Source: Parcubacteria group bacterium GW2011_GWA2_40_23
GTDB lineage: Bacteria; Patescibacteriota; Patescibacteriia; UBA11705; JABHMO01
Assembly (NCBI GenBank): GCA_000996245.1
Contig: LBYP01000005.1
Coordinates: 10,305 to 74,304 of the forward strand
Length of the DNA: 64,000 bases
Direction: 5' to 3'
In this document: one piece after another, positions 1-64,000 of the stretch
Numbering within the stretch: the first letter of the stretch is position 1
Layout: each line of letters opens with the position of its first letter
Position numbers and translations under genes: made by a program
The notes under the pieces: generated by a model
What the model saw: the letters and a program-made list of their open reading frames with translations, nothing else
Databases searched by the model: none
What the model was told of the DNA's origin: nothing

Positions 1-243
1 TAATATCCAAAAAGTTTTTTAAAATGACCAATTTGTTATTCCCAAAAAGTGAATTAACCTGCAAGGCATTTTTAATGTCTTTAATCAGTTCATCCTTATT
101 CCCCTTTTCTTTATAATCAAACTTAGCAATATTCAAACCAGAATATTTTTTACTAAAAACCTCAGACCAGAGCTTAACTTGTTCGAAAATTTCATAGTCA
201 TTGGCGCCAAACCACAGGAATAATTGTTTTTGTTTTTCTGCCA
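1..243 (-). CDS. N-terminal part of a DNA polymerase III delta subunit-like protein (partial, continues beyond window start)
   Basis: Reverse-complement of 1..243 reads MAEKQKQLFLWFGANDYEIFEQ...SLFGNNKLVILKN, resembling the HolA N-terminus (LLYGEDEYLI ... LFG..RLVIV pattern). No stop in window so it is absent from the ORF track. Confidence 0.4.
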
Positions 244-375
244 TATGACTTATCTTACAAAGAAATAGGGTAAATGACAACTTGACGAAAAAAAATAACA
301 AGGGTAAGCTTATATGATTTGCTATGTGTGTAGCAAAGTGTTCGTTGAGGGACAACCCCAAGGCTGGAGGTGTGC

Positions 376-1894
376 GATGCTGAACTCGGTTCGGAACTAC
401 TTCAAGGACTTCGGTCAGCTCTTCCAACTGCCGCGCGAGTTCTGGACGATCCAGGGGCTGAACTTCGTCTACTGCGCCTTCTACTTCACCTTCGTGACGA
501 TGAGCACCCTGCACCTGAGCCAGGACGTGGGCTTCAGCGACGAAGGCGCCGGACTCCTGTTCGGTGTCTTCATGTTCGGCACGGCCATCATCCAGATCGT
601 CCTCGGTCCGGTCATGGACATCCTGGGCTTCCGCAAGACGCCCCTGCTGGCTGCGGCCATCATCACGGTCGGCATGCTCGGCATCGGCCTCGTCCCCGTT
701 ACGCTCGGCGCCACGGATCAGGCGCGTACGCTCATGGTGCTGTTCTACATTATCGCCATGGTCGGCAACGGCCTCATGTTCCCGGTTCTCACGGCTGGCG
801 TGAAGCGCTACAGCAACTCCGAGACGCGCGGTGCAGGCTTCAACATGTGGTACCTGACCATGAACGTCGGCGCGATGCTGACCTTCCTGATCGACTTCAT
901 GCGCAAGCCCCTCGAGGACAAGGCCACCACCGAACAGCTCGCGATCTTCCGCGATGCCGGTGGCAACGTCAACATCATTTGGTACCTGGTCGCACTGCTG
1001 ATCCTCTCGGGTCTCATCGTCTTCTTCTTCCTCAAGAAGGAAGACCAGTTCCCCGAGTTCAACGCTACCGCTGAAGATCTGGCGAAGGCCAAGGAACCCA
1101 AGCCCAAGCAGCCCTTCGGCCAGACGATGAAGGAAATCTGGGCGGACAAGGGCTTCCGCAAGGTGCTCGCGCTCCTGTTCTTCACGATCCCGGCGCACAT
1201 CCCCTTCGTGGCCATTTTCGTGATCTTTCCCAAGTACTACACGCGCGTGATCGCCCCGGACGTGGATCTCGGCTTCCTCGCGTCGATGAACCCGATCATC
1301 ATCATCGCCGGTCTGCTGCTGTTCGCTCCTATCCTAAAACGCTTCAGCGTCTATTGGGTGCTGGTCGTCGGCATGTTCATCGGTGGTGCGTCCTGCCTGG
1401 TTCTCGCGATCCCGCCGAAGTTCCTCGGTTCGGTCTTCGGTGCTTCGGACATCGGCAGCATCTACCTCACCATGGTGGGCATCCAGATCGTGGTCTTCGC
1501 CATGGGCGAGTTTGTGTGGAGCCCGCAGCTCCAGGCCTACGTCGGCGCCATCGCCCCCGAGGGCAAGGAAGGCACCTACATGGGCGTGACTCGCTACCCC
1601 TACACCCTGGCCAAGCTGCTGGGTGGTGCGGTGGGTGGCCTGCTTCTCGCCAAATACTGCCCCGAAGGCGTGAAGCCGCTCATCGAAGCGGGCACGCTGG
1701 CCTACTCCAAGAGCCCAGAGTTCATGAACCTCATTCTGGCCCTGTTCGCGCTCTCGAGCCCGATCGCCCTGCTTCTCATGAAGAAGACGTTCTACGTCGA
1801 GAACAAGGCGACGGACATGGATACCGTTACCTTTTGGGTGCTTGAAAAGGTGTTTTCTTCGCTAAATTATGCTAAGATTTCAATGTTTAACTAG
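376..1894 (+). CDS. MFS-type transporter (12-TM), GC-rich
   Basis: ORF 314..1894, with the likely true start at ATG 376 preceded by GGAGG. Multiple hydrophobic helices and an MFS motif-A-like loop (PVMDILGFRKTPLL). GC-rich body with an AT-rich 3' tail. Confidence 0.65.
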
Positions 1895-1941
1895 TTAAAG
1901 TGCCAAATATGACAAAACGATAACAGCCCAGCGAGGACAAG

Positions 1942-2721
1942 ATGCACATTGCAGACGCGAATCCACAAATCTTCAGACATTTCATGAAAAGAAGTGTATG
2001 GTATCTTTCCATGCCCTTCCCGACCGCAGTCACCATGCCCATGAGTAGAGCATCAAGAGAAAGAGTTCTCGGTCAACTCCAGACCGAATGGGGCAAAGGC
2101 AATAGCTCCTTCGCCGAGATTCTGCACAGCCTGCGTGATGCCGAAGCCGAAGACCTCGCCTTAGCCGTGGAACTGTACATCCTCAGCGCCGGTGGTTTCT
2201 ACGCCAACCGCGTTGCTCACATGCGCGATTACCTGAAGCGACTCGATGAAGACTACCCCCACGGCGATGAATGCAGGAGAAATCTCTGCGAACGCGTCTT
2301 CTACAGCCTCATCGGCCTGCTCCGCGCCGTGCATTTCCTGACGTTCGATATTGCGCCGAACCGGCTCTCCAACCACCATCCCGATGAAGGCAACGCCCTC
2401 ATCGTCGCCACGCAAGAGACCATGTGGAAATACCTGTCCTACCCCTTCCGCGACGGCTACGGACATGACGTCGAGGCCGAACTGCGCCAAGAGCTGGCGG
2501 CTGCGCTTCAGGACTACACCCAAGGCGCGGTCAGACCCCTCCCGAACAACAAGCAGCGCGTCATGCTGGGTCAGGTTCAAAGGTTGCTCCAAGGCAACGA
2601 GGATGGTTACTTACACCCCCTGAACGAATTCCTCTGCCGCGAGTTCCTCGCCGCTGGCCTCGCCAACTGCGACCGTCCCAGCATGCTCAAGATCATCATG
2701 GCCTTGAGACAAGCCTCATAA
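1942..2721 (+). CDS. hypothetical protein (259 aa), GC-rich
   Basis: Long ORF with GAGGA RBS 5 nt upstream; no recognised domain. Confidence 0.5.
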   Translation: MHIADANPQIFRHFMKRSVWYLSMPFPTAVTMPMSRASRERVLGQLQTEWGKGNSSFAEILHSLRDAEAEDLALAVELYILSAGGFYANRVAHMRDYLKRLDEDYPHGDECRRNLCERVFYSLIGLLRAVHFLTFDIAPNRLSNHHPDEGNALIVATQETMWKYLSYPFRDGYGHDVEAELRQELAAALQDYTQGAVRPLPNNKQRVMLGQVQRLLQGNEDGYLHPLNEFLCREFLAAGLANCDRPSMLKIIMALRQAS

Positions 2722-2921
2722 TTCTCATCGGAGCCAGCATCATTGCTTGGCTCCGGTTTGTTGCGAGGAGCCAAAGTAAACAATTTAAGCGACGTTTACC
2801 CTGCACTCAGTCATCTGTAGTACGGGGAAGCAATCTCTTGATCATATCCCAAGGAAATGAATTAGAGATTGCCGCGTCGTCTTTCACTGCGTTTCGGTCT
2901 CCTTGCAAATCGGACGAAAAC

Positions 2922-2949
2922 TGTGACTTGACAATCACTGACTTGACAA
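2922..2949. repeat. tandem duplication of 14-bp TGACTTGACAATCAC; the second copy supplies a TTGACA -35 box (17 nt to TAATTT)
   Basis: Direct repeat seen in sequence about 70 nt upstream of ATG 3021. Confidence 0.6.
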
Positions 2950-3020
2950 TCACATACGAAATTGCTAATTTTAACTCTTCACCGCCAAAAGCGGGAAGAC
3001 AGAAAAACTGCAGAGAGGTG

Positions 3021-3746
3021 ATGGATCCCCGACAGAGACCCCAAACCGGAGCTTTCGCTTTCGCCAAGGACAACGCCGCCCTGGGCTTCCTTGGCTCGCT
3101 GGGGGCCTTCCTCGGCCGACGTGGGAACAAGGTCGTGAACGTCGTCTTCATGGATGGCAGCTCGTCCCTGAACGGCTACGGAGAGGCCCTGCGAGACGGC
3201 CTGAACGAGTACATCGCCAAGATCAAGGCCGCCGAACCCGGCGTCCAGCACGCCCTCATGGTGGTCAAGGTCCAGACCCAGTACTCGTTGCTCGTGCCCT
3301 TCTCCAGCATCGAGAACGTCAGCCCCATCAGCCACTTCGACACGGCCGACATGACGCTGCTCTGGATGCCCCTCTGGCGGATGATCCGCACGTTCACGAG
3401 CGTCTACGTCAACCTGACACCCGAACAGCAGAAGGAAATCCAGTTCGTCTTCGGCATCTTCACCGACGGCGAAGACACCGAGTCCGATCGTCGGTACTTC
3501 CCCCACATACTGGTGGAAGAAGTCAAGAAAGCCCGCGCCATGGGCTTCGAGTTCTACGTCAACGGCTACCGCATCAACGCGGCCGGCATCGCCGGTGCCA
3601 TGGGCATGCCCACCGACAAGGTGCACGCCATCACGTTCGAAAAGAGCCCCGAGGGCATCCGCACCTCGAGCCAGACCTTCGCCGGCGTCAGCCTGTCGTT
3701 CTTCAAGGATGACGGCTTCAAGCCGCCCGCCGTCAATCGTCCGTAG
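3021..3746 (+). CDS. von Willebrand factor A-like (MIDAS DxSxS) protein, hypothetical
   Basis: Start at ATG 3021 (GAGAGGTG RBS) inside ORF 2838..3746. Motif VVNVVFMDGSSSL is a hydrophobic strand followed by D-G-S-S-S. Confidence 0.45.
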   Translation: MDPRQRPQTGAFAFAKDNAALGFLGSLGAFLGRRGNKVVNVVFMDGSSSLNGYGEALRDGLNEYIAKIKAAEPGVQHALMVVKVQTQYSLLVPFSSIENVSPISHFDTADMTLLWMPLWRMIRTFTSVYVNLTPEQQKEIQFVFGIFTDGEDTESDRRYFPHILVEEVKKARAMGFEFYVNGYRINAAGIAGAMGMPTDKVHAITFEKSPEGIRTSSQTFAGVSLSFFKDDGFKPPAVNRP

Positions 3747-3756
3747 TACGCAAACG

Positions 3757-3791
3757 GAGCCAGCAACATTCTGCTTGGCTCCGTATTTTTT
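3757..3791 (+). terminator. rho-independent terminator
   Basis: Hairpin ggagccagcaacattctgcttggctcc followed by a T-run. A near-identical hairpin (ggagccagcatcattgcttggctcc) occurs at 2731..2757 after the preceding gene. Confidence 0.6.
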
Positions 3792-3881
3792 GCCATGATT
3801 AACATGATTCTCTTGATTATCAGCCTAAACTTGTCGTAGATCTATGTTCTCTGATCTATATTCCATGATACATGCTGAATC

Positions 3882-6647
3882 CTAATAAATCTTTTCCATC
3901 TCCTGCCAATTCTTCCCTGCCTCAGTTTCAACTTTAATCGGCACTTCTAATTTATGAATTTTTTCCATTTTTTCATCAATAATTTTCGCTACCTGATCCA
4001 CCATATCCATCGGCACTTCAAAGACTAATTCATCGTGAACCTGAAGCATCATTTTTATTTTATTACTGGTGACTGGTGACTGGTTACTGGTGACTAGTTT
4101 ATTGAGTCCCTTAATTATCTTATAGACCTCGATCATCGCAATTTTCATTAAATCAGCTGCTGTACCTTGAATCGGCATGTTAATAGCCATACGTTCGGCG
4201 GACAAGCGCACTTGAGCAACACCGGAATTTATTTCTGGCAAATATCTGCGGCGACCAAATAATGTTTGGACATAACCATTGTCACGCGCTTCTTCTTTTA
4301 TTTTATCTAAATAAATTTTAACGTCTTTGTAAGTTTCAAAATATTTTTCGATAAATTCTCGTGCACGTTCTCGCGAAATCTTTTTGCGCCAAGCCAAACC
4401 ATAGGCACCCATACCATACAAAACTCCAAAGTTGACTTCCTTAGCCGCAGAACGCATTTCCTTATCGACTTTTTCGAGTGGGACTTCAAAAATTTTAGCC
4501 GCTGTTGTGGTATGAATATCTTCGCCACGTTTAAAAACATCCATCATGTTTTTATCTTTAGCGAGACAAGCGATGACGCGCAATTCAACTTGAGAATAGT
4601 CAGCCGAAACCATACGTTGACCACGATCAGCCACAAACGCTTTGCGAATTGCTTTGCCCCAATCTGTCCGAATTGGAATATTCTGCAAATTTGGATTGGA
4701 TGATGACAATCTTCCCGTCGCAGTAATGGTTTGATTGAACTCTGTATGCACTCGACCGGTTTTTGGATTGATCAATTTCGGTAAAGCATCGACATAAGTT
4801 GATTGTAATTTAGAAAGCTCACGATAATCTTCGATGAACGGCACAATTTCATGTTGATCATGCAATTTTTCAAGTTCGACAGCCGCGGTTGAAATGCCAG
4901 TCTTAGTTTTACCTATTCCCTCGCGACTAATATTCAACTTTTCAAATAAAATTTCTTTGAGTTGTAATGGCGAACTAATATTAAATTCTTCACCAGCTAA
5001 TTTATAAATCTTTTTAGTTAAGGCTTTTAATTGTTTGCTTAATTCTTTTGATAAAACACTGAGTTGTTCTTCGTCGATTTTGATTCCCGTGAGTTCCATC
5101 TCAACCAAAACTTCGACAAGCGGCATTTCGATTTCATCAAAAAGTTTTATCAGTTCATTTTCTTTCAATTCGTTTTGCAAAGGTTTTATCAACCGGAAAG
5201 TATAATCAGCATCTTCGCAAGAATAATCTGACACTTTGTTTTTGTCGACAAATGCGAGCGTGGTTTGTCCCTTGCCTTTGCCGATTAAATCAGTAATTTT
5301 AGTCATCTGATAGCCCAGCTCGCGGAAAACCATATCGTCGAGCTTGTGGGCTCGGGTACCAGGATTCAGCAGATATGAAGCGATCATGGTATCGAACCAA
5401 ATACCTTCGACTTCAAGCCCATTGCACTTCAACGCCTTGATATCAAACTTCATATTCTGTCCGGCTTTCTTGACGTTTGGATCGGCAAAGATTGGTTTTA
5501 ATTTTTCGAGGAATTCAGGCTTCGCTTCAACATAATAAGCCACGCCCTCTTCCCAGCAAAAACTAATACCCAGTAATTTTGCGAGAATAACATCGAGCCC
5601 GTCAGTTTCAGTATCAAAAACAAAAAACTCTTGTTGGTTTAATTTTTTCAAAAACTTTTCAAACTCAACTGCTGTTTGAATTAAAGTGTAATTGTGATTT
5701 GATTGTCTTTCGGTTCGTGCTTCAGTTTCAACTTCTGTTTTGCCACCAAGAACCGGCAAACGATTTAATAAACTTTTAAATTCAAGCTCCTGAAAGAGTT
5801 CATAAACATCTTCTTTGTTATAAGATTGCAAAGCGCATTTTTCTAAAGTGAAATCAATCGGCACATCGTGCACGATAGTTGAGAGAACGCGGCTTTGATA
5901 TGCCTGATCTTTATTATCAATAAGCAATTGATACAACCGCTCCGTGACTTTTATGTTTTTATAAACTCCAACTTTAACTTTTTTATACATTTCTTCCATG
6001 GTGCCAAATTCTTTGACTAGTCCGAGCGCTGTTTTTTCGCCCACACCAGGAACTCCCGGTATATTATCTGACGGGTCACCACGCAAACCTTTATAGTCGA
6101 TGAGTTGCTCGGGGCCAATTCCTTCATATTTTTCCTTAACTCCTTTGACATCATAAATAACCGTATCATTCATACCTTTGCGTAAAGTATAAACATGAGT
6201 ATTCTCGTCGACCAACTGAAACGCATCTTTATCTCCCGTCACAATAATAGAAAGAATCTCATCATTATCAACACTTTTTTCATGACACAAAGTTCCAATC
6301 ACATCATCAGCTTCAAAACCAGCTTTTTCAAAAATCGGTACATTCATGGCTTCTAAAACTTGTTTTAAAATTGGAATTTGATCGTACAATTCATCTGGTT
6401 GTTTAACACGTGTGGCTTTGTAGTCGACCGAAAGTTCATGACGGAAAGTTTTTTCTTTTCTATCAAAAGTCACAGCCAAATATTCTGGTTTAAATTCAGT
6501 TAAAGCTTTAAATAAAGTTGTTAGGAATCCGTAAACAGCATGAACCAAGCGGCCATCCTTAGTGGTCATTGGTGGCAGGGCGTGCCAGGCGCGATGGAGT
6601 AAGGCATTGCCGTCGACGATAACAAATTTTTTTCTTGATTTGACCAT
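3882..6647 (-). CDS. polA: DNA polymerase I
   Basis: 921 aa with an N-terminal 5'-3' exonuclease region, pol motif DYSQVELRV and QVHDELVFEV. AT-rich. Confidence 0.95.
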   Translation of the reverse strand: MVKSRKKFVIVDGNALLHRAWHALPPMTTKDGRLVHAVYGFLTTLFKALTEFKPEYLAVTFDRKEKTFRHELSVDYKATRVKQPDELYDQIPILKQVLEAMNVPIFEKAGFEADDVIGTLCHEKSVDNDEILSIIVTGDKDAFQLVDENTHVYTLRKGMNDTVIYDVKGVKEKYEGIGPEQLIDYKGLRGDPSDNIPGVPGVGEKTALGLVKEFGTMEEMYKKVKVGVYKNIKVTERLYQLLIDNKDQAYQSRVLSTIVHDVPIDFTLEKCALQSYNKEDVYELFQELEFKSLLNRLPVLGGKTEVETEARTERQSNHNYTLIQTAVEFEKFLKKLNQQEFFVFDTETDGLDVILAKLLGISFCWEEGVAYYVEAKPEFLEKLKPIFADPNVKKAGQNMKFDIKALKCNGLEVEGIWFDTMIASYLLNPGTRAHKLDDMVFRELGYQMTKITDLIGKGKGQTTLAFVDKNKVSDYSCEDADYTFRLIKPLQNELKENELIKLFDEIEMPLVEVLVEMELTGIKIDEEQLSVLSKELSKQLKALTKKIYKLAGEEFNISSPLQLKEILFEKLNISREGIGKTKTGISTAAVELEKLHDQHEIVPFIEDYRELSKLQSTYVDALPKLINPKTGRVHTEFNQTITATGRLSSSNPNLQNIPIRTDWGKAIRKAFVADRGQRMVSADYSQVELRVIACLAKDKNMMDVFKRGEDIHTTTAAKIFEVPLEKVDKEMRSAAKEVNFGVLYGMGAYGLAWRKKISRERAREFIEKYFETYKDVKIYLDKIKEEARDNGYVQTLFGRRRYLPEINSGVAQVRLSAERMAINMPIQGTAADLMKIAMIEVYKIIKGLNKLVTSNQSPVTSNKIKMMLQVHDELVFEVPMDMVDQVAKIIDEKMEKIHKLEVPIKVETEAGKNWQEMEKIY

Positions 6648-6822
6648 ATATAGAGATTATAGCAAAAAGGACGGATGAACGTAAGGATGCAGAAACGAAA
6701 GAACTTACGAACCAAAGAACGTATGAACTGCTTGTCGTTTTCATGGAACATAGATCATGGATAAAAAAAATAGGGATAAGTATTAAGGGTCCTGCTTGAG
6801 AGAAACAACATTGAGGAAAGCC

Positions 6823-7338
6823 ATGAGCCGTCTCCTTAAGTTGCGAGGACAACAGCGAGTCGATCGAATCGATGCGCTTATCCTAAAGCAGCCCAAGCTC
6901 GCCCCTTATGTCTATGGTCGTAAAGGTGGAAATACCCCGCGTCGTGGCGTGAAGGTCTTCGAAGAGAGTAGCTTCACCGCAGCAACACGTGACAGCATCG
7001 GTGAGTCCCTCACTATCATACTGATCCCGTACACCGAGAACAGAGAAGACTGCTATCTGACTGTGGTACACAGCCACAAAGAAACCGCTGTATCCAAGAC
7101 AAAGACAAGCACCAGAGAATCTCTTTGCATCGGCATCGTTAGCCAACGTGGAGACAACTACAACAAGAAGATCCTTCTCTTCCACTCTGCTTTCTGGACC
7201 AGAAGCGAGTTCTGGTTCACCATCAACTACAAGCCGGATTCGGAAATTACGATGAAAGGCAAGATCGCTTTCACTCACGTCGCTGGGGAAATGCTTCGGA
7301 TCGTGATCGGATTAAATCCGTTCCCGCGTCGTCGGTAA
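6823..7338 (+). CDS. hypothetical protein, paralog 1 of a tandem pair (mid-GC)
   Basis: ATG 6823 inside ORF 6796..7338. The 5' UTR GAAACAACATTGAGGAAAG is conserved with the downstream paralog. Shared motif LIPYTENRE-DCYLTVV. Confidence 0.5.
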   Translation: MSRLLKLRGQQRVDRIDALILKQPKLAPYVYGRKGGNTPRRGVKVFEESSFTAATRDSIGESLTIILIPYTENREDCYLTVVHSHKETAVSKTKTSTRESLCIGIVSQRGDNYNKKILLFHSAFWTRSEFWFTINYKPDSEITMKGKIAFTHVAGEMLRIVIGLNPFPRRR

Positions 7339-7344
7339 CTAGCT

Positions 7345-7381
7345 CCGCCCGCCCCGCAAACGGGGACGGGCGGCATTTTTT
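7345..7381 (+). terminator. rho-independent terminator
   Basis: Hairpin ccgcccgccccgcaaacggggacgggcgg followed by a T-run. Confidence 0.65.
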
Positions 7382-7457
7382 ACATTGACAGTTCCCCAAT
7401 TCTAGCCTAAACTTAGCTGTTGTGGGTTGCGGAAAAGAAACAACCTTGAGGAAACAA

Positions 7458-7925
7458 ATGACCGACCTGGGAACAATTCACAAAGTTCTAAGCGCTTTCC
7501 CTGCCACTCCCCGGATACTGAGAGACGTCTGGATCGCCTCGCGCCGAGGTAACGTCGTCCTCTTCGACCAAAGTGAAATCTCCCCGTCCTGGTTACAGGA
7601 CAAGACCGAACTGCTCATTCCCTTTACCCGCAAGGGAAACAAGTTCTTCTTCGTCATCCAGATCAAGCGCAACGACTACGGCAAGCTGAAAGAGAGATTC
7701 TCTGACCGCACCTTAATAGTTCTGCGCGTCGGTGTCATCCCTTGGACCACAAAACCCAAGGGCTTCCAACTCACCGACAAGAACTACGTAGCCGAAGTGA
7801 ACTACTACCTGCAACGCGGCTGCGAGATCAACACCAGGGTCCGAGTGCAAGCCGATGTCTCAGAACGCCAAGTCGTACTCGGCATTATCGCCGCGCTTTA
7901 CGACCTGCCGAAGTACGTGAAGTAA
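7458..7925 (+). CDS. hypothetical protein, paralog 2 of the tandem pair
   Basis: ATG 7458 inside ORF 7422..7925. 5' UTR GAAACAACCTTGAGGAAAC. Shared motif LIPFTRKGNKFFFVIQ. Confidence 0.5.
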   Translation: MTDLGTIHKVLSAFPATPRILRDVWIASRRGNVVLFDQSEISPSWLQDKTELLIPFTRKGNKFFFVIQIKRNDYGKLKERFSDRTLIVLRVGVIPWTTKPKGFQLTDKNYVAEVNYYLQRGCEINTRVRVQADVSERQVVLGIIAALYDLPKYVK

Positions 7926-7931
7926 ACGAAA

Positions 7932-7968
7932 CCGCTCGAACGTCATCACGTTCGAGCGGCTATTTTTT
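7932..7968 (+). terminator. rho-independent terminator
   Basis: Hairpin ccgctcgaacgtcatcacgttcgagcgg followed by a T-run. Confidence 0.65.
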
Positions 7969-8107
7969 ATATACTACTAATTACGAATCAGCTACTAATC
8001 TACCAATACTAATTTTGCGATCATATTGAACAACTTCAACCTAGTACTATAAAGTGTTCCCTTTAAGTGCTAGGCAAGCAAGCGCAGCGATACAGCAACT
8101 AGAACAA

Positions 8108-9196
8108 TTAAACATTAAACCTAAACAAACACACATCCCCATCTTGCATCACATAATTCTTCCCTTCCAACCGTATCAACCCTTTTTCTTTGGCCGCAAC
8201 TTCGCTACCAACATTTAAAAGATCTTGCCAATTGATAGTCTCTGACGAGATAAATCCGCGTTCAAAGTCGCCATGAATTTTACCTGCCGCTTGTGGAGCC
8301 TTCATACCACGAGTAATTGTCCAAGCTCGAGTTTCATCTGGCCCAGTCGTTAAAAAACTAATGAGATTCAAAGTTTCATAGGCTTTGACGATGATGCGAT
8401 CGAGCCCAGACATTTTTAAACCCAAAGCTTCCATATATTCGGCTACTTCTTCTTTTGGTAAATCAGCCAAGTCAGCTTCTACTTTTGCGCAGACAGGAAT
8501 AATTACTTCACCAGGCAATTTTTCAAAAGTCGGATTATCATTAACTCGATTTTCATCAACATTCAAAAGATAGAGCATTGGTTTTAAAGTCAAAAAACTT
8601 AAATAAGTAATTTGCTGCTTCTCGTCATCAGTTAAATCTATTTTTCTAAGAGCCTTGCCATTTTCTAAAGCTGGAATAATTTTAGTTTCAAAAAGTTCTA
8701 CCAATTTTATTGTTTCTTTTTCGTCTGGCGAACCAGAAGTTTTTAATTTGCCTTTTAATTTTGATAAATGCGGTTTGGCCACTTCCAAATCTGCAAAAGC
8801 AAGTTCAATATCAATTGTTTCCGCATCTCCTTCAGGATCAACTTTATTATTGACGTGAATAATTTCTCCAGATCGGAAGTCGCGCAGCACATGACAAATC
8901 GCATCAACCTCGCGAATATTATGCAAAAATTTATTTCCCAAACCCTCGCCCTTATGTGCGCCTTTGACCAAGCCAGCAATATCGACAAACTCGATGGTGG
9001 TGTAAATGGTCTTGGCTGATTTTGACATGACCGCAAGTTTTTCCAAGCGCTCGTCAGGCACAGCAACAATACCCTTATTTGGTTCAATGGTACAAAAAGG
9101 GTAGTTGGCAATATCAATTTGTTTTTTGGTTAGTGCCTTAAATAAGGTTGATTTCCCCACATTTGGCAAGCCGACAATTCCGATTGAAAATGACAT
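8108..9196 (-). CDS. ychF: ribosome-binding ATPase YchF
   Basis: N-terminus [23 protein letters not shown]; GTPase/TGS-like architecture. Confidence 0.9.
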
Positions 9197-9375
9197 ATAG
9201 TTTTTTAGAATAATGAATAAGGAAGAACGAATAACGAATTATGAATTTGTGCAGCATTATTCCTTATTCTTTATTCATTATTCAAACAGCTTTATTCAAG
9301 GACATGATACCGTAATTTTAGATAAAAAACAACAGGCCATAGCTTTATGCGATGACCTGCTGTGCATGGGACAAA

Positions 9376-10278
9376 TTATTGTTTTGGCTCTGGAGTTACG
9401 GCTTTCTCTGCTGCTACTGCTCGGAGAGCGAAGGTGGCTACAATGTCTTCGAAAGTTTTACGATATTCAAAGTAATTATCAATCTTCTTGTTAGTTACAT
9501 TGAAAGTAGCTCGGTAGATATTATTGTCTGTCAAAATTAAGATCGTTGGGACTTCATTGTTTTCTTTATCGAAATTAATAAAATAAATCATTTTACCAAA
9601 AGGAAAATCTGCGCGATCAATCACTTCTAATTCTTTAAAAATATCTTCCTTTTCTGCCATTGTTAATTTTGCGAAATCCGCATAATCACTTCTAATTGTG
9701 ATAACATTAACATAGTCTGCTTGGCCGATTGGTTGAAGAGAAATGGCTTCAGACTTTGGTTGTGTTTTGTCCTTAACTTCGATAATCGGATTTACAACTT
9801 CCCATTCCTTTGGATAGCTGACCAAGAAAGACAAGTCTTTATTGTCCAAAACATTCCAATCTAAAGCATTGACCTTAAGCGGGATGACACGACTTTTATC
9901 AAAAAGATCAATCACGACCTCTTTGTTAGCTTCATTCGTTTTTTCTAGACTTTCAGCCTTTTTCTGCATTTCATTAAACTTTTGAGTTAATGAATTGACC
10001 TGATTTTCTAAATCCTTAGTCACATTAGTGCCGCCATTGGTAATATTAGTTATTTTATCCTTAGTATAGCCAAAAACCACACCGATAATAGCTAAAATTA
10101 CAACAGCCACTACGACTAAAGGAAATAAAAATCCAGCTTCTTTATTATCAGCCTTTGAAGCACGAACTTCAGGTTCAGCTTTTAAAATGGCTTTTTTAGC
10201 CTTTGCCGCTGACTTTTTTTCCTTTTTTTCCCCTCCCTTTTCAAGCTCTTCGATAATATTGTCATCTACCATACGCAT
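9376..10278 (-). CDS. membrane-anchored hypothetical protein
   Basis: Lys-rich N-terminus followed by one TM helix (FLFPLVVVAVVILAIIGVVFG). Confidence 0.5.
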   Translation of the reverse strand: MRMVDDNIIEELEKGGEKKEKKSAAKAKKAILKAEPEVRASKADNKEAGFLFPLVVVAVVILAIIGVVFGYTKDKITNITNGGTNVTKDLENQVNSLTQKFNEMQKKAESLEKTNEANKEVVIDLFDKSRVIPLKVNALDWNVLDNKDLSFLVSYPKEWEVVNPIIEVKDKTQPKSEAISLQPIGQADYVNVITIRSDYADFAKLTMAEKEDIFKELEVIDRADFPFGKMIYFINFDKENNEVPTILILTDNNIYRATFNVTNKKIDNYFEYRKTFEDIVATFALRAVAAEKAVTPEPKQ

Positions 10279-10424
10279 GACCTCCTTATTAGTTATTTTT
10301 TGTTAAGGTCATTTTAACATGTAAAGGATATTTATCAAAGGGAAATATTCACACCTTGACTAAAAGGCCGAAATTTTACTTAATGAGCAAAAAAAGGTAA
10401 AATTAGAGTTGAATAACATAAAAT

Positions 10425-12200
10425 ATGTCTAATACAACAACTTCAATCGAAGATTTACTTAGTTCATCGGGAAAACAAAAATTAACGGGGAAAGCCGCCG
10501 CTGCCGCTACCACCCAAATTGACGGGAAAAAGAACCTACCAAAGATCAAAGAAAGAAATGTCCAAGAAAAACTGGGCGACAAACTTCAGGTTATTACTGA
10601 TGAAAACGAGGAAATCAAAACTCAACAAAAAGCCGAGGAATATGGTATGCCCTATATTGATTTGATGGAATTCCCAGTTAGCAATGAATCTTTACAATCA
10701 ATTCCAGAAAACATTTGTATTGAAAATAATTTAATTTGCTTTGTTAATACGGGAGAAGAAATACGTTTAGCCACAACTGATCCAGAAAACAAAAAAAATG
10801 ACGAAATTAGGAATCAGCTTGAAGAACAACATCATGCCAAAACAAAACTTTATTTAATTTCAAATAGAAATTTAAAAAAACGTTTGGCTCAATATGCTAA
10901 AGTTCCTAAATACGCCAAACCAATTGAAGGCGTGGAAGTTTCTGAGGCTGAACTAACTCAATTTGCTGAAATCGCCAAGGACTTCATGGCCTTAAATGCT
11001 GAAATCAAAAAGGTAAATATTACGGACATGGTAACTTTGATAATTGCCGCTTCTCTACAATCTGGTGCCTCTGACATTCATATCGAAGCTGAAGAAGCAG
11101 ATATCAAAGTCCGTTTCCGTGTTGATGGTGTCTTGCATGATGCTGCTTCCATCGATAAATCTAGTTGGCCTAAAGTTATTTCTCGTATCAAACTTTTGTC
11201 TGGAGTTAAATTAAATATCACCGACAAACCACAAGATGGTCGCATCAGTATTAAAATGACCAAGGAACATGTGGATGTGCGTGTTTCAACCTTACCCACA
11301 ACCTGGGGTGAATCTGTGGTTATGCGTTTACTGAAATCTTCAACGGCGAGTCTTGATTTTGAAGACTTGGGCATACTTGGTCAAGCTTATGAAAATCTAA
11401 AACGTGAAGTAGAGAGACCAAACGGTATGATTATCACTACCGGACCAACTGGTTCTGGTAAAACAACAACTCTTTACGCTATTTTAAATAAATTAAACAA
11501 AGAAGGCACTAAGGTTATTACTTTGGAAGATCCAGTTGAATATAAATTGAAAGGCATTAATCAAAGTCAGATTGATCACAGCAAAGGATATTCTTTTGCC
11601 GACGGGTTACGTTCGATTCTTCGTCAAGATCCAGATATTGTCATGGTCGGTGAAATGCGCGACCTTGAAACTTCGGATGTGGCCATTAACGCAGCGCTCA
11701 CTGGTCACTTGGTTATTTCAACTATTCATACCAACAGTGCGGCCGGTGCGATCCCCAGATTTTTAGCTATGAATGTTAAACCCTTTTTATTAGCTCCAGC
11801 TTTAAATGCCATTATTGGTCAACGTCTTGTTCGTAGAATTTGCGAAAGTTGTAAACAAGAATATATTCCTGAACCAGACAAACTTGAACGCGCTAAAGAA
11901 TTATTGAATTCTATACCTGAGGGACATCCAGACAAACCAGACATGACTAACATGAAATTTTACAAAGGTACTGGCTGCGATGTTTGCCACAAGATCGGTT
12001 ACAAAGGACGAATTGGTATTTATGAAATTTTAGGTATGACACCGGAAATTGAAAAGATGGTTTTGAGTGGGAAAGTTTCTGAATATGACATGCAAGCTGT
12101 TGGTATAAAAAATGGCATGTTGACCATGGCACAAGATGGCATGGTCAAGGCACTTAAAGGCATAACTTCTATTGAAGAGGTGTTTAGAGTTAGCGAGTAG
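10425..12200 (+). CDS. pilB: type IV pilus / type II secretion assembly ATPase (PilB/GspE family)
   Basis: Walker A TGPTGSGKTTT, Asp box, His box, and a C-terminal Cys4 (CESC...CDVC). Confidence 0.85.
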   Translation: MSNTTTSIEDLLSSSGKQKLTGKAAAAATTQIDGKKNLPKIKERNVQEKLGDKLQVITDENEEIKTQQKAEEYGMPYIDLMEFPVSNESLQSIPENICIENNLICFVNTGEEIRLATTDPENKKNDEIRNQLEEQHHAKTKLYLISNRNLKKRLAQYAKVPKYAKPIEGVEVSEAELTQFAEIAKDFMALNAEIKKVNITDMVTLIIAASLQSGASDIHIEAEEADIKVRFRVDGVLHDAASIDKSSWPKVISRIKLLSGVKLNITDKPQDGRISIKMTKEHVDVRVSTLPTTWGESVVMRLLKSSTASLDFEDLGILGQAYENLKREVERPNGMIITTGPTGSGKTTTLYAILNKLNKEGTKVITLEDPVEYKLKGINQSQIDHSKGYSFADGLRSILRQDPDIVMVGEMRDLETSDVAINAALTGHLVISTIHTNSAAGAIPRFLAMNVKPFLLAPALNAIIGQRLVRRICESCKQEYIPEPDKLERAKELLNSIPEGHPDKPDMTNMKFYKGTGCDVCHKIGYKGRIGIYEILGMTPEIEKMVLSGKVSEYDMQAVGIKNGMLTMAQDGMVKALKGITSIEEVFRVSE

Positions 12201-12340
12201 TTAACAGCAAGTCTCTAGCTATAATCAAAAAAGCAACCCAGTACTATAAAGTGTTCCCTTTAAGTGCTGGGCAAGTAAAACAAGAAAACAAAAAACTAAC
12301 GCCGACTATTTGCTTTGTTGCTTTCTTGTTTTCTTGATTA

Positions 12341-13642
12341 TTGTTAAATATTTTAACCATGTACAATCCAAACCGAATCACAAACAGCTCATCAGGATCA
12401 GACACAGCAGTTCAAAAAGCCTTAAGCGCAACACCAACTCCAGAGTATGAGTTGAATGAGCGTTTTCTTTTACCTTATTTGGACGCTAAAGATGAAGAAC
12501 TTGAGGAAACTCTCACAAGGCTAGAAGATGAACTAATCGCTGAAAGCCAGAAAGAAGGTAATGAAAATAATCCTGTCATTGGTTTTTTGCATGCACTTTA
12601 TTCCCAAGAACTTTATTTAATAATGAAAAACGAGCAAGCCCTGCATGCGGCTGCAAATTGCCCGCCAGGAAAATCATTGGACACACTTTCAGATGAAGAA
12701 TTACAGGTTCTTAATGATAAATATCCGCGTAAACAAATGATGAATTTTCGACTAGAACATAGCATTTTAAGTTACCGACAATCGACGGAAATTGTTTGGG
12801 ACATGCGCCCAAGTGAACATACCAAAGTTGATCAATTCACTGCCAATATCATGCTTGCCGACATGCTTTATCGTAAAGCATCTGAAACAACTGATCCAGC
12901 TGAAGAACAGCAATTAATTGAAGAAGCTGATGGACTGTATAAACGTGTAATCAACAGTGATTTCATTGATAATGGACAAAAAGATGAATTAAAACTTATT
13001 GCTGTGCTACGCGAAGCGCACAAAAAATATTCACCAGACAAACCCTTTCTAATGGAACACGGCACCCCGCGAGAAGATCTGCGTGATGCTAAAGCGGACA
13101 TTAAAATGTATGTCGGCGTACAATCATTCTTGATTCAATTAAAAACTTTGACCGCCAATGAATACGTTGAAGAATTCAATGAGAAAATTTTAGAACGTGC
13201 ACGTCACAGTGTGGCTCAAGGAACATTGATTGTTAAAATTTCAACACCAACATTACGTGAAGCTTATGCTGATCCTGGCCGCGTACATTTAAAAAAAGTC
13301 GTTGATGAATTTGCAACCGGAGTTGATTATGCAGGTGGTGATTTTAACCTTATTTATTTAATCCCCGCAACAGAAAATAAACCAAAAGAAAAGAAAAAAA
13401 TAAATCGACGTTCAGTAGAAAATGATGTTAAGCAATACACAACCTTACGATCTTTACGCCAATTTGGGTTTGATGTGTTACCAACAGCAGAAGGTCTTAA
13501 AAATGCACGAGAACAATTACAAGAAGCCTTAATTTCTGCTATGGAACAAGGCGAATTGCATGTCAGCAAAGAAATGTTATTAAATCCACCTGATGATGTA
13601 GTGGCGATTATGAAACAATATTTATTGGATAGAGCAGCATAA
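12341..13642 (+). CDS. hypothetical protein (433 aa)
   Basis: Long AT-rich ORF with no recognised domain; start may be at MYNPN (12359). Confidence 0.5.
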   Translation: MLNILTMYNPNRITNSSSGSDTAVQKALSATPTPEYELNERFLLPYLDAKDEELEETLTRLEDELIAESQKEGNENNPVIGFLHALYSQELYLIMKNEQALHAAANCPPGKSLDTLSDEELQVLNDKYPRKQMMNFRLEHSILSYRQSTEIVWDMRPSEHTKVDQFTANIMLADMLYRKASETTDPAEEQQLIEEADGLYKRVINSDFIDNGQKDELKLIAVLREAHKKYSPDKPFLMEHGTPREDLRDAKADIKMYVGVQSFLIQLKTLTANEYVEEFNEKILERARHSVAQGTLIVKISTPTLREAYADPGRVHLKKVVDEFATGVDYAGGDFNLIYLIPATENKPKEKKKINRRSVENDVKQYTTLRSLRQFGFDVLPTAEGLKNAREQLQEALISAMEQGELHVSKEMLLNPPDDVVAIMKQYLLDRAA

Positions 13643-13662
13643 ATCTCGGGAAAAAACATTCC

Positions 13663-13703
13663 CAAAAAAAATTAGCGGCGACCTTCATGATGATGGTCGC
13701 CGC
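13663..13703 (-). terminator. rho-independent terminator for the small minus-strand gene
   Basis: Hairpin gcggcgacc...ggtcgccgc with a T-run on the minus strand. Confidence 0.55.
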
Positions 13704-13709
13704 TTGTTG

Positions 13710-13892
13710 TCACGGGTTGCCGCGTCGGGGCACGATCTGCGCCGGGCCACGACGAACTGCGAGTTCGAGTACTTCAGTTGCTTCCTCCTTCTTATTGTTG
13801 ATGACCTCGACTCCGGCCTGCTCGAGCAGACCCACGATAATCCGTCTCGGCGGACGCCGCCTCGACGCACCTGCACTGACGGGCTTCTTCAT
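13710..13892 (-). CDS. small basic protein (60 aa), hypothetical, GC-rich
   Basis: GGGAGG RBS 7 nt upstream of ATG; Arg/Pro-rich N-terminus. Confidence 0.45.
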   Translation of the reverse strand: MKKPVSAGASRRRPPRRIIVGLLEQAGVEVINNKKEEATEVLELAVRRGPAQIVPRRGNP

Positions 13893-14031
13893 GAGAACCT
13901 CCCTTCAGGTGACCAACTAATATATCAAGGTCTTACTTTTTTGTCAATGACACCAGTTGTTTTTCTGCTAAATTTAACTGAAAAAACAACTCTTTTGCAG
14001 GGCTCAATGTCCTCAGCCCCCACAAAAGAGC

Positions 14032-14060
14032 TTGACAGGATCCTCCAGAGATGCTAGATT
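14032..14060 (+). promoter_or_regulatory. sigma70-like promoter (TTGACA-17-TAGATT)
   Basis: Seen in sequence upstream of 14095. Confidence 0.5.
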
Positions 14061-14094
14061 GTAGTGTCCGAGGTAGTATAACCTGGAGGTTCGA

Positions 14095-14436
14095 ATGGAC
14101 TATGACCTGAGTGATTTCCTGACTGCAACCTTTATCGAAGCGCGTCGTCAACAGCTTCTCGAACGCGAACAATCCATCCACGCTCGCCTTGCAACCGAAG
14201 ACATGCCCGAAGCACAACGTACGAACCTGATTCGAGTCGTGCTTCCAAACATCATGGCCGCCCTCGCGCGTATCCATGTACATGCCTACGGCTACTGCAG
14301 CGACTGCGAAGAGCCCATACTGCAAACACGCCTCGAACTCCGACCCGAGTCCCCGCGCTGTGTCCACTGCCAGCAGACATTAGATCGCCAGAATCCGACT
14401 GACCTCCCGCGCGAACAACTCTTGTGGAGGCGTTAG
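14095..14436 (+). CDS. DksA/TraR-family C4 zinc-finger protein
   Basis: C-terminal CSDC-x17-CVHC matches the DksA/TraR zinc-finger spacing. GGAGG RBS. GC-rich. Confidence 0.65.
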   Translation: MDYDLSDFLTATFIEARRQQLLEREQSIHARLATEDMPEAQRTNLIRVVLPNIMAALARIHVHAYGYCSDCEEPILQTRLELRPESPRCVHCQQTLDRQNPTDLPREQLLWRR

Positions 14437-14495
14437 TTCTTCACCGAGTAACGCGAACATGACAACGGGAGCACTCCTCGAAGTGCTCCCGATTT

Positions 14496-14936
14496 TTATT
14501 CAATGAAATTAAATTCACGTTTAGTCTCACTAATATTTTTGATAACAATTTTTTTAAAATTAATTTTTTCTTTCTTTAGATAATCTTCTAAACTCTCGCC
14601 CCATTCCACGAAACTGACACAATCCTTTCTTTTAAAGTATTCCACTGCTCCGATATTTTTAAGGTCTCCGATGTCTAAACCTCGATAGGTATCGATATGT
14701 ATTAAATTCGTTATTCGTAATTCTTTATTCTTTATTACATATATTTTCATCAAAACAAAAGTCGGACTATTTACAACCCTCTTAACACCAAGCGCTTTGG
14801 CTACGCCTTTTACAAAGGTTGTTTTCCCTGCACCCAAATCACCCACAAGCAAAACAACTTCGCCACCTTTTAATGTCTGACCAAATTTTTCGCCGAGTTT
14901 TATTGTTTGTTGTTCATTTTTTGTTATCACTTTCAT
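14496..14936 (-). CDS. tsaE: tRNA threonylcarbamoyladenosine biosynthesis protein TsaE
   Basis: P-loop LVGDLGAGKTTF. Confidence 0.8.
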   Translation of the reverse strand: MKVITKNEQQTIKLGEKFGQTLKGGEVVLLVGDLGAGKTTFVKGVAKALGVKRVVNSPTFVLMKIYVIKNKELRITNLIHIDTYRGLDIGDLKNIGAVEYFKRKDCVSFVEWGESLEDYLKKEKINFKKIVIKNISETKREFNFIE

Positions 14937-14977
14937 ATGTTACAAATTACTAGTCTCCAGTCTCTAGTCACTAGCAC

Positions 14978-16084
14978 CTAACTCACTAGCTCCCACCCTG
15001 GATCTGGCTTCAACTTTGTTGGCTCAATAAAATCTTTTTTCAAGACATGGAAATAAGCAGCTTGAGCAATCATGGCAGCATTATCCCCAGCCATTTTCAT
15101 TTCTGGCATGAGGACGTTGACGTCGGGAAGTTTTTCGCTGATAACGCGCAGCATTTCGGATCTAAGCCATTTATTAGCAGAGACACCGCCGCCGAGAACT
15201 ATTGTTTTGGCTTTGAATTTTAATGCGGCGGCGGCAGTCTTAGCAACTAAAACTTCAACCACTGCTTTTTGGAATTCATAGGCCATTAAATTGCGCGCCT
15301 TATCTAAATTTTCTGGTGACAATATTTTGACGAGTTCATTCCATTTATATAACACTGATGTTTTTAAACCAGAAAAACTCATTTCAAAACCAACTTTGTC
15401 GAGCATGGGTCGTGGGAGTTTGATTTCAATACCTGGGATTGATTTAACCGACTCAACTTTGGCAGCCGCGACGCTAATTGCTGGGCCACCAGGGTAGCCA
15501 AGACCCAAAATTTTGGCGACTTTGTCGAATGCCTCTCCGGCCGCATCATCGCGCGTCTCGCCAATTAATTTATATTTCAAATAATCTTTGACTAAAATAA
15601 TTTGCGTGTGCCCGCCAGAGACAACCAAACCAACTGCAGGGAATTCGAGTTGCTCAGTTATAGATAATAAATGCCCCTCGATGTGATTGATCCTGATGAG
15701 TTGTTTGTTCAACGCGAGTGCGAGAGTCTTGGCTGTTTCCGTGCCGATCATCAGCGAACTCATTAAACCCGGACCAGCGGTAACTGCAATATAATCAATT
15801 TCTGCTATTTTCTTTTTGGCTTGTTTAAGAGCTAATTGTATCATCGGTAATATTTTTTCAATATGAAGACGAGCAGCCACTTCAGGGACAACTCCGCCGT
15901 ATTTAGCGTGGACTTGGACTTGAGAGGAAACACAGTTGCTTAGGATTTTAAAACTATGGCCTGTATCATGTAACATGTATCTCGATCCAGACAAAACAGC
16001 GGCAGCGGTTTCGTCGCAGGAGCTTTCTATGGCTAAAATTGTGAGTTGTTTTTTCATGCTTTGATTATATCTGATTTTGCCCAT
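14978..16084 (-). CDS. tsaD: tRNA N6-adenosine threonylcarbamoyltransferase TsaD
   Basis: Kae1/YgjD family: ILAIESSCDETAAAV. Confidence 0.9.
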   Translation of the reverse strand: MGKIRYNQSMKKQLTILAIESSCDETAAAVLSGSRYMLHDTGHSFKILSNCVSSQVQVHAKYGGVVPEVAARLHIEKILPMIQLALKQAKKKIAEIDYIAVTAGPGLMSSLMIGTETAKTLALALNKQLIRINHIEGHLLSITEQLEFPAVGLVVSGGHTQIILVKDYLKYKLIGETRDDAAGEAFDKVAKILGLGYPGGPAISVAAAKVESVKSIPGIEIKLPRPMLDKVGFEMSFSGLKTSVLYKWNELVKILSPENLDKARNLMAYEFQKAVVEVLVAKTAAAALKFKAKTIVLGGGVSANKWLRSEMLRVISEKLPDVNVLMPEMKMAGDNAAMIAQAAYFHVLKKDFIEPTKLKPDPGWELVS

Positions 16085-16199
16085 CTAAGGAAGATTGACA
16101 GGTTCACTCATATTTGTTATAGTTTCAGCGTTCTGTTAGGCAAAGGATCAAAGTTTTTTCTTGTAATTAACAGAACCAATATGAGACCCAATAAGTAGA

Positions 16200-16370
16200 A
16201 TTGCTTCACTCTGGGGCTTGCCCAGTAGTGTGGCGAAGCCTCTACTACTGGGCCCCCATCGTCTAGTGGTTAGGACACCAGGTTTTCATCCTGGTAACAG
16301 GGGTCCGATTCCCCTTGGGGGTACCATAAAGTACACGCTATGCGTGACTTTATGGCAAGCCATAATACAA
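16200..16370 (+). repeat. tRNA cassette flanks: leader GGGGCTTGCCC + hairpin overlapping the tRNA 5' end, and trailer hairpin including CCA + GGCAAGCCAT
   Basis: Same leader/trailer family as the 53.7-56.2 kb tRNA cluster. Confidence 0.6.
16252..16326 (+). tRNA. tRNA-Glu (UUC)
   Basis: Cloverleaf folded by hand; anticodon loop TTTTCAT; CCA encoded. Confidence 0.8.
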
Positions 16371-16739
16371 GCCACAAGACAAGCCACAATATTTATCGTG
16401 GCACACCAAAAGTGAACGAGTAATCTCGTTCTTTTTTGTTAGTATTCGTTTTTTTCCTTGACAAAAAAACAAGCAGCCTTATCAGCTGCCTATCAATTAT
16501 TACAAATATTTACAAAAAGACTACAACCTCTTAATTTTCTCTCTTATATTCGCTATTTGCTTGGTTTCCTTACTTTTCTTTATATTATTTTTGAGATCAG
16601 TTGTGCGTTTTTTAAGTTGATTTAGATCGTTGATTATTCGTTCCATTTCCTCTACAATAGGCTTGAGAGTGTTTTGTTTTGCCATACAGAATAAATTTAT
16701 ATTAATTCATCTATCTAATAATATCACTTTAAATCATCA

Positions 16740-17834
16740 TTGAATAGTATGAAAGAATCAACTTTAACTGCATCTGAAGCTCGTTTGAATAAAATGGCTG
16801 CTATGAAGGCTGAAGGCATACGTAAAAAAGCCGAAGGTGCCAAATCAGCGGAAACGCCCCAAGACAGTGAAACTGCGCGCTTATTAGCTGAAAAACAAGA
16901 AGCAGAACAAACCGTACTCAGAGCTAATGAAGCTCTTGCGGAAGATGAAGCTGTTCTCAGCCAAGCACAAGAACTTATGTCTGATATCAGCAAACTAGAC
17001 TCTGAAACTCAAGCTGAACTAACAGCTGAACACAAGGCAATTACCGCAAGTGTAGAAACAAAGAAGACTGAACTAATAGCCGCTCAGACACGGTTGGAAC
17101 AAGCACTTAAAAATTTGGAAGAGGCAAATCAAGAACAAACTCCAGAGGTTTTGTCAGAAGCAGCAACTGAAACTTCTACCACAGAAGTAGAAACACCAGA
17201 AGCAGAAGGACAAGAACCACAAATTGATTTGATTGCAGTTAATGACAAAATTCAGGAAACAATAACTGGTCTTAAGGCGAAGATTGATGGCGGGGAACTT
17301 ACTCCAACTGATCTAGCTAATAAATTGGAAACAGATTTTAAAGTTGATCCAGCGGCTGTCGAAGCATACAGCAAAATGATGGAAGAGATAGCAACTCTTG
17401 TCACAGACTTCAGAAGAACGGATGAAGAAAAGGCTGACGAGGAAGCTGGTACAAAAAGATTTAATGAAAGTAGACAAAAAATTGTCGAGGCACACAGCGA
17501 AGCCATCTTGAAAGAAATTGGAAAACATTCTGAAGAAATGGCCGCCAACCAAATTCTTCGTGGTAAATGGGATTCTTTCTCTAGCAACCTCATGGGCGAG
17601 ACGGCAGAACAAGCTCAAGCGTCAAAAGCGTTAGCAGAAAAGTATGCTCCATCAGGATTTAAGATTGTCGAGAATGAAGGACAAGAAAAAGAAGTCACAA
17701 CTAGAGTTAAAGCAGAAAATAGAATTGAAAGAGTAATTGTTCTTTCGCCTGGACTTAAAACAATCCAAGACATGGAGTCAATGTTGGGCACAATGATTCC
17801 ACGCAAGGCGAAAAAAGCCGAACCTGCACAATAA
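16740..17834 (+). CDS. acidic coiled-coil hypothetical protein
   Basis: Glu/Ala/Lys-rich 364-aa ORF. Confidence 0.5.
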   Translation: MNSMKESTLTASEARLNKMAAMKAEGIRKKAEGAKSAETPQDSETARLLAEKQEAEQTVLRANEALAEDEAVLSQAQELMSDISKLDSETQAELTAEHKAITASVETKKTELIAAQTRLEQALKNLEEANQEQTPEVLSEAATETSTTEVETPEAEGQEPQIDLIAVNDKIQETITGLKAKIDGGELTPTDLANKLETDFKVDPAAVEAYSKMMEEIATLVTDFRRTDEEKADEEAGTKRFNESRQKIVEAHSEAILKEIGKHSEEMAANQILRGKWDSFSSNLMGETAEQAQASKALAEKYAPSGFKIVENEGQEKEVTTRVKAENRIERVIVLSPGLKTIQDMESMLGTMIPRKAKKAEPAQ

Positions 17835-17919
17835 TCATTCCTTGTTAGTCAATTATATTTAGTTCAAATGCAAACAAAAAAGGACGAAAACACTTCGTTC
17901 TTTTTTGTTTAAATTATTC

Positions 17920-18657
17920 TTACGCTGGAATATTTGAAATCCACATTGTTTCAAAAATACTTTTAAAACTATCGTGAATAACTTGGCTCTCTAAAATCAC
18001 AGCAAACTGCTCCTTATAGGAAATAATATTAATTTTATTTTTTCCATAAACGCACATCTCAATCCCAATTTTAAATAAATTTGATGGGAACAATTTTGAT
18101 TTTCGCAAATGATTAATATCATTCTTTGCCAAATCACGAAAGATCTGAAGATCAGGCCACATTACTCTGACGGAAATCTTTTTATTTTTACGCGCAGGAA
18201 CATAAAAGTTAAGCAAGAAGTCCTCATCAAAATCTGTCGCATATGATTCTGAGCACCACATACAAATTTCTTTATCTGGATAGTGTAAGGTATCACGATA
18301 AACTTCACGAATACCTTCCAACCCTTCATAAAATCGAATCTCTGGTTTCTTATCAAAAAGTTTAACAAAAGTGAGTAGCTCCGGCATAATCCGACTCAAC
18401 CTATTTTTCTTTTCTTCTAAAACCTCCTCAAGCTTTCGTGGATCTTCGGCAATAAAAGTTATCTTCTTGCCTCTTTTTGCCGTGCTGATCATTCCTTTTT
18501 GCTTGAGCAAATCAATATACAAATAAACAGTTGTTCGTTTTACTTTTGATTTTTGAGCAATACGACTCACGGTCGTCTCTCCAAGCTCAAGTGCTGCTAA
18601 ATATACTTTAGCCTCAGTTTCATTTAGACCGGCGTTTTCTAAATCACGAAAATCCAT
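17920..18657 (-). CDS. TrmB-family transcriptional regulator
   Basis: N-terminal winged-HTH motif LGLNETEAKVYLAALELGETTVSRIAQKSKVKRTTVY. Confidence 0.65.
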   Translation of the reverse strand: MDFRDLENAGLNETEAKVYLAALELGETTVSRIAQKSKVKRTTVYLYIDLLKQKGMISTAKRGKKITFIAEDPRKLEEVLEEKKNRLSRIMPELLTFVKLFDKKPEIRFYEGLEGIREVYRDTLHYPDKEICMWCSESYATDFDEDFLLNFYVPARKNKKISVRVMWPDLQIFRDLAKNDINHLRKSKLFPSNLFKIGIEMCVYGKNKINIISYKEQFAVILESQVIHDSFKSIFETMWISNIPA

Positions 18658-18795
18658 AAATTTATAATTATGTCATCAATTATGACAACACTTTTAGTGT
18701 AGCCTTTATATTTAAATTAGTCAACAATTTAAGCCAAAATATGTTAATATAAGCAGCCGTTGATACTCCTCAATTTTTAAAAAATGTCATGAGCG

Positions 18796-18824
18796 TTGAC
18801 AAAATGTATAAATTCTGATAGAAT
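18796..18824 (+). promoter_or_regulatory. strong sigma70-like promoter (TTGACA-17-TAGAAT)
   Basis: AT-rich intergenic region upstream of the GC-rich radical SAM gene. Confidence 0.55.
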
Positions 18825-18882
18825 ATACTGTTAAGCTGTAAAGCTAACAAGTTCATTGAAAACATTAAAAAGGAAACCTACC

Positions 18883-20031
18883 ATGGACCTGAAACACAAA
18901 AACCTCTTTACCGCGAAAGCAGTCCAACACGGCCTTGGGCGCAAGAACACCGGCAAGCTCCAGTCTCTGTGGATCGAACTCCCGCCCTTCTGCAACTTGG
19001 CCTGCACGTACTGCTACGCCTGTGGCGGCGAAAAACGTGACCGCGACAATCTTCTTAACCGCGAAGATTACCTCAACATTCTTAATCAGGCGAAGCAGTT
19101 GGGAGTAGACAGCATCGGAATTCCCGGCGCAGGCGAACCGTTCATCCACGCGAACTTTGAACTCACCATGTGGATTCTGCACGAATGTGCAGCTCGTGAC
19201 ATTTACGTCACGTTGTTCACCACCGGAGAATTCATCACTCGCGAACTGGCGGATGAACTCTTCGAACTGCCAGTTGAGATTATGCTGAAAGGCAATAGTC
19301 TCGACCCAGAAGTGCAAGATCGGTTCGTGAGCAACCCCGATCGAGCAATCCACGGTTACGGTGTGGCCAGAAACCGAGCCATTGAAATCTTGATGGCTGC
19401 AGGGTTCAATGACCCCTCGGCTGCGCAGAAGCACGGTCGGCAAAGTCGCATGGCGCTAGTCACCTCGATCATGACTGACGAAAAAGAAGGCGGTCTGTCC
19501 AACATTGAAGAGGTTGCTCAAATATACCGCTTCTGTCGTGATCGCAACATCATCGCGGACATCGACACCATTCTCAAAAGAGGTCGCGCCCTCGAGTGCG
19601 GACTCTCGTCTGGAGATCGTAATGTCCTGCAGATGTTGATGACACTCCGTCGCATTGCCATCGAAGAATATGGTGATGCCGACACAGTGCTGTCGTCAAC
19701 GTATGTGGAGACGGTATGTGACCGTTTCCATCATCACCTGTACGTTGATGTGTCTGGACGTATTCGACCCTGCATCGGCGCGATGGATGTTGATCTCGGC
19801 AATATCCGATCGACGACCCTGTCAAAGGCCTGGGAATCTCGCGAGCGCCAGATTATCCGCGAACGTCGATACTCTGGTACTTGTGCCAGTTGCGCAAACT
19901 TCCAGGAACATAAGTGCCATTCTTGCCTCGGTCGCAGAACACCAGCAAGTGGAGAAAAATCGCTGACGAACGAAAGCTTGCTACGTGACGGCTGTGTTCA
20001 CACAACAGGATGCATGCTCTATCGGAAATAA
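18883..20031 (+). CDS. radical SAM enzyme with a C-terminal Cys-rich SPASM/twitch-like domain
   Basis: CNLACTYC (CxxxCxxC) near the N-terminus; C-terminal CASCANFQEHKCHSC...C...C cluster. ATG 18883 with AGGAAA RBS. GC-rich. Confidence 0.7.
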   Translation: MDLKHKNLFTAKAVQHGLGRKNTGKLQSLWIELPPFCNLACTYCYACGGEKRDRDNLLNREDYLNILNQAKQLGVDSIGIPGAGEPFIHANFELTMWILHECAARDIYVTLFTTGEFITRELADELFELPVEIMLKGNSLDPEVQDRFVSNPDRAIHGYGVARNRAIEILMAAGFNDPSAAQKHGRQSRMALVTSIMTDEKEGGLSNIEEVAQIYRFCRDRNIIADIDTILKRGRALECGLSSGDRNVLQMLMTLRRIAIEEYGDADTVLSSTYVETVCDRFHHHLYVDVSGRIRPCIGAMDVDLGNIRSTTLSKAWESRERQIIRERRYSGTCASCANFQEHKCHSCLGRRTPASGEKSLTNESLLRDGCVHTTGCMLYRK

Positions 20032-20050
20032 CTAAAAGGAGATCACAAAA

Positions 20051-20090
20051 AAACCCTCAAGTCTCACAGGCTTGGGGGTTTTTCTATTTT
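20051..20090 (+). terminator. rho-independent terminator
   Basis: Imperfect hairpin aaccctcaag...cttgggggtt followed by a T-run. Confidence 0.5.
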
Positions 20091-20186
20091 GTTGAAATTA
20101 TAATGTATAAATCCAACATAATAGATAACTTTAATATGTATTCCCGTCCCGTTATGATAAAATGGGACTAAATTTAAAAATCAAAT

Positions 20187-21071
20187 ATGAGCTTATTCAA
20201 TCTCATCAAAGCAACAAACGATCAAGACTCAGTCATGGCTTTTTTTGAATCTCGAGGGTACCAAAATATTCAGAAGAAAATAGCAGAAAGTCTTAACACC
20301 ATCCTGTCGGCCACAAAAGGCGATCAAAAATGCTTTATCAAAAAATTTAATCCTAATGGCAGACCAGCAGAAGTAAATTTAGCAAGAATCACAACTGAAG
20401 TTGCCTGCTACAAACATTTACCTTCAGCAATTTTAATCGACGCCGTGGAGCTAAATATAGAACAAAAATATATTATTTTACACTGGGCAGATTTAGAAGA
20501 TACGGGGGATGATCCAGAATCGATCGAAGCCCTTGTGGATCTGGGCCTTAATGTTTTGCCCCAAATTGATGCTTCTTTTTTACCGGAAGTTTTATGGGAC
20601 CATTACAAAGAAATCTTTGAGAAAGCGAAACAGCTTCATACAGCCGGAATTATAGATGACCCAAAAGAAGTAATTGCTTTTTTTGAAAGTAAAAAAGATT
20701 TGATCATGAATGCTAAAAAAGATTTTGCACATCAAGACTTTAATCGTCGCAATGTTAAAACAGTAAATAGAAAATTAAAACTTTTTGACTTTGAACTCTC
20801 GCGTCCTAACAATGCCATGGTCGATATGGCTTCTTTGTACATCGACATTAAAGATAGAGCCGATTTGGTCGAAACTTTTTCAAAGAGAATCAAAGAGAGT
20901 GAATTATATGACGAAGAATTATTAGATTTGATGATAATTCGGAGAGCCACTCTGTTTATGTATTCATTTATTGATGTTCTAAAAGCCGGAACCAAATTAC
21001 AATTTTTACAAAATAATGTAGAGGCATACAAAGAAATTACCGCCAAAGTGTTGCGCTCGACTTCTAACTAG
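20187..21071 (+). CDS. phosphotransferase (APH/choline-kinase-like) family protein
   Basis: HQDFNRRN resembles the HGDxxxxN catalytic loop; FDFELS resembles the DFE metal-binding motif. Confidence 0.45.
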   Translation: MSLFNLIKATNDQDSVMAFFESRGYQNIQKKIAESLNTILSATKGDQKCFIKKFNPNGRPAEVNLARITTEVACYKHLPSAILIDAVELNIEQKYIILHWADLEDTGDDPESIEALVDLGLNVLPQIDASFLPEVLWDHYKEIFEKAKQLHTAGIIDDPKEVIAFFESKKDLIMNAKKDFAHQDFNRRNVKTVNRKLKLFDFELSRPNNAMVDMASLYIDIKDRADLVETFSKRIKESELYDEELLDLMIIRRATLFMYSFIDVLKAGTKLQFLQNNVEAYKEITAKVLRSTSN

Positions 21072-21142
21072 TAGACTTAACGTCCCTTTTTAAAAAATGT
21101 CCCACAAGGCTTGAGCCCGGTGGGATTTTACGAATAGAATTG

Positions 21143-21490
21143 CTATCGTTTGTCAGCGATGCAATGCCTTAAAAGGTAGAAATGCAACCACTTACCGGCA
21201 TGGATGTCCGAAAAGGCTACTGGAGGATTAGGTATACCCTCCACAGGAACTTCGAACAGAAGGTCGACATCGCCATCGTCGCTACGGGACTCGACGTGAA
21301 TCAAGTCACCCGTGTCGATTTCGTACCAAGTCGCAGTATAGCTGGAACGAGCATTCGCCGACAGGACCACTGGCGTGGTGAGCTCTAAGCGTAGAACTTC
21401 TTCCAATCTCAGCAACCGACCGGTACAAGTAACAACATACTCGAAATCAGAAAGACCGACGTAGCTTTGCAACAGGATGAGCTGCTTCAT
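21143..21490 (-). CDS. hypothetical protein (115 aa), GC-rich
   Basis: GAGGG RBS; third gene of a three-gene minus-strand cluster. Confidence 0.4.
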   Translation of the reverse strand: MKQLILLQSYVGLSDFEYVVTCTGRLLRLEEVLRLELTTPVVLSANARSSYTATWYEIDTGDLIHVESRSDDGDVDLLFEVPVEGIPNPPVAFSDIHAGKWLHFYLLRHCIADKR

Positions 21491-21515
21491 GCTTCTGCCC
21501 TCGATCTTTCTGCGT

Positions 21516-21740
21516 CTATTTCTGGATCCAGTGATTGGCCAAGAGAACCAGACACTCGTCGCAATGCAGCGGAACCGGGCAGGTATGCGCTTCCGGGAGA
21601 CGCATCTCTTCGCCGCAGGTCACGCAGTAGTAGAACATGTCAGACCCCGCATAGAGCTTGGCGTTGTCGACGCGTTCTTTACCCGCGTTCTTCTCTTGTC
21701 GCAGACGCAATTGCTCCAGGGCCAGTTCTCGCTCGTCCAT
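21516..21740 (-). CDS. small zinc-ribbon protein (74 aa), GC-rich
   Basis: AAGGAGG RBS; CVTC...CPVPLHCDEC cysteine cluster. Confidence 0.45.
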   Translation of the reverse strand: MDERELALEQLRLRQEKNAGKERVDNAKLYAGSDMFYYCVTCGEEMRLPEAHTCPVPLHCDECLVLLANHWIQK

Positions 21741-21765
21741 GAGGAACCTCCTTGTGGGTTAACGA

Positions 21766-21990
21766 CTAGTTACCGCAACCCTCGGTCAGCGGATCGAAAG
21801 ACTCGGCCACGACGCGCTCTTCGGCCCACCTCATCTCCTGCCGACCGATGCGCAGAGCTTCTTCTGCGGACATGAACTTGTGCGCCTGGCTTTTATCCGA
21901 AGCCCAGCCCCAGATGCCATTGAAGTTGCACAGCCACCGATTTCGCAGAGCCTCAGAATCCACGGCAACGTACAGGGGCAACTGTGACAT
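21766..21990 (-). CDS. hypothetical protein (74 aa), GC-rich
   Basis: Start trimmed to ATG 21990, which has a GGAGGTG RBS (ORF track 21766..22047). Confidence 0.4.
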   Translation of the reverse strand: MSQLPLYVAVDSEALRNRWLCNFNGIWGWASDKSQAHKFMSAEEALRIGRQEMRWAEERVVAESFDPLTEGCGN

Positions 21991-22135
21991 GGCGCACCTC
22001 CGCTGGAAGGGTTCATCGATCCGCACAACAACAAAGATTAACATCACAAAGAGGCTATGTCAACAGCAATTATCCGACAAGTTATTTTTTCTCCTACTTT
22101 TCGAATTAGCAGGTATTTATAATATAATCTTTAAC

Positions 22136-22756
22136 ATGCATATTTACCTTGATGAATCATACAATTTGCAAAAGCAAAAAGGAAAAATGTTTATTAGTAT
22201 AAATGGTTTTGCTGTTTTGGATGCTAATCAGTTAAGAAAACGTTGGCAACGACTTCGAAAACCATATACGAACTACAAACGTAGGATTCATGCGACAGAT
22301 CCATACTTCGAGGAACTCAGAGCAAAAAGCCTCCTGTTACTAAAAGATTCTGATGCGACAATTTTGTCTATATTTCAAATTGTTCAAGAAATTCCTTATA
22401 CACTTTTTGATGATTCAGGCTTAAAATTTGACACAGTTTATGCGGAGTTATTAAAAATATTATTCAAAAAATTGTCTTTCAAAAAACATACACGAATAAT
22501 CATTATTATTGACTCTCGAAAACATACTGGGGGGATTCCAGGGAGAAACCGTTTTCAGCAAAACATTGAAAACTTTTTAAGAACAAATTACTCTGATATT
22601 TTTTGTTCGTTTTTGCCAACGCCATCCTATCTAGATACTTTAGTTGAATTAGCAAACTTTGTGTCCAACAGTTTCTATAAAGCTTATCAAAAGGATGAAA
22701 ACACAATATTCAAACCACTAAGACGTAAACTAATCCAAATCAAAAATCCGCTTTAA
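22136..22756 (+). CDS. DUF3800-like hypothetical protein
   Basis: AT-rich part of ORF 21848..22756 beginning MHIYLDESY, a DUF3800-like N-terminus; the upstream GC-rich extension is antisense to the island genes. Confidence 0.4.
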   Translation: MHIYLDESYNLQKQKGKMFISINGFAVLDANQLRKRWQRLRKPYTNYKRRIHATDPYFEELRAKSLLLLKDSDATILSIFQIVQEIPYTLFDDSGLKFDTVYAELLKILFKKLSFKKHTRIIIIIDSRKHTGGIPGRNRFQQNIENFLRTNYSDIFCSFLPTPSYLDTLVELANFVSNSFYKAYQKDENTIFKPLRRKLIQIKNPL

Positions 22757-22963
22757 CGCGGATCCTCTAAAAGTGCCTTTCGGGAGTGTCTCTGTTTCTA
22801 CGGGATGTTCTTGACGAGAACGCCCTCCACAAAGCTTTACCCTAAGGACTTATCTTCTAAATACACTGTACTATTTTACAGACTGCTTGTCAATAATAAA
22901 TAAAATTCATTGCCAAAATCACCCCAAATCAGTACAATAGACTCAACTAATAATCGCTAAATT

Positions 22964-23791
22964 ATGTCTCCAAAACCAGCAGAATACCCACCAGCTACAG
23001 ACAAGGATAATCCAACGTCACCGGAGGCCTATTTGGATTTGCCAAATGTTCAACTTTATATAGAAAAGCTAGAAAACCTTCTAAAAGAACATCCAGAAGC
23101 AGAAGTTTTTGTTAAACGAGCAAAAAGCATGATTTACGACATGCTGACACGCAGAAGTGAATTTATAAAAAACACTGAAGGCGCCGGTCTGAATGTAGCT
23201 GAATTAATGGAAGCATACCAACCACAAATGGCTTGGTATAAAGAAACCAAGGGACGGCTTGTGGACACAATTAATGCTAGTAAAGAATTCAAATGGGAAA
23301 GTAATCCTGGTTGGTTTGGAGTCAACACTAGACCCGAAGAACCAAGAAGAGAAGAGGTAAGCCTTAAAGTTTATGCCACTATTCCAATAACAGAATATGC
23401 TTTTCTGCAACATATACCGGAATTAATGAGCGAACTGCGCCAACTATCCATAGAAAGCGATGATGTTGCCCATATTAAATTTCCCGAAAGCTTAACTGGC
23501 TTTATCTCAAACAATGATTCGATCGTCATTCATTTTAAGAAAAAAGAAAATGTTGAAAAAATTCAAAAACTTTTAGACACCTGGATGAAAGCACACGGAA
23601 TTCATGAAGAACCTCGAGAAATGGGCCGAACCAAAGTTGGGGCAGATCCAAAAGGCAGCAGTTTTTCTGATATACTTTCAAAAACTATCGCCGAATGGCT
23701 AGAACAAAATGCGGGTAAATATGATAATGCTTTACTAGCCCGAGAAGCTGCCAAGCATGCCATTGAACAATCTCAAAAAAAACCTTTTTAA
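22964..23791 (+). CDS. hypothetical protein (275 aa)
   Basis: AT-rich ORF with no recognised domain. Confidence 0.5.
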   Translation: MSPKPAEYPPATDKDNPTSPEAYLDLPNVQLYIEKLENLLKEHPEAEVFVKRAKSMIYDMLTRRSEFIKNTEGAGLNVAELMEAYQPQMAWYKETKGRLVDTINASKEFKWESNPGWFGVNTRPEEPRREEVSLKVYATIPITEYAFLQHIPELMSELRQLSIESDDVAHIKFPESLTGFISNNDSIVIHFKKKENVEKIQKLLDTWMKAHGIHEEPREMGRTKVGADPKGSSFSDILSKTIAEWLEQNAGKYDNALLAREAAKHAIEQSQKKPF

Positions 23792-23794
23792 CTT

Positions 23795-24453
23795 ATGAAA
23801 TATCTAATAATCAATGCCGACGACTTTGGCTACAGCGATATATTCAACGCCAAAATTTTGGAGCTGATTGAACGTGGGTTAGTTTCTTCCACAACAGTAA
23901 TGGTAAATTACATTACAACGGAACAAACCAACAAATCAAAAAACTTTCTTCGCTAAAAGAATCACAGAACCTAAGCGTCGGGTTGCATTTAGAGTTTTCC
24001 AATGAAAATTTTAAAGCCGAGATAAAAAAGCAGTACGCCAAGTTCTTATCAATTTTTAGCTTCACACCAAGTCATCTTGATTTACACAAATCAACCTATA
24101 TGCGAAAAGCTTTCCCCATCATTATACGATTTTGTAAAAAAAATCATCTCCCCTGCAGAAACCACAATATTGTTGACGTTGACATGGTCAAAACAAAAAA
24201 CGAAGTCATAAGTGGCACCAAAATGAGTTTTGAAGAATTAAAGAAGACTCTCGAAACTTTCAAGGACAATGAAACCTATGAGATTTTATTTCATCCTGGT
24301 ATGTATGACTTGGCTTGCAAATCTAGCTTAAACAAGGAGCGTGAACTTGATGCCAAAAAAATTGAAGATATCTATCCTATTATAAAAGAAAACAATATCC
24401 AGTTAATCAGCTATCTTAATTTGGCTGCTTTATCCTCAAACAAAAACATATGA
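23795..24453 (+). pseudogene. YdjC/ChbG-like carbohydrate deacetylase gene split by a frameshift in an A-run
   Basis: N-terminus MKYLIINADDFGYS...STTVMVN in one frame; LSVGLHLEF and later sequence (ORF 23983..24453) in another; the break is near the A5 run at about 23938-23943. Confidence 0.5.
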
Positions 24454-25106
24454 AACTTCTCCTAACCTCCGCTGGCCTCGCCAACAAATCAATCACAAAC
24501 ACTTTGTTCGACTTAGTCGGTAAAAAACCAGAAGACACGACCATTGTTGTTATTCCAACAGCGTCGAATCTCGCCCTCGGTGATAAAGATTGGTTCATTA
24601 ATGATTTAATTAATTTGCAAAAACAAAATTTTAAATCAATTGAGATCACGGACATCTCCGCTGTCGATGAAAGCATTTGGCGACCAAGCCTAGAAGGCGC
24701 TGATGTGCTTTTCTTTGAAGGTGGCAATAGCTATCATCTCATGGAATGGCTAAATAAATCTGGTCTGACGAAAATGTTGTCTGAGCTTTTAAAAACAAAA
24801 GTCTATGTTGGCGTAAGTGCCGGCAGTATGGTGACAAACAAAAATTTGGCGCTAAACATTTCGCAAATTATTTATGACGAAGATTTAGACAGAAAAGTTG
24901 AGCTGAATGGACTTAATTATGTTGATTTTTATTTTTTACCACATTTAAATTCTCCTGATTTTATAAACTTGAAGGAAAATATTATACGAGAGACTGTCAA
25001 GGATATGTCAGAAAAGATTTATGCACTGGATGACAATTCTGCGCTCAAAATTGTAGACAGCAAAATCGAAATTGTGAGTGAAGGGAAATGGTTTGAGATT
25101 AATTAA
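24450..25106 (+). CDS. peptidase S51 (dipeptidase E-like)
   Basis: GGNSYHLM and VGVSAGSM motifs. Confidence 0.65.
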   Translation: MKLLLTSAGLANKSITNTLFDLVGKKPEDTTIVVIPTASNLALGDKDWFINDLINLQKQNFKSIEITDISAVDESIWRPSLEGADVLFFEGGNSYHLMEWLNKSGLTKMLSELLKTKVYVGVSAGSMVTNKNLALNISQIIYDEDLDRKVELNGLNYVDFYFLPHLNSPDFINLKENIIRETVKDMSEKIYALDDNSALKIVDSKIEIVSEGKWFEIN

Positions 25107-25112
25107 AAAAAC

Positions 25113-25562
25113 ATGAGAATCGAAATTGACTACTGCCCCACATCAGAAATAAAACATTTTTTTATTTCTGTAGAATTAGATAAAGTTACTTCGATTTCTT
25201 TTGATCACACGATCAAAGGTTGTCGAATTGTGAAGCAAGTTTTGATTGAATCAATTTCTCAGGAACAAGCTGTGAAAAAATACGGGCCAATCGATGCCGA
25301 GTGGGACACTCTGGTAATCGAAGACAAGTTATTTGTCGAAAAATATCATGTCGAATGGATAGATCGCGATAAACGCGACACTGTAAATGGTGAAACCTGG
25401 GAAGCCGTTTGGGAAAAACCTTTAGACGCTCATGTCGACAAAAAACTTTTATTCTACTCTAGATTAATTTCTGATAACTACGAACATTTAAATCAATTCA
25501 CAAAAGAACTCGCAAATTTTGAGACCTATCTAAAAGAACAAATACAAAAACATGCTAGTTAA
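25113..25562 (+). CDS. hypothetical protein
   Basis: 149-aa ORF with no recognised domain. Confidence 0.45.
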   Translation: MRIEIDYCPTSEIKHFFISVELDKVTSISFDHTIKGCRIVKQVLIESISQEQAVKKYGPIDAEWDTLVIEDKLFVEKYHVEWIDRDKRDTVNGETWEAVWEKPLDAHVDKKLLFYSRLISDNYEHLNQFTKELANFETYLKEQIQKHAS

Positions 25563-26136
25563 ATTTCTACAACAAAATAAATTATTCAAAAACATTATTT
25601 ATAAAATTGGCAAAGCGCGAGCAACTGATTTAATTGGTCGAATAAAACCTCTGCTGAACAAATCAGACAATATTCTCGATATCGGTGCTGGCACCTGCAA
25701 TGTTTATGAACTTTTATTAAATGGAGGCTACAAAGTTACAGCGTTAGATATTCAAAATCTAAGTTTTGTAGATAAGCTCACGCCCACTATTTACGACGGC
25801 AAAAAGATGCCCTATGACGACAACACCTTCGACAAATCGATAATATTAACGGTTTTACATCACACCTCAGAACCGGAAAAAATCTTACAAGAAGCAAAAA
25901 GAGTTTCTAAAAAAATTGTTATCATCGAAGACATTTATTCAAATTGGTTTGAGAAATATGCAACGTATTTTTTTGATAGTTTGCTCAATTTTGAATTCGT
26001 TGGTCATCCATACACAAACAAAAGCGACGAGGAGTGGAAAGAAATTTTTACTAAACTTGGACTCAAACTAATAGAATCAAAACGCAAAAGATCATTACTG
26101 GTTTTTAGTCATGCAACTTATTATCTAGAAAAATAA
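25552..26136 (+). CDS. class I SAM-dependent methyltransferase
   Basis: ILDIGAGTCNV motif I. Confidence 0.6.
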   Translation: MLVKFLQQNKLFKNIIYKIGKARATDLIGRIKPLLNKSDNILDIGAGTCNVYELLLNGGYKVTALDIQNLSFVDKLTPTIYDGKKMPYDDNTFDKSIILTVLHHTSEPEKILQEAKRVSKKIVIIEDIYSNWFEKYATYFFDSLLNFEFVGHPYTNKSDEEWKEIFTKLGLKLIESKRKRSLLVFSHATYYLEK

Positions 26137-26149
26137 TTTACAAAAAAAT

Positions 26150-26875
26150 ATGCGTTTTGAATCATGGGGCGAAAGACGTGAAGAAGAACCGAAACTAGAA
26201 GATTATTTAGATAATTCTGAAAAACTTAAAGAGTTAAGTCAATCTGAAATAGAACGTCTTTTAGACAAGGCTCAATCAATGTTGATTGAGATGGAACCCG
26301 GACCAATGAAAAACAAATATCGTCGCTTTATTCAAATAATCAAAGGGATTCTTTTAACTTCTACTTCTTTTGGTAGCGACTCATCATCAATCCAAGTTGC
26401 TGACAGTTACAAGATAATGATTGGGGATACTCGCACAAGCTTAGAAGCTAAAGTTGGGGAAAGCCGTAGTTTTAGTGATTTAGGGAATATCGAGGTACAA
26501 ACACTTGGAATTGATCGACAAAAATCTGCTGCTTTTACCATTAACATTACAGAAAAAACACATCAATGTTGGATAAATCTTCGCTTATTCAAAGTTGTCC
26601 AAAGAGGTGCGTCTGATGAAAAGAGATATCTCTATATTGCCGACAGATATGTGGTACCAACAATAAGAGGTGGCAAGGTTGGCGAACAATTGTTAAAAAT
26701 TGCTGCTGATATTGCAGAAGCGAATGATTGTGAATTAATTTTCGCAACCTTAATACCAGAGGATTCTGAAAATAAAGAAAAATTAGAGGCAGGGCATAAA
26801 AAAGCTGGATATGTGGTTTCTGAAAAAGATGGTAAAGTTACTGCGACAAAAACATTAAAATCGAAATTAGACTAA
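26150..26875 (+). CDS. hypothetical protein with a GNAT-like C-terminal segment
   Basis: RGGKVGEQLLKIAADIAEA resembles GNAT motif A. Confidence 0.4.
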   Translation: MRFESWGERREEEPKLEDYLDNSEKLKELSQSEIERLLDKAQSMLIEMEPGPMKNKYRRFIQIIKGILLTSTSFGSDSSSIQVADSYKIMIGDTRTSLEAKVGESRSFSDLGNIEVQTLGIDRQKSAAFTINITEKTHQCWINLRLFKVVQRGASDEKRYLYIADRYVVPTIRGGKVGEQLLKIAADIAEANDCELIFATLIPEDSENKEKLEAGHKKAGYVVSEKDGKVTATKTLKSKLD

Positions 26876-26880
26876 TATTT

Positions 26881-27804
26881 ATGAAAATCATCATCACCTG
26901 TCCTAAAAAATGTTTTAATGAAAAAGAAATTTCAGAACTCGAACAATTCGAAACAGAATTCATTGAATCAAAAAGCATTAACCTTGATGAAGTCGAATCT
27001 TTATATAATTCCAGTGAGTTTATCCTCGTCGTTGATCCGACTTATTTAAAAGAAAGTTGGGACGCCCTGCCAGTCGAAAGAATCGAAAAAATGAAAGGGC
27101 TCAAAGCTCTTTGCCTCACTACCTCATCTTTCAGTTGGATTGATGGTAAAAAACTGGCAGAGCGAGGTATTATTCTTACCAACACTCCAGGCAAATCAAC
27201 CAACGCTGTGGCTGAATTTAATATGTACATGATGATGACATTACTCCGAAAGATTCCTCTCATTGCCAAGAATAATTGGGAAATGGATTATGACAATTTT
27301 ATTAATGATGAAGCCAAAGGCAAAACCGCCGGCATTATCGGACTCGGACAGATCGGTTCTCGAGTTGCGGAACTCTGCGCTGGGCTAGGTCTCAAGGTTT
27401 ATTATTGGGATAGAAAAACAAAAGAAGTTGATTACGAAAGGCTGGAATTGGCTGACCTCCTTAAAAAAGCTGATGTTATATTCAATACGTTAGCCACACC
27501 AACAGAAGTCAAAGGTATAATCACTGACGAAATGATAAAAAATATGAAGCAAACCGCCTTAATAGTCAGCACCTCTGACCCAATTTACAATTCAGAACTC
27601 ATACTCCAACAAGTTGCAGAAAATAAATTGGGCGGTTTTGCCTTTGAAAGTGACTCCAGAAAATTCACTGATTTTAAAGGCAATGTCATGGTTTTCCCAG
27701 AACAGGCTTATCTGACAAAGGAAACATTGGCTAATACTTCTCGCATAACAACTGAAACAGTTCTCTCGGTAATTAAAGGAACTCCAATAAACAAAGTTAA
27801 TTAG
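26881..27804 (+). CDS. D-isomer-specific 2-hydroxyacid dehydrogenase family protein
   Basis: NAD-binding motif GIIGLGQIGSRVA. Confidence 0.7.
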   Translation: MKIIITCPKKCFNEKEISELEQFETEFIESKSINLDEVESLYNSSEFILVVDPTYLKESWDALPVERIEKMKGLKALCLTTSSFSWIDGKKLAERGIILTNTPGKSTNAVAEFNMYMMMTLLRKIPLIAKNNWEMDYDNFINDEAKGKTAGIIGLGQIGSRVAELCAGLGLKVYYWDRKTKEVDYERLELADLLKKADVIFNTLATPTEVKGIITDEMIKNMKQTALIVSTSDPIYNSELILQQVAENKLGGFAFESDSRKFTDFKGNVMVFPEQAYLTKETLANTSRITTETVLSVIKGTPINKVN

Positions 27805-27811
27805 AGACCTT

Positions 27812-28504
27812 GTGAAAAATAGAAATAAAATAACTTTGTTAATCCTTTTACTCATCCTCCCACCCTTTATTATTTTTCTGAGCCGACATTTTTTCCCATC
27901 AAATTATTTCTTTTCATCAATTTACAAAATAATTTTCCTCTTGCCCTTGTTTTTTCGTTTCTTTATAGAAAAGAAAACACTTAAACAATCCTTTGCGCAA
28001 AATTTCTCTCTCGAGCGGTTCAAGAATAACCTTTGGCCGATGATAATAACTGGAATCGTCCTGGCCGCAACCTATGTTTCAGCCTTTTTCATCTTCAAAG
28101 ACGCATTAAATCTCTCCCTCATCGCCACTAAACTACAAGGATTGATATCTATAGATTTAAGCAACTTAATTTTTATTGGTCTTTACATTGTTATCTTCAA
28201 TTCTTTGCTCGAAGAATTTTTTTGGCGTGGCTTCCTGTTTCAAGAATTACGAAACACTGTCAAACCTTGGCTAGCATACGTGCTGACTGGAATAGCCTTC
28301 TCTTTTCACCACGTCATGTTTTACTATAATTGGTTCAATCTACCATTTTTCCTGGTTGTCACAATAGGTTTAATCCTCTACGCTGTGATCATGAATCTTC
28401 TTTTTGAGAGATACAAGGATTTATTCTCTTGCTGGATGGTTCATGCTTTTGTTGATGTCGTGCAAATATTTATTGCTTTTTCAATTTTTATTCACATCAA
28501 ATAA
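27812..28504 (+). CDS. CPBP (CAAX) family intramembrane metalloprotease
   Basis: EEFFWRGFLF motif and FSFHH motif. Confidence 0.65.
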   Translation: MKNRNKITLLILLLILPPFIIFLSRHFFPSNYFFSSIYKIIFLLPLFFRFFIEKKTLKQSFAQNFSLERFKNNLWPMIITGIVLAATYVSAFFIFKDALNLSLIATKLQGLISIDLSNLIFIGLYIVIFNSLLEEFFWRGFLFQELRNTVKPWLAYVLTGIAFSFHHVMFYYNWFNLPFFLVVTIGLILYAVIMNLLFERYKDLFSCWMVHAFVDVVQIFIAFSIFIHIK

Positions 28505-28512
28505 ATTTTTTT

Positions 28513-29232
28513 ATGAAACAAAATAAACCTATAACCATCGGCATTCTTGCCGGCATGGGGCCAAAATCAACTGCTCCCTTTTTAGAGTTGTTAGTTGAAG
28601 AATGTCAAAAACAATATGGCGCAAAAAATGATATTGACTTCCCCCACATGATCATTTATTCTTTGCCAACTCCCTTCTTTGTTGATCAAGCAATTGATGA
28701 CAACCGAATGGAGAAAATAATTCTTGCAGGTCTAAAAAAACTAGAACGTTTTGACGTCGACTTTATCGCTATGCCTTGCAATTCGGCTCACAAATATTTC
28801 CCCAAGTTAAAAGCAAACCTTTCGACTCCCCTCTTAAATATTGTTGATGCTACTGCCACTCGAATAACTAAAAATACCAAGAGAGTAACTCTCTTAGCGA
28901 CTACCAAAACAAACGAAACAAAGCTTTATCAAAACAAATTAAAACGCAAAGGAATCGAAGTTATTTTAAAAGATGAGTGGCAACTTGTTATTAACAATTT
29001 AATCACTAGTGTCAAAGCAGGAAGTAACTCCACTCGTTTGTCCGGCTTGATCAAAAAACTTTTCCAAAAATTTGCAGCCGAACATGTCGACACTTTAATA
29101 ATCGCTTGCACAGAACTGACAAAATTATTTAAAAATGTAAAAGGATTTACAGTTATTGATTCTAGCCACGCATTAGCCGAAGAAACAATAAAAAATTATA
29201 AAATAATTCAGTACCGCAATGAAAATCGATAA
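28513..29232 (+). CDS. Asp/Glu/hydantoin racemase family protein
   Basis: ITIGILAGMGP ... MPCNSAH ... IIACTEL. Confidence 0.7.
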   Translation: MKQNKPITIGILAGMGPKSTAPFLELLVEECQKQYGAKNDIDFPHMIIYSLPTPFFVDQAIDDNRMEKIILAGLKKLERFDVDFIAMPCNSAHKYFPKLKANLSTPLLNIVDATATRITKNTKRVTLLATTKTNETKLYQNKLKRKGIEVILKDEWQLVINNLITSVKAGSNSTRLSGLIKKLFQKFAAEHVDTLIIACTELTKLFKNVKGFTVIDSSHALAEETIKNYKIIQYRNENR

Positions 29233-29914
29233 TATCGAAGTTATTCTAGAACAAGCCAAAAAACTCAATCATACCCTTGAGGTTATTTCTGAAATTAAAT
29301 CCGGCAAAGAGGCCACGGTTTACCAGGTTTTATTGGATGGCAAACTCTTAGCGATGAAAGTTTATAAAAATCAAGAAGACAAAACATTAAAAAATGCGGG
29401 ACAGTATTTAAGTGGAAAACATTATGCGAAACCATCACAAAGAAGGGCAACGGAAAAGGGCAATAAATTTTCTAAAAAATTAAATTATGATAATTGGGTC
29501 AAGCGAGAATTTTATATACTTGAAAAACTATTTAAACTCGGTGCTCAAATACCAGAACCAATTTTACAAATAGAAAATGCTGTTTTTATGGAATATCTGG
29601 GTGATAAAGAAAATTCCGCTCCACGTTTATGCGATTTGAACTTATCAAAAAAAGAGGCTGAGGCTGCTTTCCCTATTGTTCTAGAAACTGCCCTGATATT
29701 CTGGAATTCTGGAATCATCCACGCCGATTTATCGCCCTATAATATCCTTTGGTGGAAAAATAAACCTTATGTGATAGATTTCCCACAAGCGATAGATAAA
29801 AGAACAAACCCCGATGCGCTCAAATTCCTTGAAAGAGATTTACAAAATGTGGTCAAGCATTTTTCTAAGTTTATGGAGATTGATTATGAAAAAATTAGAA
29901 ACCAATTTACCTAA
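29219..29914 (+). CDS. RIO-type serine protein kinase
   Basis: GKEATVY P-loop, LAMKVYK, and IIHADLSPYNIL catalytic loop. Confidence 0.6.
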   Translation: MKIDNIEVILEQAKKLNHTLEVISEIKSGKEATVYQVLLDGKLLAMKVYKNQEDKTLKNAGQYLSGKHYAKPSQRRATEKGNKFSKKLNYDNWVKREFYILEKLFKLGAQIPEPILQIENAVFMEYLGDKENSAPRLCDLNLSKKEAEAAFPIVLETALIFWNSGIIHADLSPYNILWWKNKPYVIDFPQAIDKRTNPDALKFLERDLQNVVKHFSKFMEIDYEKIRNQFT

Positions 29915-30380
29915 TAAATATTTTCGACTAATTTTTATGACGACAACACAACGCGACTTCCTTTCCCGCCGACCGGTTAATGCCACCATTATATTAAGCA
30001 TGAACGTAAATAGTTTTGACATCTCTTCTAAGCTACCCAAGGGTTTCTTTTACGATGACGGTCAATTCAGTTTCCCTGCCGGTTTTTGGGAATCTTATCG
30101 AGTAAATGGCAAAGAATATAATGTCGATGGAAACAGAACGGTTGACCAACAAAAAGAATTAATTCTTGCTGATTTGTTAACTGCGGGATTTAGTCAAAAC
30201 GAAGCGAACGATTTCATAACTGCCCTTGAAGTTAAAGAGGCCCAAACAATGCACTTAACCTTTGATGCTTCTAACAAATGGTTGCGAAATCATCTGGAAC
30301 AAGAAGAGTCTGCCATGCGTATTCTAAATGAAGCAAAAAATGAAGTCCAAAATGAGTTGCAAACAAAGCGGTTGAGATAA
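29886..30380 (+). CDS. hypothetical protein
   Basis: Start chosen at ATG 29886 (GGAG RBS) within ORF 29814..30380. Confidence 0.45.
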   Translation: MKKLETNLPNKYFRLIFMTTTQRDFLSRRPVNATIILSMNVNSFDISSKLPKGFFYDDGQFSFPAGFWESYRVNGKEYNVDGNRTVDQQKELILADLLTAGFSQNEANDFITALEVKEAQTMHLTFDASNKWLRNHLEQEESAMRILNEAKNEVQNELQTKRLR

Positions 30381-30391
30381 AATTATAAAAA

Positions 30392-30425
30392 GAGAGCCCG
30401 GTGGATGACCACACGGGCTCTTTTT
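30392..30425. terminator. bidirectional rho-independent terminator
   Basis: Hairpin agagcccg...cgggctct with A-run and T-run flanks. Confidence 0.6.
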
Positions 30426-30490
30426 ACTTCAGCAGAACATGATGAACTCAATTCTCAAGTATCAGTTAAAACTTGTCGAGACAGAAAAGG

Positions 30491-30700
30491 TCAATACGGA
30501 CCATGACGACTTGCACCTGAGCCCCGAGGTTTTATCCTATAGACCTTTCTTCCCCTTTCAATCCGGTAACAGCCCGTACATTCCGTTTTTATGCAGGACA
30601 CCGTTCCTCTTGGAGAATTGGGACTCTCCGTCTCGGGGAGACCGCTCAAGTCCAACTCAGTCCCACACAAGTCACACGTCAATGCGGATTTTTCCTCTGC
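30491..30700 (-). CDS. small zinc-ribbon protein (70 aa), GC-rich
   Basis: Internal Met of ORF 30491..30895 with GGAGAAG RBS; CDLCG ... CIKTECTGC. Confidence 0.4.
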   Translation of the reverse strand, partial: AEEKSALTCDLCGTELDLSGLPETESPNSPRGTVSCIKTECTGCYRIERGRKVYRIKPRGSGASRHGPY

Positions 30701-30726
30701 CATTTTTTCTTCTCCATCTGGCTTAA

Positions 30727-31044
30727 CTAGCGTAGTGTCCTGTCTCCAACTACCGACAGTTTGGTCGGATCCCAAGCACGCAGACCCAGCAGAATGACGA
30801 AAGCAAGCACCGCCAAGAACGCGAAGACTGGCGAGGTGCTCAGCATATCGCTCGGAGTAATCCCGACCGAGGCCTCCATGACGAACACCAGCCAAGTGAT
30901 GGCCGTAAGAAGAAAAGCACTCATCGCGACGCTGTGGTGGCTATCCGGCCAGTTTCCGCGAGTTGCCAGCCACGCCGGCAAGAACCCCAGCCCCAGGAAT
31001 AGCAAGCTTCCCAATAGAAAGATCAACCCAAAGATAAAGTCCAT
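30727..31044 (-). CDS. small membrane protein (3 TM, 105 aa), GC-rich
   Basis: GGGAGGAG RBS; three hydrophobic segments. Confidence 0.5.
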   Translation of the reverse strand: MDFIFGLIFLLGSLLFLGLGFLPAWLATRGNWPDSHHSVAMSAFLLTAITWLVFVMEASVGITPSDMLSTSPVFAFLAVLAFVILLGLRAWDPTKLSVVGDRTLR

Positions 31045-31188
31045 TTTCTCCTCCCTAGCAGTTAGATCTCAACCAATTACCCTTATTGTACACAAAACGT
31101 GAGGAAAATCAATCTCCATTAAAACCGCCGCCCCTGCCTGCCGGCAGGCAGGCTCTATGAGGAGCGCGGCAGTATGAACAGATGAACC

Positions 31189-31464
31189 TTACGGAATCAC
31201 GACCTCGTTCGGTCCCCGACCCCACTTGCCAGTGAAGCGAGCCGAACGCTGTGTGATCTCGGGCAGCGCCGTGCTACCTATCGGCCGCTCCCAGACACAG
31301 ACGACTCCACGTCGATCGGTAAGAATCCACTTAATGACGTTAGCGGCGCGCTCGTCGACAGCCATCGTCTTCACATACCATTCGGATTCCGAGTCGGAAC
31401 CGACGAACTTTGGCTTCGTGACAAGCGAGTTGCCAACTTCGTTGTCGTGCATTGCAATTTTCAT
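31189..31464 (-). CDS. hypothetical protein (91 aa), GC-rich
   Basis: GAGGGG RBS. Confidence 0.45.
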   Translation of the reverse strand: MKIAMHDNEVGNSLVTKPKFVGSDSESEWYVKTMAVDERAANVIKWILTDRRGVVCVWERPIGSTALPEITQRSARFTGKWGRGPNEVVIP

Positions 31465-31497
31465 CTAGAACCCCTCAGGTAACGAAGTTTCTCTAAG

Positions 31498-31752
31498 CTA
31501 GACAGCGCGCAGGATCAGAAGAACGACGGCAATAACTGCCGTAACCAGGAAAAGTGACAAGTAACCTCGGTTGCGCTTCCTCCGTGCCAGTTCGGTGCGG
31601 CCAGGTCTGCCTTCTCCCTCACAGACGTGGCAGACACCGTCCTTGTGGTGAATCTTATACCAGACTCGACCACAATGGATGCACTGCTCCTGTTCTTCGT
31701 CGCCCATGGCCGTAAACGTTTCCAGAACACGATCACCAAGATCGTCACTCAT
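31498..31752 (-). CDS. zinc-ribbon protein with a C-terminal TM helix (84 aa), GC-rich
   Basis: GGAGG RBS; CIHCG...CHVCEG; C-terminal LSLFLVTAVIAVVLLIL. The architecture resembles membrane anti-sigma-like proteins. Confidence 0.5.
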   Translation of the reverse strand: MSDDLGDRVLETFTAMGDEEQEQCIHCGRVWYKIHHKDGVCHVCEGEGRPGRTELARRKRNRGYLSLFLVTAVIAVVLLILRAV

Positions 31753-31867
31753 GAGTTGCCTCCAGGTTGTTACTTCCTACGAATAACAACTCAGGGTAAC
31801 AAAAAAAGGCAGATTTGTCAATGATTGTGCTATTTTACTGCAAAAAAGGCTAAAATTTGGTACAATA

Positions 31868-32653
31868 GTGAACAGAATACAAGTAACAAACAAAACAAGT
31901 ATGAAACTAACCTTCGTCGGCCTATCCTGTTTCTTAATTGAAGACAAAAAAGGTGGCCGCCTCCTAATCGATCCTTTTAATGACACGCCGCGCTGGACGC
32001 TTGGATTAACATTACCGAAAAAACTTAATGCCGATATTTTTTTAGCCTCGCATGCTGATGCTGATCATTCTTATTTGGATGAAAGATTTGTAGAGCACAA
32101 ACAAAGAAATGACGAAAAGCACACAACCAACATCAGTATCTTTCCAGATTTAAACTTACGCGGGACTTTGGTCAAAGAATGGAATGGCGATCTCTGTATT
32201 GCCTATCACTTCACTGTCGACGGTTTACGCTGTCTTCATTTGGCTGACAATTCACATCCACTGACGAAAAAACAAATCAAAGAGTTTGGACAAATCGATA
32301 TTTTATTTTTGCCCATGACAAAATCCAGATCAGAAAATATTGACGTTGAACTCAAAATCATCGGACAGTTGAAACCCAAAATAGTTATTCCATCGCACAC
32401 GATTCCTTTGCCACTAAAAACAGTTCGCCGCGGATACAAAGTTGTTTACGAAAAAATCAAAAAAATAATGTTGCCCCACAAAAACCCAGCCATCAACGAA
32501 TATTCTTTCGGAATTTTTTCGTACATGTTATTAGTTGCTAACAATTTGACCAAAAAAATTTCGACGAAGGAAATCACCGGCTGCAATGTCGAGATCAAGA
32601 AACTGCCGAGTAAAACAACGGTGTATTATTTTGATAAATGTTCAGCAAAATAA
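31868..32653 (+). CDS. MBL-fold metallo-hydrolase
   Basis: LASHADADHSY (HxHxDH-like); start possibly at 31901. Confidence 0.6.
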   Translation: MNRIQVTNKTSMKLTFVGLSCFLIEDKKGGRLLIDPFNDTPRWTLGLTLPKKLNADIFLASHADADHSYLDERFVEHKQRNDEKHTTNISIFPDLNLRGTLVKEWNGDLCIAYHFTVDGLRCLHLADNSHPLTKKQIKEFGQIDILFLPMTKSRSENIDVELKIIGQLKPKIVIPSHTIPLPLKTVRRGYKVVYEKIKKIMLPHKNPAINEYSFGIFSYMLLVANNLTKKISTKEITGCNVEIKKLPSKTTVYYFDKCSAK

Positions 32654-32658
32654 GCAAT

Positions 32659-32988
32659 ATGAAAATCAAAAACCTCGAGAACATTTCCCTGGATCAATTA
32701 AATTTTGAGTTGAAAAATGGCGCTAAGTTTATTGTATTCCCTTTTTGTGTTTCGATAGGCTTTATGTCTTTTAATCGCGCCAGTGGTGTCCATTTTGTAA
32801 AACAAGGCGAGTCGACGCTCCGGCCAGCACTACTTTATTCATTAATCTCATTCATTGTTGGTTGGTGGGGAATCCCCTGGGGACCGATTTGGACTGTACA
32901 TTCAATTTATAAAAATTTATCTGGCGGTAAAGATATGACCAAGGAAATTTTAATTGCATTAAACACATCTTCAGAGCAGACCAAATAA
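32659..32988 (+). CDS. small membrane hypothetical protein
   Basis: Internal ATG of ORF 32638..32988; hydrophobic segments. Confidence 0.35.
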   Translation: MKIKNLENISLDQLNFELKNGAKFIVFPFCVSIGFMSFNRASGVHFVKQGESTLRPALLYSLISFIVGWWGIPWGPIWTVHSIYKNLSGGKDMTKEILIALNTSSEQTK

Positions 32989-33048
32989 TAATACAAAATA
33001 TTCCTCCTAGAATTTGCTCGTTTATAGTTGATGCTACAATGAGAATAT

Positions 33049-33873
33049 ATGAAAAACCTAAACAAACAAATTGCTTTATTCAAAGGCAAAGGAATCCGCA
33101 GAATTATTTATAAAAAAGAATGGTGGTTTTCTGTTGTGGATGTAGTCGCAGCTTTAACTGATAGCCCAACCCCACGGAAATACTGGGGGAAAATTAAACA
33201 ACGCGAGTTTATTGATCCTCAGTTGTCCCCAATTTGGGGACAACTGAAATTAGAGTCTTCTGATGGTAAAACTTATAAAACAGACTGTGCAAACACGGAA
33301 GGTCTTTTTCGCATTATTCAATCTATTCCGTCCCCGAAAGCAGAACCATTCAAACGCTGGCTAGCAAAAACTGGTTACGAAAGAATTCAAGAAATTGATA
33401 ACCCAGAATTAGGTTCAAAACGAGCCAAGCTTCTTTATAAACTTAAAGGTTATCCTGATAGTTGGATCGAAAAAAGACTACAAGGGATTGCTGTCCGCAA
33501 CGCATTAACTGATGAATGGGATAAACGTGGTGCCGATAATCAACAATCTTACGAAATTTTAACTGCGGAGATATCTAAAGCAACGTTTGAATTGACGCCA
33601 TCTGATTACAAAAAGCTAAAGGGACTTAAAAAAGAGAACCTTCGCGATCACATGAACAGTATGGAACTCATATTAACAATGCTCAGCGAACAAACCACCA
33701 AAGAAATTCATAAAGACAAAAATTCCAAAGGTTTACCAAAATTAAAAGATGATGCCCGAGCTGGTGGTCAAATTGCGGGGTCTACGCGTAAGCAAATCGA
33801 AAGAAAACTTGGACGAACAGTTATTTCGAAGAAAAACTTTTTATCCGACGTAAATAAAAAGCAATTAAAATAA
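33049..33873 (+). CDS. Bro-N / RhuM (DinD-like) family protein
   Basis: N-terminal IRRIIYKKEWWFSVVDVVAALTD matches the Bro-N pattern. Confidence 0.5.
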   Translation: MKNLNKQIALFKGKGIRRIIYKKEWWFSVVDVVAALTDSPTPRKYWGKIKQREFIDPQLSPIWGQLKLESSDGKTYKTDCANTEGLFRIIQSIPSPKAEPFKRWLAKTGYERIQEIDNPELGSKRAKLLYKLKGYPDSWIEKRLQGIAVRNALTDEWDKRGADNQQSYEILTAEISKATFELTPSDYKKLKGLKKENLRDHMNSMELILTMLSEQTTKEIHKDKNSKGLPKLKDDARAGGQIAGSTRKQIERKLGRTVISKKNFLSDVNKKQLK

Positions 33874-33878
33874 AACAC

Positions 33879-34985
33879 ATGCCCCAATTCTCCCTCGCCA
33901 CAAACTTTGACACCAAAATTCTTTCAGAAATCGACAAACTGAATAAAAAATATCCAGAATCGAAAGTTTTTGAAGTTTATGGATCACTGCCACTAAGTTT
34001 GACCGGCAGCGGACGCAGTACGATTGGACTGCCGGCAGTCTCAACAACTGATCTTGCAAAACATATAGAGACAGCTCATAAATTTTCTTTAAAGTTTAAT
34101 TATTTAATGAATTCCTCCCGCGTCAGCGATCTTGATGACTTAACATTCCGAAAACAACTTGATATGTTCCTTAACGACTTAATAAAAATTCAGGTCGATT
34201 CAATTACTTTAGCGGACGAAAAACTGATTCGATATGTTCGTCGAAAATTCCCAACCCTGCCAATCCACGTTTCTCTAATCACCGGAGTCGATACAGTTGC
34301 CGAAGCAAAAAAATATTCTAATTTGGGCGTTTCACTCACCACATTGAATCAACACACCATAAATCGAGACCTAAAAACGATAGCAACAATCGTTCAAGAC
34401 GTAAATTGTGATATAATGTTGTATGCTAACATTTCTTGTTTACAAAATTGTCCACTGAGAGACGCGCACTACAAGTGGCTGAGCTCACAATCGAACGAAT
34501 CGACGACTGACGACAATCAACGAGTCGATAAATTCATTTTACAATGTGAGCGACAATATATCGAAAATCCAATCGAATTTTTACGCTCTCCTTTTATCCG
34601 TCCAGAGGCTTTAAAACTTTACGAGGCTGTCGGAGTCAAGCATTTTAAACTTTCGGATCGCCGCGAGTCGACGGAAGCGCTCGTAAAGACTGCTGAAGCA
34701 TACATGAGCGGCGCATTCCATGGCAACTTATTCTCATTTCTTTTTCGAGACGATAGAAAATGGTCCAATGCAGTCAGAAACATCGTCGAGGTTAAATCTT
34801 TGGGCAATACTGCAATTAATATCAACAACGATAAATTGACGGCCTTCAACTTTGATGAGCTTGTGACATTGTTAACCGGAGAAGATCTAGAAAAATTTTA
34901 TGTGGACATGACCACGGCGGCCGTTTCCGGAGTCGACGATCAAAAAACAAAAAGCTTTCACAATAAATTACAGTCGGTTTTATGA
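33879..34985 (+). CDS. peptidase U32-family-like protein
   Basis: Overall U32 layout ending in CDIMLYANISCLQNCPLR, which resembles the U32 Cys motif. Confidence 0.4.
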   Translation: MPQFSLATNFDTKILSEIDKLNKKYPESKVFEVYGSLPLSLTGSGRSTIGLPAVSTTDLAKHIETAHKFSLKFNYLMNSSRVSDLDDLTFRKQLDMFLNDLIKIQVDSITLADEKLIRYVRRKFPTLPIHVSLITGVDTVAEAKKYSNLGVSLTTLNQHTINRDLKTIATIVQDVNCDIMLYANISCLQNCPLRDAHYKWLSSQSNESTTDDNQRVDKFILQCERQYIENPIEFLRSPFIRPEALKLYEAVGVKHFKLSDRRESTEALVKTAEAYMSGAFHGNLFSFLFRDDRKWSNAVRNIVEVKSLGNTAININNDKLTAFNFDELVTLLTGEDLEKFYVDMTTAAVSGVDDQKTKSFHNKLQSVL

Positions 34986-35584
34986 AAAAATCCATTGCCA
35001 AATCCTACAACAAAATCGCCCACGAGTATACTCAAGCTCATGGTTATGGCGAACATGTTACACTTAACTCTTTGAAAAAATTTGTAAAACTCTTGCCCGT
35101 TAAAGCAAAAATTCTTGATGTCGGTTGCGGCGGCGGGCAAGATTCAAAATTTTTAACCGAAGCTGGCTACGCTGTTCTCGGCGTTGATGTGTCGAAGGAA
35201 ATGATTAAGCTCGCCAAAAGGTATTCCCCAAAAACAACATTTGCAGTCGCTGACGTGATGTCTTTACCAGCAAAAATAAAATACAATGGAATCTGGTGCT
35301 GTCGTGTCTTTTATCACATTTCAATTACTGAGCAAGGTAAGTTTTTAAAAAAATTAAACGTTTTACTTAAAAAAGATGGTATTCTATATCTGACTACCGT
35401 CACCAGTGACACAAAAGAAGATTATGAAGCTTATGATTCTGGTAGCGACGGTCTTTTAAAAAAACGCTTGACTGGAAAATCATTCAAAGCATTACTTAAG
35501 AAATATAATTTTAAAATTTTGAAGTTCAAGTATTGGGTTGGGAAAAAGGGGATGGAAGTCTATGCAACCAAACGAATAAAGTAA
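34982..35584 (+). CDS. class I SAM-dependent methyltransferase
   Basis: ILDVGCGGGQD motif. Confidence 0.65.
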   Translation: MKKSIAKSYNKIAHEYTQAHGYGEHVTLNSLKKFVKLLPVKAKILDVGCGGGQDSKFLTEAGYAVLGVDVSKEMIKLAKRYSPKTTFAVADVMSLPAKIKYNGIWCCRVFYHISITEQGKFLKKLNVLLKKDGILYLTTVTSDTKEDYEAYDSGSDGLLKKRLTGKSFKALLKKYNFKILKFKYWVGKKGMEVYATKRIK

Positions 35585-35633
35585 ACATTTACAACAAGCG
35601 AAGCGATAAAACAATTTTAACAACTAGAACAAT

Positions 35634-35975
35634 ATGCGCTTTCTCCTTCGCTCAAAAATTCACAAAGCCACAGTCACCGAAGCAAACCTCAACTATATCG
35701 GCAGCATCACCATCGATAAAACTTTGATCGAAAAAGTCGGCTTTTGGCCTGGCGAAAAAGTTTTAGTTGTCAGCAACACAACTGGCGCCAGACTAGAAAC
35801 CTACATTATTGTCGGCAAGAAAAACTCCGGAATCATTTGCATGAATGGTGCAGCTGCTCATCTGATAAAAAAAGGCGAAGAAATAATTATTATGGGTTTT
35901 GAATTGACTAATAAAAAAATAGAACCGAAAATGATTTTAGTTGATAAAAAAAATAAGTTTGTAAAATCTTTATAA
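35634..35975 (+). CDS. panD: aspartate 1-decarboxylase
   Basis: LRSKIHKATVTEANLNYIGSITID ... ICMNGAAAH, hallmark PanD. Confidence 0.85.
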   Translation: MRFLLRSKIHKATVTEANLNYIGSITIDKTLIEKVGFWPGEKVLVVSNTTGARLETYIIVGKKNSGIICMNGAAAHLIKKGEEIIIMGFELTNKKIEPKMILVDKKNKFVKSL

Positions 35976-36018
35976 ATAATAAATCCCCGCTCACGTTGCG
36001 CAAGCAGGGACTTTTCTA

Positions 36019-36537
36019 TCAGTACGTTCTTTTTTCACGATTCTCCGTGGCGATTCGTCCCGTCCCCTTCGGATCGAAGACGTGAACCAGGAGCATGGCC
36101 CACTCGAGGCAAAAGGCCTTGAAGCCAATCCAGTACCGCATTGGGACCAGCTTGACTTTTCGGTGATGCGCCAGACGGAAGGTCACCCAGAACCGCAAGG
36201 CATGTTGCCAGTGCGTCACCACCGTGAAGTGCTGGTCATGATCGCGCTCCACAAGACGTAGAACACCCGAGATATTCTCGTAGGTGTCACGTGACAGTTC
36301 CTCGCACAAGATCTTGTTGGCATGAACGCCTTGTTCATTCAACCAAGAACGCATGAGCAAGCTAGACGCGATAGTCTGGGTATCAGCCGGCAGGTAAATC
36401 CCGCCCATGACAACGATGGCATCGTACTTTCCGCTCTGCCACAAGGACAAAGCACGCATGAGCCGCTTCTCCGTCATCATGCCGTCCAAGCGATTCTTCG
36501 CTACAACCTCGCAACTGGGAACGAGCAAATAACGCAT
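36019..36537 (-). CDS. DUF218 (YdcF/SanA-like) protein, GC-rich
   Basis: AIVVMGG ... TSL ... VTHWQHALR pattern. Confidence 0.5.
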   Translation of the reverse strand: MRYLLVPSCEVVAKNRLDGMMTEKRLMRALSLWQSGKYDAIVVMGGIYLPADTQTIASSLLMRSWLNEQGVHANKILCEELSRDTYENISGVLRLVERDHDQHFTVVTHWQHALRFWVTFRLAHHRKVKLVPMRYWIGFKAFCLEWAMLLVHVFDPKGTGRIATENREKRTY

Positions 36538-36606
36538 CGTCTAACCTCACAAAATTGTTTTTCAATGACCTTATAAGATACCAAAACAAAGACTTTTTGT
36601 CAATCC

Positions 36607-37137
36607 TTGCAAAAAAATAATATTACTTCTATGACTCAAGCCCTCAACGTCGAATTTGAAAAAGCTGTTCGCTTATTGGCCGAATTCTTCCCTATTTCTG
36701 ATGAGAGCACGTGCAAACCAGTTTTATTCCATGACATTCGTGTTGGGGTTTATTTATACGAAAATAATTATTCACGCGAAATTGTTCTCGCCGGAATATT
36801 ACATGATATTTTAGAGTTTTCTGATGCAGGTGAAGAAATGTTGCGTGATGAGTTTGGTGAGGAAGTTCTAAATCTTGTCTATGCTTGTACCAAGGATGAC
36901 ACGCTCGACAATCCAGAAGAAAAAACCAATGATATGATTAGTCGTTGCGTGGAATGTGGCCAAGACGCTCTTATTGTAAAAACAGCGGATACAATTGATA
37001 GTTTTAAATATTACACCGCGACTAAAAAGACTGATCAACTCGAAAATCACTGTCTTCGAACCGCTAAAGCAATTTTCAATTACAAACCAGCCAGTTTTAA
37101 TGATAAAATATTTGATGAATTAAAAAAATGGTTATAA
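36607..37137 (+). CDS. HD-domain phosphohydrolase
   Basis: H..HDIRVGV ... GILHDILE. Confidence 0.6.
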   Translation: MQKNNITSMTQALNVEFEKAVRLLAEFFPISDESTCKPVLFHDIRVGVYLYENNYSREIVLAGILHDILEFSDAGEEMLRDEFGEEVLNLVYACTKDDTLDNPEEKTNDMISRCVECGQDALIVKTADTIDSFKYYTATKKTDQLENHCLRTAKAIFNYKPASFNDKIFDELKKWL

Positions 37138-37151
37138 ATATAAAATAATTT

Positions 37152-38117
37152 ATGTTAAGCCTCATTCTGTTTGTTCTTGGAATAATCCTCTTGATAAAAG
37201 GAGCAGATGTTCTCGTAGACGGCTCTTCTGCTTTAGCAAAAAGATTCAAGGTACCAACAATTGTTATCGGTCTCACTATTGTTGCTTTTGGTACATCCAT
37301 GCCCGAGCTAATTGTTAATGTCATGGCCGCCATAAGTGGTAATGGAGCTATTGCTTTTGGCAATGTTATTGGCAGCAACCTCGCTAACATCCTACTTATT
37401 TTGGGCGTAGCCGCCTGCATCACAAATATAAAAGTTAAAAAATCAACAATTTGGAAAGAAATTCCTTTTTCACTTCTTGCAGTTTTAGTCCTTTTTATAT
37501 TCATGAATACACAATTTTTTGATAATCTCGGTGGCACCACGATTTCACGATCCAATGGTTTAATTCTACTTCTTTTCTTTGTTATTTTTCTATATTATGT
37601 TGTTGAACTATCGCGTCGCAAACAAAACAACGTCGAAGCAGAAGAAATTGTTATAAAAAAACTTTCAACCTTAAAAATATTTGTTTACATTGTTGGTGGA
37701 TTAGTTGCCCTGTTCTTTGGCGGTAAATGGACGGTTGAAGGCGCTGTTATGGTTGCCCGATGGTTGGGCATGAGTGAATATTTTATTTCTTTAACTATTG
37801 TGGCCGTGGGCACATCGCTACCAGAATTAGTTACCACCATTATTGCTGCCAGAAAAAAGAATATGGACTTAGCCGTGGGCAACATTGTCGGAAGCAATAT
37901 TTTCAATATCTTTTGGATACTTGGTCTTAGCGCGCTCATTACTCCGATTATAATTCCTGCTTTTGCTCTTTATGATGTTATCGTTCTTTGTGGCACAACC
38001 TTTCTTTTGTTTATATTCATGTTCATCAACAAAAGGCATGAACTGGAAAGGTGGCAAGGCATAATTTTTCTGCTTATCTATATTGGATACGTTTATCATT
38101 TGTTAATACGAGGATAA
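37152..38117 (+). CDS. Ca2+/Na+ antiporter (CaCA family, YrbG-like)
   Basis: Two alpha-repeats, GTSMPELIVNV and GTSLPELVTTI. Confidence 0.8.
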   Translation: MLSLILFVLGIILLIKGADVLVDGSSALAKRFKVPTIVIGLTIVAFGTSMPELIVNVMAAISGNGAIAFGNVIGSNLANILLILGVAACITNIKVKKSTIWKEIPFSLLAVLVLFIFMNTQFFDNLGGTTISRSNGLILLLFFVIFLYYVVELSRRKQNNVEAEEIVIKKLSTLKIFVYIVGGLVALFFGGKWTVEGAVMVARWLGMSEYFISLTIVAVGTSLPELVTTIIAARKKNMDLAVGNIVGSNIFNIFWILGLSALITPIIIPAFALYDVIVLCGTTFLLFIFMFINKRHELERWQGIIFLLIYIGYVYHLLIRG

Positions 38118-38185
38118 AATAATTTTAAAAAAATCACCGTGCACAGTTTTGAGCTAGCACGGTTTTTTTTCGTGTTGTTGGCGTA

Positions 38186-38458
38186 TTAGCCAACGAGACG
38201 GTAGAGATAATCACGAGCTACAGGTATCCCTGGCTTCGAACTTGCCTGGAATTCGTCGTCGGTTTGCAGACGTTCGAGAACTTTTCCGGGCGAAATGAGC
38301 TTGCACAATTCCGAGTACAGATACGGTTGCACGAAATTAGGTGTACGCACCTGCACAGTCTCAGTGAGAGTCCCTAGATCGTACCAAAGTCCTGGCAAGT
38401 ACCCCAGAACTTCGAGAATGAGAGCACTCACAGCCGATCGAACTTCTAACTCGTTCAT
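38186..38458 (-). CDS. hypothetical protein (about 90 aa), GC-rich
   Basis: Internal ATG of ORF 38186..38470. Confidence 0.35.
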   Translation of the reverse strand: MNELEVRSAVSALILEVLGYLPGLWYDLGTLTETVQVRTPNFVQPYLYSELCKLISPGKVLERLQTDDEFQASSKPGIPVARDYLYRLVG

Positions 38459-38571
38459 TCTTATTCTCAATGTGGTTGATCATTTCGATCTGCGGACTCT
38501 CGACATTATCATTATAACAATAATTTGTAAACAATTCTTTCTTCATTATTTGTTATTCAAAATTCTATATT

Positions 38572-38612
38572 TTTGAAAAAAATTCTCCCCCCAGCTGCAT
38601 GCAGCTGGGGGG
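38572..38612 (-). terminator. rho-independent terminator (perfect 13-bp palindrome)
   Basis: ccccccagctgcatgcagctgggggg with a T-run on the minus strand. Confidence 0.65.
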
Positions 38613-38620
38613 AGTCGAAC

Positions 38621-39505
38621 CTAGTTCAGCACGTCGAGCTTGCCGTGCTTGATCCAGTTCTTGAACGTGGTCGTGGGGAAGCGGAGCCGAAGCTTCTCGA
38701 GCTCGGCCTCGCTGGTGCCGACGGACTCGGGGGTCTGCCCGCTCAACTTGATGATCGCGAGCACCTTGTCCACTTGCACTGACGAGTCAGGGTAGTCCCA
38801 GAACTTGTCACGCAGCTTGCTCATGAGGGCGTCGAGCGAACGCTGGTAGGCCAGGTCAGCCAGATCCTGTGCGTGCTCCTTGGTGATGGACCCGTGCGAG
38901 TAGATCTCGTCGTCAGCCTTGTAGCCATTCGCATGCCAGAGCTCGTTTTTGAAACGCTCTACCAGCTTGCTCGGCGTGAAGTACCCGCTCTCGTTGAATT
39001 CGACCGGGTACTGGTACAGCTTTAGGAGCGTATACTCAGCCATCCGCGCATGGTTGACACCAAGCGTCACGTCGATGTCGTGCTGGGTCTTGCCCAGCTC
39101 TTCAAGGGTGGTGTTGTGCTTCTTGATCTCGCTCAAGAAGCTGTTGAACCTCTCCGAGAGCGACTCGGAGTACCCATCGTCGTACAGATCCTCGCACCGG
39201 TAGTTGAGCAGGGACAGGAGATTCCCTTCGAACCCTTTGTGCTTGCTCTTTTTCACGAGGAGCTGGAGCTCTTCCTTCGTCGTGTTGAGCTGCTGGTACG
39301 TCATTAACCCTGCGTCCAGGTAACCCATGAGGTGCTGAACGTCCTGCTCGAGGTCGAACGGAGGCGTCTCCGCCTGCTTCCAGCCGCGGATCTCCTCAGC
39401 CCAGCTGTCGATCTGTGCGGCACGCCGCGTCTCTTCCGAGATCTCGCTCATCTTGCTGCAGTACACCATGTTGAGCATGAGGACAATGAACAGAACGCGA
39501 CGCAT
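38621..39505 (-). CDS. secreted hypothetical protein (signal peptide), GC-rich
   Basis: MRRVLFIVLMLNMVYCS signal; start chosen at the second ATG. Confidence 0.5.
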   Translation of the reverse strand: MRRVLFIVLMLNMVYCSKMSEISEETRRAAQIDSWAEEIRGWKQAETPPFDLEQDVQHLMGYLDAGLMTYQQLNTTKEELQLLVKKSKHKGFEGNLLSLLNYRCEDLYDDGYSESLSERFNSFLSEIKKHNTTLEELGKTQHDIDVTLGVNHARMAEYTLLKLYQYPVEFNESGYFTPSKLVERFKNELWHANGYKADDEIYSHGSITKEHAQDLADLAYQRSLDALMSKLRDKFWDYPDSSVQVDKVLAIIKLSGQTPESVGTSEAELEKLRLRFPTTTFKNWIKHGKLDVLN

Positions 39506-39551
39506 GAAGCACCCCAAAACAGTTGATCTGTCCGCCCTTTGCGAACCATAA

Positions 39552-39580
39552 ATAATAGCAATTTAAATCATTTTTGTCAA
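39552..39580 (-). promoter_or_regulatory. sigma70-like promoter (TTGACA-17-TATTAT) for the secreted-protein gene
   Basis: Seen on the minus strand in AT-rich DNA. Confidence 0.5.
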
Positions 39581-39624
39581 CAATTTTTTATGAGATGTGA
39601 ACAAAACCAAAGTAGATTTTGTAT

Positions 39625-39644
39625 GGGCTCAAGAAATTGAGCCC
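39625..39644. promoter_or_regulatory. palindromic motif GGGCTCAAGAAATTGAGCCC (copy 1 of 2)
   Basis: 8-bp arms with a 4-nt spacer, about 45 nt upstream of the -35 box; the second copy is at 46500..46519 with compensatory arm changes. Confidence 0.4.
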
Positions 39645-39648
39645 TGTC

Positions 39649-40473
39649 TCAAAGACTTTGTTCAAACGGGTTTTGCTTCGTAAAATCCGGCACAAAGCAA
39701 TCCGTTGCATCCAAATCCTGCGTCCAACCATTTAGCATTCCTTTTTCCGTCAAATATGTGAAGATTTTGTGTACCTCTTCCTCGTTATTCGTTCTTCGTA
39801 ATTCGTTATTCTCTGTACTCTTATAAATTGGAGCATATTGCGCCATTAAACTCACATAAATTTTCTTATTGATTGAAGATAAAATGTCGATTGCACATAA
39901 ACTACTTTCAGTTTGTCCTGGAAGAATTAAATGTCTGACAATTAAACCGGATTTGGCAATTCCATTTTCGTCGAGAATAAGTTCTGGACGTATTTCATTT
40001 AAATATTTAATTGCTTCTGTCGCAATATCAGTATAATTATGAACGCCGGAATATTTTTGGCCGAGTTCATTGAAACCGTATTTAAAATCAGGTAAAAAAA
40101 TGTCGACAACGTCAGAAACATTTTTTAACACCTCAACATTTTCATAACCATTCGAGTTCCAGACAATCGGGATCGTCAGCCCTTTCTTTTTGGCTTTTTT
40201 AATCGCTGGAACTATCGTCTGCCACCAAATCGTCGGTGTGACGAGGTTGATATTGACTGCATTCTGTTTTTGTAAGTCGATCATTATGTCGACGAGCTCA
40301 TCTTCAGAATAATCTTTCCCTAAATTTTCTTGAGAGATTTGATAATTCTGGCAATAACAGCATTTCAAATTACATTTACTAAAAAAAATGGTGCCGGAGC
40401 CTTGCGACTCGTCACCAACTAACGGTGGTTCTTCACCAAAATGTTTGCCGTACCAGGCAATGCGGACTGACAT
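39649..40473 (-). CDS. radical SAM protein (PFL-activase-like)
   Basis: CNLKCCYCQN CxxxCxxC motif. Confidence 0.65.
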   Translation of the reverse strand: MSVRIAWYGKHFGEEPPLVGDESQGSGTIFFSKCNLKCCYCQNYQISQENLGKDYSEDELVDIMIDLQKQNAVNINLVTPTIWWQTIVPAIKKAKKKGLTIPIVWNSNGYENVEVLKNVSDVVDIFLPDFKYGFNELGQKYSGVHNYTDIATEAIKYLNEIRPELILDENGIAKSGLIVRHLILPGQTESSLCAIDILSSINKKIYVSLMAQYAPIYKSTENNELRRTNNEEEVHKIFTYLTEKGMLNGWTQDLDATDCFVPDFTKQNPFEQSL

Positions 40474-40476
40474 AAA

Positions 40477-41706
40477 TTAAAGTACGCGCAAAATAAGAAC
40501 TTTTAAATAACCTCCTTCTGTAAAGCTGGGAAGTTCGAGATGATCTGGTGCAAAAGTTAAAACTTCGAGTATTTGAATTGTTTTGCCAGCATTAATGCTG
40601 GCATTAACCAAAATATTTTTAAAATCATCAAGTGACAAATGAGCGGAACAAGAGCAAGTCATCAAAATGGAATTTGAAGGCATGATTCTCATGGCCACTT
40701 CGTTGATGCTTTTGTAGCCGATCATGCCTTCTTTAATTTTGTCTCGGTCTTTGATAAAAGCTGGTGGATCAAGAACAATAACATCAAAAGTATTTGGTTC
40801 GATAGTGCGTAAATATTTTTTTACATCTTCGCAAATTGAGGTGTATTTTGTTTTTGGAAAATCATTAAGGATAAAGTTCTTTTCAGCTAGTTCAATTGCT
40901 TTGGGAGAGACATCAACACTTGTTACATGTTTAGCACCGGCTGCAAGAGCGTAGACAGAAAAACCACCAGTATAAGAAAAACAATTTAAAACATTTTTAT
41001 CTTTAACGTATTTGGTCAGAGCTTGGCGTTTGTCGCGTTGATCTAAAAAGAAACCAGTTTTTTGGCCCTCAACGACATCAACATCAAAGAGCAATCCATT
41101 TTCTTTGACTTTAATTGTGGCAGGAACTTTGCCAAAAAGTAAGCGCGAGCGGTTGTCCGTTTCTTCTTCAGTTAAAGAACGTTTATAGGTTTTATCGTAA
41201 ATACCTTTTGGTTTAACAATATCAATTAAGGCATTGATAATTTGTTCTTGCCAAGCTTCGATACCACGATTATGAAATTGAACAACTAAATAATCAGCAT
41301 ATTTATCCACGATAAGGCCTGGTAAAAAATCATTTTCACTATTTACGATACGGTAACAATTAGTTTTCTTTTGGTCGATGGCTTGGAGTCGAACGGAAAG
41401 TGCGAGTTCAATTCGTTTCACAAAAAAATCATCATTAACCTCTTCGTTTTCTTCATAACCCCAAATACGGACTGCAAGTTGCGAATATGAATTAAAAAAA
41501 CCTTGAGCTAAAAATTCATCATCGCTTGAATAGAGGCTGACCGGTTCGCCGTAACTTAAACCTTCAGGTAAATCAATAATAGCGCCAGAGTAAACCCACG
41601 GGTGTCCGCGTAAGATCGGACCAATTTTTTTTGTATAAACTGTTAACTTGATCATAGTTTTAATTTTCGGGGTTATTATCTCATTTTTGGTGATTTTGTC
41701 AATCAT
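40477..41706 (-). CDS. 23S rRNA m5C methyltransferase RlmI-like (PUA + MTase)
   Basis: NCFSYTGGFSVYALAAGAKHVTSVDVS and DVIVLDPP motifs. Confidence 0.65.
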   Translation of the reverse strand: MIDKITKNEIITPKIKTMIKLTVYTKKIGPILRGHPWVYSGAIIDLPEGLSYGEPVSLYSSDDEFLAQGFFNSYSQLAVRIWGYEENEEVNDDFFVKRIELALSVRLQAIDQKKTNCYRIVNSENDFLPGLIVDKYADYLVVQFHNRGIEAWQEQIINALIDIVKPKGIYDKTYKRSLTEEETDNRSRLLFGKVPATIKVKENGLLFDVDVVEGQKTGFFLDQRDKRQALTKYVKDKNVLNCFSYTGGFSVYALAAGAKHVTSVDVSPKAIELAEKNFILNDFPKTKYTSICEDVKKYLRTIEPNTFDVIVLDPPAFIKDRDKIKEGMIGYKSINEVAMRIMPSNSILMTCSCSAHLSLDDFKNILVNASINAGKTIQILEVLTFAPDHLELPSFTEGGYLKVLILRVL

Positions 41707-41708
41707 TT

Positions 41709-41862
41709 CTTAAGCGTCATTGCGAGACCGTGAAACAGGTCGAAGTAATCCCCGATATCTCAACTATTTTGTATTGCTATCATAGATATATTAATAAGTT
41801 AACGATCATTAAGATTTCGGGGATTGCTTCGGGCTGCCCATAGCGCCCTCGCAATGACCTTT
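41709..41862. repeat. imperfect ~50-bp inverted repeat pair flanking a 55-bp AT-rich core
   Basis: Left arm gtcattgcgag...cgaagtaatccccga; right arm tcggggattgcttcg...ctcgcaatgac; sits at the junction into a GC-rich island. Confidence 0.4.
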
Positions 41863-41871
41863 GGATTTAGG

Positions 41872-41911
41872 GAAAAAAACACCCCCGCACCACAGATGAC
41901 TGGGTGCGGGG
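41872..41911 (-). terminator. rho-independent terminator
   Basis: ccccgcacc...ggtgcgggg with a T-run on the minus strand. Confidence 0.6.
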
Positions 41912-41952
41912 TAAACCCAACTCATTGTCGAACGAGCGGGGCGTTATGGCTA

Positions 41953-42108
41953 TCACCAGCGGGAACTGAACTCGTTGGTGTCGTCGTAGCCGAAGTCCGG
42001 GGAGAGATCCTTGAACAAAAGGTGTAAGCCGATGGCCAGACCGATCAGTGGGATGCACAGAAGAACAGTACAGATGCCGAGGACGCAGTCGATTTTCTGT
42101 CTCAGCAT
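41953..42108 (-). CDS. small single-TM protein (51 aa), GC-rich
   Basis: Not in the ORF track (<60 aa); GGAAGAGAGGTG RBS; sequence MLRQKIDCVLGICTVLLCIPLIGLAIGLHLLF. Confidence 0.35.
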   Translation of the reverse strand: MLRQKIDCVLGICTVLLCIPLIGLAIGLHLLFKDLSPDFGYDDTNEFSSRW

Positions 42109-42599
42109 GAACACCTCTCTTCCTGTTTTTCGACCTCACGGGGATGTCGAATCGAGTAGAGGTAGAGGCCGAAAGCCAGGATGTCGGCGACGAACATGAT
42201 CCGAATGAAGTAGATGATCAGGAAGTCGAAGGCTTTGATCCAGGGGGACGAGTCTTCGAACACGAGGAAGGGGAGGATCTGCATGTCGATGGTTTTTACC
42301 ACGAAACAGAGACCGTAGCAGAGACTTGCTCCGAGAAAGGAGATTGTAACGCGAGTTGTCAGCTGCTTACCTTTACGGATCTCATCTCGCAGGTCGTCGG
42401 AAAACACCCAGAAGGAGAAGACCGCAACCATCGCCATCCAGAAAGTGGACGTGATGGATCCTTGATCTTCGGGAAAGACGCCAGGTTCGGTGTTCCAGAT
42501 GAAGACGCCGAGGAAGAGGATGATCGTGACGATTACGTGGGGAATCCAGAAGAGCAAGTCGAACACGAGCTTGAACCGCACGGGCGTGGGCTGTGCCAT
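42102..42599 (-). CDS. multi-TM membrane protein (165 aa), GC-rich
   Basis: Start MAQPTPVRF with GGAGGAAA RBS; 4-5 hydrophobic helices. Confidence 0.5.
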   Translation of the reverse strand: MAQPTPVRFKLVFDLLFWIPHVIVTIILFLGVFIWNTEPGVFPEDQGSITSTFWMAMVAVFSFWVFSDDLRDEIRKGKQLTTRVTISFLGASLCYGLCFVVKTIDMQILPFLVFEDSSPWIKAFDFLIIYFIRIMFVADILAFGLYLYSIRHPREVEKQEERCSC

Positions 42600-42631
42600 G
42601 GTTTCCTCCAATCCGAGTTTGTTGTTATTTC

Positions 42632-42877
42632 CTAGGCTGCACGGCGCGGCGGTGTGTGGTCATCCCCGTCTGGAAGTTCTTGCAGACGTTTTTTCAGTCT
42701 GTTCTCGGGCAGGTGGTGGTACATGAGTCCACAATCTTGGCAGTAGTTCTGGGTGGGGCCAAGTTCTGTCGGACGTTTTCCGCCGTAGATCGGTGCGCCG
42801 ACCGGAGTGCGTGTGATTTCTCTCACGATCGGGCCACCACAGACAACACACTTTGCATCGGTCACTTCGGCTGCCAT
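42632..42877 (-). CDS. small zinc-ribbon protein (81 aa), GC-rich
   Basis: MAAEVTDAKCVVCGG ... CQDCG; N-terminal pattern like the 70-aa protein at 30491..30700. Confidence 0.45.
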   Translation of the reverse strand: MAAEVTDAKCVVCGGPIVREITRTPVGAPIYGGKRPTELGPTQNYCQDCGLMYHHLPENRLKKRLQELPDGDDHTPPRRAA

Positions 42878-42958
42878 TGTTTTGCCTCAACGCAGTTACA
42901 TAGTTGATTAGAGATTAACATTTGGCGTGGTTTTGTCAATTCCATCCGATTTGCGATA

Positions 42959-43423
42959 ATGCACAGATTGACAACCACTATGGCTCAGGTAGAATGGGAG
43001 TATAATTTAATTATTTTCATTTTTATGCTTACAAGTGAAGTGACAAATATTGAGTTGGCACGTGAAAACTTTAAAATTTGGAATGAGTCTTTATTGTCAA
43101 AAGACGCTCAAAAAGTTGCTGAGCTTTATACCGTCGATAATACTTTTTTACCAACAATGTCCCCAGAATTCAAAAGAGGACAAGCATCAGCCGAAGGATA
43201 TTTTGTTCATTTTTTAGAGAAAAATCCAGTTGGTGAAATCGTTGAAGATGAATGTCAGGTTTTAGCACCAGATTGTTATTTACATTCAGGCTTATATAAT
43301 TTCACTGTTGGGCCAGAAGACAAACGGGAGGTTGTGGAAGCGCGATTCTCATATGTTTGGAAAAAAAATGAAGCCGGTAATTGGAAAATTCTTCATCATC
43401 ATTCATCAGTTAAACCGAGGTAA
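42959..43423 (+). CDS. NTF2-fold (SgcJ/EcaC, CaMKII-AD-like) protein
   Basis: ARENFKIWNESLLSKDAQKVAELYTVDNTF...; real start possibly 43025. Confidence 0.45.
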   Translation: MHRLTTTMAQVEWEYNLIIFIFMLTSEVTNIELARENFKIWNESLLSKDAQKVAELYTVDNTFLPTMSPEFKRGQASAEGYFVHFLEKNPVGEIVEDECQVLAPDCYLHSGLYNFTVGPEDKREVVEARFSYVWKKNEAGNWKILHHHSSVKPR

Positions 43424-43471
43424 TATTTTCTTAATAAAAAAGTCCCTGGAAATGGGACTTTTGGTTTTTTA

Positions 43472-44065
43472 TTATAAATTATTTTGCCTTAGCTGTTCTT
43501 TTAGCTTTTCGAGATTTTCAAATTTGTAAGATTTGATTCCAAGACTATTGGCAACCTCCACGTTTTTTTCCGAATCATCAAAATACAAACATTCTTCTGG
43601 TTTCAGGTCATTTTCTTCGAGGATTAGCTTGTAAGCTCTTTCGTCCGGCTTCACAAAACCAGTTTGCCAGGAATAATATCCTTTTTCAGGTAAGGTTTTT
43701 AAGAAAGAGAATGTTTCTTCGTAAAAATGTGTACGTTCTCGAAGATTATTAGACAGAATAAAAATTTTAAGGCCTTGTTTCTTCATGTTCTCGGCCAGCT
43801 CAAGCATTTCTGGAATATCGGTTTCGGTTTTAAACCAGTAATCATAAAATTCTTGTTTGGATAAGTTGATCTTCCAGTCAAAAAAGTATGGTTGCCAGTA
43901 TGAATAGAGGTCATTGGCATTGGGCAAACGAACTTGCGCCATAATCCCTTTGAGTGCTGGTAAAAACTTGTCAGAAGGAATTTTAAAGTCTTCAGCAAAG
44001 CGATCACTCAGCATTCTGCTTTGGATAAAGACGCCGTTTAAGTCAAAAATTATGGCTTTGATCAT
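43472..44065 (-). CDS. HAD-family hydrolase
   Basis: IIFDLNGV (DxN motif I). Confidence 0.6.
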   Translation of the reverse strand: MIKAIIFDLNGVFIQSRMLSDRFAEDFKIPSDKFLPALKGIMAQVRLPNANDLYSYWQPYFFDWKINLSKQEFYDYWFKTETDIPEMLELAENMKKQGLKIFILSNNLRERTHFYEETFSFLKTLPEKGYYSWQTGFVKPDERAYKLILEENDLKPEECLYFDDSEKNVEVANSLGIKSYKFENLEKLKEQLRQNNL

Positions 44066-44215
44066 ATAAAATTATTATAGGTTTCTAGCGTCTTTTCGTC
44101 AATTAAAAACATTGCTGAAGCACTCGGTATTTTTGCTTTTTAGACAAGAAAAGACAGATAGGTGGAATGGTAGACATGTGTTATACTTTTATAATAATTC
44201 ATGACGTTTTTTTGT

Positions 44216-45367
44216 ATGCTAGAAAACTATGTTTTTACGTCGGAGTCAGTTACAGAGGGGCATCCAGATAAAATTTGCGATCAGGTTTCGGATGCCATTT
44301 TGGATAGTCTATTAGCACTTGACCCCAAGTCGCATGTTGCAGTTGAATCATTTACTACAACAGGGTTGGTTATTGTTGCTGGTGAAGTCACGACAACAGG
44401 ATATGTTGATGTGCAAAAAGTTACTAGAAATGTTTTAGAAGAAATTGGTTATACTGATCCAGCATACGGAATAGATGCCGAGCATGCAGGAGTTTTAGTT
44501 TCTCTTCATGAGCAGTCTCATGATATTGCACAGGGCGTTAGTCAAGAGAAAAAAGAAGAACAAGGCGCTGGGGATCAGGGGTTAATGTTTGGTTATGCTT
44601 GTAATGAAACTGAGCAGTTGATGCCACTGCCAATTGTCCTGGCTCATCAGCTCTGTCAAAAACTGGCCGAGGTCAGAAAAAATGGGACTTTACCGTATTT
44701 ACGTCCAGATGGAAAATCACAAGTAGCGGTAGAATATGAAGCTGGTAAGCCAAAATGCCTTAAAAACGTGGTTATAGCGGCCCAGCATCATGATACAGTT
44801 AGTACTGAGCAATTGAGATTGGATATTATTCAAAAGGTTATTAAACCAGTTTGTCAAAAGTATCTCAATAATGAAACAAAGTTTCATATTAATATGACAG
44901 GCAGGTTTGTTGTAGGTGGTCCTCAAGGTGACACGGGGCTTACTGGAAGAAAGATTATTGTTGATACTTATGGTGGCATGGGCAGACATGGAGGCGGTTG
45001 TTTCTCGGGCAAGGATCCATCAAAGGTTGATAGGTCTGGTGCTTATATGGCTCGTTATGTAGCCAAAAATATTGTGGCGGCTGGCTTAGCAGACAAATGT
45101 GAATTACAGGTTGCTTATGTTATTGGCCAGGCGGAGCCGACCAGTATTAATATTAATACTTTTAATACTGGAAAATTTGCTGACGATAAGTTGGTAGAAA
45201 TAATTAAACAAGTTTTTGATTTTCGTCCTGGTAAGATTATTGAGCATTTAGATTTATTAAAGCCAATATACAGAAAGACAGCTACTTATGGACATTTTGG
45301 TCGGTCTGAGTTTAGTTGGGAAAAATTGGATAAAGTCGATGAGTTGAAACAAAAGAGTCTAGTTTAA
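44216..45367 (+). CDS. metK: S-adenosylmethionine synthetase
   Basis: [24 protein letters not shown]; start at ATG 44216 inside ORF 44201..45367. Confidence 0.9.
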
Positions 45368-45375
45368 GTAAGAAC

Positions 45376-45412
45376 AAAAAAGTACCCGGTTTTTTAGACG
45401 GGGTACTTTTTT
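45376..45412. terminator. bidirectional rho-independent terminator
   Basis: agtacccg...cggggtact with A-run and T-run flanks. Confidence 0.6.
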
Positions 45413-45434
45413 AGATCACCAGTTTAGAATTGTT

Positions 45435-46439
45435 TTAAATAAGTGATTCTTTATTCGACGGAAACGTAACCGCATTACGTATATCCGCTTCACCCATAAG
45501 CCACTGAATTACGCGTGCCAGCCCAAAGCCACAGCCTGCATGTGGAATAGCGCCATTTGTTTTGACTTGGTTAATATACCACTCAAAATCTGCCAGGCTG
45601 CCGCCACGTTCCAGTAACCGCTTATACATGCGCGAATTTTCAAGACGTGATTGTAATGTTTTAGCATCGTGCGCCCGGGCGGCAGAACCAACTGCTTCTC
45701 CGCCGAATGGAAGAATTAAATCCGCAGATAAAACACGACCCGGGTTTTCCGGGTCGGGCAACATGTTGAAAAATTTTTCTACTTCTATTTCTTTATCAAA
45801 CATCCACATTGGATCAGGAAATCGAGTAATAAACAGTGGTTGATTCCCATTGGCTTGAACAAGAAGGCGTTCCTGGGCCGATGAAATGTCGTCACCCCAC
45901 TCAATTTTTTCTCCAAGACCGATGAGTCTTTTAATGGTTTGATCGTAAGTGTATTTGGTAAAGATTTGAGGACAGGCTGAAAGTCTTGTAATATTTTCGG
46001 GCGTTATTTCAAGACTGCCGGCGGATTGAGATGAATGAACCATACTTTGAGCTACATGGTAGAGGAGTCCTTCGATGTATTGGAGTAATTGATCGAATCC
46101 GCCGGGGTGTTCTATTTCTATCATCAAGAATTCAGTGAGATGGCGATTATCAACTTTTTGTTCTGCGCGGAAGCTGGGGCCGACGCAATAAACATTACCG
46201 AGTTCTGGTACGAGCGCTTCCAAGTAGAGTTGTCCTGTTTGAGCTAAATAACTTTTAAGGCCATTGAACCACTTATCGTTTTGGTCGGACGAGACCTCAA
46301 ATAAGGTATTGACGTTCTCGCAGGCGCCTGAGGCTCGAACTATTCTGGGCACGACAATTTCTGTGTAATCATTTTGAGTTAAGTATTCGCGCGAGCTTTT
46401 TAAAACCAGGTCAGTAAGTTTGATTACTGATGTTTGCAT
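45435..46439 (-). CDS. class-II aaRS-like asparagine synthetase (AsnA / AsnRS-catalytic-domain-like)
   Basis: Class II synthetase-like core of 334 aa without an anticodon-binding domain. Confidence 0.5.
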   Translation of the reverse strand: MQTSVIKLTDLVLKSSREYLTQNDYTEIVVPRIVRASGACENVNTLFEVSSDQNDKWFNGLKSYLAQTGQLYLEALVPELGNVYCVGPSFRAEQKVDNRHLTEFLMIEIEHPGGFDQLLQYIEGLLYHVAQSMVHSSQSAGSLEITPENITRLSACPQIFTKYTYDQTIKRLIGLGEKIEWGDDISSAQERLLVQANGNQPLFITRFPDPMWMFDKEIEVEKFFNMLPDPENPGRVLSADLILPFGGEAVGSAARAHDAKTLQSRLENSRMYKRLLERGGSLADFEWYINQVKTNGAIPHAGCGFGLARVIQWLMGEADIRNAVTFPSNKESLI

Positions 46440-46499
46440 ACTTTTTTAATTAATTAATTTTAACAACAACCATTGGCCGTTGTTTTGTTTGCGTTGTAT

Positions 46500-46519
46500 G
46501 GGTTCAAGAGATTGAACCC
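46500..46519. promoter_or_regulatory. palindromic motif GGGTTCAAGAGATTGAACCC (copy 2 of 2)
   Basis: Shares the context TTGTATGGGyTCAAGArATTGArCCCTGTC with copy 1; located upstream of the AsnA-like gene. Confidence 0.4.
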
Positions 46520-46774
46520 TGTCCACGGCGTTATTTACGTCAGGTCATATTTTTTGGGGTTAAAAAAATTCCCCCGCGAACGGGGGAATTTGATGAATTA
46601 ATATATAAACTGTCTTTTGGCTTGATTGGTTTTTTCTTCCTATGTTTTCTTGCTAATTGAAACATATGGTTTTGTTGTGAGTATTATACTCCCTGCGGAA
46701 ATGACGTCAAATGAGGCTGTGTATTGGAAAATAAGGCCGCGCTGATAATGTACCAGCGCGGTGGTGGAGATTAA

Positions 46775-47344
46775 TCACGATTCATCATTTTCTGGAAAAG
46801 GAAGGTCACTGTTTTCTTGGACAAAGAGAGCTCTGTCTCGTGGCATTTGATTCCGAGCAGATTGACCGTCGCCCCACTGGAGTTCATAATCGTAGCTGAG
46901 TTGATCGAGGAAGTGGTGGTTGGGGTATTGATTACTATCGGCTTTGATGATGCGGAAGTCCTCGATCTTTTTGCTTTTGACGTGCAATAGTCCTACCCAG
47001 CCAAAGCTCAATGCACAGAGCTTTGTCATGACGATCGATAAACGGAAAGGATCAATTGTCTTGGTGCGGAAAACAACCGCGGTACCAGCGCCGATCAATT
47101 GCCAGAATTCTTGGCTGAACTGGTCAACTATATTGTTGGCTTCGTGCCAATCGTATTTGCTCAAAAAGGGGAATTCCAGAATAAAACAGCCGAACCTTTC
47201 CTCTTCTTTGTCTGATCGATTAGTAACAAGACAGGCAGAAGTGATTTTGCCTCGTTTTTCCTTCTGACGTCTTAGCTCACGTTCGGTGTAAGCCTGTTGT
47301 TCATTTATCTTCCGCATACACTGTTCGACATAGTCATCGTTCAT
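46775..47344 (-). CDS. hypothetical protein (189 aa), mid-GC
   Basis: GGGGAG RBS. Confidence 0.45.
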   Translation of the reverse strand: MNDDYVEQCMRKINEQQAYTERELRRQKEKRGKITSACLVTNRSDKEEERFGCFILEFPFLSKYDWHEANNIVDQFSQEFWQLIGAGTAVVFRTKTIDPFRLSIVMTKLCALSFGWVGLLHVKSKKIEDFRIIKADSNQYPNHHFLDQLSYDYELQWGDGQSARNQMPRDRALFVQENSDLPFPENDES

Positions 47345-47515
47345 GTGTAGCTCCCCTGTGAATTAGTCTTGTTACCTCCATGGTAACTGTGTATTATATA
47401 GTGAGCTAGATAGTTGTTCAATAATTCAGGACAGAAACAATGAATATTGGTAAATATTTGACATATTTTAGCAAATAAAGCATACTTAGTTTGATGTCGG
47501 AATAAGTGAACACAT

Positions 47516-48265
47516 ATGGCAAAAATAGAATATATCGAGAAATTAGGGTTAACAAAAAAGCAAGCCGAAGTATACTTGGCTTGTTTAAAGCTCGGTCCGT
47601 CAAAGGTGGGAGGGATACAGAAAGAGGTGAATATTAAAAGAACAACTCTTTATGATATTTTGGGAGAGTTAGAGAGCTTGGGTCTTGTGTCACATTCAAT
47701 AAAACAAAAGACAAGAATATATAACCCAGAGAATCCAAATAAATTGAAAGAATTGATTGATGATAAAAGTAAAATCGTCCAAAGTATTTTACCGGATCTT
47801 CAGCAATTGTTTGCTTCTGTTACTTATAGACCTGCCATTCGTTTTTTTGAAGGTTCGGAAGGAATTAAACAAATATATCAAGACACATTAAATTGTAAGG
47901 AAAAAAAGATTTTGCAGATTGTGTCAGTTAAAGACTTCCAAGAATTTCCCGGTAAAGTATTTATGACTTGGTACGTAGAAGAGCGTGCAAGAAAAAATAT
48001 TAAAGCACAAGCAATCCATCCTAAGGCAGGGGATATTTATGATAATCATTTTGGAAAGAATAATATTCTTTTAAAAAGAGAGGTAAAATATATGCCGACC
48101 TCCTTGTTTACCATGTCGATGATAATGGTTTACGACAATAACGTAGTGGCCATGTCAACAAAAAAAGAAAATTATGGTTTTATAATTGAGAGCAAGGAAT
48201 ATTCTAATGCCATGCGTGCTATGTTTGATTTGTTGTGGAAATTAGGAAGTGAGTCGCATGATTAA
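47516..48265 (+). CDS. TrmB-family transcriptional regulator
   Basis: LGLTKKQAEVYLACLKLGPSKVGGIQKEVNIKRTTLYDIL. Confidence 0.65.
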   Translation: MAKIEYIEKLGLTKKQAEVYLACLKLGPSKVGGIQKEVNIKRTTLYDILGELESLGLVSHSIKQKTRIYNPENPNKLKELIDDKSKIVQSILPDLQQLFASVTYRPAIRFFEGSEGIKQIYQDTLNCKEKKILQIVSVKDFQEFPGKVFMTWYVEERARKNIKAQAIHPKAGDIYDNHFGKNNILLKREVKYMPTSLFTMSMIMVYDNNVVAMSTKKENYGFIIESKEYSNAMRAMFDLLWKLGSESHD

Positions 48266-48276
48266 TTTCTATTCTT

Positions 48277-48885
48277 ATGAAAGCTAAAATTACAATTTAC
48301 GATTCAGCCGAAGGCTACGACCTAGCCTCCGCTGATTATGATAAAAAAGAAGCTTATCTAAACAGTTTCGAAAAAGACTGGTGGGATTATGATTTAACTG
48401 ATTTGTCAGAAAAGGATGTACTCGACGTCGGCGCTGGGACTGGACGATTATCTGTGACATTGCTTCGTCGAGGAGCCAAAGTCACAGCACTTGATGTCTC
48501 TGCAAAAATGCTCGAGAGATTGCACAAAAAAGGTCCGGCTATCAATATCGTCGAGGGCGATGCAGAAAATCTACCATTTGAGTCAGAATCGTTTGATTTA
48601 ATCACTGCAGCCTTTGTTGTTGTTCATCTAAAAGATCCTGCAATATTTTTTAAAGAAGCAGAAAGAGTTTTGCGTCCTGGCGGATTATTGATTATCACGA
48701 ATATTAATCAAAAAGAAGCGCCCTCGGTAAAAACTTCTGTTGGTCAAATTAAAATTAAGTCATATTATCATCGTCCTGAAATGATTTTGGAGTTGTTGGA
48801 GTCGGCGAGATTTAAGTTTGTTAAAGAAAAAATAATTAAGGAGGGCGGGAATTGGATAAATCAAATTGTAACAGCACAAAAATAA
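48277..48885 (+). CDS. class I SAM-dependent methyltransferase
   Basis: VLDVGAGTGRLS. Confidence 0.65.
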   Translation: MKAKITIYDSAEGYDLASADYDKKEAYLNSFEKDWWDYDLTDLSEKDVLDVGAGTGRLSVTLLRRGAKVTALDVSAKMLERLHKKGPAINIVEGDAENLPFESESFDLITAAFVVVHLKDPAIFFKEAERVLRPGGLLIITNINQKEAPSVKTSVGQIKIKSYYHRPEMILELLESARFKFVKEKIIKEGGNWINQIVTAQK

Positions 48886-48923
48886 AAGTTTTAAATTTAA
48901 AAACAGTTCGTAAGGGGCTGTTT

Positions 48924-49673
48924 TTAGGTTTTTATGCAATTTTTGTACATGAATTTCCACCAAATGCGGTAGCTATCAGCGAGTTTTTTATCACGAAGGA
49001 CAAATATAGTAACGTCATCTGAAATACTTTTATAGTTCAATCCAGTAAAGGTTACGACATAGTCACCAAAAATGTCAGCTGCAGAAATAGTGGAAAATTC
49101 TTTAGGCATAAAACGATTATTGTTTCCCATTAATACGAGTTCTCCCGGTGGAGTTTTTTCTTGAACTTCAATATCAAAAATATGATAAAAATTTATTTTT
49201 TTCTTTTTTGCTTCAACTAAAAATTTTGTCAAAAAAGTATTGATGCGCGGGTCTAGCCAACCAAGCTTGGCGCCGATGAAGTAAACATCTTTGCCCTCGT
49301 GCAAAATATCGCGCATGTAATTCTTGAAACCTTCAAGACCTCTATAGATGCAGGCTTCTTGCGGGCTTTCTTTTTCCTCAAAGGTTCTTTTTAATTCTGG
49401 AAGTATTAGTCGAAGCTCGGCTTCTTTTTCTTTCAATAATTCCAATAATTTCCCAGGATCTACTGGCGCATATTTATTTTCCCCTTTAGAAATAATGGGG
49501 AAGATCAGCCCCTTATCTACGAGCCGACCAACAGTGTCATAGACGTTCCGACGATGTATTTTGGAATGGGTTGAAATGGTCCCAACTCCGGCTTCTTTGA
49601 GGGCTAAAAGGGATTCATAAATTTTGGCTTCGTTGAGTGACAAGCCGATGTTTTGGAGTGTTTGAAGTAGCAT
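48924..49673 (-). CDS. TrmB-family transcriptional regulator
   Basis: IGLSLNEAKIYESLLALKEAGVGTISTHSKIHRRNVYDTV. Confidence 0.6.
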   Translation of the reverse strand: MLLQTLQNIGLSLNEAKIYESLLALKEAGVGTISTHSKIHRRNVYDTVGRLVDKGLIFPIISKGENKYAPVDPGKLLELLKEKEAELRLILPELKRTFEEKESPQEACIYRGLEGFKNYMRDILHEGKDVYFIGAKLGWLDPRINTFLTKFLVEAKKKKINFYHIFDIEVQEKTPPGELVLMGNNNRFMPKEFSTISAADIFGDYVVTFTGLNYKSISDDVTIFVLRDKKLADSYRIWWKFMYKNCIKT

Positions 49674-49816
49674 AATATTGGTTATTTTATCTAAATTTAG
49701 TGTAGCATTTTGTGGTGGTATTGACCACTCATTATATATATGCTATAATACTATTTATTACGGTCTTTGTCAAGGCCGTATTTTTTATTTAAAAATAATT
49801 AATAATAAATCTGAGT

Positions 49817-51349
49817 ATGAACTCTATTTCACAAAACCTAGGTTATTGGCTTCTCGCTGTTTATGGTATTTTTATGGTAGTTATTACGTACTTCTTTGCT
49901 CGCTGGAAAAAGTACCGTTCCATTCAAGGTTTTTTAGTGGCAGGTCGTAATGTTAAGTGGTGGTTGGGTGCAACAAGTATTGCTGCTTCATGGATCTGGG
50001 CACCAGCATTATTTGTATCCGTACAAGTTTCCTATCAACAAGGCTTACCTGGAATTTTCTGGTTTACCTTTCCCAATATAATTGCTTTATTGCTTTTTAT
50101 TTGGTTAGCACCAAAAATTCGCGCTAAGATGCCTTATGGTTATACTCTGCCACAATATATCAAGGAACGTTTACAAAGCGATAAAGTACATAAGATCTAT
50201 TTGTTCCCTTACTTTTTTTATCAATTGATGGCTGTGGCTGTTCAATTATTTGCTGGTGGCGGTCTAATTTCACTTTTGACAGGAATTCCATTTGTAACAG
50301 CGATGATCATTATGTCAGTTATCGTTTTGATATATTCATTCATTTCTGGTCTTGAATCTTCTATAGTCACTGATTTTATTCAATTCCTGTTAATTGTCAT
50401 TGGTGTAGCCATTGTTGTGCCATGGACAATTATGTCTGCTGGTGGTTGGAGCACTATTAGCGCTGGATTAGGTGGTGTCAGTGGTCATTTCAGAAACATC
50501 TTTGATCCTGGCGTGGCTTTCTCGTTTGGCATTGTAACTGCCATTGGTCTTATTTCTGGAGCAATATCTGATCAGCAGTATTGGCAACGAGCCTTTGCTA
50601 TTAAAAAAGAAAATCTGGTGAAATCTTTCGTGTTTGGTGCCATTATGTTCGGTATAGTTCCGATTGCACTCTCAAGTCTTGGTTTTTTGGCTGCTAATAC
50701 AGGGTTAGGAATTTCTTTACCAGCAGGAGTAGATGTATCGATGATTGGTATTGCTACTGTCAGCCATTATTTACCGGTTGGTGCTATTGCTTTGTTCGTA
50801 ATTATGCTTTTGAGTGCCTTATTTTCTACTCTTGATTCTGGTCTTAATGCAGCGAGTTCACTTTTTGTAACTGATGTTGTGAAATATACAGACAAAGAAA
50901 AAGCTGTCTTAAGAAAAACAGAGGAAGATCAAGTTTTAAATTCTGATGAAGAAAAAATTCAAAAACATTTGGATGATAGGGGTGTGCGCAATTCACGCTG
51001 GGCCATGTTTGGAATTACGGCTCTTGGTTTTGCAGTGGCTTTAGCAGCAAATTATATTCCCGGTTTTGGCTTGAAGCATTTATGATGGATCTTTAATACC
51101 ATTGCCGCTTGTGTAGTTGTGCCGACTGTCCTCAGTTTGTATTGGAAGAGGTTAGATGCTAAAGGCGTATTTTGGGGTGTGTTAACATCTTTTGTTATCG
51201 GCGTACCGCTCTTCATTTATGGGAATATCGTTGATAAGCCGGTTTGGATAGTCGGGGCTTCACTCTTCATTGTCGCTGTGAGTACAATTATTTGTTTGAT
51301 TTTTCCCAAGAAAGTTAACGCAAGTTCGTTCTACTACGATATAGAGTAG
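49817..51349 (+). pseudogene. sodium:solute symporter (SSS) gene interrupted by a single in-frame TGA at 51083..51085
   Basis: ORFs 49817..51085 and 51119..51349 are in the same frame; the sequence reads GFGLKHL[TGA]WIFNTIAACVVVPTVL without a break. Confidence 0.55.
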
Positions 51350-51418
51350 AGTCGATTCAAAAAATATCAGCAGTTGCTGATATTTTTTTTGGAGATAAAA
51401 TGTGATAAATGTTGGAAC

Positions 51419-51973
51419 TTATTTAACTGGGAAACCATTCATTAAATTTTGAAAATCAGTAAATTTAATGTCGGCTTGTGGAATAAATTTTGAATTATCG
51501 ACAGTCCACTTTCGACATCGATATTCAGCTGTATCTGATAAAGCTGCCTGGCTCGCATTGGCGGCTTCAAGATCAGTTCCGACCGTAGTGTCGACCTGCA
51601 TTTTTATGGCTGGGTAGGTCTTGTTGTCACTCCAAGAATACATTTGGTCATTATCAAAGATCATAGTAGATTTCATGTCCTTGTTTGACAGAGGATCCTT
51701 TACCATTGTTTCCGCCCTAAATTTTCTATTTTTTCCGTCAACATAAAAATCGCCCGAGCTTGTTACACCCTTTTCGGCCTCATAGGAGAAAGTGCAATGA
51801 AACGATTTTCCCAAGGCAATCATTTTGTCTGGGCTTGTTTTGAAGAGTTCCTCTTCTTCTGCTTTTTGTGTTTCTTGGTTTAAATTGTTGACAACATTAC
51901 TCTTTTTTTCACAACCGAGAACAATGAAAAGAAGGGGCAAAATAAGTAGCAGGAGATACAATCTTGATTTCAT
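51419..51973 (-). CDS. lipoprotein, hypothetical
   Basis: Signal peptide with lipobox LLFIVLGC. Confidence 0.55.
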   Translation of the reverse strand: MKSRLYLLLLILPLLFIVLGCEKKSNVVNNLNQETQKAEEEELFKTSPDKMIALGKSFHCTFSYEAEKGVTSSGDFYVDGKNRKFRAETMVKDPLSNKDMKSTMIFDNDQMYSWSDNKTYPAIKMQVDTTVGTDLEAANASQAALSDTAEYRCRKWTVDNSKFIPQADIKFTDFQNLMNGFPVK

Positions 51974-52129
51974 ATTTATAAAGTTAATTATCTATAAATA
52001 TTATAGCACTGAGCAATAGAATTGATTATGGGCAGTTGTGCATAATAGCTATTAAAGAAATGCAAAAAAACACCGCAAATGGTTCTTTTTCATGATCAAG
52101 AGTATTCAAGATGAAAACAATATTGTTTG

Positions 52130-52285
52130 CTATTTATAACCTTTTGCTTGAGTTTTGAACATCTGGGCATATTTGCCATTCTTTTTTAATAATTCTTGAT
52201 GCGAACCGGCTTCTATTATTCTTCCATCGTCAATGACAACAATTTTACCAGCATTACGGACGGTCGAAAACCGATGAGAAACCAT
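52130..52285 (-). pseudogene. remnant of an ABC-transporter ATPase C-terminus (51 aa fragment)
   Basis: MVSHRFSTVRNAGKIVVIDDGRIIEAGSHQELLKKNGKYAQMF matches the ABC H-loop and C-terminal tail only. Confidence 0.45.
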
Positions 52286-52390
52286 TATTAATTTGTATTT
52301 ATAGAGTTATTATATCAGGGGCTTTATCCCCCGACTAATATGCTAAAATAAAAAATACCACGCTAAAGGTGATATTGTATTTGGTTTTTG

Positions 52391-52678
52391 CTAATTTTTT
52401 GATAGAGGTTCAATTATTTTTTTTAGGATATCTTGTTTAGGAAAGCTTAAATATAAATTTTGTAAGAAAATATGTTGTTTATTCTCGGTTGTCTCTTCCC
52501 ACGGATTAAATTTTAAATGTTTCTCTAATTCAACAGCAGGATTAATAGTTTTGTTTCGCAAATCAACTTTTATACACTTAACTTCAGGTTTGGTTTCTTT
52601 TCCGATACGTTTTAAATCACCATTATTGATGATAAGTATTAAGTCTCCAAGTTTTGCAATTATATATATTTCATTCAT
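52391..52678 (-). CDS. hypothetical protein (95 aa)
   Basis: Lies immediately downstream of the disrupted gene. Confidence 0.35.
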   Translation of the reverse strand: MNEIYIIAKLGDLILIINNGDLKRIGKETKPEVKCIKVDLRNKTINPAVELEKHLKFNPWEETTENKQHIFLQNLYLSFPKQDILKKIIEPLSKN

Positions 52679-52683
52679 ATTTT

Positions 52684-53579
52684 TTAGAATTCAATCAATT
52701 GTATGGTTGATTCTGGGTGTTGTTGTTTGTAGTTATCAAGCAGTTCATGAACCGCTTCAATATCTTTTGAGCTAAGACCATTGTGAGGTGAAATATTAAT
52801 AGATTCCACGTCATCCAGTGTCAGCTGCCCATAATATTGGGCTTCTGTATATAATTCTCCCCAATTGGTGACGCTGGACCCAGTGGTGCTTTCCAAAAAC
52901 GTTTTGACTGAACCTCTAAGACCAAAACTTGTAAAGTGTGGTTTTGAAGCGGGCGTAGGTGGAAAGTTATAGTTGCCTTGTTTAAAGCCACCGATCGTTT
53001 TATTTTTATATTAATACTCCCATAACCGCTGGTGCTGGCTGGAGGTGGTATTCTTCCCTGCGGATTAATAATGCCATGTTTATCGTCGGAAAAATAACCG
53101 TAAATTGGTCTATTTTCCTTGTCTCTGTCGGGGGAATAGTCATAATTGAACATCCGATTTTCTCTTTCTGCTCTGACACTCGGATCAAGGGCACCTTGGC
53201 TGGTTCCAGTTTCAAATTGACTTTTCCAACGTCCACCAGACATCATTACTCTTTTTAGCTCATCCAGCGTCGTTGCGCGAAAGAATTCGTCTTTTCCTAC
53301 CATTTGTTCTACTTTTGTTTGCAATCTAGCTTTTAGGTCTTCAACGGAAATACCCAAATCAGCAGCGGTTTTTTCATATTGTGGTCAATTTTTTTCCTCT
53401 AGGCGTATCATATTTGCTCGAATTTTAGCAGTGATGCCAGCAGGACCATCAAGCTTCATCTCTTCATCCCAACCATTAAAATAATTAATGGTTACAATTG
53501 AGCCGAAATCTCCTTTTTCGGTTCTTGTTTCGTGTCCGTTTTGTTTTGGTTCTATCGAGACTATAACTTCATGTTTCAT
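52684..53579 (-). pseudogene. hypothetical gene disrupted by an in-frame TGA (about 53385) and a frameshift in an A/T run (about 52990)
   Basis: ORFs 53385..53579 and 52821..53357 are in the same frame (LEEKN[TGA]PQYEK); the reading frame then switches into ORF 52684..52896. Confidence 0.45.
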
Positions 53580-53637
53580 ATATGCAATTTTTTTATGAAT
53601 ACATTATATCATAAGTTCTATTTTATTATGGGGTATT

Positions 53638-53663
53638 AACAAAAAACAGCTAAAATTAGCTGT
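53638..53663 (-). terminator. rho-independent terminator ending the tRNA transcription unit
   Basis: acagcta...tagctgt with a T-run on the minus strand immediately after tRNA-Gly. Confidence 0.55.
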
Positions 53664-53670
53664 GCTTTGT

Positions 53671-53746
53671 TGGAGCGGGTAAGGGGAGTCGAACCCCTAT
53701 CTTCAGCTTGGAAAGCTGTAATAATACCGCTATACTATACCCGCCC
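53671..53746 (-). tRNA. tRNA-Gly (UCC)
   Basis: Hand-folded; anticodon loop TTTCCAA; CCA encoded. Confidence 0.8.
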
Positions 53747-53915
53747 TGTAGTACATGCTCCGCATGACTACAGGGCAAGCCCTTTATCAAGCGAAACTTT
53801 AGTACGTTTCATCGCATGACTACAGGGCAAGCCCTTTATCAAGCGAAGCTTTAGTACATTTTTCCGCGTGATTGCAGGACCAAGCCCAACGATCCGCGAA
53901 GCTGTAATTCAAGTC
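53747..53915 (-). repeat. three tandem copies of the tRNA leader element (GGGCTTGCCC + hairpin with GCGAAGC-type apex)
   Basis: Successive copies are progressively more degenerate. Confidence 0.6.
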
Positions 53916-53956
53916 CTGTTATTATACCAAGATTTATTGCTTTTTCAAGACCTGTT

Positions 53957-54967
53957 CTAATTTACTTCAATATCAATATGCTTAACCCCAGGGAATTTTT
54001 TATGCAGTTTTTGCTCAAGTTCATCAATTCTTCGGCCCATTAGGCGAGCCATCTGGTCACTATAGTCAACACAGAAGCGTAAGAACTCATCATAGTTGTT
54101 ATTGATTATCTCAAACTCTTCATGCAAATCTCCGTCTTTAATAATATCCTTCAATAAGGAATAGCCATTAAATTCAATTTCGCATTTGACGCGATAAATT
54201 CCATAATCTAAAACTATTGATTTAAAGTCGAGTACTTTTTCGATCCCAGGATCAGCTTCTAGCGTTTCAATAATTTCATTGCGCATATCTTCGGGCATGG
54301 CTTTGCCAATTAGAAATTCCCGATTCTTATTTATTAAGAAAAGAGCCATAATGCCCAGCATGACACCGATGACAATTGAACCGATTGCATCGAAAAAATA
54401 TAAGCCAGTAAAATGAGTCAAAAGAATACTCACAAACGCAACTATAGTGCCAAGGATCGCAAGCCCGTCTTCATATAAAACCGCCAAAGATGAGGGGTCG
54501 CCATCTCTTAAAATATGTTTTAAATGTTTTTGGGGATTGTGTTTTTTTAATTCATACCAAGCAATTCCGAAGGTTGAAAATTCTACAACGAAGGCAATGA
54601 GCAACACTAAGTAAGTCAGAAAGCCGGTGTGAATTGCACGCTCATGGACCAAAGCCATGATACCACTATATACGGTGACACCGGAACCAATAAAGAAAAC
54701 GCCGCAAGCTGAAATTAAAGCTCATAAAAATCGTTCTCGTCCGTACCCATAAATAAAAGATTCACTCGGTTTTTTGACCGAGCGTTTAATTCCAATAAAA
54801 AGTAAAATTTGATTTGAAGAATCGGCCAAGCTGTGAATCGCTTCAGAAAACATGGTTGCTGAGCCGGAGATGAAGGCACTAATGAATTTCAAAGTCATTA
54901 CTACGAGGTTGCCCAAAAGGGCAGCAACAACAGGCAGGTAGCCTACAGACTTTTGTGTATTTATCAT
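53957..54967 (-). pseudogene. cation diffusion facilitator (CDF) transporter gene interrupted by an in-frame TGA (about 54722)
   Basis: ORFs 54722..54967 and 53957..54658 are in the same frame: GYGRERFL[TGA]ALISACGVFFIG; the HSLAD motif is present. Confidence 0.55.
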
Positions 54968-54981
54968 TTTGTAAAATTTGT

Positions 54982-55058
54982 TGGTGGGTCCGCTGGGATT
55001 TGAACCCAGGACGCCCAGCTTAAAAGGCTGGCGCTCTAACCAACTGAGCTACGAACCC
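54982..55058 (-). tRNA. tRNA-Lys (UUU)
   Basis: Anticodon loop CTTTTAA; GGGTTCGTAGCTCAGTTGG. Confidence 0.85.
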
Positions 55059-55546
55059 TAAAGTACATGCTTCGCATGACTTTAGGGCAAGCCCTAGAAT
55101 CAAACGAAGTTGTTATTGGTTGTTCTTCCTAAAGTATGATCTTAACATTAATCTAATTGCTCTTTTACCGTCCGTTGTTTTGAAATAAGCCTCTCTTCTT
55201 AGGGCATCATCACGACTTAGATGTGCCTCGTAATAAATAACATTCCAAGGGCCTCGATTTTTTGTTGATGGGACAAGGCCTGCATTGTGCTTTAATGATC
55301 TGTGATAAACATCATCTGGAGTAAAGCCAGCATAAAGGTTTTTAGTTTTTTGACCTTCTAAAACATACGTATAATACATATGTTTTAAGAATAATACCAG
55401 CTATTGCAAAGAACAAATCTAGGGGGGGGTATCACTGGGCGGTTCACCCTGAAGTATAAATTTCATTTAACCTCATGGCTAGCCATGAAGTTACGTGATA
55501 ATCATGTCTGGTTTACCATAAAGTCATGTGATTAGCATGTACTTTA

Positions 55547-55623
55547 TGGTCGGGGTGGTGGGACTCGAACCCACGGCCTCTTGGTCCCAAACCAAGCACT
55601 CTAGCCAACTGAGCCACACCCCG
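55547..55623 (-). tRNA. tRNA-Pro (UGG)
   Basis: Anticodon loop TTTGGGA. Confidence 0.85.
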
Positions 55624-55724
55624 AAGTACAGGCTTCGCCTGACTTCGGGGTAAACCCCGCATCAAGCAAAGCTAGATTTTACAATGAATGGCTTGCCACA
55701 AACTGACACGGAGTGTCTAATTTG

Positions 55725-55800
55725 TGGTGCCGAGCCCCAGAATTGAACTGGGGACGCAAGGATTTTCAGTCCTTCGCTCTACCACTGAGCTAGCTCGGCC
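55725..55800 (-). tRNA. tRNA-Phe (GAA)
   Basis: Anticodon loop CTGAAAA. Confidence 0.85.
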
Positions 55801-55958
55801 CGGTAGTACATGCTTCGCATGACTACCGGGCAAGCCCTGTAATAAAGCGAAGTTTAGTACGTTTTTTCGCATGACTGCAGTGTAACCTCAGCAATCAAGC
55901 GAAGTAACAGTATTATGATGGATGGCTTGCCATGAAGTCACACGTAGTATGTACTTCA

Positions 55959-56036
55959 TGGTGGGCGCGGGGGGAATCGAACCTCCGACCTCAGCATTAT
56001 CAGTGCTGCGCTCTAACCAACTGAGCTACGCGCCCC
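55959..56036 (-). tRNA. tRNA-Ile (GAU)
   Basis: Anticodon loop CTGATAA. Confidence 0.85.
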
Positions 56037-56136
56037 GAAGTACAAGCTTCGCTTGACTTCGGGGCAAGCCCTTCAGCAAGGAAGCAGTTATCAATAAATG
56101 GCTTGCCATAAAGTCATGCGATTAGCATGTACTTTA

Positions 56137-56213
56137 TGGTGGGTGGCATAGGATTCGAACCTACGACCCCTTCGGTGTAAACGAAGTGCTCTAACCAGCT
56201 GAGCTAGCCACCC
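56137..56213 (-). tRNA. tRNA-Val (UAC)
   Basis: Anticodon loop TTTACAC. Confidence 0.85.
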
Positions 56214-56594
56214 AGAAGTACAGGCTTTGCCTGACTTCTGGGTAAACCCATAGTCAAACAAAGTTTTTGTACATGGTTCGTCTGACTTCTGGCTTGCCCT
56301 GTGGCGCAATGCCACGGGGGTAAACCCATAATCAAGCGTAGAGTAATAAACAAAACTTAGCTTAGCTAACTAAGCCATCGTGCGCTCAGTATAGCAGGAA
56401 TCTATAGCTATTTCAAGTTATTTTACTTTTAAATAACAGCAAAAGTATAGCAAAAAAAAAGAGACTAATCAATAGTCCTTTTTTTGTTAACTTCAGAATA
56501 GTGGTACGAATCATTTGTCTCCTGCATAGAGAATAAAATACAAGAGCAGGATCGACCTAAGACGATACAGATAAACTGTTCGTCATAGCCCCTT

Positions 56595-58066
56595 AGAAAG
56601 GAGTTGTTTCCATCCACAGCTTCCGCTACGGATGCCTTGTTACGACTTAGCCCCTATCATCGGTCCTACCTTCTGCCGTCCTACAACGACATTCGGGCAT
56701 TACCGACTCTCTTGACTTGACGGGCGGTGTGTACAAGACTCGAGAACGTATTCACCGTGACGTGCTGATCCACGGTTACTAGCGATTCCAGCTTCATGAG
56801 GTCGAGTTTCAGACCTCAATCCGAACTGAGACCAATTTTGGTGGGATTTGCTCCATCTTACGATTTGGCGTCCCTTTGTATTGGCCATTGTAGCATGTGT
56901 GTTGCCCAAGGTGTAAGAGCCATGCTGATTTGACGTCATCCCCACCTTCCTCCTTGTTATACAAGGCAGTTTTCTAATAAAGTATAAATTAGAATGAGGG
57001 TTGCGCTCGTTATCGGACTTAACCGTACACCTCACGGCACGAGCTGACGGCAACCATGCAGCACCTGTCTAGCACCCTCGTAGGCGGCCCTAGTTTCTTA
57101 GGGCTTGCAGCTAGATTTCAAACCTTGGTAAGGTTTTTCGCTTATCGTCGAATTAAACCACGTGCTCCACCGCTTGTGCGAGTCCCCGTCAATTCCTTTG
57201 AGTTTTAATCTTGCGATCGTACTCCCCAGGCGGGATATTTAACGCGTTAGCTTTTTGTGACGACACTGAGAGGGTCGATACTCCCAATGTCTAATATCCA
57301 TAGTTTACGGCGTGGACTACGCGGGTATCTAATCCGCTTCGCTCCCCACGCTTTCGTGCCTTAGTGTCAGTATTGTCCTAGTAAGCTGCCTTCGCATTTG
57401 GTGTTCCTGCCGATATTAACGGATTTAACCCCTACACCGGCAATTCCGCTTACCTCTTCCAAACTCAAGTCTAACAGTATCAGTGGCGATTCCCCGGTTG
57501 AGCCGAAGGATTTAACCACTGACTTAATAGACCACCTACGCACGCTTTACGCCCAATAAATCCGGGTAACGCTTGGGGCACTCGTATTACCGCTGCTGCT
57601 GGCACGAGTTTAGCAGCCCCTTATTCTTCTGGTACAGTCATTAGTTCTTCCCAGAAAAAAGATTTTTACACCCCGAAGGGTTTCATCAACCACGCGGCGT
57701 CGCTCCTTCACACTTTCGTGCATTGAGGAAAATTCTCGACTGCAGCCTCCCGTAGGAGTCTGGGCAGTGTCTCAGTCCCAGTGAGGCGGGTCGTGCTCTC
57801 ACACCCGCTACCCGTCGTAGCCTTGGTAAGCTTTTACCTTACCAACTAGCTGATAGGCCATAGGCCACTCTCTGACCGATAAATCTTTACTGCACCGACT
57901 CATGCCAGTGCAGACCATCGTGTATTAGCTCAGATTTCTCCGAGTTGTTCACGAGTCAGAGGTATGTTACCAATGTGTTACTCACCCGTTTGCCACTCCT
58001 ATTCTATCCGAAGAAGGAATAGGCGTTCGACTTGCATGCCTTAGACACTGGTGATAGCAAATCTAC
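56595..58066 (-). rRNA. 16S ribosomal RNA
   Basis: Reverse-complement contains GTGCCAGCAGCCGCGGTAATAC and AAGTCGTAACAAGG...CTCCTTTCT. 3' end carries anti-SD ACUCCUU; 5' region about 25 nt shorter than the E. coli layout; ends approximate. Confidence 0.85.
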
Positions 58067-58134
58067 CTTTAAAATCATTGAATTGACAAATGATTCCTTA
58101 CCACTATTCTGATGTCAACGATCATGTGGTTAAA

Positions 58135-58163
58135 AGTATAGGGGATTTTTTCAATCCTGTCAA
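58135..58163 (-). promoter_or_regulatory. candidate rRNA promoter (TTGACA-17-TATACT)
   Basis: About 70 nt upstream of the 16S 5' end on the minus strand; the spacer contains the palindrome ggattgaaaaaatcc. Confidence 0.45.
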
Positions 58164-58236
58164 ATCCTCTCTGAGGATAGCCGAAAAATTGTCATTTTGC
58201 TGAAAATTAGCTAAAATAGACAGATAATAGCCATAT

Positions 58237-59118
58237 ATGTTCGAACTCAAAAATTTGATCCAAAAAGACAAGCCGCCAGCTCAAATTGAGGCTGAAAAAG
58301 CTAATCCGGAAATTAAGGCAGAATACCACAAGCAGGTAATGGAAGTGATACTCGAGCGAGCCGAAAAGATCCTCTGGGAAAATCCAAATGCTGGTTGGCC
58401 TGATTTAGTTCAGCAAATTCTCGAAGCAGCGATCGAGGTCGGTGCAAAGCCAAGTGCAGTTCAACGTAAATGGGTCGAGGAAACCGTTCAGCAATGGATT
58501 GATGATGTGGGGAAGGAAATAACTGTGATAGAAGCTTTGGCAGATGAAGCTTTTAACGCCAATGTTTATCCGTCTGGTCCAAACGATAAAGCTTGGGATG
58601 ACGAAAAAGCGAAAGAGCAACAACGTTTCGATGATAACCAGGAACCCTGGTTGTTGTTTGAGACTGATAGATGGATTCAGCAAGCCTTGTTACATAAATT
58701 ACCAACAATTAGTAAGGAGCCGAAAGACTTTGTTTTCCGTTCTGACCATCCGCCGATGATTGTGATTCAGTGTTTGGAGAAGTCAGATTATGAGGCTCTT
58801 TATAAATTTAAGAGTGTCGATAATGATCGTTGGAAATCAACTGATGGGTTTGTCCCAATGGATTCTCTTCTTCTGGATTCAACGCACCCGATTTATAGTA
58901 ATTTAAAAGGGTGTATTACCATTGTTCGATCTGCAAGCGAAGACACTAAACTACATGAGGAACAGCATCTTTTTTATGAACGTTATGTTGAGACTAAAAA
59001 AACAAATAATTTACGAGCCCTTGATGAACTAGCTGCATATTTAAAAGAGGGTCGCTATGATTTCACAACCAAAGGAATTTTTAGTCATATTTCTGAGGAG
59101 TCAGTGGTGGGTCTTTAA
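58237..59118 (+). CDS. hypothetical protein (293 aa)
   Basis: Acidic ORF. Confidence 0.5.
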   Translation: MFELKNLIQKDKPPAQIEAEKANPEIKAEYHKQVMEVILERAEKILWENPNAGWPDLVQQILEAAIEVGAKPSAVQRKWVEETVQQWIDDVGKEITVIEALADEAFNANVYPSGPNDKAWDDEKAKEQQRFDDNQEPWLLFETDRWIQQALLHKLPTISKEPKDFVFRSDHPPMIVIQCLEKSDYEALYKFKSVDNDRWKSTDGFVPMDSLLLDSTHPIYSNLKGCITIVRSASEDTKLHEEQHLFYERYVETKKTNNLRALDELAAYLKEGRYDFTTKGIFSHISEESVVGL

Positions 59119-59169
59119 AAACAAATTTATGATCCAGATTGGCAGCAAGTAGTAAATCAAATTTTACGT

Positions 59170-60204
59170 TTGAAATATTTTGGCATCCCAGCTGAATCAT
59201 TATGGTCTCGGGTTGCGGCCTGTGAGGATCTAAAAGAATTGGCCCGACGTTTAGAAAAAGTAGAAGTGGATCCAACGCACTTTGATTTTGATGTAGCAAC
59301 TCAAAATGGAAGCTCTCTGACTTGGGTGCTTGAAAATTATAGAATGTTACCCGAGGCAGTTCATGAGAAAATAAAGCCGAAGGAAGCTGAGGAACAAGTG
59401 AAGCAGGATTTTGATTTTTTACAGCTAGCTGAAATGAATGATGCCCTGGATGCCATGGATAAGAATGAAAATGCATTGTCATCATTTGGTTATGATTTAG
59501 GTTTATTGACAAATATTTGGCGTAAAATAGTTGACGAAGCTTATGCTCTTGTTGAGGCCTTTCCTGAGCTGAAAGAGAAGGAGTGGGGAAGAAAATCATT
59601 TGCAAATCCGGATCAAAAAGTATCAGTTATTGATAGTGATTTATTGATAAGATTGAGAACTGCAGCTGATTATTTTAGTACTATTATGCCTCCAGTTCCC
59701 TTGCCTGAATTTTTAGGTACTGATACCTGGGGAGAAACAATAACCAAAATGGAAGAATTTAGAGACAAGCTTGACTGGGCTTCTTCTACCCAAGACAAGA
59801 TTAATCAATTAGAATGGTCTTTCCGTGCTTCTCAAAATAAAATCCCTCGGTTAATTGAAAAACATTTTGGTGTTAAGGGTTTTAACAAAATCTCTTTTAG
59901 CGAAGCAGCTTCTTTGATAGAGGAGCTTATTTCTGCAATCAGGTGGAGAACCGCGGAAACAGAAAACATGAAAAGAGTTTCTGGGGTTTTGGAAGAACAG
60001 ATGAAGAGCGACTGGGACGATGAAGGTGAAATATTTAATGATAGTCAAGATTCATCTTTGATGGATCCGTTTGAAGCTCATCAATATTTTAAAGAAGAGT
60101 TGGCTAAACAACAGCAATATTTGGCCGAGCATTATCCTGAATCATTGTTAAATAATCCTGATGAATTGGCGGCAATTGTGGCTGCAAGATTCCCAAATAA
60201 TTAA
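59170..60204 (+). CDS. hypothetical protein (344 aa)
   Basis: Acidic ORF. Confidence 0.5.
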   Translation: MKYFGIPAESLWSRVAACEDLKELARRLEKVEVDPTHFDFDVATQNGSSLTWVLENYRMLPEAVHEKIKPKEAEEQVKQDFDFLQLAEMNDALDAMDKNENALSSFGYDLGLLTNIWRKIVDEAYALVEAFPELKEKEWGRKSFANPDQKVSVIDSDLLIRLRTAADYFSTIMPPVPLPEFLGTDTWGETITKMEEFRDKLDWASSTQDKINQLEWSFRASQNKIPRLIEKHFGVKGFNKISFSEAASLIEELISAIRWRTAETENMKRVSGVLEEQMKSDWDDEGEIFNDSQDSSLMDPFEAHQYFKEELAKQQQYLAEHYPESLLNNPDELAAIVAARFPNN

Positions 60205-60250
60205 TATCTTTAGTTATAAAAAGTTCCCCATGCTGGGGAACTTTTTTAGT

Positions 60251-60943
60251 TTAGTTTTTTGATTTTTCTTTCCGCCACTCAGCAATTTTTTTATGATGTC
60301 CAGACAACAGTACTTCTGGCACTTTTAATCTTTTAGTTACTTGTTTTTTTGTTTTTTTGTTTTTTTGATTAAGTCCTCTCCTGTATGTAAATACTTCGGG
60401 TCGCGAATACTGCGGATATTCCAGATATCCTGGCGTCGAATGCGATTCTTCGTCCAGCGATTCGATTTTTCCTAGGACGCCAGGGATTAACCTCGTCACT
60501 GAGTCGATGATAACCGCCGCGCCAAGTTCTCCTCCAGTCAAAACATAATTTCCGATAGAGATTTCTTCGTCGACAAATTCAAGAATGCGTTCGTCATGTC
60601 CCTCATATCTTGGACAAATAAAAATAAGTTGATCGAGTTTAGAAAATTTTTGAGCCATTTGCTGATTCCAGGTTTTACCTTTGGCGGAAAGTAATATGAT
60701 TTTTGATTTTTTAGCTCGTCGAATTTTTTTCAGCGCTTTATAAATTGGTTCAACCATCATGACTTGACCAGGTCCGCCGCCATAAGGTCTGTCGTCCACA
60801 GTACCGTGATTGTCGACAGCATAGTCGCGCAAGTTGTGCATTTTAAAACTGACTATTTTCTTTTCTTGGGCAATCCGAATCATGCCCTTTTCAATGTAAG
60901 AGTCGAGGATTTCGGGGAAGATTGTGAGGATTTCGAATTTCAT
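60251..60943 (-). CDS. trmD: tRNA (guanine37-N1)-methyltransferase
   Basis: MKFEILTIFPEI ... DDRPYGGGPG. Confidence 0.85.
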   Translation of the reverse strand: MKFEILTIFPEILDSYIEKGMIRIAQEKKIVSFKMHNLRDYAVDNHGTVDDRPYGGGPGQVMMVEPIYKALKKIRRAKKSKIILLSAKGKTWNQQMAQKFSKLDQLIFICPRYEGHDERILEFVDEEISIGNYVLTGGELGAAVIIDSVTRLIPGVLGKIESLDEESHSTPGYLEYPQYSRPEVFTYRRGLNQKNKKTKKQVTKRLKVPEVLLSGHHKKIAEWRKEKSKN

Positions 60944-61134
60944 ATATTTTTGTTGTTGTAAATGTTGTATCGTTTCACTTGTTGAAATTGTTTACTGCTT
61001 TCATTGTCATCCTGCCCCGGACTAGATCCGGGGTTTTTAGTATCTGTTGACTCCATCGAGACGGGATTTTTGCAGATGCTGAAACGAGTTCAGCATGACA
61101 GTCAAATTATAGCTGATTATTGAGCAAAAAGAAA

Positions 61135-61162
61135 AACCACATTTTTGTGTGGTTTTTCTGAT
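61135..61162. terminator. bidirectional hairpin terminator downstream of the rpsP-KH operon
   Basis: aaccacat...tgtggtt with A-run and T-run flanks. Confidence 0.5.
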
Positions 61163-61182
61163 TGTATTTGAGAACGTTTTGC

Positions 61183-61506
61183 TTAGATTTTTAAATCATC
61201 AACAACGTCTGTATCAATAACACTTTCTGGACGGACATCTTCTCGTCTAACTCTTGTTGAACCTTCTGGTTCATTGATCTTTAAGTTAACGCGAGCGTTG
61301 TTTTGTGCGCCGACAATCTTTAAAAGAGTGCGGATAGACTTGGCTGTTTGACCTTGTTTACCGATGACATAACCCATGTCTGCTGGGTTGATATCAAGTG
61401 ATAATAGAACACCGCGTTCATCGATAGTACGAGTGATTTTGACATCGTTAGGGAACTGAACGATTCCTTTAACAATGTACTCTAGGAAGATTTGATCTTT
61501 TTCCAT
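61183..61506 (-). CDS. KH-domain RNA-binding protein (YlqC-like)
   Basis: VIGKQGQTAKSIRTLLKI. Confidence 0.7.
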   Translation of the reverse strand: MEKDQIFLEYIVKGIVQFPNDVKITRTIDERGVLLSLDINPADMGYVIGKQGQTAKSIRTLLKIVGAQNNARVNLKINEPEGSTRVRREDVRPESVIDTDVVDDLKI

Positions 61507-61628
61507 AGGATTCTTTACTCACAATTAATTTTTAACAAGATCGGTTCAAATTTCTGGAAATTTTATTCCCGCTAGTTTGAAAGATCTATGTACATTATAT
61601 CAAATAATATAACTTTTGTCAATCGTCT

Positions 61629-62069
61629 TTATGCTTGTGGAGCAGCTGGTTCAGCAGGTTTTTCTTCAACTGGAGCAGCTACTTCGACTGGTTTCTCTTC
61701 AACTACTGGAGCAACAGGTTCTACCGGTTTAGCAGCTGCAGCTTTCTTTTCAGCTTCAGCAGTAGCTGTTTTTGCTTTTTGAGCTAGTTTATCTTTACGT
61801 TTTTTGCTTAAGCGGGAAACGCGTTTCTTTTCTCCAGTGATAATGCCTTGAGATACCAAGAGGTTATAAACTGAGCTAGTTGGTTGAGCACCCTTACCTA
61901 AATATTCTTTGATGCGTTCAGCTTCTAACTTTATTTCTTTAGTTCTTGGATTATAGTTGCCTACGTTTTCTAGAACTCGGCCCCATGGATCTTTCATTTT
62001 GTCGACAATAACAAGACGGAAGTAGGGGTAACTTTTTTTGCCTGTACGAGATAATTTGATAGCTAACAT
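61629..62069 (-). CDS. rpsP: 30S ribosomal protein S16 with an Ala/Pro/Glu-rich C-terminal extension
   Basis: MLAIKLSRTGKKSYPYFRLVIVD. Confidence 0.85.
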   Translation of the reverse strand: MLAIKLSRTGKKSYPYFRLVIVDKMKDPWGRVLENVGNYNPRTKEIKLEAERIKEYLGKGAQPTSSVYNLLVSQGIITGEKKRVSRLSKKRKDKLAQKAKTATAEAEKKAAAAKPVEPVAPVVEEKPVEVAAPVEEKPAEPAAPQA

Positions 62070-62501
62070 AATTTAAGTTATAAGTTATAAGCGAGATAAG
62101 TTTTAAGCTTTTTTTAAATTACTTATAACTTGTCTCTCTAATTGATATTTTTAATGAAATATTTTTTATTGGTTTACCCTGAAGTTAAAAAGAGAATACT
62201 TTTTATACTGCAGGGTGACTTGATAATAACTTTTTTTATTCAATAAGTCAATGGTATTGGCGTTTTGACAAAGAATAGCGTTTGTGGGGAAGGGATTGCA
62301 TTTTTTGAGATTGTATGATAATATTTTGCTCACATTTGGCTATTTGAAGAGCTAGGTGGGAAGGCTATGTCAGTTATTGACAAAGTCTTAAAAATATGCT
62401 ATTATAGTAGGTCGTTTAATTAAAGCTGGACTAGGGTTATTAGGTGCTTTCTGAGCTTTTCATGAAGCCTAAATATACGCTAGTTTTAGCAAAAATTTAG
62501 T

Positions 62502-63047
62502 ATGAACTTACGTAAAGTGATAGATTCATCTTTATCTAAAGAGATCAAAACAGCCTTAGTGCTGGTTCTTATAGTGTTTGCTTTTAACATGACAGTACCT
62601 CAGCCGACGTATGCGTTTAGCTTTCCAAAAGCTGATGCTGTGAAGCAATATGTGTTACGAAGCTCTGTCCCTCTTGATCTTTTGACTGAGCGGTTCATCG
62701 ATGAAGAATTTGGCTTTGCTAAAGATGTGCCAGACGTGAAGGTTCTTAGAACTCACACTGTCGTAGCAACAGCTTATTCAAGCGATCCTGCACAAACCGA
62801 TAATACTCCTTGTATCACTGCCAACGGCTATGATGTTTGTAAGAGTGGTGAGGAAAATGTGATTGCAGCTAACTTTTTACGCTTTGGTACCAAGGTCAGA
62901 ATCCCTGAACTTTACGGTGACAAAGTGTTTACAGTTCAAGATAGAATGAATACCAAATATAACTCTCGTGTCGACTTTTGGAAGACTTCAAGAAATCGTG
63001 CGATTACCTTTGGCAAGAGATTAATAACAATTGAAGTGATTGAATAA
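62502..63047 (+). CDS. 3D-domain (MltA-like) cell-wall-associated protein
   Basis: VATAYS...DNTPCITANG...FGTKVRIP...VFTVQDRM pattern. Confidence 0.5.
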   Translation: MNLRKVIDSSLSKEIKTALVLVLIVFAFNMTVPQPTYAFSFPKADAVKQYVLRSSVPLDLLTERFIDEEFGFAKDVPDVKVLRTHTVVATAYSSDPAQTDNTPCITANGYDVCKSGEENVIAANFLRFGTKVRIPELYGDKVFTVQDRMNTKYNSRVDFWKTSRNRAITFGKRLITIEVIE

Positions 63048-63149
63048 TTCAACAAATAAAAATGTCCCGTTTATACGGGATATTTTTTTTACAATCAATG
63101 GCTTGCCACGAAAAAGTAGGGAACAAAAATCTTTGTTCCCTACTTTTTT

Positions 63150-63224
63150 TGGAGGCCTGGGTCGGGATTGAACCGACGAATAACGGTTTTGCAAACCGGT
63201 GCCTTACCACTTGGCGACCAGGCC
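63150..63224 (-). tRNA. tRNA-Cys (GCA)
   Basis: Anticodon loop TTGCAAA; trailer hairpin + TGGCAAGCCATTG of the same family. Confidence 0.8.
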
Positions 63225-63463
63225 ATTAATATTTTCTGTCGCCCGATTACACTTGCCTGCCCCGCATTCGAACGTAGTGAGTAGTGCGGGGGCGACCAGG
63301 CCACGCGAGATTATAATAACATGTAAAATCCATCTTTGCAACGGACAAAAATTGTTCAAGAATATCCTCAGCATGGGATTTTTTGATTGACATTATCATC
63401 AATCTTGAATAACATTGATGAGGTGCTTGTGGTGCCTTTAACCTGCCTTTGAAGGAGGCATTC

Positions 63464-64000
63464 ATGGATCGGTTACGAGCGAGTTTGGGAACAGCGAGAC
63501 GCGTTGCGGTTGTCTGCAACCAGTGGGGAGACACTGGTAAGGGCAAGATCGTGGATCTCTGGGTTGACTCGATGTTGAAGCAATCACACAAAGCAGTGTA
63601 CTGTTTCCGTGGCATCGGTGGCCCGAACGCTGGACATACCGTTGTTGCAGACGGTAAAACGGTTGTCTTGCATTCGTTGCCGAGTGGTGTTTTGCATGAC
63701 GCTGAGGGTTGTCGTTCTGTCATTGGTCCTGGCGCAGTGATCGACCCGCGTGCGACTGTTGCGGAGTTGGATGAGTTGGCAACGCTTTGTGGTCTCGATG
63801 TTCATTGTCTTTCGATTTCTCATATGGCTCCACTTATCCTTCCGCATCACATTCTGATTGACCGTGTTAAAGAAAAGACACAAGGGATTGGAACTACCGG
63901 TCGTGGCATTGGTCCCGCATATGCGGATTTGGTTGGGCGTAACGCAATTTTGATTAACGACTTGTTGAACCCGGAGAGCTTGAAAGAAAAACTCCAAGCA
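63464..64000 (+). CDS. purA: adenylosuccinate synthetase, N-terminal part (partial, runs off window end), GC-rich
   Basis: GAAGGAGG RBS; VAVVCNQWGDTGKGKIVD P-loop; no stop in window. Confidence 0.7.
   Translation, partial: MDRLRASLGTARRVAVVCNQWGDTGKGKIVDLWVDSMLKQSHKAVYCFRGIGGPNAGHTVVADGKTVVLHSLPSGVLHDAEGCRSVIGPGAVIDPRATVAELDELATLCGLDVHCLSISHMAPLILPHHILIDRVKEKTQGIGTTGRGIGPAYADLVGRNAILINDLLNPESLKEKLQA

Follow-up and report, generated by a model that had tools for sequence, protein, structure and literature searches.

Most tRNA genes in a contig of Parcubacteria group bacterium GW2011_GWA2_40_23 (Patescibacteriota) are bordered by copies of a 36-nt palindromic unit placed exactly at the gene ends. 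Our best reading is that of a REP-like nested palindrome that inserts beside a (G/T)GG target and thereby regenerates it. That the hairpins flanking these tRNAs belong to a very small mobile DNA palindrome of REP-like type seems to us an evenly balanced proposition; the unit looks like a mobile element for which tRNA gene ends are safe landing sites, rather than like a built-in processing stem.

We analyzed a 64-kb window, that is, the whole stretch of contig LBYP01000005.1 from position 10,305 to 74,304, together with a family sample of 78 distinct copies from many Patescibacteria metagenomes. Since the copies were collected by sequence pattern, counts by context are biased. The invariant core of the unit is kept across many Patescibacteria lineages. 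In Rfam, only tRNA and 16S passed the gathering threshold, the hairpins having no match at E ≤10, and the literature searched holds no description of the element.

Hairpins at the tRNA gene ends of the window

ARAGORN placed eight tRNAs (Glu, Gly, Lys, Pro, Phe, Ile, Val and Cys) at the positions claimed earlier. The original prediction had every tRNA in a cassette of leader and trailer hairpins, which is true of most: a covariance model detected the leader hairpin on seven (Glu, Gly, Lys, Pro, Phe, Ile and Val) and the trailer hairpin on five (Glu, Pro, Phe, Ile and Val). tRNA-Cys has no leader hairpin, its upstream region being a different remnant, and the trailer element is absent from tRNA-Gly, which ends in an ordinary terminator (hairpin at 53646-53663), and from tRNA-Lys, as had been noted before. 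The model gave 13 strong matches, namely the seven leaders, the five trailers and one solo copy (55447-55488), and a strict structural scan gave 11 copies, each in contact with a tRNA end. The core AGTCATGCGAAGCATGTACT occurs six times at up to three mismatches (0 expected) and GGCTTGCC 13 times (1.4 expected); one of the latter lies at 53826-53833, among the tandem copies upstream of the Gly leader, and another, at 9165 inside a GTPase gene, was rejected as a chance match. The tRNA-flanking hairpins are real and far above chance expectation.

The leader of tRNA-Val (56211..56252, minus strand, 58.4 bits, also in the strict scan) reads GGGTTTACCC-AGA-AGTCAGGCAAAGCCTGTACT-TCT-GGG, the last GGG being nucleotides 1-3 of the tRNA. 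Its trailer (56096..56139, plus strand with the transcript on the minus strand, 53.8 bits, RNA fold of -17.3 kcal/mol, z -5.65) is transcribed as CCA-TAA-AGTA-CATGC-TAATC-GCATG-ACT-TTA-TGG-CAAG-CCA. tRNA-Ile has a leader of 67.6 bits (56033..56074, minus strand, RNA fold of -21.8 kcal/mol) and a trailer of 55.2 bits (55920..55961, plus strand, transcript minus). The leader of tRNA-Phe (55799..55840, minus strand) scores 63.9 bits; the trailer (55686..55727, plus strand), recognized by 37.6 bits and its fold, has diverged to ATT-A-GACAC-TCC-GTGTC-AGT through compensatory changes that leave the layout unchanged. At tRNA-Pro, the leader hairpin (55619..55660, minus strand, 64.0 bits) takes in nucleotides 1-5 of the tRNA (CGGGG), a second CGGGG precedes the upstream 10-mer, and the trailer (55506..55549, plus strand, 44.1 bits) ends with TGGTAAACCA. 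The solo copy away from any tRNA (55447..55488, minus strand, 34.5 bits) reads TGGCTAGCCA-TGA-GGT-TAAAT-GAA-ATTTA-T-ACT-TCA-GGG, with a GIY-YIG gene 68 nt downstream. Leaders precede tRNA-Lys (55056..55097, minus strand, 65.5 bits, RNA fold of -18.2 kcal/mol) and tRNA-Gly (53744..53785, minus strand, 62.8 bits). tRNA-Glu has both a leader (16211..16252, plus strand, 52.6 bits), with one mismatch in its inner stem GTGGC/GCCTC, and a trailer (16324..16365, minus strand with the transcript on the plus strand, 58.9 bits, fold of -17.6 kcal/mol, inner stem CACGC/GCGTG).

Degenerate copies, recognized by their sequence, lie upstream of some leaders. Two of them stand in tandem with a 52-nt period ahead of the Gly leader (53786..53890, minus strand), each with GGGCTTG(C/G)CC, a decayed core and a GCTTCGCTTGAT motif; one containing CTGCAGTCATGCGAAAAAACGTACTAAACTTCGC precedes the Phe leader (55841..55900, minus strand); and the region upstream of the Val leader (56253..56335, minus strand) holds GGGTTTACCC, an unrelated GC hairpin, GCAAGCC and the decayed core AGAAGTCAGACGAACCATGTAC, with weak covariance model matches at 56287-56319 and 56297-56330. 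The tRNA-less copies reported earlier after the putative ychF and pilB genes (8040-8085 and 12238-12277) are true relatives, but of a diverged subfamily with weak model scores and the inner stem TAAAG/CTTTA, found also in L063, L050 and L071. The first (8040..8085, plus strand) reads CCTAGTACTATAAAGTGTTCCCTTTAAGTGCTAGGCAAG and matches L063 3989-4017 in inner stem and loop; the second, which in full spans 12238..12281 (plus strand), scores 9.9 bits. A further solo copy of the TAAAG type (62167..62215, plus strand, 27.1 bits), in the intergenic region upstream of rpsP, reads TGGTTTACCC-TGA-AGT-TAAAAAG..CTTTTTA-T-ACT-GCA-GGG.

It is barely conceivable that the flanks serve each tRNA gene individually as promoter, with TTGAT in the role of the -35 box, and terminator. 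A TTGAT-like motif does stand upstream of most leaders, and the Gly and Cys trailers resemble terminators, that of tRNA-Cys (63096..63149, minus strand) being a terminator-like hairpin and a T-run followed by GTGGCAAGCCAT, with only 7.3 bits in the model and the 10-mer as its only feature in common with the family. However, no -10 box lies at the proper distance, the complement of the TTGAT-containing motif resembles half of the core, and good sigma-70-like promoters are found elsewhere: TTGAAA-17-TATACT (56388..56416, minus strand) ahead of the Val-Ile-Phe-Pro cluster and TTGAAA-16-TATAAT (53921..53948, minus strand) ahead of the tRNA-Gly leader region. If the former is used, the leader elements would be internal spacers of a single transcript and not promoters. 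Identity with intrinsic terminators was also rejected, because the family hairpins run into TGGCAAGCCA or the tRNA and have no U-tract; T-runs occur only at the Gly and Cys trailers and at 41883-41921.

Anatomy and covariation of the 36-nt unit

The leader has the fixed layout GGG-YNNR-CCC-NNN-AGT-CANGC-GAA-GCNTG-T-ACT-N'N'N'-GGG, the final GGG overlapping the tRNA start, and the trailer is the same element on the opposite strand, its first base exactly at CCA. The 36-nt unit begins with the Y-N-N-R linker of 4 nt, followed by the triplet a' (CCC or CCA), a triplet b that varies, the core, b' and a (GGG or TGG), and contains a 32-nt hairpin. The core, AGT-CANGC-GAA-GCNTG-T-ACT, is invariant, with a single bulged T that a scan not requiring a bulge found in every family member and that only two unrelated-looking hairpins lacked. 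All 22 trailers begin at C74 and all 37 leaders stop within -3 to +3 of tRNA nucleotide 1. In these details the original prediction needed some adjustment. The stem arm X invariably consists of exactly 3 nt and the CCC that belongs to the 10-mer, the overlap of the leader hairpin with the tRNA ranges from 1 to 5 nt instead of 2-5, and the upstream TTGAT, although present, is only part of a longer leader-specific motif, aGCTTcGyTTGAt. The pairing of CCA inside the trailer hairpin was seen in every window trailer, with the TGG of TGGCAAGCCA as partner.

The covariation expected within each local hairpin proved strong in the aligned copies. Over the 78 distinct copies, 98.6% of stem positions are paired, against only 27-48% in slid controls, and 10 of the 14 stem pairs show double changes. 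Three triplets covary, namely a on the upstream side, a', and a on the downstream side: columns 11-13 are the partners both of columns 4-6 and of columns 40-42, again with double changes, and in L013 two tRNA-Val copies differ jointly (GGG/CCC/GGG vs CGG/CCG/CGG). The outer linker bases pair as C..G in 45 cases and T..A in 26, and never as R..Y; we take the Y-NN-R linker to fit two-residue DNA loops. No two window copies are identical and their differences are almost all compensatory. In one genome, several distinct hairpin cores have a single CCA-b-..-b'-TGG-YNNR-CCA layout in common. Leader-type and trailer-type copies within one genome fall into different sub-families, which would follow if the target is determined by a'. 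Units in tandem arrays share an a triplet in L058 (31-nt units) and L029, which is what repeated insertion beside a regenerated target would produce.

A different pairing had also been proposed, in which leader and trailer join round each tRNA; the long stem so formed would be cut by RNase III, as in rRNA operons. We consider this very improbable. Leader and trailer are near reverse complements, and the minimum-energy folds calculated for the Glu and Phe precursors are closed by GGCUUGCC/GGCAAGCC, but at the variable and inner-stem positions cross pairing reaches 150 of 208 and local pairing 205 of 208, so that the covariation contradicts such a stem, and no tRNA has a fully matching pair. Moreover, the 10-mers match in four of five window tRNAs and in none of nine from other genomes (4/14 overall), and many tRNAs have one flank only. 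The leader-trailer helices of rRNA operons (PMC11404451) are likewise complementary sequences either side of a stable RNA in one transcript; the pairing conserved here joins the two arms of a single flank and does not link one flank to the other.

As RNA, the window hairpins fold with -16 to -22 kcal/mol (z-scores -3.8 to -5.7), and in minimum-energy folds those of the Val and Pro leaders compete with the acceptor stem. The bulge is a U in the 3' arm of the leader and an A in the 5' arm of the trailer. Among the 826 pairs of tRNA-flanking copies only four are G·T, and some 90% of leader-type hairpins have GCGAAGC or GCGNAGC at the apex. The near absence of G·T pairs, the retained bulged T and the GCGAAGC apex are signatures of a DNA-type structure and favor a mobile element. 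As DNA, GCGAAGC forms an extraordinarily stable mini-hairpin, its RNA counterpart being much less stable (PMC13037366). The same apex occurs in the d(GCGAAGC) hairpins of the phage G4 origin, ssiA and N4 promoters (PMC13037366), although each of those is one functional site, serving replication or the transcription of a phage, and not a dispersed repeat.

Copies elsewhere and turnover among relatives

One orthologous protein-coding site shows the unit both present and absent. Among 120 AMMECR1 homologues (63-74% identity), 71 have no insert, 30 have an insert of 12 residues and 19 have other inserts at the same spot. In the 30 genes with the 12-residue insert the 36-nt unit lies in frame, the empty site reading CGG / GGTTGTATCGG (L095) and the filled one AGGGG-CCTG-CCCC-GT-AGT-GAACC-GAA-GGTTC-T-ACT-AC-GGGG-TTGTATCGG (L089). 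The intact copies have two different inner stems, and L090-L093 contain decayed ones. Other copies were found antisense within the gene of a 591-aa protein and within a putative integrase/transposase ORF, the motif having been read by eye. The element also occurs in T-loops of tRNA-like sequences and inside 23S, adjoins one 23S 3' end and lies in a 23S-5S spacer.

That the nested palindromes grew in place beside tRNA genes, by replication template switching (quasi-palindrome correction or extension) and not by moving, is an improbable explanation. Perfect pairing would then need no selection, and such an origin would suit the almost purely Watson-Crick pairing, the building of neighboring host bases (CCA, GGG) into the stem and the tandem and degenerate copies beside intact ones. 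Nevertheless, a 20-nt core with an uncorrected bulged T recurs at unrelated sites in distant lineages, and in AMMECR1 a discrete 36-nt unit is either present or absent.

Turnover is also apparent around tRNAs. The window and L058 are 94% identical in 16S, with conserved gene order and an identical tRNA-Ile. The window counterpart of the L058 cluster has the element at all six leaders and at four trailers; the original prediction took its absence from close relatives as speaking against a structured signal, and in L058 it is indeed absent from four of six orthologous tRNA 5' ends, being present at the Val and Gly leaders only. In L007, the Val and Phe leaders lack it. Leaders and trailers have been gained or lost independently at orthologous tRNAs of these relatives.

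These comparisons bear on the suggestion that a tRNA-carrying miniature inverted-repeat element is involved. As a miniature element it was a good lead; the part that failed is the tRNA, since the moving unit is a single 36-nt hairpin without one. It is highly improbable that leader, tRNA and trailer form one composite mobile cassette. Inverted copies do flank the tRNA with the same end inward, but gene order is kept between relatives while the flanks differ one by one, and the same tRNA with both flanks was not seen at non-syntenic places in close strains.

The hairpins could instead be host-selected RNA signals that mark or protect the ends of stable-RNA precursors, a possibility that we take seriously but hold to be rather doubtful. 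They would act, for example, as cleavage sites for a double-strand-specific RNase, or else as barriers to exonucleases, in which both tRNA termini (the 5' G's and the CCA) stay base-paired until processed by RNase P and trimmed at the 3' side. The occasional copies at other places would then be by-products, and this is compatible with mobility if the element was domesticated. Consistent with such signals are the extremely exact placement at tRNA ends and its extension to the 23S 3' end and the 23S-5S spacer, the CCA-UGG pairing that stays constant even with a different hairpin core, the retention of the invariant core across so many lineages, the double changes that preserve pairing at orthologous tRNAs, the specific conserved upstream motif and GNA loop of leaders, and the stability of the hairpins as RNA. 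Yet a close relative (L058) has identical tRNAs without the leader element, which makes the element dispensable and weakens the RNase III/E-type processing role first suggested, and in the window itself three of eight tRNAs have no trailer and one has no leader. The offsets of -3 to +3 from the tRNA 5' end mean that the hairpin cannot measure the cut, and a single RNA-binding protein would not meet the same object in leader and trailer, where the bulge switches arm and base. The near absence of G·U pairs, the competition of the Val and Pro leader hairpins with the acceptor stem and the in-frame copies decaying in protein genes also argue against RNA signals.

A proposed mobile palindrome and its relation to known systems

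The unit sits directly 3' of a host triplet that equals its own last triplet and is complementary to a'. If it is mobile, the product of insertion would be host-a, then YNNR-a'-b-core-b'-a, then the rest of the host. The sequence after the target would still be preceded by an identical triplet. Where a tRNA begins, a GGG target on the sense strand would be used and insertion would rebuild the first tRNA bases; at the 3' end, the opposite strand would supply TGG, which is complementary to CCA, as target, so that the last tRNA bases would be rebuilt. Only sequence trimmed off the precursor would be altered, and for that reason tRNA and rRNA gene ends would be safe sites in dense genomes. We suppose that a nuclease or transposase recognizes the element as a single-stranded DNA hairpin and that the target is bound through base pairing with a', which stands at the hairpin's 5' foot, in the manner of the guide sequences of IS200/IS605 and REP/RAYT systems. 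Transcribed hairpins would be removed by RNase P and normal 3' trimming, and the host may make secondary use of them.

Some observations weigh against mobility. A target of 3-4 nt alone cannot account for the precision of placement, given that other (G/T)GG sites in the spacers are unused, so that either the structure of the target is also recognized or selection has retained only abutting copies. The compensatory differences among window copies look more like long-term selection on hairpins than like a recent burst. The GNA loop and aGCTTcGyTTGAt retained by leaders are absent from coding-sequence insertions, which hints at a leader-specific function, and a genome of roughly 1 Mb leaves little room for a separate cognate enzyme for each of the several cores.

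REP, BIME and REPIN sequences are likewise short imperfect palindromes (20-40 nt) with a conserved asymmetry, occurring as many copies in both orientations and often as inverted pairs or tandem clusters; the 13 strong copies in 64 kb agree with this. In REPs a conserved sequence at the hairpin 5' foot is read together with the cleavage sites, and many copies here begin with GTAG (b = NGT + AGT). This requires G in column 15 and T in column 16, but of the 78 copies only about 20 have T in column 16 (b3), while about 51 have A there (GAAGT, AAAGT), GAAG and AAAG being as common as GTAG, so the invariant GT[A/G]G foot of REPs is not kept. REPs of proteobacteria, with their RAYT Y1 HUH enzymes, occupy general 3' untranslated regions, whereas the element described here, in Patescibacteria, lies at exact tRNA and rRNA gene ends and has a nested second palindrome (a-YNNR-a'). 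No candidate transposase emerged, a point against mobility tempered by the search having covered fragments of genomes: no RAYT gene and no HUH/Y1 motif were found in the 644 kb available (window plus loci), nor was TnpA (PF01797) in these fragments.

Members of IS200/IS605 (IS608, ISDra2) and PATEs also rely on hairpins of single-stranded DNA that bear an extrahelical T. Their insertion, 3' of a short target, leaves no classical duplication and is directed by guide pairing at the hairpin 5' foot; seamless excision is possible for them, as it would be for the present element. Their mechanism predicts the a/a'/a covariation that we found, and the covarying columns and the filled and empty AMMECR1 sites agree with a target of this type, which pairing would recognize here. 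They differ in having two distinct subterminal hairpin ends and at least 100 nt, while a single 32-nt hairpin would serve for both ends here, with a target of 3-4 nt.

In-frame insertion in protein genes, here in AMMECR1, the 591-aa protein and the putative integrase/transposase ORF, recalls the Rickettsia palindromic elements (RPE-1 to RPE-8), although RPEs are 100-150 nt long, confined to Rickettsia and have no tie to tRNA ends. The mitochondrial hairpin and double-hairpin elements of fungi, Volvox, sponges and placozoans are also small and GC-rich, spread in compact genomes and lie in spacers, rRNA and coding regions, often beside tRNAs (PMC2670323, PMC7813641); they are organellar, unrelated in sequence and without a fixed relation to the first or last tRNA bases. 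TIGR arrays, the source of Tas guide RNAs, share a 36-nt unit with stem-loops and occurrence in CPR genomes (and, for TIGR, phages), but their units are tandem, with box C/D motifs, two non-complementary spacers and an adjacent Nop-domain gene (PMC12045711). The copies here are dispersed and inverted, with complementary arms and no box C/D motifs, and identity with TIGR arrays was therefore rejected. The same applies to integron attC sites (R''-L''...L'-R', in direct orientation with intI adjacent): the copies have no GTTRRRY core and are inverted round tRNAs.

Tentatively, and with appreciably less than an even chance of being right, we suggest that the smallest known guide-directed DNA transposons, 36 nt long with one hairpin as both ends and choosing their target via 3-4 base pairs together with acceptor-end shape, colonized the stable-RNA gene termini of Patescibacteria, and/or that their hosts turned them into a lineage-wide code by which a putative hairpin-specific nuclease would mature the ends of stable RNAs. 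If such a code exists, the small GIY-YIG proteins encoded within tRNA clusters would be the first candidates for this nuclease. Nearly every precursor has its 5' G's and its CCA end tied up in hairpin stems, and the way in which RNase P and 3' maturation deal with this in these bacteria becomes a concrete, testable question.

If the mobile reading is true, the 36-nt unit would be an extreme case of selfish palindromic repeats in some of the most streamlined bacterial genomes, surviving by landing where its own last bases restore the interrupted gene, and would show in a simple natural case how base pairing can guide the choice of a target. It would also explain odd 12-residue inserts in conserved CPR proteins and serve as a warning for annotation, in that the flanks of CPR tRNAs, insertions in rRNA and in-frame peptide inserts may have one source.

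Hairpins at the ends of tRNA genes

ARAGORN found eight tRNA genes in the window: tRNA-Glu (16252-16326, forward strand) and, between 53671 and 63224 on the reverse strand, those for Gly, Lys, Pro, Phe, Ile, Val and Cys. Beyond these, Rfam added only the 16S rRNA gene (56597-58090, reverse strand), and no Rfam family was detected on the hairpin flanks, either at the gathering threshold or at E ≤10. The window encodes a TrmD identical to the one on JGI contig Ga0209211_10000806, and the 16S of the window shares 90% identity with that of a MAG named "Patescibacteria group bacterium"; judging from sequence comparison, the contig is metagenomic DNA of Patescibacteria type. The rRNA genes appear to be unlinked in the window, as read from the gene order: there is no 23S gene anywhere in the 56 kb downstream of the 16S gene, and a terminator-like hairpin and a fresh promoter lie between the 16S gene and the tRNA cluster.

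The 20-nt core of the hairpin, AGTCATGCGAAGCATGTACT, occurs six times in the window with up to three mismatches, against 0 expected, and GGCTTGCC occurs 13 times against 1.4 expected. A structural scan of the window recovered 11 copies, all touching a tRNA end, while a covariance model gave 13 strong matches: seven leaders at tRNA 5' ends, five trailers at 3' ends and one solo copy away from tRNAs (55447-55488, reverse strand). Leaders precede all tRNAs except Cys, and trailers follow Glu, Pro, Phe, Ile and Val, that of Phe being a diverged copy which has kept the architecture by compensatory changes. The original prediction that every tRNA is capped in this way holds for most of them but was overstated, given that tRNA-Cys has no leader hairpin, tRNA-Lys has no trailer and tRNA-Gly ends in a plain terminator.

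Sigma-70-like promoters were found upstream of the Val-Ile-Phe-Pro cluster (56416-56388, reverse strand) and of tRNA-Gly (53948-53921, reverse strand), and a terminator-like hairpin lies after tRNA-Gly, suggesting that the conserved flanks are probably internal to transcripts and not promoters. A reading of TTGAT as a promoter box was rejected, because no -10 box stands at the correct spacing and promoter-like sites lie upstream of the clusters instead.

Anatomy and covariation of the hairpin

The element has a layout of fixed length. On its top strand it reads a (GGG)-YNNR-a' (CCC)-b (3 nt)-AGT-CANGC-GAA-GCNTG-T-ACT-b'-a (GGG), where a and a', and b and b', are complementary triplets. In leaders, where this is the sense strand, nucleotides 1-3 of the tRNA coincide with the final a, with an offset of -3 to +3. 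In trailers it is the antisense strand, so that the transcript reads N73-CCA-b-AGT-A-CANGC-loop-GCNTG-ACT-b'-UGG-CAAG-CCA, and the hairpin starts at C74 without exception. The predicted folding energies are -16 to -22 kcal/mol as RNA (z -3.8 to -5.7) and -8 to -14 kcal/mol as DNA (z -3.6 to -5.9).

The 10-mer formed by a-YNNR-a' is not confined to the AGT-type core, since one such module, GGGTTTACCCC, stands immediately before an ordinary GC-rich terminator hairpin with a T-run (41883-41921, reverse strand). Most leaders also carry a specific motif, aGCTTcGyTTGAt, 3-5 nt upstream of the 10-mer and conserved in many genomes; examples in the window lie at 53786-53800, 55098-55112 and 55661-55676. 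Its reverse complement contains GCGAAGC, which resembles half of the core. Long-range pairing of this motif with the hairpin found no support, as it shows no covariation with the variable base pair of the hairpin. With its 9-bp lower helix, 3'-strand bulge and 5-bp upper helix, the hairpin also resembles domain 5 of group II introns, an identity ruled out by a 3-nt loop that is not GNRA, a bulge of 1 nt, an AGC triad that is not in place and a 36-nt unit that cannot be an intron. TIGR arrays, attC sites, terminators, promoters and leader-trailer helices of rRNA type were likewise considered and rejected.

In an alignment of 78 distinct 42-nt copies the main hairpin is paired at 98.6% and shows two-sided changes in 10 of its 14 pairs, which bears out the local covariation that had been read from the window. 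The central pair occurs in all four Watson-Crick types (UA 31, AU 18, CG 17, GC 10), and sliding the partner by 1-3 columns lowers pairing to 27-48%. Although the script that collected the copies demanded at least four of five inner and at least two of three outer pairs, the search pattern fixed invariant positions only, so that covariation is tested fairly by the four pairs left free, b1-b3 and the middle one of the inner stem. Covariation extends to the 10-mer, between a and a' (GC 45, UA 18) and between Y and R (CG 45, UA 26); the Y-R pair never has the reverse polarity.

It had also been proposed that leader and trailer pair with each other around the tRNA. Among 13 tRNAs with both flanks, pairing at the b and inner-stem positions is 205/208 within each hairpin versus 150/208 between leader and trailer, and the latter is complete in none. 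The 10-mers of leader and trailer are complementary in four of five window tRNAs, which explains why GGCUUGCC/GGCAAGCC closes the minimum-energy structures predicted for the precursors of Glu and Phe, and in none of nine tRNAs from other genomes. The enclosing stem is thus a by-product of both flanks being one and the same element.

Several signs point to DNA, not RNA, as the structure under selection. In 59 tRNA-flanking copies, 817 of 826 stem pairs are Watson-Crick and only four are G·T, far below what is usual for structured RNAs. The Y-NN-R linker would also conform to the rule that governs two-residue loops of hairpins in DNA. The bulged T is present in every family member that came up in a scan without this requirement (the only two hairpins lacking it look unrelated), and its never being "corrected" away implies that the asymmetry is read by something. 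The GCGAAGC (GCGNAGC) apex is an extraordinarily stable mini-hairpin in DNA, its RNA counterpart being considerably less stable (PMC13037366). Finally, the bulge differs in arm and in base between leader and trailer, a switch that a single RNA-binding protein would not tolerate.

Distribution, turnover and insertion sites

A scan with the core pattern in one genome per species returned 36 DNA stretches, a count within chance expectation; about 18 of them are real, having complementary flanks as well. These come from MAGs labelled Patescibacteria group, Falkowbacteria, Saccharibacteria, Peribacteria, Kaiserbacteria and Andersenbacteria, and a few labelled Bacteroidota or Gammaproteobacteria. 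Metagenomes contributed 47 loci, and no copies were found in IMG/VR viral contigs, cultured phages or plasmids. After deduplication, 37 copies are leaders on the strand of a tRNA whose start is at most 3 nt away, 22 are trailers starting right at CCA on the opposite strand and 46 are located otherwise, about a dozen of these being chance matches of the first pattern. The collected loci hold 89 distinct tRNAs, 37 with a 5' element and 32 with a 3' element (CCA-b-..-b'-TGG-YNNR-CC), fractions that are biased upward as the loci were selected for containing the element. Twelve of the 32 3' elements have hairpin cores other than that of the family.

The relative L058, whose 16S is 94% identical to that of the window, has the same order 16S-Val-Ile-Phe-Pro-Lys-CDF-Gly and an identical tRNA-Ile. 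Its elements are found only at the Val and Gly leaders, those of Ile, Phe, Pro and Lys being plain, and its trailers are other hairpins in the unchanged layout. In the more distant syntenic relative L007, the Val and Phe leaders lack the element and the promoter abuts the tRNA. These gaps indicate that the element is dispensable for the tRNAs and turns over fast. Since the flanks of syntenic tRNAs change one by one and the element is also found away from tRNAs, the suggestion of a tRNA-carrying cassette was not borne out; the original prediction was essentially right in what it observed and half right in how it interpreted it.

As had been noticed, a disrupted cation-efflux (CDF; PF01545) gene follows tRNA-Lys (53957-54967, reverse strand), starting 14 nt after it and split by one in-frame TGA at 54722-54724. 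The gene is intact in L058, with TGG (Trp) at this position, which suggests a nonsense change or a pseudogene in the window, unless the TGA is a sequencing error; UGA recoding was rejected on this ground and because other long ORFs have no in-frame TGA. In L080, another locus with the element, no cation-efflux gene lies at this place, and two trailer elements in tandem separate tRNA-Lys from tRNA-Gly. A stand-alone small GIY-YIG nuclease gene (PF01541; 55113-55379, reverse strand) lies between Pro and Lys in the window, and homologues occur at most 160 nt from tRNAs in eight loci (L007, L069, L062, L031, L066 and L023 among them), at variable positions and sometimes inside a split tRNA. When all ORFs within 2.5 kb were clustered, GIY-YIG was the most recurrent and only notable protein family near the hairpins. 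No constant hairpin pair flanks these genes in the loci compared. The GIY-YIG gene is a candidate either for a mobile gene of homing type or for a functional partner of these hairpins.

The AMMECR1 gene provides filled and empty sites. In five loci the element lies in frame within it (..LRG-LPRSQAKLVLRG-CIGT). Of the 120 AMMECR1 homologues closest in sequence (63-74% identity), 71 lack any insert (..NGELRGCIGTY, 187 aa), 30 have a 12-residue insert of element type and 19 have other inserts at the identical spot. An empty site reads CTTCGG-GGTTGTATCGG (L095; the hyphen marks the insertion point) and filled ones read AGGGG-CCTG-CCCC-GT-AGT-CAAGC-GAA-GCTTG-T-ACT-AC-GGGG-TTG (L054, L067 and others), from which the unit is 36 nt, located after the host GGGG and ending in GGGG. 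A second intact variant (L089) has a different, fully compensated inner stem, GAACC/GGTTC, and further copies (L090-L093) are in progressive decay. Other inserts between LRG and CIG resemble translated palindromes, among them TKYQIQNTKYE, NPARNATHSVAGGGE and RSTRKTDAKQEHETDAKE (homologues P0015, P0039, P0049, P0070, P0077, P0088, P0092, P0102 and others), so that more than one kind of insertion element seems to use this site as a hot spot.

Elsewhere the element lies, in antisense orientation, in the gene for a 591-aa protein and in an ORF that a motif read by eye marks as a putative integrase/transposase. It is also located at the T-loop start of tRNA-like sequences (L052, L034), within a 23S rRNA as well as at the 3' end of that rRNA (L053), and between 23S and 5S (L039). 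L052 (1-230) holds a complete tRNA-Leu within a larger tRNA-like gene (GCGGGCA...TGCCCGCA) whose T-loop bears the element; neither ARAGORN nor Rfam called the outer gene. L039, from an Andersenbacteria MAG, also has a group I intron (RF00028) inside its 23S rRNA (5733-6043). At 63225-63300 of the window (reverse strand), a 12-nt stretch duplicating the 5' end of tRNA-Cys (GGCCTGGTCGCC) precedes a hairpin of trailer-type layout (CCCC-GCA-..-TGC-GGGG-CAGG), after which come 35 nt and the intact tRNA-Cys. An insertion into a copy of tRNA-Cys seems to have left this scar. The arrangement of 5' tRNA fragment, insertion and full tRNA recurs in L066 (Glu, where the insertion bears a GIY-YIG gene), L076 (Tyr) and L055 (Ala). 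In L058 (11215-11365; four to five copies of a 31-nt unit, TGGCGAGCCATCCATAGCGCAAGCGACGGAT, after tRNA-Phe) and L029 (5600-5715; 59-nt units containing an AGT-type hairpin), hairpin units with a common terminal triplet form tandem arrays.

A proposed model of insertion and the probable nature of the element

In IS200/IS605 and REP/RAYT systems, a guide beside a hairpin pairs with the cleavage and target sites, and insertion takes place 3' of the target. The triple covariation of upstream a, a' and downstream a matches this logic, as does the location of a' beside a hairpin that has an extrahelical T, at its 5' foot. From the anatomy and comparative evidence observed here, we infer a recognition mechanism and an enzyme by which an element YNNR-a'-b-core-b'-a would insert after a host a, its terminal a standing in for the host triplet toward everything downstream. 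At a tRNA 5' GGG (sense) or at the TGG opposite CCA (antisense), the tRNA would be rebuilt and the old triplet would become flank. Such insertion would account for a second CCA following each trailer and a second GGG (CGGGG in Pro) preceding each leader, for the same element end always facing the tRNA, for in-frame inserts in coding sequences (the unit being 36 nt), for the arrays with common triplets in L058 and L029, and for leader-type and trailer-type copies being different sub-families within one genome.

The model leaves unexplained how a target of 3-4 nt yields such precise placement at tRNA ends; either the shape of the acceptor end takes part in recognition, or copies that do not abut are lost. 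This precision also leaves room for a host function, with the hairpins protecting precursor ends or signalling cleavage, which we regard as rather unlikely and which would be compatible with a domesticated mobile element. Further points that the insertion model does not explain, and that leave the same room, are that the window copies all differ from one another by compensatory changes, implying long persistence under selection for the hairpin; that leaders keep a GNA loop and carry the aGCTTcGyTTGAt motif, the latter absent from coding-sequence inserts; that several hairpin cores share one layout within a genome; and that no HUH/Y1 transposase motif is present in 644 kb of window and collected loci, all genome fragments.

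Returning to a mobile element, the closest kinds are REP/BIME/REPIN with RAYT, miniature derivatives of IS200/IS605, the Rickettsia palindromic elements, which also form in-frame inserts, and mitochondrial hairpin elements. Unlike REP elements, the present one has no invariant GTAG; it is a single hairpin instead of the two ends of IS200/IS605 derivatives, and measures 36 nt against the 100-150 nt of the Rickettsia elements. Failing defining features, it was not assigned to any of the four kinds. No prior description was found in the full texts searched by topic and exact core, a collection covering few subscription journals, and the sequence matches were unrelated oligonucleotides. The element is most likely a new, unusually small form of palindromic mobile DNA specialised in the termini of stable-RNA genes of Patescibacteria, and a demonstrated guide-directed mechanism or processing role would raise its significance.
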